Shown here: positions 1-64,000 of the stretch, one piece after another
Layout of the letters: each line of letters opens with the position of its first letter
How positions within the stretch are numbered: the first letter of the stretch is position 1
NCBI GenBank assembly: GCA_965202585.1
Contig: OZ241829.1
Location: forward strand, 12,648,001 to 12,712,000
Source of the DNA: Thalia democratica
Lineage: Eukaryota
DNA length: 64,000 nucleotides
Reading direction: 5' to 3'
Made by a program: the position numbers and the translations under genes
The notes under the pieces: generated by a model
Seen by the model: only the letters and a program-made list of their open reading frames with translations
What the model was told of the DNA's origin: nothing
Databases searched by the model: none

Positions 1-12330: not shown

Positions 12331-14182
12331 ACTCCAACCACTGATTACTATTTGTCAAAAATATTAACATGATTTGATAAACATACAATAAAGTATCAGT
12401 TTAAATTCAAAAACTGCTTATTTAAAAAAAAATTATTTTGTTTTAGATTATACACAGGAATGCTGTAAGAATTAAACGACAAGTTTTTATCTAAAATTTT
12501 TTTTTAATCCTTAGAAACTAAAAATAAGTTTTGTTTTAATTGCTGTTTAATAATTAATCTAGACTGTGAAAACTGTTCAAGCTTTTATAGCTACTCTATT
12601 GTTTAGAATATGACCTGAGCGAAATAGATTTCTATGATTTGTATTCTATTTTGTTAAATAATGTGTATGTTATTTTACAAAGTTATAGTATAATTTACTT
12701 TGATTAATTTTAAAAATCAAAAACTACTCTTGCTACCAAGCAATCTGACTGCTATAAATTTTACTTTTATACATTTTTAGTAACAGTAGTAGTAATCAAA
12801 GTATTGCAGATCAGTAGATTAAATTAAGTTTTAATAACATAAAAAAACCCTAAATACAGTTTTAAATATTAAAACTTTAAAGCTCAATTGATTTCAAGAA
12901 AAAACTTGTTTCGTTTTAATCTAAACTATCTGAGCTATGTATGTATGTGTTTAAAAAGTAATCAATGTTTAAACACAAAGCTAGCATAAAAATTAGTAAT
13001 TTTATTTTAAACATAACAGTATGCATTAAAAGAAGAAAAACTTGTTTTTATATATAAAGAAAGTTAAATGTAAGTAGTAGATATTGACACAAATAAGCTA
13101 AAACGATTAACTTTGACTGTATATTAAAAGCATAGTTGCAACAACAATTGGTTTTAGTTTGTGGTTGTGATGGTTTAATATAATAATTATAAAAAGTTTG
13201 TTTATTCTGCCTAAATTTTAAATATTTTGTCCACAGGACGTCATTTGTAAATAAAGTATCGTAATGAAACTCTTTATAATTTTAGACTTTTAATCAAACA
13301 TGATACTTTGTTTTCACGAGTAGTAATGCATCATAATATTTATGTTCCTTATCAATATTTTAGAATTTTATTAAAAACTGAATATGGCTTAAAGAAGTTT
13401 AGTATTTTAGAAATATATCAGGCTAGTTTAATTTTTTTTCTCAAAACTTTAGCTAGTCTTGATGTATATATAATCGCTTATTTTGTTGTTAAATGAATGT
13501 TTTACATTTTTTTTGTTTCGTGTAGCTTTATTAAATCCAAAAATGTTTACCTATTCGACCAATATGTAAATACTTTTTAAAGATAACAATACTTTTTTTT
13601 AATCACTTACAACTGGTTGTAAAATATTTTGCTTTAAAAAATATTTATAGTATGAGTTACTTTAATAGTCTTAATTTTAATTACTTACTTAGAATTTTTT
13701 TTTTGATTATGAGAAATTTTAATTTCTATGATTAGGATATTTATCTCATTGAAAACAACTGAGGCTGGTTTACATATTAGTTTAGAAAATGAATAACCTC
13801 AACAGAGATAAGATATTAAATTTTACTTCAGACTACCAGCCTTAAACTACATTTGATTTATTACATTAAAAAATTTAATAAAGTAAAAGTATAAGAGTAC
13901 TCAAGTAAAAGTATTAACTTTTGTTTTACTTATAACTTTTAATGTTAAAGTGGACTTTAAAGTTACTCGAAACTTCTCTTCTTGTTATACATGTTACGAT
14001 AAAAACTAATAATTTTAACAGTAGAAATTCTTAATTAGAAAAATTTCGAATTAATAAAGAGGAAAGTATATTCAAACGAGTTAAAGTTGTATAAAGTCAT
14101 CTATTCTTAAACATTAAGTACTGCCAATATACATTTTAATAATTTTTTAAAAAATTTTAACAATTTTAATATATATACTGCT

Positions 14183-15670
14183 TTAGAAACACAAGTTTTT
14201 TTTGATCTCGCAAAGCCCGTGCATTTCTTTCTTGCCGGTAGGTTCACCACTAAAGTTACTCGCACACGTCCAATCATGCAAACCAATACTTGAATGACCA
14301 GGTTGGTAATAAATAGCTACACAATCCGCATCGCCTCCCGGTTCACCTAATAAGTTTTAGTTTTAGTTGCAACCTTTATAACTATTTGTTTCAAAACATA
14401 TGTTACACAACAAAGTGAAGAGCAAAAACGTGTTTCTTATTTTGATCAAATATGATGTTTTTGAGAAAATCTCTAAAACTTTTAAGACAGTAATTGTTTG
14501 AATTAAGGGTCGGCAGCTTGTTTAATGTATCTGACCGAACTTATTTTAGAAATTGTTTCGCATACCGAGCAAAAGTTTGAATTTTTACTAAAATATAAGG
14601 AAAAGTTTAAAAACGTAATTGTGTAAACTAAAGCGTTTTTTAATAACTACTGTTTGCAATTAATCAAAATAAACCATCTATATTAAAGTTTCTTAAAGTG
14701 AGTCATATAGCCTCCAAGGCGGCAAACGATCCAAATTGGGAGCCAATGAGATCATAGTATGAAACTTACACTTGATATTTTGGATTTGGTAGTGAAGAGC
14801 AAAAAAAAAAAGGTTTCAGATGTGTTTAAGGTTAGTTTTGAAACTTATACTAGATATTTCGGATTTGCAAGCGAACAGCAAAAAGTAAAGGTCTCAGGTG
14901 TGTTCAATATTCTGTAGTTAATGGTGAATAGCAAAAAAAAATTTTAGGTTTATTTGTTTATTTAAAGGTAGTTTTGATAAGCCTTGTTGTAAGGGGCCTA
15001 GCTTTTTTTATTCCTTTAAAGGGGCTTTTGAAAAATAGTTTGGCAAACCCTGTTGTATATGAACAGTAGTAGAAAATAAAGTTTCATTTGCTAATATTAA
15101 TTTAAACTAAAATATACTTTACTGTTCAAAGACTATTGCTTAATAGGCCGAACTCGTTATTTGCTATAATTAAATATAAAACCTTTTAAACATTTAAATT
15201 GGTATTTCTTTCAAAATTAACTTAAACCTTCAGCCCAATGATACAAGTGATCTTCATCTTTGTTTGAGGGATCATAAACTGTTCCGTTCAGAAATCTGAA
15301 AACTCTGTCTTCTTCTCTGTAGTGAACTCCGACCCAAAAAAACTTCTGAGAAATACTTTCTTCGACAAATAATCTTATTTCTTTGCATGTTTTGCTACTC
15401 ATATAAATTAACACAACTTTTATTTCTAAAGTTCATTACTTTTATTTATTTTCTTGTGAAACCTTCATATTTACGAATTATAGTTATTAAGTACCTATGT
15501 AAAAAAGAATAACATCTTAACTTAGTAACAATGAATTAAAAAATAGCTACATGAACGAAACTTTATTTTTAACTTTACTTATAAACTAGGAATTAAAAAA
15601 AAATTTATCATATTGATGCTATTCCCTTCCTTCAAGTCTGAGATTGTGAATTATGAGGTCATCTCAAAAT
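14183..15670 (-). pseudogene. Partial duplicate of the C-type lectin gene (exon 2 remnant, exon 3, intact exon 4)
   Basis: Exon 2 remnant ~15613-15665 has donor GT changed to AT; exon 3 copy ~15228-15382 has acceptor AG changed to AA; last exon 14183..14346 is intact (GEPGGDADCVAIY...LCEIKKNLCF*). Confidence 0.7.
14704..15052. repeat. Partial non-autonomous DNA-transposon-like repeat
   Basis: Internal GAAGAGCAAAAAAAAAAGGT motifs and terminal TTTGGCAAACCCTG; a related copy lies at ~50737-50985. Confidence 0.4.
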
Positions 15671-16731
15671 GTACTAAACAAAATGTACTAAAATAATAGT
15701 AAATATATTCATAGTAGTATATTATTTTGAAAAAAACTTTATTATAAAAAAAATAAGCTAAAAAAATGTTTCAATAAATTAATTTGTTGTAAAGTTTCTT
15801 CTAAGACAGTATCCATGAAAACAAACGAAAATAGTTACAACTATTTAGAGTTATTGCATGATTTAAAAAACAAAACGTTATTACGCTTTTATTCTGTTTG
15901 TTATACATTGTTTATTGAACGAAAAAAAAGCACTTAAAAAGTTAGGTTTACAGACCTGGTGCATGAAAAAACCTTTCGGTTATCGAGTCATACACCAAAA
16001 CAGTGTAACGTCATACCCAGGACACGACTGAGTTAGTGACTTAATTTAACTGAAATCTATTTTAACTGACATGTTGTTGATTTAATTATTAATATATTCA
16101 ACTAAGTTTTTTCATAATTATTATTTTGTTATTTAAGTTGCTGTACTATACTAATAGATTTTAAATACAGCTTTTGTCTTAAGTTCGATATACTACTTAA
16201 ACTGCCGAAATTAAAAAAAAAGCTCAACCAATTACAATAAACACAAGACACTTTTTTCTGTGGATTTACCATTTATTATACAACATTTTAATACTTACCA
16301 TTTGCATTTTTATCTAGACCAAGCAATAAAGTAAACTTTTAAATTAATACAAACACTTAATACATTAGGAAAAAAATTTTTATATAAAAAAACTTTATTT
16401 TAATGTTTTAATATATGTAGTTTAAAAAAAAAACTTACATAGAGATTTTTTATACAAAACCTGTGTTCTATACCACACGTTGTCTAACAAAAAATTTAGT
16501 AGTAATATTTTAGAAGTACCAACTTCTATTTTCTTAAAAAGTTGAATATTGATGTGTACTTTAAAAACCTCAAAACGTATCAGTTTAATGCTATACAAAA
16601 AATTTATAACTTTAACAGTAATGTTGTCAATTAAAAATTTTGAACTAGTAGAAATTAAAGAATTTAAAACAAATTAGCGTTGTATAAGGTCAACTGTGGT
16701 GAAGCATCAGTTATCAGCAACATAAAAATAT

Positions 16732-18613
16732 TTAGAAACACAAGTTTTTCTTGATCTCGCATAACCCATGCATTTCTCTCTTGCCAGTAGACTCGTTACT
16801 CAAACCATTCGCACACGTGTAGTCATGCAAACCGATACTTGGTCGACCAGGTTTATTCCAAATAGCTACACAATGAACATTACCTTCTGGTTCACCTAAT
16901 AATAAAATGTGTAGTTGCAATTTTTATCATTATTTACTTATTGTTTAATATGCATGTCGTTTTTATGATAACTTAAAATGCATTAATATCAAATGTGTTG
17001 TTTAATAGAGTGTATATAAATTTTTTAAAGAAATTAATTATTTAAAGCAAGAATTAGCAACCTGTTACATTAACAAGTCAAATTTTATTCAGAAAAATTC
17101 TAGTGCGGTTCTTGTCTCAAATTTAAAAAATAGGTAGGAATACCTATAAAAACCACTTTTATTTTTAAAATAAAACTGTTTAGTTTTGTTCTTTAAGTAA
17201 ACACCACTGTTTAATGACTATCAGAGCATATTTTTAAGTTAACAGAGCCGTATGCTGTGATACAATTTCAAGTTTGATCTTACCAATCCGGTCTCAGTCT
17301 ACAAAAGTTTTTTGTCTGATGAATGAATTGGCGTGATCAAACCTTTTCTTTATTTGGACAATTGTTTTTAAATAAAAACATATATCGCTTTTTAGATGTT
17401 TTACCTGGTAGGCTGAATTCGCCCCGCAGGCTTTTTGAAACTCTTTATCTAAACACAAAAACATTAAACACTTTTTAAATGACAAAATTAAGAGTATTTC
17501 AGTCTAGGTTCAAACTAAAACGTGTTCAAAATGTTTCAAATTAAAAAATATATATACAAACCTTCATCCCAATGATATAGGTGGTCTTCCTCCTTGTTTG
17601 ACGGATCATAAATTGTTCCATTCAGAAATCTGAAAACTCTGTCTTCTTCTCTGTCGTGGACTCCAACCCAAAAAAACTTCTGAGAAATACTTTCCTCGAC
17701 AAATGATCTTATTTCTCTATGATTAGAGTAAATACTAAACATTTGTTTTATAAAGAAGCCTTGATTTTTTTTTGTAGCTAAATATCACCATTCTTAATTT
17801 AAAAACAAAAGCTAATAATCAGTTTAAAAACAAAAATTATTATCTTTCAAAAAGTAACCAAGTATGTTATGTGCTTTAAAGAAACACCAAAAAAAATAAA
17901 GTTACTGGTGATATTGGCTTCCTTCCGGTCCAAGATTGTGCATTATGAGGTCTCCCCCCATTTCAAGACACATGACTCTGCTTTCATCAAATCCTGCAAG
18001 TTTGCTGGTTATTCTGAACTCGTATCCCTCACAGTCGTCCAATGTTGATAAGGACCCTGTTGGTTATAAAAACTTTGATTTTATTAGAGTGCTAATTTAA
18101 AAGTGTTATGTTTGCTTTCTGAAACTCGAAGTAATGTAAGTAATACTTTTTGGTTTTTAGTTTATTTAAAATTTTGCAAGTTCTCATTAAAGTTTCAGTG
18201 TTGATAGAGATCCTGTCGGCTTAATTAAGTGCTATTTTAAATTGAATGTAAATTGAACCTTGAAACTTTACTAAGTTATAAATATCTTCCCATACTAAAA
18301 CCCGTTAATTTTAAAAACTTGTTTTTTTTTTAAATAAGTATACGCAAGCTATTTTTTGTATAATACAGTTGCATAATTTTTAACAATACTTTAATGCGTT
18401 TCTACAACTAAATCTATGAAAGATTTCATTTTAAAAAGTGGTTTACTTAATCAAATATAAAATTTAAAAGTAGCAACCTAGCATGGAATTGAATTGCTGA
18501 TTTAGTTGGTGAAAATTATCGCATGACGTGCAACATTGCTGCCCGTGACAATAAACTTGACTGATGAAGAGAATAAAAACATAAGTTGATATTCCCTTGT
18601 CTTTTAAAATCAT
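16732..18613 (-). CDS. Secreted C-type lectin domain protein, 4 exons, 201 aa
   Basis: Exons 18478-18613 (signal-like MILKDKGISTYVFILFISQVYCHG), 17906-18056 (FDESRVMCLEMGGDL), 17562-17716 (FWVGVH...YHWDE), 16732-16895 (GEPEGNVHCVAIW...HDYTC...LCE). All GT-AG, phases consistent, 606 nt. Confidence 0.85.
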
Positions 18614-21600
18614 AATGAAATATATGTCTACAAATTTACTTAGAATGAAAAACTACCACAAAATTATATGTTTTTTAATTAAAACTCTTTATTATATAGA
18701 TAAATTTGAGAATTTTTTCGACCTTAAACTTAGATATTTATAAGTTTCATACCTACTTGTAGTAAAAATTCAAAACGCTTAAGATTATTATTTACTGAAG
18801 AAAACGTGAAAGATGACAAAAATTTTTGCAACTAAAAAGGAAAACTAATTAAATCTGACACTTTCTTTTAGATATAAAGTTTATGTTTTGGTTTATAATA
18901 CTACAGTTGTTGAAAACAAAAGTCATTATAATTACCGAAATTAAAAATATTTAAACTGTGAAGGTTCACAAGTTTACTGTAGACAGTTTTGCCAGAAGAC
19001 TGTATTTCAGAAAGAGAACTTGTACTTTTAATAAACAATAAAACTATATTCTCTTCAATGCAAAACTATACTGAAAACTTAAAAATTATTTGCTATAATT
19101 CTAATAGAATATGCTATAGTCGTACTGAATCAAAACTGTTTTCAAAATTTTAAGAATTAAAAATAACTTAATTTAAACCCTATATGTTTTTTTTTTTAAA
19201 TTTTAGTCATATGTTCATTAAAACAAAGTCGTTAAGCGTTGTTTTACTTATTTATTTATTTTTTGCTTTTAAGACTGCAGTTAGTAATTTATTTTTTTGT
19301 AGCTTTTTAAACTAGTTATATACATTATACAAACATTGTGAATTAAGATTATTTCTATCCTTAATACAATTTTATTTACTAGTTCTTTAACTATCAAAGA
19401 AAACGTCGGCTAAAGTCTACATAGCCCAAAGCCTGGAATTTCGTACGCCGTGAGACAAGCTCAAGTTAACATAAAGTTTGATCGTACCACCAAAGTTCTG
19501 AAACTATAAATAGTTATTTGATTTGAAATTTAGCCTTTATATGTCTACTATTAGTATCTTTATTTTAGTCTGGACTTGTTAGATACCGCTTCTTTCATAG
19601 CAACTTTATTTACAATCTTACATAGATTATTAAATAAATAAAAATTATATAATGTATCGTCATTATAATTTAAAAGTAAAAGTCACGTTTTGACACTTTA
19701 CTGCGTACTTTTAAAGAATTAAATATTTATTTAGATAATTCTTTGTTTGTTGTGTTGACAGCTGTAAGTACCGCTACTCTAACTTTATTTGTCTGTCTAC
19801 AAAAAAAAAAGCCAAACAATTTTGTTTTATAGAAATTTAAATAAGTTATTAATAAAAACTATTGAATATCAATCCGTAGCACATACAGTTGAACCAACTC
19901 GGGCTGAACTAAGACTATATATTTATAAAATAAATTAATCTAAACTATATTATAAAATTAACTTTATAATTTGTTAATAAATCAAACGTCAAGTAATTAA
20001 AAATTTTATCAAGGTGGTTCATTCAGCTTAAATTTTTTTAAATTGAAGAAATTTATTTATAGATGAACTTTAGATTTACTTTGTTAGATACGTGGTTTTC
20101 CTATCAAGAGTTATCGAAAACATATTCAGAAATTTTGTCTTTTGTACTTCCAGTTACATAATTAACTAGTTGTTGTGTTTTGATCGCAAGCACAAAAAAA
20201 ATGCAAGTTGAAGTTGCTGACGACTAAGTCCCGTAACGCATTTGACTTCGATGAATTTAATACAAAATTAGCAGTGTTGATTTTGATCTTTTGCTGTAAT
20301 TTAGAAAAGTGTGACTTAAAACAAAAACAACAATTTAAACAATTTAAACTTTCATCTTTTCTACTTTTTTAGGTTTCTATAAAATTTAATGTTTTTTTAA
20401 TTAACCAGAGTATTCTATTATAGTCGATTATTAATAAGGCAAATGCTAAGAATGGTGTTTAAAAACTGTTTATAACTGATATCTAAAACAGGTTTAACTA
20501 GTAGATACTAAGGTCTGTTATTAGCTGCTAAATGCAACGCTTTTTAATTTAAACACTTTGATAATATTTCATCATTTCAAGAAATTTCAACTACTGACGC
20601 TTAAACTAATAAAAATCTTTTTTTTTTTTTACAAATACCACCCAAAGTATAATTACAAAGTTATATCAACCAAGGGACGGAAAACTGCGAAGGCCTTATT
20701 TTAAATGGGATGCGTCCAGAAAAAAAAACTGCGGCCCGCAAGCATGTAAATTTGGCCGCCAAATCGGAACTTTTTGAAAATTACAGCAGATATTATGGGA
20801 GTGTAATAAAAAGTTAAAAAAAGGTCACGTTGTAACTGAAACTGCACCTAAGGAAGATTTTTATCTTTTAAAATTTTGCCAACGACCACCAAATACCTAC
20901 TGACCCCTGGTGTAGATGGATACAAAAACCTTAATTTCTGCCCTGAAATAAGTTTTCAGTTTAACCAGAACCTTAAGCAACGGACTGTCTGCAAAACGCT
21001 GCTTAAATACGTAAAACATTTCTTTTCAGAGGTCGATTTTGACTTTAACAAGATATTTGTCACAAACTCGACTACTATTAGTTGTACTGTGTTTGCATTT
21101 AGCTTTAAATTTATCCATAAAAGTTTTGTTTGCTATAATTTGTCAAAAACGAAAGTTGACACTTGTTTGATATGTTTTAAACTAATAAGTAGTTTGTCGA
21201 GTCAATTCTATACAAATTAAACTTGAAAAGTACTTATAAATTAACTCTAAAAACTTTAAAGCAGAAATATTTAATACCGTTTTTAGTTTATTCAAAAGAC
21301 ATTATTTTTGGTAAATTCTAACATGGGTAAATTTAAACAGTCTACTTAATAAACAGCCAATAATTTTTTTTTGATTTTTTCAATATCTCATTTGCTTTGT
21401 TTTTAAAGTTTTGTGAAAAAGTTTGTTTTGAAACAAATACTACAAGAAAACAATGAAAAAATATAAAACTAAAAACCAAAATATGTAATTGCTTTCAAAA
21501 TTCAGAACTTACTTACAAACTTTAAAACGTTTAGTTTTGCTAATAAACTTTTCTGCAAACTAACTTTACTTGGCCTATCTTCTCATAAAAATTTGTTGTA

Positions 21601-23512
21601 ATTACTTCTGGTTTTACAAAACTACGAACCATAGAATTAATAGTTTTAAGCTGTTTTTGTACCGAACCTGCTTTGAAAACGAATTTACGTTTTGCTATTA
21701 AAATAAGCGGCACTGCATTGAAAATTTTGTTTTAGGTCTAAATAGTTTTAAATTTTTTTTTTTGTAAGAAAAGTTTTTTTTTAATTATACCGTTAGCCTA
21801 TGTTTGAATTTTAAACTTAAATTGCAAAAAAGGAAAAAATAATAAAACACTTTAATTTTTCACAGTAACGCACATGATACGCTTAAAAATATTTAACGCT
21901 ATATAAATACTCCAACACTAACTTAAGAAAACGCTAAAAACTTATCTGTTACTTGGTGATGGTTTAAGATTTTACTTTATCGTAGATATTTATTTTACTA
22001 AAAAACAAAGCTTTGGAGACAATTAAAAACAACTTTAAAAACTTTGATATATAACGATATATTATATGTTTTGGTTTTAAGAAAACAAATAAAGAGATCT
22101 CAACTACTAGAGGAGATATATTGAATTTATTTTTCAAGAATTTGTTTGACAAACTAAGTTTCGGTCAAAAACTATAATATATAACGGTATGAAAATTTTT
22201 GCACAACCTTTGTTTAACTAAAGTAATTATTTTGGTCAAGTTTACAGGTAGTTAAGAAAATTAATAAGTTGAAATCACATAACAGTACATTATCAAAATT
22301 GATACCAAAAGTTTATTTACGGTAAATCACTGTAAAAACATACTAATATTTAATTAAAAAAATATATGGTTAACAGAATAAAGCTTTGCATGCCTTCTTA
22401 AAACTTGATGATCAACTAGAAAGAATAATATCTTTATTAGAGTTTGCAAGCTACTTGAAATAAAAATGTAGCTTCTGTTGTAAACTCCATTTAATGTAGA
22501 AAGTATAGCTTTTTAAAGCTTACTTGAGGTAGTTCAAAACAGTAGAATAGTTTTTTATTAACCTCATGAAGGTTTGTTGAAACACTTTGTATAATTATTT
22601 AATAAGTTAAACAAAGCTTTTTTCGGTTTGATTGTCTTCACGACATCACCTATATATTTCATTGCTTTTTCAACTAGTTGGTGTTAATCGTAAATGTATA
22701 GTAAATTTAAATTTACGGTTCAACATTTTGGTTAAGTTCTTTTGTAAAATAACGTTCAAGGCAAAAGCTTTGCGGTTATATTTTATTAACCTAAACACAA
22801 GCTGAAAATAGGTTTTTTGAAGTCTGTTCTATACTTGTAGGTAATTGTTTATTTAAACTGTCTCATCAGAACATATGTTTTTACTGTGTTTTTAAGAAAG
22901 ATTTTTAAAAATTTAATAGTTACTGTTGTTCATAAAAGTGCAATTCATTTTTGATATCGACTAAAAACTGTTTAATAGCACTAACCAATAATAAAAATAC
23001 AAAAAGTCAAAAATTTAACTACAAAGTGAAACAAATGATAATTACAAACCTTTCTTTTTTAAATATTTTATGTTTGATTTTCATGAAAAAAAAAAGTTAA
23101 TTTACTTAAACCAAAACAAATTTATTTATTAAGAACAGTACGTACTCCATGGTTTATTTTTTTAACCATTTTACATAAAATACTTTTTTATTTTTCTTAA
23201 GGTAAGTTTGTTGTAAAATTAGCTAAATATAAGGAGCAAACTATACGTTACTTAAACGTTTTTTCTCTTTATTCTATAAAATGAAAATTAATGTTTCTGT
23301 TTTGAATTTTTTACTAATGCAACACAGTTAATTATCAATATAATTCGTTGTGCTATAAAAAAATTCTTATTGCCTTAAAAATAAAACTTTTTTTTTAATT
23401 GTTTTAAAGTAAAAGGTCATTACTGACTAGTCAGTTACGTAATTTGTTTTTGTTTATAAATAAAAACAAAAACAAACTGAGATTAAAAAAATTAATAAAA
23501 ACAAAAACAGAA

Positions 23513-23555
23513 AACCGGAAATCGCGTGGGACGGACTTGGAGTTTATATACGTTG
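23513..23555 (+). other. Possible 5' non-coding exon of the transglutaminase gene
   Basis: Short GC-richer patch ending at a consensus donor G|GTAAGT (23556), ~600 nt upstream of the ATG. The start position is a guess. Confidence 0.35.
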
Positions 23556-24155
23556 GTAAGTATCATTTATATTTAAAAAAAATCATGATATAAATCAAGC
23601 GTTTTCTACTTTATAGGTAATACTTTTATTATAGCCTATTAGTGATTTGTATTTTTTGTTTAAAACGCGATTTTGTACAAAACTTAAGTTTTTTATAAAT
23701 AAAAAGATTTTTTACTGAACAAACTTTTATGCCGGCTTTATTTGTTTTATATTTAATATTTTTTAACATCAAATATAAACGATTTGAAAACTTAGTTGAG
23801 TTGTCTTTTTTTTTTTTTTAATTTACCAAATTTATTTATTTTGTTAAAACACAAATTTTATTAAAACTTGAGATCAAATTAAAACTAAAAGCTTATTTAT
23901 TTAGTACTGCAAACTGAATAAACTAGTAATTCCGTTTAACAACTTATATTAAACATTATTAATTGTGTTTAAAGAAAACAAGGCAAATTTTGACCTGGGT
24001 ACAACTTCTGAAAAACCTGGATCTAACACAATATTGACATGCGATTTAATTAATACTAATTATTTTACCTAATTTAAAATCTATTTTATTTCGTTTATAT
24101 TTTGTAAACACAATACAAATTATAGTTGTTAATTTAATTTAAGAGTTTTAAGAAA

Positions 24156-27100
24156 ATGGGTGACTGGGGAAACTTTGACCTGGACAAGCTGCTGAAAAAT
24201 CCGGACCTGCTGGACAGCTTCATCGAAAAGAAAGTCACAAAGGAGCGAGTGAATGAGTGGGACAAGAAGAAGAAGCAGAAACCGCAGAAACCGACTCCAA
24301 GTAATTGATCTTTCTGATTTATTTACTTTATTTTAGTTTGTTTAGCAATGTTTCACTAAGTAAACAACACTATTTCGCCTAAACAATGCTAATCATAACT
24401 TATTAGTGACAATACATAAATATTAGGCAAAGATAAATAGCAAGAGAATATTAATAAGAAATAGTTGATTGATCTTGGTTTTTTGTTTAAGTTTGTTAAG
24501 TTTAAATTTTAAGCTAAGAAAAAGGAGACTTGTTATAACCAACGCCAAGTTGTTTAAGAATAACTTAAACTGTCTTTATGTTTAACAGTTTTATAAGTAA
24601 TACTATGTTTTATAAGTGAAAACATTTAACACGTTGGTTTTTATCTACGTTTATAATCAAAAACTTATACTTTGCGTTATATCTAAACTACGTAAAATAT
24701 CTTACGAAAATGTAGAAATTTTTTAAGTCCAGTAAGTTAGTATAATAATAATTTCAGTTAAACTTTATTTAATAAACTAATATTTTCAAATTCTCCTTAA
24801 GCATGTAGATAATAAATTACTATTTCTATTTAAAACAACTGCTTAATAAAACTCAATTCCAGGTTACTACTCGAAGTACCGAATACACTTAAAACTTTTT
24901 CTAAGAAAATAGATCGAAATGATTTATACGTGGTTTTTGACGAATACTCTTTAAAACTACCTTTAATCAAAATAATAACTAAACGTACAAAATTCATCTA
25001 AAAACCAAGGCAACTTTAAAAAATTTATATTACCTGAATTACGTAAGCTGTGTTTAGGTAACAATAATTTAAATCAAATTTTACTTAATATTTTATTCTC
25101 TATAAGCATGTAGTTCACAAATTTTATCACTTTTAAGAGTTACTTTTTAAAACCAAACACCACAGGTTACTACCTGAAGTACCTAAGCTGCGACTACCAG
25201 ACATACTCCAACACAAAAAAAAAATTAAACAAAAATAACTTCAATTAAAATTTTACTTGAAGCGCTTTACTTTATCAACCGCTATGACCAGTACTTAAAA
25301 CCAAACACCACAGGTTACTACCTGAAGTACCTAAGCTGCGACTACCAGACATACTCCAACACAAAAAAAAAATTAAACAAAAATAACTTCAATTAAAATT
25401 TTACTTGAAGCGCTTTACTTTATCAACCGCTATGACCAGTACTTAAAACCAAACACCACAGGTTACTACCTGAAGTACCTAAGCTGCGACTACCAGACAT
25501 ACTCCAACACAAAAAAAAAATTAAACAAAAATAACTTCAATTAAAATTTTACTTGAAGCGCTTTACTTTATCAACCGCTATGACCAGTACTTAAAACCAA
25601 ACACCACAGGTTACTACCTGAAGTACCTAAGCTGCGACTACCAGACATACTCCAACACAAAAAAAAAATTAAACAAAAATAACTTCAATTAAAATTTTAC
25701 TTGAAGCGCTTTACTTTATCAACCGCTATGACCAGTACTTAAAACCAAACACCACAGGTTACTACCTGAAGTACCTAAGCTGCGACTACCAGACATACTC
25801 CAACACAAAAAAAAAATTAAACAAAAATAACTTCAATTAAAATTTTACTTGAAGCGCTTTACTTTATCAACCGCTATGACCAGTACTTAAAACCAAACAC
25901 CACAGGTTACTACCTGAAGTACCTAAGCTGCGACTACCAGACATACTCCAACACAAAAAAAAAATTAAACAAAAATAACTTCAATTAAAATTTTACTTGA
26001 AGCGCTTTACTTTATCAACCGCTATGACCAGTACTTAAAACCAAACACCACAGGTTACTACCTGAAGTACCTAAGCTGCGACTACCAGACATACTCCAAC
26101 ACAAAAAAAAATTAAACAAAAATAACTTCAATTAAAATTTTACTTGAAGCGCTTTACTTTATCAACCGCTATGACCAGTACTTAAAACCAAACACCACAG
26201 GTTACTACCTGAAGTACCTAAGCTGCGACTACCAGACATACTCCAACACAAAAAAAAAAATTAAACAAAAATAACTTCAATTAAAATTTTACTTGAAGCG
26301 CTTTACTTTATCAACCGCTATGACCAGTACTTAAAACCAAACACCACAGGTTACTACCTGAAGTACCAAAGCTGCGACTACCAGACATACTCCAACACAA
26401 AAAAAAAAATTAAACAAAAATAACTTCAATTAAAATTTTACTTGAAGCGCTTTACTTTATCAACCGCTATGACCAGTACTTAAAACCAAACACCACAGGT
26501 TACTACCTGAAGTACCTAAGCTGCGACTACCAGACATACTCCAACACAAAAAAAAAATTAAACAAAAATAACTTCAATTAAAATTTTACTTGAAGCGCTT
26601 TACTTTATCAACCGCTATGACCAGTACTTAAAACCAAACACCACAGGTTACTACCTGAAGTACCTAAGCTGCGACTACCAGACATACTCCAACACAAAAA
26701 AAAATTAAACAAAAATAACTTCAATTAAAATTTTACTTGAAGCGCTTTACTTTATCAACCGCTATGACCAGTACTTAAAACCAAACACCACAGGTTACTA
26801 CCTGAAGTACCTAAGCTGCGACTACCAGACATACTCCAACACAAAAAAAAATTAAACAAAAATAACTTCAATTAAAATTTTACTTGAAGCGCTTTACTTT
26901 ATCAACCGCTATGACCAGTACTTAAAACCAAACACCACAGGTTACTACCTGAAGTACCTAAGCTGCGACTACCAGACATACTCCAACACAAAAAAAAAAT
27001 TAAACAAAAATAACTTCAATTAAAATTTTACTTGAAGCGCTTTACTTTATCAACCGCTATGACCAGTACTTAAAACCAAACACCACAGGTTACTACCTGA

Positions 27101-30100
27101 AGTACCAAAGCTGCGACTACCAGACATACTCCAACACAAAAAAAAATTAAACAAAAATAACTTCAATTAAAATTTTACTTGAAGCGCTTTACTTTATCAA
27201 CCGCTATGACCAGTACTTAAAACCAAACACCACAGGTTACTACCTGAAGTACCTAAGCTGCGACTACCAGACATACTCCAACACAAAAAAAAATTAAACA
27301 AAAATAACTTCAATTAAAATTTTACTTGAAGCGCTTTACTTTATCAACCGCTATGACCAGTACTTAAAACCAAACACCACAGGTTACTACCTGAAGTACC
27401 TAAGCTGCGACTACCAGACATACTCCAACACAAAAAAAAAATTAAACAAAAATAACTTCAATTAAAATTTTACTTGAAGCGCTTTACTTTATCAACCGCT
27501 ATGACCAGTACTTAAAACCAAACACCACAGGTTACTACCTGAAGTACCAAAGCTGCGACTACCAGACATACTCCAACACAAAAAAAAAATTAAACAAAAA
27601 TAACTTCAATTAAAATTTTACTTGAAGCGCTTTACTTTATCAACCGCTATGACCAGTACTTAAAACCAAACACCACAGGTTACTACCTGAAGTACCTAAG
27701 CTGCGACTACCAGACATACTCCAACACAAAAAAAAATTAAACAAAAATAACTTCAATTAAAATTTTACTTGAAGCGCTTTACTTTATCAACCGCTATGAC
27801 CAGTACTTAAAACCAAACACCACAGGTTACTACCTGAAGTACCTAAGCTGCGACTACCAGACATACTCCAACACAAAAAAAAAATTAAACAAAAATAACT
27901 TCAATTAAAATTTTACTTGAAGCGCTTTACTTTATCAACCGCTATGACCAGTACTTAAAACCAAACACCACAGGTTACTACCTGAAGTACCAAAGCTGCG
28001 ACTACCAGACATACTCCAACACAAAAAAAAAATTAAACAAAAATAACTTCAATTAAAATTTTACTTGAAGCGCTTTACTTTATCAACCGCTATGACCAGT
28101 ACTTAAAACCAAACACCACAGGTTACTACCTGAAGTACCTAAGCTGCGACTACCAGACATACTCCAACACAAAAAAAAATTAAACAAAAATAACTTCAAT
28201 TAAAATTTTACTTGAAGCGCTTTACTTTATCAACCGCTATGACCAGTACTTAAAACCAAACACCACAGGTTACTACCTGAAGTACCTAAGCTGCGACTAC
28301 CAGACATACTCCAACACAAAAAAAAAATTAAACAAAAATAACTTCAATTAAAATTTTACTTGAAGCGCTTTACTTTATCAACCGCTATGACCAGTACTTA
28401 AAACCAAACACCACAGGTTACTACCTGAAGTACCTAAGCTGCGACTACCAGACATACTCCAACACAAAAAAAAATTAAACAAAAATAACTTCAATTAAAA
28501 TTTTACTTGAAGCGCTTTACTTTATCAACCGCTATGACCAGTACTTAAAACCAAACACCACAGGTTACTACCTGAAGTACCTAAGCTGCGACTACCAGAC
28601 ATACTCCAACACAAAAAAAAAATTAAACAAAAATAACTTCAATTAAAATTTTACTTGAAGCGCTTTACTTTATCAACCGCTATGACCAGTACTTAAAACC
28701 AAACACCACAGGTTACTACCTGAAGTACCTAAGCTGCGACTACCAGACATACTCCAACACAAAAAAAAATTAAACAAAAATAACTTCAATTAAAATTTTA
28801 CTTGAAGCGCTTTACTTTATCAACCGCTATGACCAGTACTTAAAACCAAACACCACAGGTTACTACCTGAAGTACCTAAGCTGCGACTACCAGACATACT
28901 CCAACACAAAAAAAAAATTAAACAAAAATAACTTCAATTAAAATTTTACTTGAAGCGCTTTACTTTATCAACCGCTATGACCAGTACTTAAAACCAAACA
29001 CCACAGGTTACTACCTGAAGTACCTAAGCTGCGACTACCAGACATACTCCAACACAAAAAAAAAATTAAACAAAAATAACTTCAATTAAAATTTTACTTG
29101 AAGCGCTTTACTTTATCAACCGCTATGACCAGTACTTAAAACCAAACACCACAGGTTACTACCTGAAGTACCTAAGCTGCGACTACCAGACATACTCCAA
29201 CACAAAAAAAAAATTAAACAAAAATAACTTCAATTAAAATTTTACTTGAAGCGCTTTACTTTATCAACCGCTATGACCAGTACTTAAAACCAAACACCAC
29301 AGGTTACTACCTGAAGTACCTAAGCTGCGACTACCAGACATACTCCAACACAAAAAAAAAATTAAACAAAAATAACTTCAATTAAAATTTTACTTGAAGC
29401 GCTTTACTTTATCAACCGCTATGACCAGTACTTAAAACCAAACACTACAGGTTACTACCTGAAGTACCTAAGCTGCGACTACCAGAAATCCACCAACACT
29501 AAGGCCCACCACACGGACAAGTACGTCAACAAGGACCTGGTCGTCAGGAGGAGTCAGGCATTCGACCTGTACGTCAACTTCAAGAACAGGAGCTATGACG
29601 CGTCCAAGGACGCCATCGTCATGGAGTTCACTCTCGGTTGGTTACATGATGTGTTTTAGTTTTGTACCATATTCATAAAATTTTACTTAATTGATAAAAC
29701 TACTATTTAGATATAAGTATTACACCAACTGTTTAATGATTGCACCAAAATGACTTGTTTAAAATTATTAAGGCCATAGGGGGGTAAACCATGTTTTTTA
29801 CAAGTTGATCTTATTTTATAGAGTTTTTTCTAAGTTTCGAGATGCTTTTTATTGTTTTAAAAAATTCAAACTATTTTTTGAGATACGACCAGTCAAAGTC
29901 GGGGCCGCATAATAGGTTCCTTATGGGAAGGGAAAACTAAAACAGCGAAAAAATACTTTTTTATTTAAAATCTATCTTCTCCTACATTTTTCAAGCAATC
30001 TTCTTCAAACTTTCAAAGTCTAATCTTTATACAATAAATAAAAAAGTTTTACTTTGGAATTTTTAAAAAAATCTGTAAAAATTTTTTTTTTTTGAAAAAA

Positions 30101-33100
30101 AAAAACACTTTTTTTTTAATTTTTGTGATAATTTTTTTTTTAAGTTATTAAAGTTCTAAAGTAACGTTTTTTTCTTTTATTATTAGGAATGTTTCCTAAA
30201 AATTTGAAGAAGGTTGCTTGAAAATGAAGGAGGAGATAGATTTTTAGTGAATTTTAAAATTTCCAAGAAAATTGATCCTAAAAAATTTGCGGTCCATACG
30301 TTTATATTGGAAACTTTTTACAAAAAATTGAATATCTCAAAAGTTAAATAGTATTTTTGAATTCTATAAAAACTGGCTTGTAGTTTGTACTTAAAGCTTT
30401 CATATAAAAGCTAATGTTAATTTTTGTAAAAAAAATCTTGGAACCACCTTATGGCCTTAAAAGAAGCTCAATGGGGCTCACTCTTAGTTGGTTGCTTGCT
30501 TGAGAATATTTAATTTAAATGTATTTTTATATAAATATTGTTTAATTTATTTATACTACATAACTTTATTATCAACTGTTTTATGCTTGTCCTGAAATAA
30601 CTTTTTAAATTACAAATAAATATTTAATTTCGGTTGGCTGTTTGCTTTTGCGTTAAAAACCACCTGAACCTGGTGTTTAGCTTGTTTACGGCAAGTAAAA
30701 ACATTCAGCACTAACTAAGTGTGATCTGAAGTAAAAACTTACAAAGTAAAATTTAAAAAGTTTTTTTTTACAGTTTAAGCATAGTTTTATAAACGATGTT
30801 GTCCTTAAGTAGTTTTAGCTCAAAAGTTCTTTTTACTATTTGAACGTGAATTTAGTATCATCTGTTAATGAATGTGCTAGAACATTTTCATCAAATACAA
30901 ACTCTTTAAAGTTTAAACTTTTAATCACCACGGTTATGAAATTGTTTAAAATTGAGGATATTGTGTTCTACTTTAATGCGATATTTATCTAATATCAAAA
31001 CATAACTGTAACATAAATTGTTTTATTATAGCACTAAAATCTCTTGTTTAAAATTAATTAAAGATATTTCTTTTGAAGTTTGAAAGTATTTAACACAAAC
31101 TTTTGAATTTAAAACAAACAAGTGTCGAGTAAAAATGCTTATTACTTACAAAACTCGCGCTTTAACTTTTCCCGTAATTCTTCCACTCTAATTTTTTTTT
31201 CCAACTTGTTTCCAGGCAAGAACCCGACCGAGATGGGGGGCACCAAGATCAGGATGGTCCCCGGGAGCAAGATTGAGGAGGACAAGTGGAGTTGCCAGTT
31301 GCTTGGCAACGACGACGGCAACAAGAGGGTGTCCATCAGGTGAGCGTAAAACACTATTTCAACTTGATACTTTAATAAACAAAATAAACTTTGGTTTTTA
31401 ATTGAACAAAGTGTAAGAAAAAATACTTAAATTTCAGATGAGTGTGAGAATTATACTCTCATAGAAATATGTTTTGAAGTGTAGACATTTGCTGGCAGAA
31501 AAAAATTACTTTTGTTTTTTGATAAAACAAAGTTTAAAAGTAGGTGTATAAATAAACACTTACAACAAAACTGTTTAAAAACTTATTTTATAATAGTTAA
31601 TCTACAAATCTACAACCTAATGTTGCCAATTACTTAACAAACATTAACAAACAACAGTAAGTATAAAACAGCGCTTTTCTGAGCATTAAACAGTAAACTT
31701 GCATAAAAACTTCAGCTTTACTGTTTTCTTTTTTCTTTTCAAACGCCTACAAAAAAAATGCACAGGGTTAATATTCCCAATGTGTAGTATTGTCTTGTAA
31801 ATGTAACAAGTTTTTCTGTTCTAAAGACCTATTTAACTACTAAAGGGTGAACATCCCCAACGATGCGATGGTGGGAAGGTACAGCGTGACGTCAGAGATC
31901 AGGAGCAAATCAGGAAGTCAGGAGTGCACGAGGAGGTACGTCATGCCTGACGTGCTGGTGGTGTTCAACCCCTTCAGCAAAAGTTAGTTTTGCATAAATT
32001 TGTTACAGATGATTTTATATCTGTTTATCTGTTTTATAAAACATTTTTAACAGTTTATGGTATATATAAAAAAATAAAATATCGTAAAAAAGTAATTTAT
32101 TTTTAAAAACACTCGTTTTTGCCTTAGCTTTAGTGCTATCATTGATATTTAAAGCGTTTAATAAGACACTACTGGGCAGTGGGCACCTGCTCAATTTGCT
32201 ACTGCACATTTTCCATGTTTTCACACTTAAACAAAAATACTGTGACTCGATTTTAACTCTTTAAAAAACTGAATTATATTTATTTTTTTAATTAAAAGAA
32301 AATAATAATAAAATTTCATTACTACAAGGTGTATGTGGCTCTGAAAAGACCTTCTAATGTATACATATTAAAAAAAAATTGTAATAAAAATATTCAAACA
32401 AATTAAATACAACAATCAGACGACGAGGTGTACATGGGGAACGAGGCGGAGAGGCAGGAGTACTGCATGGAGGAGAACGGGCTGATCTTCGCCGGGAGCT
32501 GGAACAAGATCGTCAAGATGCACTGGACCTTCGGACAGTTCGAAAAGGACATACTGGACATCACCTTCAGATTATTGAACGAGGACACTACCATGAAGTC
32601 CAACGCGGCCAAGTCCACCAAGATGCACGGGTCGCCCGTGTTCGTGTCCCGGGTGCTGTCCGCAATGGTTCGTTTTGATTTAAATAGGTAAAACGTTTAA
32701 TTTTGATTGTACAATGGTGTAATCTTCCAAGATATTTGTGACTAGTTAGCACCACCTAGCAGTTGAATTTTTTTTAATGTTCGCCATGGTTCTAGTTGTA
32801 AACTTAAAGTATAAGCAAAACATTTATTTTTGAATAAACACATTAGTAATTCGTCAAAAATTTTCAATAAATTTCAAAAGTACAAAAATAATAAAAGTAT
32901 GTATAATTAAATTAAAACATGATACATCTGGCAAATTTTGAAATTTAAAGAACTTCGGGAACAAAAATTTCAAATTATTAAACTATTAAAAAATTCCCTA
33001 AAAACAGATCAACAGCAACGACGACAAGGGAATGCTGGTAGGAAACTGGAGCAGCGATTTCAGCGGAGGGGTCGCCCCCACCCAGTGGACGGCCAGCGCC

Positions 33101-36100
33101 AAGATATTCCGGCAGTGGAACAAGAAGGGGTCGGTGAAGTGGGGACAGTGCTGGGTCTACTCGGCCCTCTTCACTACCGGTCAGTTTGTAAAAAATAATT
33201 AATCTTTGAGATATAAGTTTTTGTTTTTACCACAACAGTTATATTTTGTATTTTCGGTCATGTTTATTTTTGTGTTACAAGGTTTTAAATATTTTTTGAC
33301 CTTTTTTACAACTGGTCAGCTTGTAAAAAAGGTATTATGATTTTATCATTAAATATGAAATTATAAATCAATTTATTTTTTATAGTATCTTAAACACTTG
33401 TTTGATTTCAATTTAAAGTTTGCTTAAAAATAGATCGAGCACAAGATTATTATCACCTTAACAAATTACTTTTTACAAAATAGTTTCAAACGTCTTCATT
33501 TTAATTTCAGCCCTCAGAGCAATTGGTATCCCTGGCAGAACGGTGACAAACTTCAACTCGGCTCACGACACCGAGTTCAACATGTCATTGGACAAATTTT
33601 TCTACGAGGATGGGTCGGAAAATAGCGAGGTAATTCATAATACATATATATATATATATTTAGTTTATTTGTTCAACATGTCACTTGACAAGTTCTTCTA
33701 CGAAGATGGGTCGGAAAACAGCGAGGTAATTCATAATACATATATATATATATATATATTTATTTAGTTTATTTGTTCAACATGTCACTTGACAAGTTCT
33801 TCTACGAAAATGGATCGGAAAATAGCGAGGTTACAAATTATGTAGTGTTGTTTAACTAAGTTGTTTTGCGGGTGAAAAACAAAGGTTTTTAAAAATGTTT
33901 CAAATACTTTAAAAAACTCTTTAAACTTCTTCTAAAATCAATAATAATAAAAACTTCCATACAGTTCGGAGGCAACGACTCGATGTGGAACTTCCACGTT
34001 TGGAACGAGGCGTGGATGAAAAGGTCCGACCTCACCCACGGAAGCGAGTACGACGGGTGGCAGGCCGTGGACGGGACCCCCCAGGAGAAATCCGGCAAGG
34101 TTTTCAGGTGAGGGACTTTTTCAAAAAAAAAAATGCAAACGATCAAAAATGTTAGATTGCTAAAAAAACACATGTAAAAAGTTAATTGTTTGGAATGTAA
34201 CAATACAACAAGTAGTACTCTGTAAAAACTATAAATGATTTTTTGAATTTGTATATATAACTATGATCCTTGATTACTGTTTTTATTTTCAGGTGCGGGC
34301 CATCTCCTTTACTGGCCATCAAGAGAGGAGAGGTCAACATCGGTTACGATACCGACTTCTTGTTCGGCGAGGTTCATTTATTTATTTTTTATCGTTTAAA
34401 TATTTATTAGGTTAAAGAGCTTTCAGAAACTTGATTGTGTGTAAAGCGTTTAAAAAAATAGCCAAAAAATTAAATAAAATAATAATAGTAGTTTAGAAAC
34501 ATTTATAGTTTGAGCTTTTCAAATTAAGGGCTTAAAAATAATTTTTGTTCTATTTTTTAATAACTTCGTTTAAATATTCAAACTAAAAGATTTTAAACCA
34601 AACTAAATACTAATCTATCAACCAATATTGTATATATCAGTATCAGCTTCAATTTAAATACTGCAAACTAAGCTAAATTGTAACGAATCAACCAGGTGAG
34701 TGTGAAATTGTTTGCTAAAAAAAATTTAAAACAAAACTGAAGCCTATAATTTATCAGCATATAAAACAACTCAAACAACTTAAAAATTAAATAAACTTAA
34801 CTAATTACGCCACCAGGTAAACACAATACATACACAACTTTTTTTTCTTTATCTGTATAACGACGTTTCGCAGAAAAACGGCTCTCTAGATACAATAAAA
34901 ATTTGAAAGATAACACAGAGCGATGAAATACAACTAAAAATATTTTTGTAGCTTTAATAAAATTTTTAATAATTAAACTAAATTTAACCAGGTGAACGCG
35001 GACGAGTGCAAGTGGCAGTTGAACGAGAGCGACAAGATCGTGAAGATGCTGAAGAAGGACACAAGGAAGTGCGGGAAGAAGATCAGCACGAAGGCGGTGG
35101 GAGCCTTCAAGAGGTTGGACGTCACCAACCTGTACAAGTTCGATGAAGGTTTGTATTTTGTCTTTTATATGGTACGCACTTTCAGAGGTAAGCACCATCG
35201 TAAAAAAATCACTGAGTCTTGAAGGTCTGCGTAAAATAGGGTTACATTAATTTGGTTGTCAATAAAGTCAATTAAAAACTTTTTGTAACAATTCAACACA
35301 AGATAAGAAACTTAATCTAGTGTACTTTGCTTCTTTTAATTCAGAGCAAAAACATTAAACATGTAACTGCTTAAAAAATAAACTCAACTATCAAGTAGCT
35401 TCAATAAACTTAATAAAACACAAACAAGATTATTGACAATAACTTAAAGAAAATTTCTATCTTCTTACAAACATTACTTTTTCTTGAATTCACCAACCAA
35501 TCACTCTTGATTTATTTTATTCAACTTCAAATAAACCCAGGAACAAAGGAGGAGCGTGACGCCATGGAGAAGGCCAAGTTGAGGGGCAAGCAGCCCAAGT
35601 GGCACAACAAGTTCCAAATGCACAAGGAAGGACCCATACAAATAACCATCCACCCCAAGCAGCCCAAGTTCGTCACCGGGCAACCAATTGTCTTCACTGT
35701 CAATGTGAGTTGTTGGTAAACAGTGTTGAGAATGTCATTAAAACGTTAGAAATAAGTTCTGTAAAGAACTTGTACATAAACACAAGTTATATATGTTATT
35801 TTTACTTTCTTGTTAAAGCCGTGTTAATGTTAGTACATACTTGTAAAATATTTTTTTGTTGTTTAGAATATGCTAAAAAATTAATTCAATAAAGAGATTT
35901 TTATCTTGTTAATTATTTTAATAAATTTAAAATGAATTAAGTAAAAGGTTGTACATATGGTAAGTTTTTTTTTTGTTTTTAACGATCAGCTTCAGTAAAT
36001 TTATCAAGTGATAAAGAAAGCAGTAATATTACTTGTTTCATAGAATGCATCCTTTAATTTCAACCAGAACTTTTATGTAAAAAATCCAAAAAAAAAAAAA

Positions 36101-38457
36101 ATTTCTTGTGAACGTCTTCGATGGGCTAAAAGTTAAACTTCTTAAGGTTAAGAAAGCAATGGTTTCAAAAAGTCTAAGAAAAAGCTAAACAAGAAATTAA
36201 AAAAAAAATAGAATACTAACAAGTGTTAAACTTTTTACATTTTTATGTATTCAACGTTTCAGGTGCTGAACACTACATCGGCTGCTCAGGAGTGCAAGAT
36301 CACCAGCAGGATTGAGAGCATGTTCTACACCGGGAAGAGGAAGTCCGGAGTGAAGCAGGTCGTCGAGAACAAAGTGATCAACGCCAAGCAGAGTGAGAAT
36401 TTTTTGAATAATTTTTTTCAGTAATATTTAACAGTAATAAGTTTGTTTTTCAATGAGTTTCTCATATTAGTAGCTTCATTGAGGTGGTTGAGAAGTAGGT
36501 GATCAACGCTAAGCAGAATAAAAAGAAATTTATGAATTTATTTTTAAATGTACTTTAAGCTAAAATAGTTTTTAAAGCCTAAGTTTTTATATAGTTTACT
36601 TATTTGAAAGTTTATCTTTTACTTTACTCTTTAAGGTTAATTAAGTTAAAAAACTTTTTGTGGAAATTCTTTTTAATGGAGTATAGTTGTAAGACAAAAC
36701 GTTACTTAATACAAGTTTAAGTATAAGATTTATACATCCTACAAGCTAAAAAATTCATAAAGTAAACAATGTATGCACATACACTTTTCCTAACTTGTTT
36801 ACAATTGATAAAATAGATTGATTTAAATGTTTTAAAACATATTACAACAAATCAGTATAGTTACTACTTATTAGCGTAATTAAAACTTTTTTAATTAACA
36901 ATCATGCTAACAAAAGCTTAGCTTAAACACTGAAGCAGCTTGTGTAACTAGATTTTTTGAAAATACATTTAATAATGTTAAAATAGTACTCAATACAAAA
37001 AACAAAAACTCTATATCTGAATTTTAAAAAATATCAAAACATATCTGCTTAAACTTCATTTAGTATCATAATAACTTTGGTAGTTTTGTATCAGTATTAT
37101 TTTATACAAACTTTACCGACATTCAGTGCGACATTGCTGCTTTGAGAAAATTGATTTCACTAAAATAAACAAAGCTGTATATCTGGATATTTAAAAGTAA
37201 ATTAAAACAAAAATTACCACCAAACTTGATAAATTTGTATTAGTGTTTTATTCTTTTTTTTATTGAACCCCACAGACGTTCAATTTGACGTCACCGCTTC
37301 TTTCGCCGAGTACGGTTTCGTTATTTCGCCCTGCAACAGCTTCCGGTGCGTCACTTCCGTGAAGAACCTCAAAACAAACGACATGTACCTGGACACCGGT
37401 TCCACGGTGCTCAAGCATCCAAAAGTTCTCACCATTTGCGTTAGTTGTTACATCAGTAGTAAACATAGTTTGTGTTTTTAAGCTTGTTTTTTAAAGTGTC
37501 AATTTGTTTTATTATTTGTTAGAAAAACATATACAACCTTTGTTGTTAGCTGAAAATAAATAAAAAGTTCTTTTTTTACTTTATTTATTAGCTTCTGCTG
37601 TGCTTTTTGTTTAATTATTAAACAATAAAACTCAAATTTATTAACAACAAAAGTTTTATTTAGACTTACAATATAACTTTTGCTTTTTTAATTTATCTAA
37701 GTTTGTATAAAAAAAAAGTAGTTTCAGCTTAGTTTAGATGGTCATTTTTAATCATAATAAAACATTTTAAAGGGACCGACTCAAGCGAAGCAGGGTAAAT
37801 TCTCATTCAAGTATGACGTCACTAACCCGTTTCCGATCGCGCTGAGCCACTGCAAGCTGACACTAGAGGGAGTCGGACTTGACGGAGAAGTTGACTTCAC
37901 GTTTGTTATTTATAATTGTTATTGCTTGTAAGATAGAAAACTTTTAAGAACTTTAAATTCAAATAACTGAAAATTGGCAACATGATACATTTGCTGCTTT
38001 TTCTATTTATTTTACACAATTTAATAAACTTAATTACTAAGCAAAAGTATAATATAATTAAATTAGAATTTTTTATATTTTTATACGTACATCAATAAAA
38101 AAACTAACAGTTTTAGATGCTTCAATAAATGAGACATGTATTTTATTTTTTACTTTCTACAGTTTATTAAATTAAAATAACTGATTGGACAGCTGTATAC
38201 TTTTTGAACGTGCATAGTATCTTTTGTCATCTAAGTATGTACTTCAATTCTTTAAAAACTTTAAACACAGTTAGTCACTGACACAAATTTTCAACCAAAA
38301 AATTTCAAAACCCAGGAACCCGATAGTGGCGAACGGCAAGATGAGCGGAACGGTGGAGGTGAACGGGACGAGGAAGGGAAAGGTGAAGGTGGTGGGCAAC
38401 TTCCAGAGCAAGGAGCTGTCCAGCATCAAGACCAAGTGTCAGGTTGACATCCAGTAA
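24156..38457 (+). CDS. Transglutaminase (protein-glutamine gamma-glutamyltransferase), 15 coding exons, 745 aa
   Basis: Exons 24156-24300, 29451-29636, 31216-31339, 31846-31982, 32420-32667, 33008-33179, 33511-33629, 33965-34107, 34293-34371, 34992-35148, 35541-35704, 36263-36392, 37276-37439, 37773-37900, 38316-38457 join in frame (2238 nt, all GT-AG). Motifs: AHHTD, LVVRR, catalytic Cys [15 protein letters not shown], His WNFHVW, Asp [11 protein letters not shown]. Confidence 0.95.
25147..29486 (+). repeat. Homogeneous ~148-bp minisatellite, ~30 units, built from the intron/exon-2 junction of the transglutaminase
   Basis: First acceptor AG ends at 25165 and the last at 29450 (4285 nt, 29 periods). 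Units differ mainly in A-run length and a T>A variant in four units (~26367, ~27107, ~27549, ~27992). Confidence 0.97.
29772..30456. mobile_element. MITE with GGCCATAGG terminal inverted repeats and TTAA target-site duplication (Kolobok-like by TSD and RR termini)
   Basis: TTAA|GGCCATAGGGGG ... CCTTATGGCC|TTAA; internal sequence shared with copies at 60308-61706. Confidence 0.75.
33575..33829 (+). repeat. Tandem triplication of the 3' half of transglutaminase exon 7 with its donor site
   Basis: Copies start at 33575, 33671 and 33775 (periods 96 and 104 nt), each ending GAG|GT, separated by (TA)n. Confidence 0.95.
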
Positions 38458-40350
38458 AAGTGTCAAGTTGACATCCATTAAAAGTGTCAAGTTGGCGTCC
38501 AGTGAAGTATCTGCTGGCATATTTACTCAGAAAAATTGTTGTGCATGAATTTTGTTTTTATTTTGTTTATTTTAAAAAGCTTAAACTCAAATTAGCTTAA
38601 ATCTAACTTTGCATGAAATCGTTTTATTGTGTTTACCCTAACCCGCTTTAACATATTTTTTTAAGAAAACATGTATTTGACAGTTTACAGCATACTTTAA
38701 CTTTTATATTTAAAAAAAAAGTAATAATTTATTAAAATTTACTTCATTATAACTATATTCATTATATTGTTTCGTGTTTTTCAAAATTGTGGCAAGCATG
38801 TTACTAATAAAGTATGTATAGGTTGTATTTGTAATAACTTCGTAAATAGTATTCAAAGTAGTAATAATAAAAGCTAGATCTTATTTATGAAATAACTTGG
38901 ATTATCAAAAATCTAGTCTATTGATGTAAGGATATAAGCTAAAAAATTAAGCTATATATAACTTACACAATTTTAAGGTTCTCAATGTTGCCACGAGTAC
39001 CTTAACTTTATAAGTTTACAGTTTATAATAATCTTATTTACAGAACCAGATAAATCAAATAAAACAAAACCAACATAGTTACTTATGAGAGTCTAAAAAG
39101 TATAATTGCAAAATGATCTAAAACAGTTTTTTATAATTTAGAATAGATATTTGAAATAACATTTAAAATCGATCTCATAAAAACGAGAGGTATGATATCT
39201 TAGATATTAGTTTTTCATTATAAATTTCAAATAATAAAATTTATTTAAAACTAAACTGTTACTTATCCTAAATGTATAGAAAATACTGTTATAAAATAAT
39301 AACTAAAAAACTACAATCAAAATTAATTTGCTGAACACGATAAATTCCAAAAGTTTAACTTTTTACCAATATAATTTAAAAAACTTAACTTATTTTTTTA
39401 TTTGATACTTAAAATAGTTTAAATAAATTAACTCTCTCACAAAAGAATACTAATAACAGTTTAGGTTACAAATCAAAGTGGTTTTTGTAAGTAAGACGAG
39501 CTAAACAAACTAAGTCTTATTGGTAGACTAATTAATCTTTTAAAATTAGTTTGAGCAGAATTAGTAGTATATGAAAAACAGTTTGGTGTTCAGTTACACA
39601 TATACAACAACTACAAACTTGAAATATTTTACTACAAACAAGTGCTTTTAAACTTTGTATTTAGTACTTTTAAAAGACTTAGTTTTTGATAAAGTAGTAT
39701 GAACACTAGTAGAAAAAGAAAAAAAATTAAAAAAGCTACAATAATAAAAATATACTCTTAAAAGGATATTTTTAAAAGAAACATTTAAGTGGAACAAAAC
39801 ATCAAACATTCGTTTGTGCAACCTTGGTAAGTATTTAAAACGATTATAAACTGATATTAGTTACCTTAGTTTAAAAAGCTGGAAACTTTTAAAGTATTTT
39901 GAAATATACAAATGCTTTTATACTTTGAGTTTCGTACTTTTTTACTTTTTAGTTTCGGATAAAGCATTAAACACTTATGAAAAGTTAAGGCCATTATAAA
40001 CAATAAATCATGTTTAAAATTTAGATAAAAAGTTTTATTGATAACTTTGAAAACCCCGGCTTGAGTATAAATTTTTTAACAATCAAGCATACCGCGTTTT
40101 CATCATAATTTTTTAAACAACAAAACTAATAAACTCACAGTTTTGCAATAGTTATATGCAATAACATGTTTTGAAACGAGCAAAACAATTGTTTAGAAAG
40201 AAATGTACTAAAAAGTTCTTTTATACAGAAAATTTACCGTGTCAGCTAAAATATTTTAGCAGTAATAAACACCATGAAACTTTAAAACTAGCTTAATGGT
40301 TTATAAGTATAAACATTCTTCAACAGAGGAATAAAAATGTTGTCAAAAAT

Positions 40351-40422
40351 CTCCCCGTCGGGGAATCGAACCCCGGTCGCCCGCGTGACAGGCGGGAATA
40401 CTCACCACTATACTAACGAGGA
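40351..40422 (-). tRNA. trnD: tRNA-Asp(GTC)
   Basis: 72-nt cloverleaf TCCTCGTTAGTATAGTGG...GGGGAG, loop CT-GTC-AC, TTCGATT T-loop, followed by a TTTTT terminator. Confidence 0.95.
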
Positions 40423-40429
40423 TGAAATG

Positions 40430-40503
40430 TGGCCAGTACGGGGATCGAACCCGCGACATTCGCATTATTAGCACGACGCTCTAACCAACTGAGCTAACCG
40501 GCC
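40430..40503 (-). tRNA. trnI: tRNA-Ile(AAT)
   Basis: 74-nt GGCCGGTTAGCTCAGTTGG...CTGGCCA, loop CT-AAT-AA; one G-U pair in the anticodon stem relative to the right-arm copy. Confidence 0.93.
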
Positions 40504-41161
40504 ACACATTTGATTATGCTTTTTGTAGTTTATAAATGCCAAGCTTTTATTACTCTCACCATAAAGCCGATGCGACAGCATTTTATAAACACTTTAGCTT
40601 GCTTGCTGCAATTAAAACTCTGCTTAATAACACTTTTGCAGCTTTACTTATATATATTCAATTTCAAACTGAGGTTATCAGTTAACTCAAGCTTAATTAA
40701 TATTAGATTGTACCAAAATGTAAATCTGTAAAAAGTCTATCAAGTTACTGTGCATTTTGTTCAATTTGCAGTTTAGTAGCTTTCTTATCGCTTCAAAAAT
40801 AAACAAAACTTTTAACTAAATCATTCTTGTAAACACACAAGTTTTAAACGTTAACTGTTTTATATATTTTAATAATAAATGTTCTATTTAGTTTAAAAAC
40901 AAAATAACTTCTAAACTCAGTAAACAAAGTCTTTTTTTACATAATAGGCTTTAATGAATTTATTCTTTTAAGAACTTTTTTTACAAACTAAGTTTCGGTC
41001 ATGTTCTTGAAATAATAAATTCATTAATTCTCCTCCACTACTTGAGATCTCTTTATTTTTTCTTAAAACCAAAGCATATAATAATATGCTGTAATATAGA
41101 TTTATACTAAAATATAAAGTGAGTTTTGTAAAATACATTTTAATAACTTGGATTAAAAACG

Positions 41162-41252
41162 TGGCAGCAGTGGGATTCGAACCCACGCCTCCGAAGAGAC
41201 TGGAGCCAAAGAGACTTTAATCCAGCGCCTTAGACCGCTCGGCCATGCTACC
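41162..41252 (-). tRNA. tRNA-Leu-derived gene with a 9-nt insertion in the anticodon loop (likely pseudogene)
   Basis: Matches the right-arm tRNA-Leu(AAG) except CTGGATTAA[AGTCTCTTT]GGCTCCAG and one T-loop base. Confidence 0.8.
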
Positions 41253-42789
41253 TCACTTCAGTTTCGATTTCTACATTTTATATACTTAAAAACTACTATG
41301 TTAAGTACTTGTTGTCATATCAAGGCTTATGATAAAATGCTTGACAAAACTCAATCAAAAAATGCATACTTTACTCCTAGCTCAGTAACAAGCTTTAAAA
41401 AGTATGAATCTTTTATCAAAACGTTACAATATAAATGTGCAAATAGTGTAAAAACAAATCAACAAAGTAATAACTGTTTTTTTTTCTTCAATAATTTTAG
41501 AAATAACAAACAGCTAAAATACTCAACAACAATGACTAGCTTTACACAGTCAAATACAAACAACTATTTTAAAACTTTTTTTTTTTAACTAAACTTTTAA
41601 AAACAAACTTAGCTATACTTAATTTTAAAGTTTTTAATACTTTTTAATTTCAACACTTTACATATACTCAAGTTAAAGTTGTTGAATTTTTACTACTCAG
41701 CTTAACAATGAAGATTTGTACAAAATCATTTACTAAATGTTCGTGCGTAAGGTTATTTTTACTAACTAGTTTACTTGATAATCATTTAGCTTTGTATATT
41801 GATTACGGTATGCCACAACAATTAACCGTTTTATGTGAGGAATTTTAAATTCTACTTCTACTATCGCTTTTGTTTTACTACTTAGTTTACTAAAATCAAT
41901 ATCTTTTATCATTTGGGTAAATGCTTTGTAGTTGTTATTATAACCATTAGTTTTTAAAATTTAACACACATTAGTATAAAGAACTTAAGTTTTATCAAAA
42001 TTATACTTAATTAATATTTAAGTTAATTAAGTACATAATTTTATTAAATTTATAAAACCCTTTTTTTTACCTTTTTATCTTAACATAAAAAACCCTTATG
42101 CCTACAATATTTTAGTTATTTCATGTAGATAAATGTAGTTAAATAGTCAAGGTAAACAGTTTTATAAGTTTTAACTTTACTAACAGGTATATATATATAT
42201 ATACCTTAGCAGTGATTTAACAAAGTATTATTTTTTATTAAAGTAAAATATATACTTTATGGAAACTTCTTAAGGTTTATTTATTAGTAAGATATGTTTT
42301 ATTATATAGTTTGAACTTCATACTTAGTAAATTTTAGGTAATAATTTCAGCTGTTTTTGACCTAAATATGATACAATTTCTTCTGCCTATTTTGGCTTAT
42401 TAAACGACGTTAAGTATTTGGTCCTAGGACAGGGTTCGGCAGGCAGTTGTTGCTCGCAGGCCACATTTCAAGTTTTAAAATCTTTTCTGACCGCAATTAA
42501 AGTTTTAGTGACATTTAAATAACCAATTGGTTTTAGTTTAATCAAACTAAAAAAGAATAATTTTATTTAGTTTATTATTCTAAATGACATTTAGCTACAC
42601 ATAGAACCCTATTTGAATCATGCACATATATTAGACTAAAATTAACATTGACTAATGTACTGAAGTCTTTATAAATTAAATGTACTATTTTAAACAGTTG
42701 ATAAATTTAACTAAATAGTTTTACTTACAACCTAACTCTCCATAAAAACCAAGCTTAAAAATATTTATTGATCATTTTTATAATTTTTT

Positions 42790-43250
42790 TATATCATTAA
42801 CCACTTGTAAATATATTTGACAAAGTTGGCCCTAAATGGGGGCCCATGGCTATTCCATCATGTTGGGAATACATTTGTGAATTAAATGTAAATTGTACAC
42901 CACTAGTGGATAACTTTAAAAGTTTACGAAAATTGTTTTTGCTTAAACTGGGTGTCTCAAGTCTATACAAAGTGTCAACACAAATATCCAATACTTCATC
43001 TGTGAATAAACTTTTGACATCAAAGGATGCCGTAAAAGTATTATTTGAATTTGTCTTTTTAATTGACCAGCAAAAGAAAATGAGTCTTTTATCATATAAG
43101 AAGAGAAATGTTCAAATACCGGATATAGTTGGTCATTAAGATATTTTGCCAACTTATGTTGAGCAAAGTTCACCATGGATAGGATTGGTATTAAAAGAAC
43201 ATCTTTCTTATGTATCTTCGACGATTTATTTTAAAGTTTTGAAATAAAAT
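42790..43250 (-). mobile_element. Degenerate Penelope-like RT fragment in the inverted-repeat spacer
   Basis: Frameshifted pieces HKLAKYLNDQL...IKDSFSF and FTFNSQMYSQHDGIAMGPHLGPTLSNIF resemble the PLE RT QxxGxxMGSPLxPxLANIF motif. Confidence 0.75.
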
Positions 43251-44556
43251 TTTACACACACATGAGTTTTTAAAATATTTTAAACAGGTTTAAACTAACA
43301 ATCTTAAACAGACTAATTTTTTAAGTTTTCAAACTAGCCTGTTTTTGGCAACCCTGTTTGAAATAAAATCCTTAAAATAAAGAAACAACGAAGCTTATTA
43401 ATAGTAATATATAGATATGTGTATATACAGAAAAAAATCTTATTATAAGTCAGCTTAAATGGACAAATAAGTTTCTAAAACAATTTTAAAAAAGGTATAA
43501 AAATTTATTGAGATATTAAAGAAGAAGAAAAACTTATTTTTATTGAGCGCTTAGTTTTCTGAAAAGCACAGCGTAACTTTAGCACGGGTCGTTTATTTAA
43601 TACGGAATATATATATATATACCTGTTAGTAAAGTTAAAACTTATAAAACTGTTTACCTTGACTATTTAACTACATTTATCTACATGAAATAACTAAAAT
43701 ATTGTAGGCATAAGGGTTTTTTATGTTAAGATAAAAAGGTAAAAAAAAGGGTTTTATAAATTTAATAAAATTATGTACTTAATTAACTTAAATATTAATT
43801 AAGTATAATTTTGATAAAACTTAAGTTCTTTATACTAATGTGTGTTAAATTTTAAAAACTAATGGTTATAATAACAACTACAAAGCATTTACCCAAATGA
43901 TAAAAAATATTGATTTTAGTAAACTAAGTAGTAAAACAAAAGCGATAGTAGAAGTAGAATTTAAAATTCCTCACATAAAACGGTTAATTGTTGTGGCATA
44001 CCGTAATCAATATACAAAGCTAAATGATTATCAAGTAAACTAGTTAGTAAAAATAACCTTACGCACGAACATTTAGTAAATGATTTTGTACAAATCTTCA
44101 TTGTTAAGCTGAGTAGTAAAAATTCAACAACTTTAACTTGAGTATATGTAAAGTGTTGAAATTAAAAAGTATTAAAAACTTTAAAATTAAGTATAGCTAA
44201 GTTTGTTTTTAAAAGTTTAGTTAAAAAAAAAAAGTTTTAAAATAGTTGTTTGTATTTGACTGTGTAAAGCTAGTCATTGTTGTTGAGTATTTTAGCTGTT
44301 TGTTATTTCTAAAATTATTGAAGAAAAAAAAACAGTTATTACTTTGTTGATTTGTTTTTACACTATTTGCACATTTATATTGTAACGTTTTGATAAAAGA
44401 TTCATACTTTTTAAAGCTTGTTACTGAGCTAGGAGTAAAGTATGCATTTTTTGATTGAGTTTTGTCAAGCATTTTATCATAAGCCTTGATATGACAACAA
44501 GTACTTAACATAGTAGTTTTTAAGTATATAAAATGTAGAAATCGAAACTGAAGTGA

Positions 44557-44638
44557 GGTAGCATGGCCGAGCGGTCTAAGGCGCTGGATTAAGGCTCCAG
44601 TCTCTTCGGAGGCGTGGGTTCGAACCCCACTGCTGCCA
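44557..44638 (+). tRNA. trnL: tRNA-Leu(AAG)
   Basis: 82-nt type II tRNA GGTAGCATGGCCGAGCGGTCTAAGG...CTGCTGCCA, loop TT-AAG-GC, long variable arm, TTTTT terminator. Confidence 0.95.
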
Positions 44639-45296
44639 CGTTTTTAATCCAAGTTATTAAAATGTATTTTACAAAACTCACTTTATATTTTAGTATAAAT
44701 CTATATTACAGCATATTATTATATGCTTTGGTTTTAAGAAAAAATAAAGAGATCTCAAGTAGTGGAAGAGAATTAATGAATTTATTATTTCAAGAACATG
44801 ACCGAAACTTAGTTTGTAAAAAAAGTTCTTAAAAGAATAAATTCATTAAAGCCTATTATGTAAAAAAAGACTTTGTTTACTGAGTTTAGAAGTTATTTTG
44901 TTTTTAAACTAAATAGAACATTTATTATTAAAATAAATAAAACAGTAAACGTTTAAAACTTGTGTGTTTACAAGAATGATTTAGTTAAAAGTTTTGTTTA
45001 TTTTTGAAGCGATAAGAAAGCTACTAAACTGCAAATTGAACAAAATGCACAGTAACTTGATAGACTTTTTACAGATTTACATTTTGGTACAATCTAATAT
45101 TAATTAAGCTTGAGTTAACTGATAACCTCAGTTTGAAATTGAATATATATAAGTAAAGCTGCAAAAGTGTTATTAAGCAGAGTTTTAATTGCAGCAAGCA
45201 AGCTAAAGTGTTTATAAAATGCTGTCGCATCGGCTTTATGGTGAGAGTAATAAAAGCTTGGCATTTATAAACTACAAAATGCATAATCAAATGTGT

Positions 45297-45370
45297 GGCC
45301 GGTTAGCTCAGTTGGTTAGAGCGTCGTGCTAATAACGCGAATGTCGCGGGTTCGATCCCCGTACTGGCCA
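45297..45370 (+). tRNA. trnI: tRNA-Ile(AAT)
   Basis: 74-nt cloverleaf, anticodon arm TCGTG-CTAATAA-CGCGA. Confidence 0.95.
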
Positions 45371-45377
45371 CATTTCA

Positions 45378-45449
45378 TCCTCGTTAGTATAGTGGTGAGT
45401 ATTCCCGCCAGTCACGCGGGCGACCGGGGTTCGATTCCCCGACGGGGAG
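45378..45449 (+). tRNA. trnD: tRNA-Asp(GTC) variant with invariant U33 changed to A
   Basis: Loop CA-GTC-AC instead of CT-GTC-AC; otherwise matches the left copy; TTTTT terminator follows. Confidence 0.85.
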
Positions 45450-48148
45450 ATTTTTGACAACATTTTTATTCCTCTGTTGAAGAATGTTTATACTTATAAA
45501 CCATTAAGCTAGTTTTAAAGTTTCATGGTGTTTATTACTGCTAAAATATTTTAGCTGACACGGTAAATTTTCTGTATAAAAGAACTTTTTAGTACATTTC
45601 TTTCTAAACAATTGTTTTGCTCGTTTCAAAACATGTTATTGCATATAACTATTGCAAAACTGTGAGTTTATTAGTTTTGTTGTTTAAAAAATTATGATGA
45701 AAACGCAGTATGCTTGATTGTTAAAAAATTTATACTCAAGCCTGGTTTTTCATAGTTATCAATAAAACTTTTTATCTAAATTTTAAACATGATTTATTGT
45801 TTATAATGGCCTTAACTTTTCATAAGTGTTTAATGCTTTATCCGAAACTAAAAAGTAAAAAAGTACGAAACTCAAAGTATAAAAGCATTTGTATATTTCA
45901 AAATACTTTAAAAGTTTCCAGCTTTTTAAACTAAGGTAACTAATATCAGTTTATAATCGTTTAATATACTTACTAGGTATGAGCAGACATATGTTTATTA
46001 AGCTCAAATAGTCTACTTAACTTGTAAATTTTGCCTACTTTGAAGTTACATATACTTGTAAATTAAACTTTATTAGTAAACTTTTGTGAGAAAATTAAAC
46101 CATTTATTTAAGTATTAAACTTTTGTTGAAGTATTGAATAGTTTTATGTTTAAACTTTAGTTTTTTTAAACATAAAAAAGTTTTAAAAGTATAAATATTT
46201 AGTTTGAGGATTTTTTTTGTTTCAATTATACTTCTTTATATCTATCTGAATTAGAAATCTTATAAAAAACACATGTTTTTGAAGCAGTATGGTTTTCAAA
46301 AACATCTAATTGAGTTATTTTACATTAATTATTTTTTTTATTATTAAAGTAAACAATTACTTCATGTTTCTTTTGCTTAATTTTTCTACAAAGTTCTTTT
46401 TATACGTACTTTAATATAAAAATAAACTTTTTTATTGGTGATTCATTTTGTTTTTCGATTTGCTGTAGCGATTAATTAATTTCTTTTTAAAGAAAATATG
46501 TTAGGTATGCATATTAAGTCCTGGACAAGACGTTAAAAGGTATGCGTGGTGTGCGGCTAGATAATCGAAAGCTTTTTCGCGCACCAGGTCTTAAGACCAA
46601 ATAATATTTTTGGAAAATATTTTGAGCGCTTTTTTTTTGTCGTTCAATAAACAATATAAAGTTCATAAAAAAAGGTTATTTTATATTTTGATGACTATTT
46701 TCTAAAGCTAATTTTTTTTAAGTTTAATATTTTAAGTAAGATGTCGTACAAACTTAGTCAATTTTAAAAGCTTTAAAAAATAACTATAAAAGTAATTATA
46801 TTAATGATTATATTTTTAAAATGTAACTTCTGTAAACATAATAAATATTTTCGAAATGTTTAGTTTTATTCTGACTATAAAGTTTAAAGTTTCTGCTAAA
46901 AAGTTAGTTTTTTAAAGCATAATAAGATACTTAAAGATATAATAATTACAAAATTTTATTAAAAAAAAATTAGTGACAAGTTAAAACAGAAAACATTAGC
47001 TTAAAAAAGTGTCAGCATTTTTATGACAGGTTTGATGAAATAACTTGTTTTAACTTAAAAAACATAATAAACAGTTTTTATAAAAAACTTATTTCAAAAG
47101 TTAAGTAAAAAAGTTTATCTTGAAAAATACTTCTTAAATTGTTTCATGTAACATTTCGTAGAACAACCTACCAGAGAAAAAAACTTTAAACAGTTTTTAT
47201 CGAAATTAGTATTTGATTTTTAATATAAAAGGTTGTCTTAAAAAATAACATTTAAATTTTATACAGGTTTTCAAAAAAAAATAATCTTACAAAGAAAACA
47301 ATTTCAACAGCTTTTCTTTCATCAATTGCCAAACGCTTTATTATTATAACCGGTTAGCAAAACAAAACACCATGAATCGACGCTTATTGAGCAAATATAC
47401 GCCTTCAATTGTAAAACTTTACGATTTCAAACCGACAATGGAGTTTATTTGGTGAAAACCCGGCATCAAAATAGCTTATTGTGACGACAGCAAAAAATTA
47501 AAGAATACCGAAAACAAATACAATGTGATTTCTTCAAGTTTGCCACGCTTGGATGCACACAAATTGTGTTATTGTATAGAGAAATTCAATGCTATTCATT
47601 TATGCGTAGCTGCTATAAAAGAAGGTTGTTGCAAGTATAGCTGAAAATTTTGTTTTATGAGCTAGACAGGAAATAATGTAGCTCATTTTGATAATTAAAG
47701 TGCTTTAAATGTAGTTTTTGTAACTTGAATTTTTCGTAATTAAGCTTTTTTTGCTTAAAAGTTTGTTTATAGTGTAATTAGAATATTTTGTTCAATATGT
47801 ACTGTATAAACTTTTATAAAAAGTATTTTTTATTTGTTAAGTCATTATTTTAAGAGATTTTTGTTTAATGTTTTGTAAAGAAAAAAAAGGTTGTATAAAC
47901 TTTCTATAAACTGTTTATATAAACTTTTCTTCAAAAATCATATTTGTAAACCTTCTAAAATAAGTTTACTACATTTCTCAAAACTATTAATTCAAGACAG
48001 AAACTTAAAATTAAATAGTTATTTAACTAAACGCAAGTATTCTTAAAAACTTTCAAAGCTTAATTGGTGTATGTTATATTAGAGTGCGTTCGTGGCAGTA
48101 ATAATTTAAAAGACTAAAAATATTTTTCAGACATAAATTCAAACAATT

Positions 48149-51100
48149 ATGAAGCTGTTTACTTCACTTTTGGCTGTTCTAAACTTCTCACTTTATGTAA
48201 ATGCCTTGGAATTAAGTAAGTTTTTGCATACTTTGATAAAGCTTGTGTATAAATAGATACTTTATTTTCTTTCACTGCAATGTTTTGAAAATAAGGTTGC
48301 TTAACATTGTGTTTATTTCTTTAAGTGGTTTATTGTTTTTATGGTTTATTTTCACTAGTTTTATGAGATTGATAAAATTCATATATGCTGATGAGCAAGT
48401 ATTTACAAGCTTTAAGTTATAAATAACAATAAAAGCTTTAACATAGTTTAAAACTAACAAACAATTTTGAACTAGAAAGTTTTGTTAACATATAGTTTTT
48501 TATATCACTTAAAATGATAATAAAGCACAAAAAAAGGTTAAAAAAGTTTTTTAATAGAAAATTGTATAAGAGTTTATTAATTTTTTTATTGATAAATACC
48601 ATGAATAAAAACTGAACAATTTTTTTAGTACTTAAAAGCTTCTTTTTGTGTTATCTGTAATAAAGTTGTGAATAATCTTGTAGAAATTACAAGTTGTAGC
48701 TTATAATAGATAAAAACGTTTTTATATTTTTTGATTTGATGTATAACATATACAAAAAAAGCTTTTGTTTTAAAACATTCATTGAAATCACCATTAAAGC
48801 AGATTTTAATTAGTTTTACAAAGTATTAATTAGTTTTTAAGTATAGTAAACTAAATTGCATTAACACTTACAATAGTAAAATTCATCTTATGCTGACGAA
48901 GCAAGTATTTTGAAGTATAAAGTTATAAAAAAGAGTTTAGTTAAAATTTAAGTTCAAGAAACAATTTAAAACTAGAAATTAATGTAAATATAAAGTTGTT
49001 TTTTATATCACTAAAAAAATATTAAAACACAATAAAAGGTCAAAAAAGTTTTTACAAATAAGTTTTTTGCAAAATTTCTATGCATATTTTTATTGATAAG
49101 TATCATGAATGAAAGCTAAACATCTTGTCTGCTTTTGGAAAATTTTTTTCTGTGTTATCTGTTTCAAAGCTATGTAATAGTCTTGTAAAATGTACAAGTT
49201 GAAGCTTTAAAAAATGTTCTTATCTTTTTGACTGGATAAAAAGTTTGACTGAACTTGAAATTTATGTAAAACGTAAACTTTAATTTTAAAACACCCATTG
49301 AAATAACTTTTAAAGTTGATTTTAACAGTTTTACTATGTTTACTTAATTTTTAAATGTAGTTAAGTTAGTTGTGTTATCATTAACTATATATAAACTAGA
49401 TAAACATTAGATGTAATGTAAAAAGTTCTTTTTTAGTTTCAAATTAGAACTTTTTTAACTTTCTCAAAAGTATTGGAACTAGTTAAACTTATAAAAAAAT
49501 TTTAAAAAAAAGCTTTTGAGTATCTAAGTACGATTACTTAAGACCATAGGGAGTTAAATACTTAATTTAAAATTAGTTTTGTTTTTTATTTAAATATAAA
49601 GCTATAAATTGTAAATTATATTTAAAAAAATTGTTTAGATTATTAAGTCTACACACCAAAAACATTGCTTAACTTTTTTATTTATTTTATTTTGTGGTTC
49701 AATAGTTTGAAAAAGTTTGACTTGATCATATGGTTTACATCAGTGTTTCAAAAATATAACTATTTTTTTAATTATCATTAAAACAGTAGCTTTTAAACTG
49801 AAAATGCTAAACAAGTAGTATACTTTAAAAATTTTTAGATCAAGGTCACCATTTTATTGTTGCATTAGCTAATTTTTTTTTTCTTTTTATGTTTATGATT
49901 TTATTATTTTTCGATAACAAACTTGTTTAAGATTTCTTTAAGACAATTTGTTTATCTTTTTAAAATGAAAGTAAAAAACAGAAAATCTTCCTGCGATGAA
50001 AAGTTTGATTACAGAAATTAAAAGAAAAACACTAAATGACTATAAAGGAGATGGGTTTAGTATAAAAAAGTATGTATAACATTTATTATGCAAAATAAAT
50101 AAACAAACCAAGTTTGTTTTCATATACCAAAAAAAGTCTAGAATTTTATTAGTGATTATTATAATGCTTAATGTTCAAACTTGCTAATTGGTTTTAAACA
50201 CTGAACTCAGCATAAAAACTAATCGTTTTATCACAATTCAACTTTAGAGGTGAAGTAACAGACTTTTCCGTTGGGTCAATTCAATTGTTGAAAAAATCGA
50301 AGTCAGACTATAAAATAGAGTTTACTGGAGTCAATATAAAAGTTCTGGCTGACATAGCAGTGAAGAAGAAAATAATGTAAGTTAATAAAGTTTGGTTTTC
50401 TATAAATAATAACTTTTCATGTAGAATTGAATCAAGATTAGTTTGAATGATTAAAGAGGTTATGATTTTAATTGAAGCATAATAAACCAGAAAATGCGAT
50501 AGTACATCCTTTGAAATAAAATCATTTATAGTCATTACATATCTTTAGATTTTTTTTGTTTAGCTAGTTTTAATCTAATACGTTATAAGTTTAATTTTAA
50601 AAAATGCGTTCAATATATAAAACATACCTTTAAAAGTTATACAGCTTAAAAATAATTCATTAGAAAAAATTATATTGAAACTTATTAGAAACAGAAATAA
50701 TGTTCACCTATATTTGTTTTTATATGTACATAAACCCTGGGGTCGACCTTAGTAAGTCGGGGGCAATAACTAGCAAAGGGGCGGAAGGAAAAATTATAAA
50801 AACTTAGACAGTCATAAGATTAAAAAAACTTAAACAAGATATTATTGCGTTGCAGATGAAGAGCAAAAAAAAGGTCTTAGATGTTTTTAAATGGTAGTTT
50901 TTTGAGTAGTCTTGTTGGGAAAAGGGCCATAGCCTTTTCAATTTCTTTAAAGAGGGCCATTTGAAAAAAAACTTGGGAAACCCCGTTATAGGATATTGTT
51001 TTTCAGTTAAGCACGTCAACTTAAACAATATATTTTCATATTCATACTTAGTGAAGAATGACATATTTAAAACTGCGTTTAAGAGCCTAACTGAAGCACA

Positions 51101-52905
51101 ACAGTATACAGTTATTTGATTTTATAAAGTTCTAATTATTTAAAAAAAGGAACTTTTTCCTACACGCGTGTATAAATTGTATTTAAATCAACCATTGCAA
51201 TTTGTTGGTTTTGTTTTTATATTCATACTAATTCAACAAAATCATGTTTAAAACTGCTTTCAAAAGGACACGTGTAATAAAAACAAAATAATCTACAGTT
51301 ACTTTACTTTCTTTGTATCATTATTTTAATAAAAATTTTTACTGCTTTTCAAAGGTTAATGCCTGAGATCAACGCAAAAGGAACAGCAAAAGTATCAGTT
51401 ATGGATGGCAGCATAAATCAGGCCGTTGAAATTAAAAAGATCGGATCTAAGTGGAAGGTTTTATATAAAAATAACTTAAAATTACTGATAAGTGTAAAAT
51501 ATTTCTTTTAATTTCATTGTTTTTTAAGTTAAAAACATTGACTTGATTTTCTTGTATTTATTTTACAGTTTTTTTCATGTATAATAAAGTTTGAAAACTT
51601 GAAATTTCAAACTATGTCTAAATTAAAACCTTGTAAGATAAATAAGAAAAGTAAACATATTACGCATTCAAATTTTAATATATTTCAAACTAAACAAGTT
51701 GACTATTTAAACCTTGTTAGTTAAAGTTTGTGATATTTAATTTTAGAAACACGTAACCGCAAAAAAATGTGACAGTTTTTAATGTTACAAAACTTTGTTA
51801 ATGAAGTAAAATCTTTTAAAGTTCTTGCCTAATTATTTTTTTACTTTGAAAATGTAAAGTCAAACTTATTAAAAACACTTGAGGTACGGCAAGGTTGTAT
51901 ATAAAAGCTTTACTTAAAACTTTAAAAAAATCTAAAGCAAAAATTTTAATAATCAAGTATCAAATTTATTTTGTAGATTTTTTTATGTAATGTTCATTTA
52001 TGCAATAAAAAAAAAGTCAAACAATAAAAAGTGTAACAAACTCAGGGTGCGTTGTCTTTAAAACATAACCTGTATATACAAATAAACGATGTTTTTATTG
52101 CATAAGTTAACATATCAGAAAAAAAAACTACAAAATATACTTGCAATTTTATATTTGATTATTAAACTTTAAGCTTTATAAATTTTAATAAGCTTTAATA
52201 CCTTATACTAGTTACATTACATATAAAATAGTTGTTTTATTTATTAAAACGGAACAAAAATACTAAACTTGCTATTTTTGAACGCTTAGTATGTTAGATA
52301 GTATATGATAACGCAAATATGAAATGTAAAGATCTTTATAAAACTTATCGTTTTTTTTTAAAGTAACAACACCTTATACTTTTCTTTATTTAATAAGTAT
52401 TCTGATTATTTTTTAGATGAACCCTAAGCACTGTTCATCGCTAATCGGTGATATCAAGATGAAACTAGATGGGGAAGGAATTTACCAAGCGATATTTTCA
52501 ACTCTCGAAAAAATGTTTCAAAAACAAGCAAAAGGGTATTTGAACAAACAGGTATGTTTTTAGAAAATAATATTGTGTATAATTCTATAAATAAATACTT
52601 TTTGTTCTGTATAAGTTTAGTCTAAAAATTTTTAGAAAAAAGTTTAACGAGAGTTTAAAAAGTATTTCATAAACAAAATGTTATTTAAATCAAATTTTTT
52701 TATATTTGTTAGAAGATTCTTGAAAATTAATTTCAGCAATTTTTTTCGTTTAATATGTACATTACCAATAATCATTCAAAATAACTAAAAAGTATAAGTA
52801 AATTCTCATATACAGATTTGTCCTTTAATAAAAGAGAATTTTGACAAAATTTTGCAAAAGATTGATGTAGAAAAATTGCTATCACTCACACACGAAGAAC
52901 TTTAA
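48149..52905 (+). CDS. Secreted single-domain BPI/LBP/PLUNC-fold (TULIP) protein, 6 exons, 198 aa
   Basis: Exons 48149-48215 (signal MKLFTSLLAVLNFSLYVNA), 49982-50054, 50248-50376, 51355-51457, 52417-52551, 52816-52905 join in frame (597 nt, GT-AG). Two Cys (KHCSSLIGDI and KQICPLI) match the BPI N-domain disulfide pattern. Confidence 0.75.
48380..49390 (+). repeat. Diverged ~500-bp direct tandem duplication in intron 1 of the BPI-fold gene
   Basis: Collinear matching blocks, e.g. TATGCTGATGAGCAAGTATTT at ~48384 and TATGCTGACGAAGCAAGTATTT at ~48889. Boundaries approximate. Confidence 0.65.
50737..50985. repeat. Degenerate short DNA-transposon-like repeat
   Basis: CTGGGGT...GAAACCCCG ends and an internal GAAGAGCAAAAAAAAGGTCT motif shared with 14704-15052. 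Confidence 0.4.
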
Positions 52906-54896
52906 ATTATTGCTAAGTGTAATATTTATTTCCAAAGCTTTTTTATGCTGATGTAACTATATTGATCTAATTTTTTAGACATTTTTCGTGAAATAATCTT
53001 TTATTAGACGTCATAAGTTTCAAAAAGTGTTTGCAAGCTTTTTTTATTAAAACATTTTATGTTCAAAGAACATTTATTTATTATATTGTTTATATGTTTT
53101 ATAGTATTTATCATTGTGCTGTATTTTTAGTTAAAGTTTTACTTTTAAAAATATAAAAAACGTTTTTAATTTCAAAAGCGCTTTGTTGTATAATTTTAAT
53201 ATTAGACAAAACAATTTTAGTTGTCAACTAGAGTTTTAATTTGAGTTGTTTAAACTTTAGATTCATTAAGTCTTTAAAGCTTTTGTTAAATATATACATT
53301 TAACTTTAATAAAGTTTAAAACAGCTTTTGTTATTTGCAAACTAGTCTGCATAGACTTTTTTTTGATAAAACTGCAAATTTAGTGAATTATTTTATACTT
53401 TACATGCGTAGAGCGCTTTATTTAAGTTGTTATTAAATTGTGCAAATATATTGTAGCAGTAACTTTTTCAATAAAAAACAATTATAAGCTTGTTTAAAAA
53501 TTTGTAAAAGTTTGAATGTAAACAACGGTTATGCATGCCTTTTATATACAAGAAACTTATGAAAAGTAGTTATCATTAACAATTTTTTTTTGTGGTTTAA
53601 GTATTGACTCGCACATTTTTTAAGTTATAAAACATTCTCAAAGTTAATATGAAGTCAAAAACTGCATCACAAGTAATCTACTCGTAATAATATAATCTAC
53701 TCTAACTCTTAAAAGTTTTCAGTTTAAAGTAGAAATAAAGCTTAAAGTTTTGTGTTGCAGTGTAAGATAAATAATTTTTTTTACTTCAATTCATAAAAAC
53801 ATGAACATAAGAAGAACGTGCCTTTATCAAAAATACCTTAAATTAAAACGCTATAAACTGTATTGAGTGGTCATAGTTAAAATAAACGTTAAATGGACAT
53901 AAGATCAATTTTTGAAACTCTTTAAATAAAACTTATGTTTTTAAATATTTTTGTTTTCATTCCAGTCATTTAAACTAGAAAGTATATTATAAAATTGATT
54001 GGTACTTAATGGGTATTAATGATAAAAGTTCAATACATTCAAAGATTTTAAAGTGAATCTATGAAAAAATACGATTCTATAAATAAAGTGTTTACGACTT
54101 TCAAAAAAAAAAAACAACTTTTTACTACTTATGAAGAATAACTTAAATGTACTGTTAATACATCATAAAAAAAAAAACTATATTTGTAAATTTATATAAG
54201 TACAAAAGCATGCTGTGCATAAATTCTATATTTATTAAAAAAAAACCATCAAGAAATGTCATGCACATCACAGTTATAACAAAAAATTCACATAATGGAA
54301 CTGTTTTGTAAGTGTTAATAGAAAAACAATCGTTCATAAAAGTTATCAGTAGTAGTACTAGTGAAAAAGCTCAAAGTTTTAAAAATTAAAAAGAAAATAG
54401 AGGATGTTAAAGGATTTCATTGTAAGTCGTGGCAAGATATAATAATCGAACAATAAAATAACTTACTAAGAAACGAATCATAAATAAAAAATTCATGGCA
54501 GTAAAAAGTAAAAACATGATGTAGTAATTTCACTTGGCCATAAATAATAAACAAATCATTTGAAGCGTTTATTTAAATAAAATTTCATTTTAACTCGTTT
54601 CAATGTGTTGTTAATTTATTAATTTAAATATTATCAGTTAAACTAGAAAAGTAATTTGGCTAAAAAGTAATTAACAAGCAAACCAATAAAAAATATTAAA
54701 CCAAATTTAATAAATTTTACTCAAATTGCTAATATATATTCTATAAAAAGAAACTACAACATATAGTACTTATACAAAGGACAAAACTAATTTAACTCAA
54801 AATTCCATTTAACCACAATAATTTTTAAGAATCCTTTAAACAAATAAAACAAAACGTCCCGGTCTGAACTTTTCACTTTTGCGCATCAACATTAAG

Positions 54897-57800
54897 TTAA
54901 GGTTCTTTTTTGAGGGCTTGAATGAAAAGCTCCAATTTGTTTTGTATTTGGCGCACTTTTCTCATTTCTTCTGCCAACTGAACTTTCTTACCGACTATCA
55001 GTTCCGTCTTCATCTCACTGTTCTTCGACATTTCCTCCAAAACTTCTTTCACCTTCAACATTTTACTTTTTAAATGATAAAACATTGAACAATTGACTAT
55101 ATATATATAAATGTAAAATATATAAGCTAAATTACAAGATTTTGGAAAAATCTCCCAGTTCGGATAATATCAGTACGCTATTTGAAACTGTTTGGTTAAA
55201 AATTTGTTGTCAAACAAAATATTTAACTTTTGTAATTATTTATTAAATCACAGCTATGTTAAAAAATTAACGTTAAAATAGTACAACACCAATTTTAACT
55301 TTAAATTAATAAAGTTTGATTTTAGAAGTTAAATGTTAGAATTTAATTTTAATACCAGATATATATACTGATTTTCTACCCCTAGATTTATTTTGGAAAT
55401 TGACTATGAAAAAGACACTTTCTGTTAAACAAAATATTTAACAAATGAACTAAGTTATAAATCGTTGTGCCCCGTTAATATTTATGTAATATTTAACTGT
55501 AAGCTATTAAACTTGAGCTAAATATTTTTAAAAGTATTAGGATGATAAAGTAATACAAACGAACCTCGTTATGAGTATTTTGCCTCACTAATATTTATGA
55601 AATATTTAACATTAACCTTCCAAATAATTTTACAATAATGTAATAAAATGAACAAAAAAAATAAAGTTATTTAAAAAAGCCAAACCTCGTTTTCAAGTCT
55701 CTGCGCTTCGCTGTTCATCAGCTGCTGCCTCAACGCGTTGCTGGCAATCACCAGCATCCGCCTGATTCGCCAGAACAGTATGACGTCACTGCAGTCAGCT
55801 GATGACGAGTGGCGGGAGTAGCGGCACTCCGAGCAGTTTTGGAGGGCGGATTGAAGCAAGTGGCTGTTAAAGTTTAAATATTTGTACTGAAGATAATTAA
55901 AAAAGCAGTAACTAATAAGTATTCACGCAAAGCGTCCTTAAGCAAGCACTTGGTGTGTTTTGAAATATTTGAAATTTGTCTTGCTGATTACCGTATTTTA
56001 TTGTTGTACGTAATTTACTTAAATGAAAATTTTAAGATTAAAAATAGCCAAAAACTAAACAGATTTTTGGTTTTTGCAGTACAATTTAAAAAAATAAAGC
56101 TTAATAATTACTACAGAGTTTATAAGAAGTAAACTTGAAGCTTTCAAGTCTTCAGAAAACAATATAATTTAGGGTTATATTGGTTCATAAAAAAAAGGAC
56201 AGTATAAATGTACAGTTTAAAAAATTATTCTTAAAATAATACTAATTAAGAAGTATTTTCAAAGTAAAACAAAATTATTTAAAATTATATAAAAGTAAAT
56301 AAATAAAAAGATAAGTAAAATCAAAACAGTGTGATTAAACAAACCTCTTGTTCAAAAGTTGCCACATATCTTTCACGTCTTCTTCTTCAATTTCCTTGTA
56401 TCCCTTCGACAGCAAGTTGGTCGTGACAGTGGACAATTCAACTTGTGACAGCTCTTTACTGCCCCCATGCGGAAACATTTCTTCTAGCTGGTGCTTCACC
56501 GCCAGGTTTCGCTGCTGAGTTTTGCTCCTCTTCTTCCACTCACTCCAACTGTGTCAAGATTTGTTTTTTCATTATTTGAAACGATGTAACAAATCTTACA
56601 TTATTTTAATGTTTGTATATTTCAAACAAAACCGACTGACCGCGTGTACCAGTTGGGGCCGATGCTCTTCTCCATCTCATCCTCCAATTCCTTCTTCATC
56701 TCGATCAGGTTTAGTTGCATGAAACCTGCAGCTTCCATCCACTGGTTACTACCCCGCACCTGCGCAGAATAATTTAAAAACTCTGATATTTAAAATATTT
56801 GTTAGTTGAAAATGATACAAACTAGAAATTAAGTTCACATTCCAACAGTATATGCTATAAACTAATTTACTAAAACTAATGTTTATACCAACTATAAATA
56901 ATTATAGAATAATTGAACTGTATCTCATTTTATTATTATAAACTTTCATACTAGATGTGTGCCTTGGCATTTATATTTGATATCGTTTCAGATTTTTTAT
57001 TGCTAAAGTATTCAAACACAAGAAGTTTCTCTCTAACCTTTTTGTCTTGCATGACGAAGTCGATTATGTTTTTGAGCGGTTCGGCGAAATCCTTCAGGAA
57101 CTGCTGGTTGTCGTTGCGCTTAATTATGACGTCACAGAGCCTGTTCCTCAGCTTGCTGAAGTCGTTGCCTGTTTGAATTTTAATTTTTTTACAAAAATTT
57201 TTGGATGCATACTGGCAGTCTTTTTGCGCAAGCTTTAAAGGCTTAATTAATTGATAATTTAATTCAATATTACTTTTATCAATTTACTTCAGCTACTATT
57301 GCTTAGAAATATAAAGTTTTTTTTAAATTATTTTCTTTATGCAAAACGAACCGCTTTGTTCATTGGCTTCGCTGTCATTGGTCAGTATTTGCACGAATTC
57401 GGCGGTGAGGGTCTGCTTGGCTATTTTGATTGCAGTTTCAGGAAGCAGCTTTCGGCTCCACTCCTTCAATTTTATTTCCACCTGCGTGTTAAACTTGCCC
57501 GGGTCGTTTTCCTGCGCCGCTGGTAGGTACACCTGTGATGATGGTGAAAGAAAAAATTTAAATTGTCGTTTTTAATTTAAATTACATTTATAAGTTGCAA
57601 AATTAGGCTAAGGTGATACTATCCTAGCGTGATTTGTATAAAAATTTGATTTGTTCAATTATTATTTCAAAATAAAAATATTTATCTATTTTTTAGACTA
57701 ATATGACAGGAAACAATTCAAACCTGGTTGATGACGTGGTCGCTTACAGCCTGCCACAAATTGTTATGAAGTGTTTTCTCCCATGTTTGTGGTGCGATGA

Positions 57801-60800
57801 TCGTTAGTTGATGCATATCATCTAATATCTCGTTCCTGTTTCAATTATTAAAACTAGTGTTTATAACTTCATTAAATTCAGTTAGGTGTTTAATTGTATA
57901 TTAAGATGTGAGTTTTACTTTGCAGAATGAATTTACAACATTCAGCAAGTTAAAAAATAAGTTGTAATTATTATAACAAATACAGCAAAGAAATTGTCTG
58001 GTAGCTGAGCCAAAACTCAGGGTTGCCACTCGTTTTTTCCAAATTTTTTCCAGGTTTTCCAAATTTCTTCAAGGTTTTCAAAAGTACACATTTTTGGGTC
58101 TATTTTTAGTTTACAGTTAAGTTTAAGGTAAAAAACTGTGTTAAATAGTATTTAAACATTGAAAAGATAATGTAAAGCTCCTTAAAATATGTTTTTTGAT
58201 AAAAATAAATTTGATGATGACAAAATTTTTTGATTTGTAAATTTTACTACTGAACATGTGAAAATTGTTAAAATTCGAGGTTTTTTAAGTGATTTTTGTT
58301 CAAATGCCCAGTTTTTTTCAAAATTTCTCAAATTTAAGGTTTTTCCAGGCTTTTTTTTGCCTAAATTGTCAAATTCCAGGTTTTTCCAGGATTCCAGGTA
58401 AAGTGGCAACCCTGAAAACTTACTAAAAAAGATCACATGTAAGAACAAGTAAAAACTTGCAAGAACCAAAGTGGACAAATTAAACCCTTTTGGCATTATG
58501 CTTGTTAATATTGATACAAAATGTTGACAGTTAACAAAATTTAGCAATTTAAGAACAATTATTAACACTAATAACAACATAAGCTGTAAAAATAAGTATA
58601 ACATAGAAATTAAGTGTATGGTGTAGCTGAGATAATACTCTAGAAATAAGAAGACCATCTGTAAGGAACAAGTAAGAACTTATGAAATACAAAGTTGACA
58701 AACTTAAAAGATGACATTGTGGTTGTTAACATTGATATAAAATTTTATAAAACAAAGCTCTTATCCACCTAGCCTTTTCAAACAATTCGTCCCTGTTCAG
58801 CTAAATCAAAATAATAGCCATTTAAAGTCATAGAAAACTACCCTGGTACTTAAAAAAATATTTCAAACAAACCTGCGTTTTACAAAAATATTCAAATAAT
58901 CTTAAGTCAATTTAATTTTGTCAAAAAGTTTTTAGTTAGCATAAGTTGGGTTGAGTTTTTTAAGAACCATCCTGATTAGTATAAGTGTGTGGCAACCCTG
59001 ATTTAATCTCAAAAAAAACTTTCCACCTGAAGCTAGTAAAAACTATTTCTCTCAAAATACTACCCTCGGATTAAGGAAAAATAACTATCCTGAGTAGCTA
59101 GAGTTTGTGGCAACCCTGAAGTAATTTTCTTCTCACCTGGCTTTTTCGAACAGTTCGTCCCTGTTGAGTTCCCTGTACTTGTTGAAGTTGTTCTTCCACT
59201 CCGTCTCCAGGTTGAACCTCTGCGCCTTGAACATGTCGGCCTGCTGTTCCACCGATTCCTTCACCATCTTCCAGAAGCAGTCGCTCACACAAACGCTCAG
59301 GTTCGATGTTGTCAGCTGAGATTTTTCCAGGATGCCTCTCCGCGACAAGTTGCCGAACAAGCTGTTGATAAAAAATATTACAACATTTAAAACATAAAAT
59401 CTAAATTGAATACTAAAGTGAAGCAGTGAATATAACAAAACTTTTAAAAGAAAGAACTGAACTTTTTCTTTTGCTTTTAGTACTTGAGTGCATTTTGTTG
59501 CAACTAATTGTAGTGATAAAATAGATGTATAGATGCAATAGTATATGAATAGGACTATGCTTTAAGTATTACTAATTAAATTAAGTAGAAAAAAAAAGAA
59601 ATAAAAGAACGGATTTGAAAATAACCAAAACATTAAACGCTTTTTGACTTATAAATAATTTAAACTAAGAAATTACAAAGGACTTTTCAACAACGGTTCA
59701 TGATTAAAAATACTTAATACAGCAGAATTCAATTTTTGTATCAAACACTGAAATTACCTGGAGTTTTCAAAGAATTCAGCTTCGTACTGCTTGATCTTGT
59801 CAATTTGCTGGTCATCACCGTCTGGCATTCCGGTCACAACTGCAAAGTAACCCAGTGCCTTCATTGGCAGCAACTGACCGTTCAATATCTTCTGAATCCG
59901 ACCTTTGATTATTGTTATGTAACAATATGAATAGCAACTTACCAGTCGCTGTTGCAAGAGAAACAATAAAAAAGAAAAACTTACGGTTATTTTTGGAACC
60001 GTTTAGGTGTAAGCTTAATAAAATAATAATAATTTTTTAATTAAATACTATATTTCAATATTATTTAATTTATAAGAATTTATTTGTATCTAACACCTAC
60101 TCTTGGTTGCATTTGTTTATTATTGCAAAAGCTTTCTTTGCACAAAAATTCACAACATTTTATTTATGCTTATAAATATTGTGTATAACAACAGAATAAC
60201 AAAACTTTTTATTTTCTTGCCTTACCTCTTTAATAACTAGTAAAACTTTTGTTTAAGGCTTTAAAATATATTATATATATAAAATTACAAAACTTATATA
60301 ATAATAAGGCCATAGGGGGGTCCAACACTTTTTTTTACAAAAATTAAATTTGGCTTTTAAATGAAAGCTTTAAATACAAACTATAAGCCAATTTTTATAG
60401 AATTAAAAATTATAATTTAACTTTTAAGATATTTAATTTTTTGTAAAAAGTCTCCAATACAAACGTATGGAACGCACATTTTTTGGGGTCAATTTTCTTG
60501 GAAACTTTAAAATTCACTAAAGATCTATCTCCTCCTTCATTTTTCAAGCAATCTTCTTCAAATTTTCAGAAAATGTTCCTTATATTAAGAAAAAACAATA
60601 CTTATGGCCATAGGGGGGGGTAGGCCATGTTTTTTACAAGTTGATCTTATTTTATAGAGTTTTTACTAAGCTTCAAGTTGCTTTTTACCGTTTTTAAAAA
60701 TTCGAATTAGTTTTTGAGATATGACCGGCCAAAGTCGGGCCGCATAACAGGTTCCTTATGGGGAAGGAAAAACTAAAACGGCGAAAAAAGACTAATGCAT

Positions 60801-63800
60801 TCAAAATCTATCTCCTCCTTCATTTTTTAAGCAATCTTCTTCAAACTTTCACAGTCTATTTTTTATACTATAACAAAAAAACGTTATTTGTGACTTTGAA
60901 AAATTTTAAGTAAAAATACCTTTTTTTTGAAAAAAAAAAATTTTTTTGATAAAAAATCACTTTTTTATTTTTATTTTTGTCATAAAATTTTTATTTTTTT
61001 AAATTATTAAAATTCACAAATAACGTTTTTTTCTCATAATGTAAGGAACATTTCCTGAAAATTTGAAGAAGATTGCTTGAAAAATGAAGGAGAAGATAGA
61101 TTTTAAAGCCCGTTTTTAAAAACTCGAGAAAAACGGCTTTAAAGTTACCCTTTATATACCCTTTGTAAAGACAACCCTTTATATAACCGGTCATAAAAAA
61201 ATAGTTACTTTATATTTTTTAAATCTAAAAAAAGCATCTGAAAGATTATGAAATTTACTATAATATAAGTCTATATGTTATTTTTGGTCAAAAAATGGCT
61301 TCTACCCCCCTCTATGGCCTTATGAGTTTTAATAATTAAAAAAAAAAATTATCACAAAAATTAAAATAAAGTGTTCTTTTTTTCAAAAAAAAAAAATTTA
61401 ATAAAAAAATTTTTTATTCTAAAGTAACGTTTTTTTTTTGTTATTGTATAAAGATTAGACTGTGAAAGTTTGAAGAAGATTGCTTAGAAAAAGTAGGAGG
61501 AGATAGATTTTAAATAAAATATTATTTTTTCAATGTTTTAGTTTTCCCTTCCCATAGGGAAGCTGTTATGCGGCCTGACTTTGACTGGTCATATCTCATA
61601 AAACAGTTTGAATTTTTTTAAACGATAAAAAGCATCTTGAAGCTTAGAAAAAACACTAAAAAATAAGACCAACTTGTAAAAAACACGGCTAATCCCCTCT
61701 ATGGCCTTAATAAACAACTATCACTTTATTTATACTTGGGTACTTAGTTTAACTTATATATAAGTAGTCAAGTTTTGAATAAAGTTTTTATTTAGGGAGT
61801 ATCTTGATTATGTTCTTATTAAAATATGATTATCTTAGTATTCTAGGTTTAGTTTAATTTAAATTTTTATTTTTTTGTTTAATCTTAAATTATCAACATA
61901 CTTATAGTAAACCACTACTCTAAAATAAAAAAAAATTAAGCAATGTTTAAAAAGTAAATGTTTGCATCATTTTTGTACATTTTGTAATTAAGATTTTTTT
62001 AATTAAAGCTAATTATATTACAGGGTAAGTTTATTTATATAAACTTCAAAAACAATGTTGCCTCTCAATTAGTAGCGTGATGCATGAATTATAAAGTACT
62101 TTATAAAAAATAAGTTATATTAACCTTTAAAATTTAAACGACTCAAAAAGTATAAGGAGGATAAAATTTATTGTAAAACTTGCTCAAAAATTAAATTACT
62201 CTCATTGGGCTATAATAAGGAATAAAAGAATGTTTTATTTATTTTTTACCCAACTTAATTAGTTTTTTATAACAAATGGTACAATTATACTGACTACAAA
62301 TTATTTCTCACCTGGCTTACTAGTCTCAAATTCGGCTTTGTCAGCTTTCGTCAAAACAAATATGGTTCTTTTACCTTCTGGGTCGACTTTGTTGACAGTG
62401 TCTGTTACAAGACTCAGTTCTGCATCTACAGATCCGTCCTGTTAATTTTTTCACACTTGTTAAATTTTAACTGTAAATAATTTAAAAAAAACAGTTATGA
62501 CTGACTGTTGAGTTTCAACAAAAGTGAAACCTAGATCCCAGTCTACTGAGAGCTTGTTTTTTGGTGACCCACATGAAATGATCATAAACTGTTGTTAAAA
62601 AAGTATGAGCATCGGCTAGCGGCACATGAAAGTCCAGGCTTCAGCTCTGAAGACTTTTGCCAACTTTCCTTTTTCTTTAATAAAAAGAAAAGTAATTTTT
62701 GTTTAACAGACTACCTTAGTTTAAATGTATTAACTTATATTAAAAAGTTTTTTGAAAAAAGTATTTTTTATCATTATAAAACTGTAAAATTTATGTTTAC
62801 TAAAACTTAAATGCTATGAAATATTTCAGTCTACTTTATTAATGTTTTTTATTCAATTTAGAGAAAATTATTAAGCTAGTTAGTTTCTATAGACTTAAAA
62901 ATGCTAAGCTGTTATATGGAGTCACCATAAAAAAAAACAACTACAATTTTTTTTTACCTGAACACACAGAATAATTGAGTTGGGGTTTTCCATGTGTTGC
63001 CGGCTGATCTTCAAGATTGACTCCTTGGTGTCTTTGGCCATGCCATGTGTGACAGTGTTGATCATCCCTGGCAAGTCAACCAAAACCATTCTTCTCAAGT
63101 TTGGTCCCTTCACTGTCAGGCTGATAGTCTCACTGGATACAGTGTTCTTGCCAGAGCAAATGGACTTCATCCTCAATTCTATTTCTCTCCTCAAATCTTT
63201 TAAATCAGATTCCTTGGTCAGGTCAAACTTCCTGGAGCTGTCCTTGAACTGGGCAACGTGGTCAGGGCCCTCACTGAGCGTCACTTTCACTGGCGACCTA
63301 GTCATCATTTCTCCTGCACCCCGGGGAAATATCCTTGCTTGGACGATCATTTCCAGCACACTGGTCTTTCCAGCACTCTGGTCTCCCACCACAACAACCC
63401 TGGGTAGATGGTCCTGGGTGTTGTAGTTGCTGTCAAAGTTGGAGAGGTCGTCTAGAACTTCAGAGTACATGTCAATGAGTGTCTTCTTGGCGCTTCTTGC
63501 AGTGTCTTTATTATCTTTCTCTTTTTCACTGTCTACCGAAGTTCCCTTTTTGCATTTTTCTTCAAAGGACTTTTTCTCATTTGCGATTCTTTCTTTTTCT
63601 TTTTTGAGAGCTTGTTCCTGCTCACGGACCTCTTTCATTCTTTCTTCCAAAATTTTATTTTTCATGACCAGCTGGTCCATTGTCAAATGCTCTTGACTTT
63701 CCTCTGTCTCTTTACTTGTTTCATTATCAACTGGCAGACTAGGTAGCTTAAGAGACATTCCTTGAGATGTCAAACTATTAGGATCTACTTCGTCATTGCC

Positions 63801-64000
63801 ATTGAAATTAAACAATGAGAACATCACAGCTGACATTGGTAACAATGTCTTTTTGAAGTCATCATACTTTTCTTTATAATCTCCTTTTGAATCTTCATAC
63901 TTTGAATGTAGCTTGCTCAACAAGTCCTTGTTGTTTTCTTTTGCGTCCAAAAACTTTGACTTGAGCATTTCTTTACTGTCAAGGTACCACTGAAATTTTT
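54897..64000 (-). CDS. OPA1: Mitochondrial dynamin-like GTPase OPA1, 5'-incomplete
   Basis: Exons >64000-62958, 62438-62312, 59902-59758, 59361-59137, 57835-57724, 57532-57352, 57168-57038, 56759-56641, 56548-56345, 55863-55686, 55052-54897 join in frame. Motifs: [66 protein letters not shown]. Confidence 0.97.
58018..58414. mobile_element. MITE with CAGGGTTGCCAC terminal inverted repeats
   Basis: CAGGGTTGCCAC at 58018 and GTGGCAACCCTG ending at 58414, with AAAACT on both flanks; solo right ends recur at ~58989 and ~59107. Confidence 0.7.
60308..61706. mobile_element. GGCC-ended MITE with a related copy (60606-61319) nested inside it
   Basis: Outer ends ATAA|GGCC ... GGCC|TTAA; inner ends TTAT|GGCC ... 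GGCC|TTAT. Same family as 29772-30456. Confidence 0.75.

Follow-up and report, generated by a model that had tools for sequence, protein, structure and literature searches.

Tandem repeats across exon/intron boundaries were described in amphioxus, where they were termed "mirages" (Adh3, the globins BflGb6 and BflGb9, TnC and PGBD5) (PMC3087553; PMC3902484). In BflGb6 the 3' end of an intron together with the 5' portion of exon 2 is repeated in units of 150-160 bp (PMC3087553). Regular splicing is undisturbed by the amphioxus mirages, and their units undergo concerted evolution within a cluster, from which the edge units are excluded (PMC3087553; PMC3902484). The human equivalents lie on the donor side and include F7 (IVS7 37-bp VNTR), IFI6/6-16 (25 pseudo-sites), CBS, LMNB2 and PDGF (PMC1557585). 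The F7 pseudo-sites are functional but silent, while IFI6 and CBS additionally make use of the two that lie closest to the exon; in most such arrays regular splicing is undisturbed (PMC1557585).

We analysed a 64-kb stretch of DNA (the window) in which intron 1 of a transglutaminase gene holds an array of this kind. Like the amphioxus mirages, it is made of head-to-tail, boundary-spanning repeats that reiterate a splice site, and its layout and unit size are those of BflGb6. It differs in unit number (29 versus 3-6 in BflGb6), in unit identity (99% versus 81-100%) and in its host, which apparently belongs to another chordate lineage than amphioxus. Length or somatic instability was shown for amphioxus Adh3, whereas the present array is characterised by word depth in one sample only (about 22-fold over unique flanks, against 26.5-fold expected from the assembly).

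In the human arrays, as here, one end unit spans the exon boundary, the intronic splice sites are identical and it is the exon-attached site that is used. However, the repeated sites of the human arrays are 5' splice sites lying downstream of the exon, and those of the present array are 3' splice sites lying upstream. In F7-type arrays the first unit lies over the exon/5' splice site boundary, which is not the case here, and the use of near-exon pseudo-sites reported for IFI6 and CBS has no visible counterpart in the RNA contigs of this array. For F7, scanning in the 5'-to-3' direction was proposed, which would lead to choice of the first site; this was not seen here, and the model therefore does not carry over. 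The Rogers model (intron gain by AGGT tandem duplication), to which the amphioxus globin paper ties the mirages (PMC3087553), likewise involves an AG/GT duplication (the slash marks the junction) that is tolerated since splicing removes the extra copy, but here an existing intron was enlarged and no new one was made.

When the literature was searched for VNTRs on the acceptor side or for examples from tunicates, none came up beyond the amphioxus and human donor-side arrays. These suffice to correct the first-pass annotation, made from the letters of the window, which knew of no described case: the amphioxus mirages include the acceptor-side layout (PMC3087553) and the human donor-side arrays were studied experimentally (PMC1557585). 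The repeat type is thus a known one, of which this array is a large case, rather than a new splicing regulator; it groups with the mirages of amphioxus and with the F7/IFI6-type arrays of humans.

Structure and relatives of the array

Exon 1 of the transglutaminase gene (24156-24300, + strand, as are all features below) begins with the ATG at 24156, is 145 nt long, ends in phase 1 and is followed by the donor CCAA/GTAATT at 24301. It was placed by open reading frame and reading phase and by RNA contigs of run X6, in which the letters ahead of exon 2 are the last 37 nt of exon 1. The true exon 2 (29451-29636, 186 nt; Pfam and RNA contigs) has the acceptor CACTACAG/GT and the donor CTCG/GTTGGT, and forms the start of the Transglut_N domain (Pfam E = 3.8e-15). 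RNA contigs join its last base, 29636, to exon 3 at 31216, the letters ahead of exon 3 being the end of exon 2. The nearest transglutaminase clusters to this gene are chordate, for which reason an arthropod origin was rejected, and the sequence is present in marine plankton data sets.

A single homogeneous tandem array at 25147-29499 (TRF: period 148, 29.5 copies, 99% matches; units of 147-149 bp) takes up 84% of the 5.15-kb intron 1. The 18-mer ACAGGTTACTACCTGAAG was found exactly 30 times, at spacings of 147-149 nt, and the 35-nt exon start also occurred 30 times, with none expected from shuffles. Each unit carries CACCACAG/GT and the first 36 nt of exon 2. This gives 29 decoy acceptors, whose exon-like starts span 25166 to 29303, and a 30th copy at 29451, the last partial unit, which is the real junction and the sole copy that runs on into the exon. 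The units vary in two respects only: the length of an A-run, which is 9, 10 or 11, and a single T/A site at which four units differ.

From about -110 to +36 the decoys match the true site except at position -5, and in decoys 2-29 the branch region, the tract, the AG and the first 36 exon nucleotides are the same as at the true site with that one exception. At -5, all 29 decoys read CACCACAG/GT, and CACTACAG/GT occurs only at 29451. After exon base 36 the letters are AAATCCACC at the true site versus ACATACTCC at the decoys. The context downstream of the decoys is A-rich, and its GT sites are solely of the GTACCT or GTACTT type; whether these should be called weak is uncertain because the 5' splice sites of this gene are loose, several of them starting with GTT. 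The first-pass annotation had counted about 29 decoys and had seen T at -5 in the last copy alone, and both observations were confirmed. Its description of the unit as intron 3' end plus exon start needs one correction, as the intron part does not plainly equal the intron end of today: only the last 19 nt ahead of the AG match the sequence before the first unit; the remaining ~93 nt are a diverged derivative of that sequence.

Older relatives of the unit lie upstream of the homogeneous core. An old, diverged copy of the intron end and exon 2 start (ccag/GTTACTACTCGAAGTACCGAA) was found at 24780-24884, where local alignment to 25088-25187 gave a score of 57 (shuffles 21 +/- 2.8). At the 5' edge of the array, 25026-25165 is a degenerate unit whose exon-start part has lost its AG/GT; aligned globally with the 148-nt unit, it scored z = 9.2 relative to shuffles. 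The core units are thus 99% alike, while the edge unit and the older copy are strongly diverged. Apart from the two old upstream copies, only marginal matches to the unit were found elsewhere in the window by BLAST at low stringency, and it is therefore no dispersed repeat there. No Rfam family matched the array edge and first units, and the unit is therefore not a known RNA gene.

In a metagenome contig of a diverged lineage (L001), exon 2 is 95.7% identical and the true acceptor is preceded by 130 nt of unit-like sequence (78% identical), which starts within a preceding decoy exon start. The true acceptor of this contig has A at -5, and we rejected the T at this position as a conserved acceptor discriminator. 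A distant homologue (L002), of uncertain orthology, has an exon-1-like first exon followed by an array-free intron of about 190 nt. These observations fit an old, homogenised and near-neutral array.

Acceptor choice in RNA contigs

We used assembled RNA contigs, in which rare variants drop out, to determine which of the 30 acceptors is used. Contig mapping covered 28110-33300, with the last nine units and exon 2 onward. Run X6 comes from the source species, and its coverage is confined to exons. One of its contigs, 136 nt long and with a depth of 79, mapped to 29444-29548. The letters ahead of the mapped part are those of 24264-24293, and the next seven would fit the exon 1 end ACTCCAA, judging from the two mismatches of the contig to the intron end. 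A second X6 allele, also at depth 79, had the identical junction of exon 1 with 29451. The same junction was present in a 168-nt contig of depth 536 from the marine metatranscriptome X2, which carries the variants of a diverged lineage. The dominant splicing therefore joins exon 1 to the last acceptor at 29451, and regular splicing is undisturbed in the contigs of the two X6 alleles and X2, though contigs do not show rare isoforms.

No RNA contig with a decoy junction, or with unit sequence at appreciable depth, was found in the three RNA runs. In the array bins 28284-29327 depth was 0 in X6, X1 and X2, while exon 2 was covered at 49-811. Contigs of the unit are able to map to these bins, as the unit contig of the DNA run did so. 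The one exception was a depth of 2.81 for X6 in a single array bin (28110-28283), which may reflect pre-mRNA, its signal multiplied 29-fold, or else carried-over DNA or RNA spliced to a decoy. Of the words sampled from 24100-25461, about 6% were present in X6, too low a share to include the two array units that make up about 22% of that stretch.

The locus had been described in advance as a natural test of exon definition against scanning for the first AG, and this is a fair description, with the last acceptor winning in the RNA contigs. It is an unusually clean natural experiment: 30 acceptors are alike in branch region, tract and AG as well as in the 36 exon nucleotides that follow, and the last one is chosen. 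As decoys 2-29 equal the true site up to +36 apart from -5, the choice must come from beyond +36. This argues for information in the exon body and its donor, and not in the acceptor itself or the order of transcription.

Alternative readings

The first-pass annotation had suggested that the array is a splicing rheostat, in which some transcripts would join a decoy, reach an early stop and be lost to NMD or yield a short peptide (a ~75-aa product), so that unit number would tune transglutaminase output. As it had stated, a stop follows in every decoy frame: exon 1 joined to a decoy ends after 68 (A9), 72 (A11) or 75 (A10) codons. The near-identity of the decoys to the true site speaks for their use, as do the A-rich acceptors with weak pyrimidine tracts that are used at exons 5 and 6 of the same gene (RNA support). 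The first-pass annotation further argued that the decoys look functional since CCACAG is an acceptor at exon 13. A homology-based gene model does predict an acceptor ccccacag/ACG there (exon start about 37276), but it follows a T-rich tract and the decoys do not.

The RNA contigs gave this reading no support, decoy junctions and notable unit-bearing contigs being absent from all three runs at exon 2 depths of 100-800; the X6 signal of 2.81 in one array bin would fit it, but the X6 word share over 24100-25461 is too small for units. Low-level decoy use (a few per cent) could be invisible here, as contigs drop rare variants and NMD would thin isoforms bearing a premature stop. Among entries of 26-84 aa in a large protein collection none carried the exon 1 peptide, a weak negative given that fragments of the true junction were absent too. 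Described arrays of the same kind leave regular splicing intact. At least one unit is present in the close lineage L001, and the distant homologue L002 is without an array, so the array is probably not a conserved regulatory device. We therefore consider the rheostat unlikely.

Somewhat less likely still is a recursive-splicing ratchet, in which exon 1 would join a decoy and the regenerated CAA/GTTACT would serve as a new donor, leading to stepwise removal of the intron and the same final mRNA. Recursive splice sites (ratchet points) likewise juxtapose an acceptor and a donor (AG/GT) within an intron, and every unit has this AG/GT. Three RNA-supported donors of the gene start with GTT (GTTGGT, GTTAGT and GTTCGT), and T at +3 is therefore tolerated. 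RNA contigs cannot discriminate here, since the final mRNA is identical to that of direct splicing. However, the regenerated donor mismatches the consensus at -1, +3 and +5, while all three GTT donors have G at +5. The true exon start carries this site in identical form and evidently does not use it, as the contigs run from exon 1 through exon 2 into exon 3; they showed no intermediates. Known ratchet points have a strong regenerated donor and are single conserved sites in very long introns. This array, in contrast, has a poor regenerated donor in a young, homogenised repeat, shows no sign of use and lies in an intron of 5.15 kb, far shorter than those of known recursive sites. In general terms, it is improbable that the decoys are not inert, whether they cause a small copy-number-dependent loss to NMD or act as stepping stones for stepwise removal, with array length tuning transglutaminase output.

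That the assembler over-expanded one or a few units, a case raised in the first-pass annotation itself, is very improbable: in the sole DNA run containing the region, from the source species and possibly the assembly's own sample, the 178-nt unit contig had a word depth of 743 versus 31-37 for unique flanking contigs, a ratio close enough to expectation that the array is present in the reads at roughly its assembled copy number. The A-run and SNP variants are moreover ordered among the units, in part recurring every three units. The same 11% of the words of 24100-25461 was present in each of three marine DNA metagenomes, a share that would fit the multi-copy unit alone. From a related lineage, an independent metagenome contig ends within a unit ahead of the true exon.

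Proposed origin of the array

The array is probably a "mirage" minisatellite, formed by tandem amplification across the intron 1/exon 2 boundary, and its regulatory role is most likely little or none. It would have started with a boundary-spanning duplication, harmless as long as the spliceosome used the copy still joined to the exon body. The array may then have grown into the intron by unequal crossing-over or by replication slippage, inflating an originally short intron to 5.15 kb. The same process would hold the core units alike through concerted evolution, with decay setting in among those at the 5' edge. Acceptor choice would be set by exon definition, since only behind the last copy do the real exon sequence and, 186 nt downstream, a 5' splice site in use follow.

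How frequent junction-spanning arrays are is a genome-wide question, beyond one locus. If they are common in this genome, the choice between splice sites and the origin of junction minisatellites could be examined in this species at many replicate loci. The window contains only two sizeable tandem arrays, and both span splice junctions of this one gene: the second is a donor-side repeat of three copies at 33575-33870. The presence of two such arrays in a single gene hints at junction-linked generation rather than random minisatellite birth.

Structure of the array and its gene

Tandem Repeats Finder detected one array at 25147-29499, with a period of 148 bp, 29.5 copies and 99% matches. We found the anchor ACAGGTTACTACCTGAAG exactly 30 times, spaced by 147-149 nt, and the 35-nt exon start also 30 times (0 expected from shuffles). 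Differences among units are confined to an A-run, which is 9, 10 or 11 long, and a single T/A site, where four units depart from the rest; part of this variation follows a three-unit period. All 29 decoys read CACCACAG up to the junction with GT. The 30th copy, the true acceptor at 29451, reads CACTACAG before GT and is the only one to run on into Transglut_N sequence, the Pfam match behind it starting at profile position 2 (E = 3.8e-15). The anatomy described in the first-pass annotation, 30 junction copies with the last alone continuing into Transglut_N coding sequence, was thus borne out.

A tblastn search with a 700-aa transglutaminase (P0008) gave 15 exons up to about 38440. Exon 1 (145 nt, phase 1) begins with the ATG at 24156 and ends at 24300, and exon 2 (29451-29636) holds the start of Transglut_N and is followed by a used donor at 29637. 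Among transglutaminase clusters, the nearest ones are chordate, and the sequence is present in marine plankton data sets. The frame and stops proposed at first pass hold, as exon 1 joined to a decoy would end after 68, 72 or 75 codons. The decoy-like acceptor it had reported at exon 13 is found in the homology model (ccccacag/ACG), but, unlike the decoys, follows a T-rich tract. A-rich acceptors are in use at exons 5 and 6. Donors of this gene are loose, frequently starting with GTT, as seen at 29637, 31983 and 32668 and, by homology modelling, in later exons: GTTGGT, GTTAGT and GTTCGT are RNA-supported, GTTCAT, GTTTGT and GTTGAC come from the homology model, and the 5' splice site consensus of the organism seems relaxed at +3.

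Acceptor choice in RNA contigs

Contigs were aligned over 28110-33300, a stretch that takes in exons 2-6 and, before them, the nine final decoys. The RNA evidence consists of assembled contigs, in which rare variants are dropped and from which degradation of stop-bearing transcripts (NMD) would further thin decoy isoforms. In X6, a source-species RNA run sharing organism and study with the DNA run X10, coverage was found on exons and none on unique introns. A 136-nt X6 contig (depth 79) aligned to 29444-29548, its preceding letters matching 24264-24293; the overlap of seven bases is compatible with ACTCCAA at the end of exon 1, as we judged from the two positions where the contig departs from the intron end, and the junction is 24300 to 29451. 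A second allele of equal depth had the identical junction and differed synonymously within exon 1 and at position 29452 (GT to GC). The two equally deep X6 haplotypes carry several synonymous differences (29452, 29488, 29500, 29560, and 24284 in exon 1), a high diversity compared with the 99% uniformity among array units. In X2, a marine metatranscriptome, a 168-nt contig (depth 536) had the identical junction together with the five variants typical of L001, a metagenome contig of a related, diverged lineage, and therefore this lineage also uses the true acceptor.

Array bins at 28284-29327 had depth 0 in X6, X2 and a further RNA run, X1, versus 49-811 on exon 2, and an X10 DNA contig shows that unit contigs can be aligned there. 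X6 reached a depth of 2.81 in the first array bin only (28110-28283), and its share of the words of 24100-25461 was only 6%, too small for the two units located there. No short proteins with the exon 1 peptide were found in the protein collection. The functional claim made at first pass, a copy-number-variable splicing rheostat that diverts transcripts to NMD or a truncated product, is left without support by the empty array bins and by contigs joining exon 1 to 29451, and we consider it unlikely, although decoy use at a low level may escape such contigs. Its other suggestion, a natural test of exon definition against first-AG scanning, was supported, the last of 30 acceptors being the one in RNA contigs.

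Decoys 2-29 equal the true site from about -110 to +36 bar the -5 base and A-rich acceptors are used elsewhere in the gene, so the acceptor itself cannot explain the choice; transcription order would favour the first decoy. Downstream of the true copy lie an exon body and the used donor, and downstream of each decoy lies A-rich sequence with only GTACCT or GTACTT sites. We infer that exon definition is the cause. Part of the value of the locus lies in the clean contrast among 30 near-identical acceptors. Stepwise removal of the intron by recursive splicing through the decoys would be compatible with steady-state RNA, but it would regenerate only a poor donor, and the same site where the true exon begins is clearly not in use, as contigs connect exon 1 with exon 2 and exon 2 with exon 3; we regard this route as very unlikely. 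A duplication across the boundary would be neutral while the inner copy is chosen, and arrays could therefore grow into the intron.

Array history and copy number

The sequence before the first unit differs from the intronic part of the unit. We found a diverged whole-unit copy at 25026-25165 (z = 9.2), in which AG/GT is lost, and a still older copy of intron end and exon start at 24780-24884 (score 57 versus 21 +/- 2.8 in shuffles), so the junction was duplicated repeatedly. The array core is homogenised and its 5' edge is decaying. The exon 2 peptide matched P0001, a 95-aa protein 98% identical to it, from the 607-nt marine contig L001, whose exon 2 is 95.7% identical to that of the window. 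In L001, the 130 nt before the true acceptor resemble a unit (78% identity) and start inside a preceding decoy exon start. This acceptor has A at -5, so that T at -5 did not hold up as the mark of the true site and the base is simply variable. A more distant homologue locus, L002, has an exon 2 of 55% identity, an exon-1-like exon and an intron of about 190 nt without an array. Because of the unit-like L001 stretch, the array-free L002 and the decaying edge, the array would predate the split from the L001 lineage, be lineage-restricted and owe its uniformity to concerted evolution.

Among words of 24100-25461, 96% were found in X10 and 91% in X11, two runs from one organism. Word depth in X10 was 743 for a 178-nt unit contig versus 31-37 for unique flanking contigs; word depths are rough, and the resulting ratio (about 22, versus 26.5 mean occurrences expected from the assembly) speaks for consistency rather than independent proof, since X10 may be the assembly's own sample. 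This depth and the ordered unit variants make an assembly artefact highly improbable. In two studies, three DNA metagenomes of marine origin (X12-X14) each contained the identical 11% of these words, which probably reflects the multi-copy unit only; if so, wild populations would carry the array at high copy number. A very high-copy repeat with many contig variants, also present in RNA runs, occupies 29676-30545 in intron 2 (summed X10 word depth about 5e5-1e6 versus about 35 for unique sequence). It is missing from L001, where intron 2 measures 262 nt versus 1579 nt in the window, and has the appearance of an abundant mobile element that inserted recently.

Mirages and other junction repeats

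Tandem repeats across exon/intron boundaries owe the name mirages to amphioxus Adh3 and also occur in amphioxus globins, TnC and PGBD5 (PMC3087553; PMC3902484). The BflGb6 mirage comprises the intron 3' end together with the 5' portion of exon 2 in 3-6 units of 150-160 bp (PMC3087553), with concerted evolution from which edge units are excluded and regular splicing intact (PMC3087553; PMC3902484). The transglutaminase array is a large further case of this repeat kind, and the neutral growth proposed for it agrees with the published mirage picture. Human equivalents are known in the F7 IVS7 VNTR, IFI6/6-16, CBS, LMNB2 and PDGF, the F7 pseudo-sites being functional but silent (PMC1557585); these reiterate the donor side, whereas the Thalia array reiterates the acceptor side. 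We found no report of junction-spanning arrays in tunicates in the literature.

A donor-side junction repeat was also observed in the transglutaminase gene at 33575-33870, where the final 55 nt of exon 7 and GCGAG/GTAATT are present in three copies (period 96-104, identity 70-89%, differences mostly synonymous); a homologue needs one copy only. The only two sizeable arrays in the window both cross junctions of this gene, and the locus has further value in the hint that such arrays are unusually frequent in the genome. At another gene-structure boundary, a small repeat (24-bp unit, about 3 repeats, 38424-38503) spans the end of the transglutaminase CDS and its stop codon. Downstream of the gene, Tandem Repeats Finder gave small repeats that mirror each other, at 39915 and at 45843.
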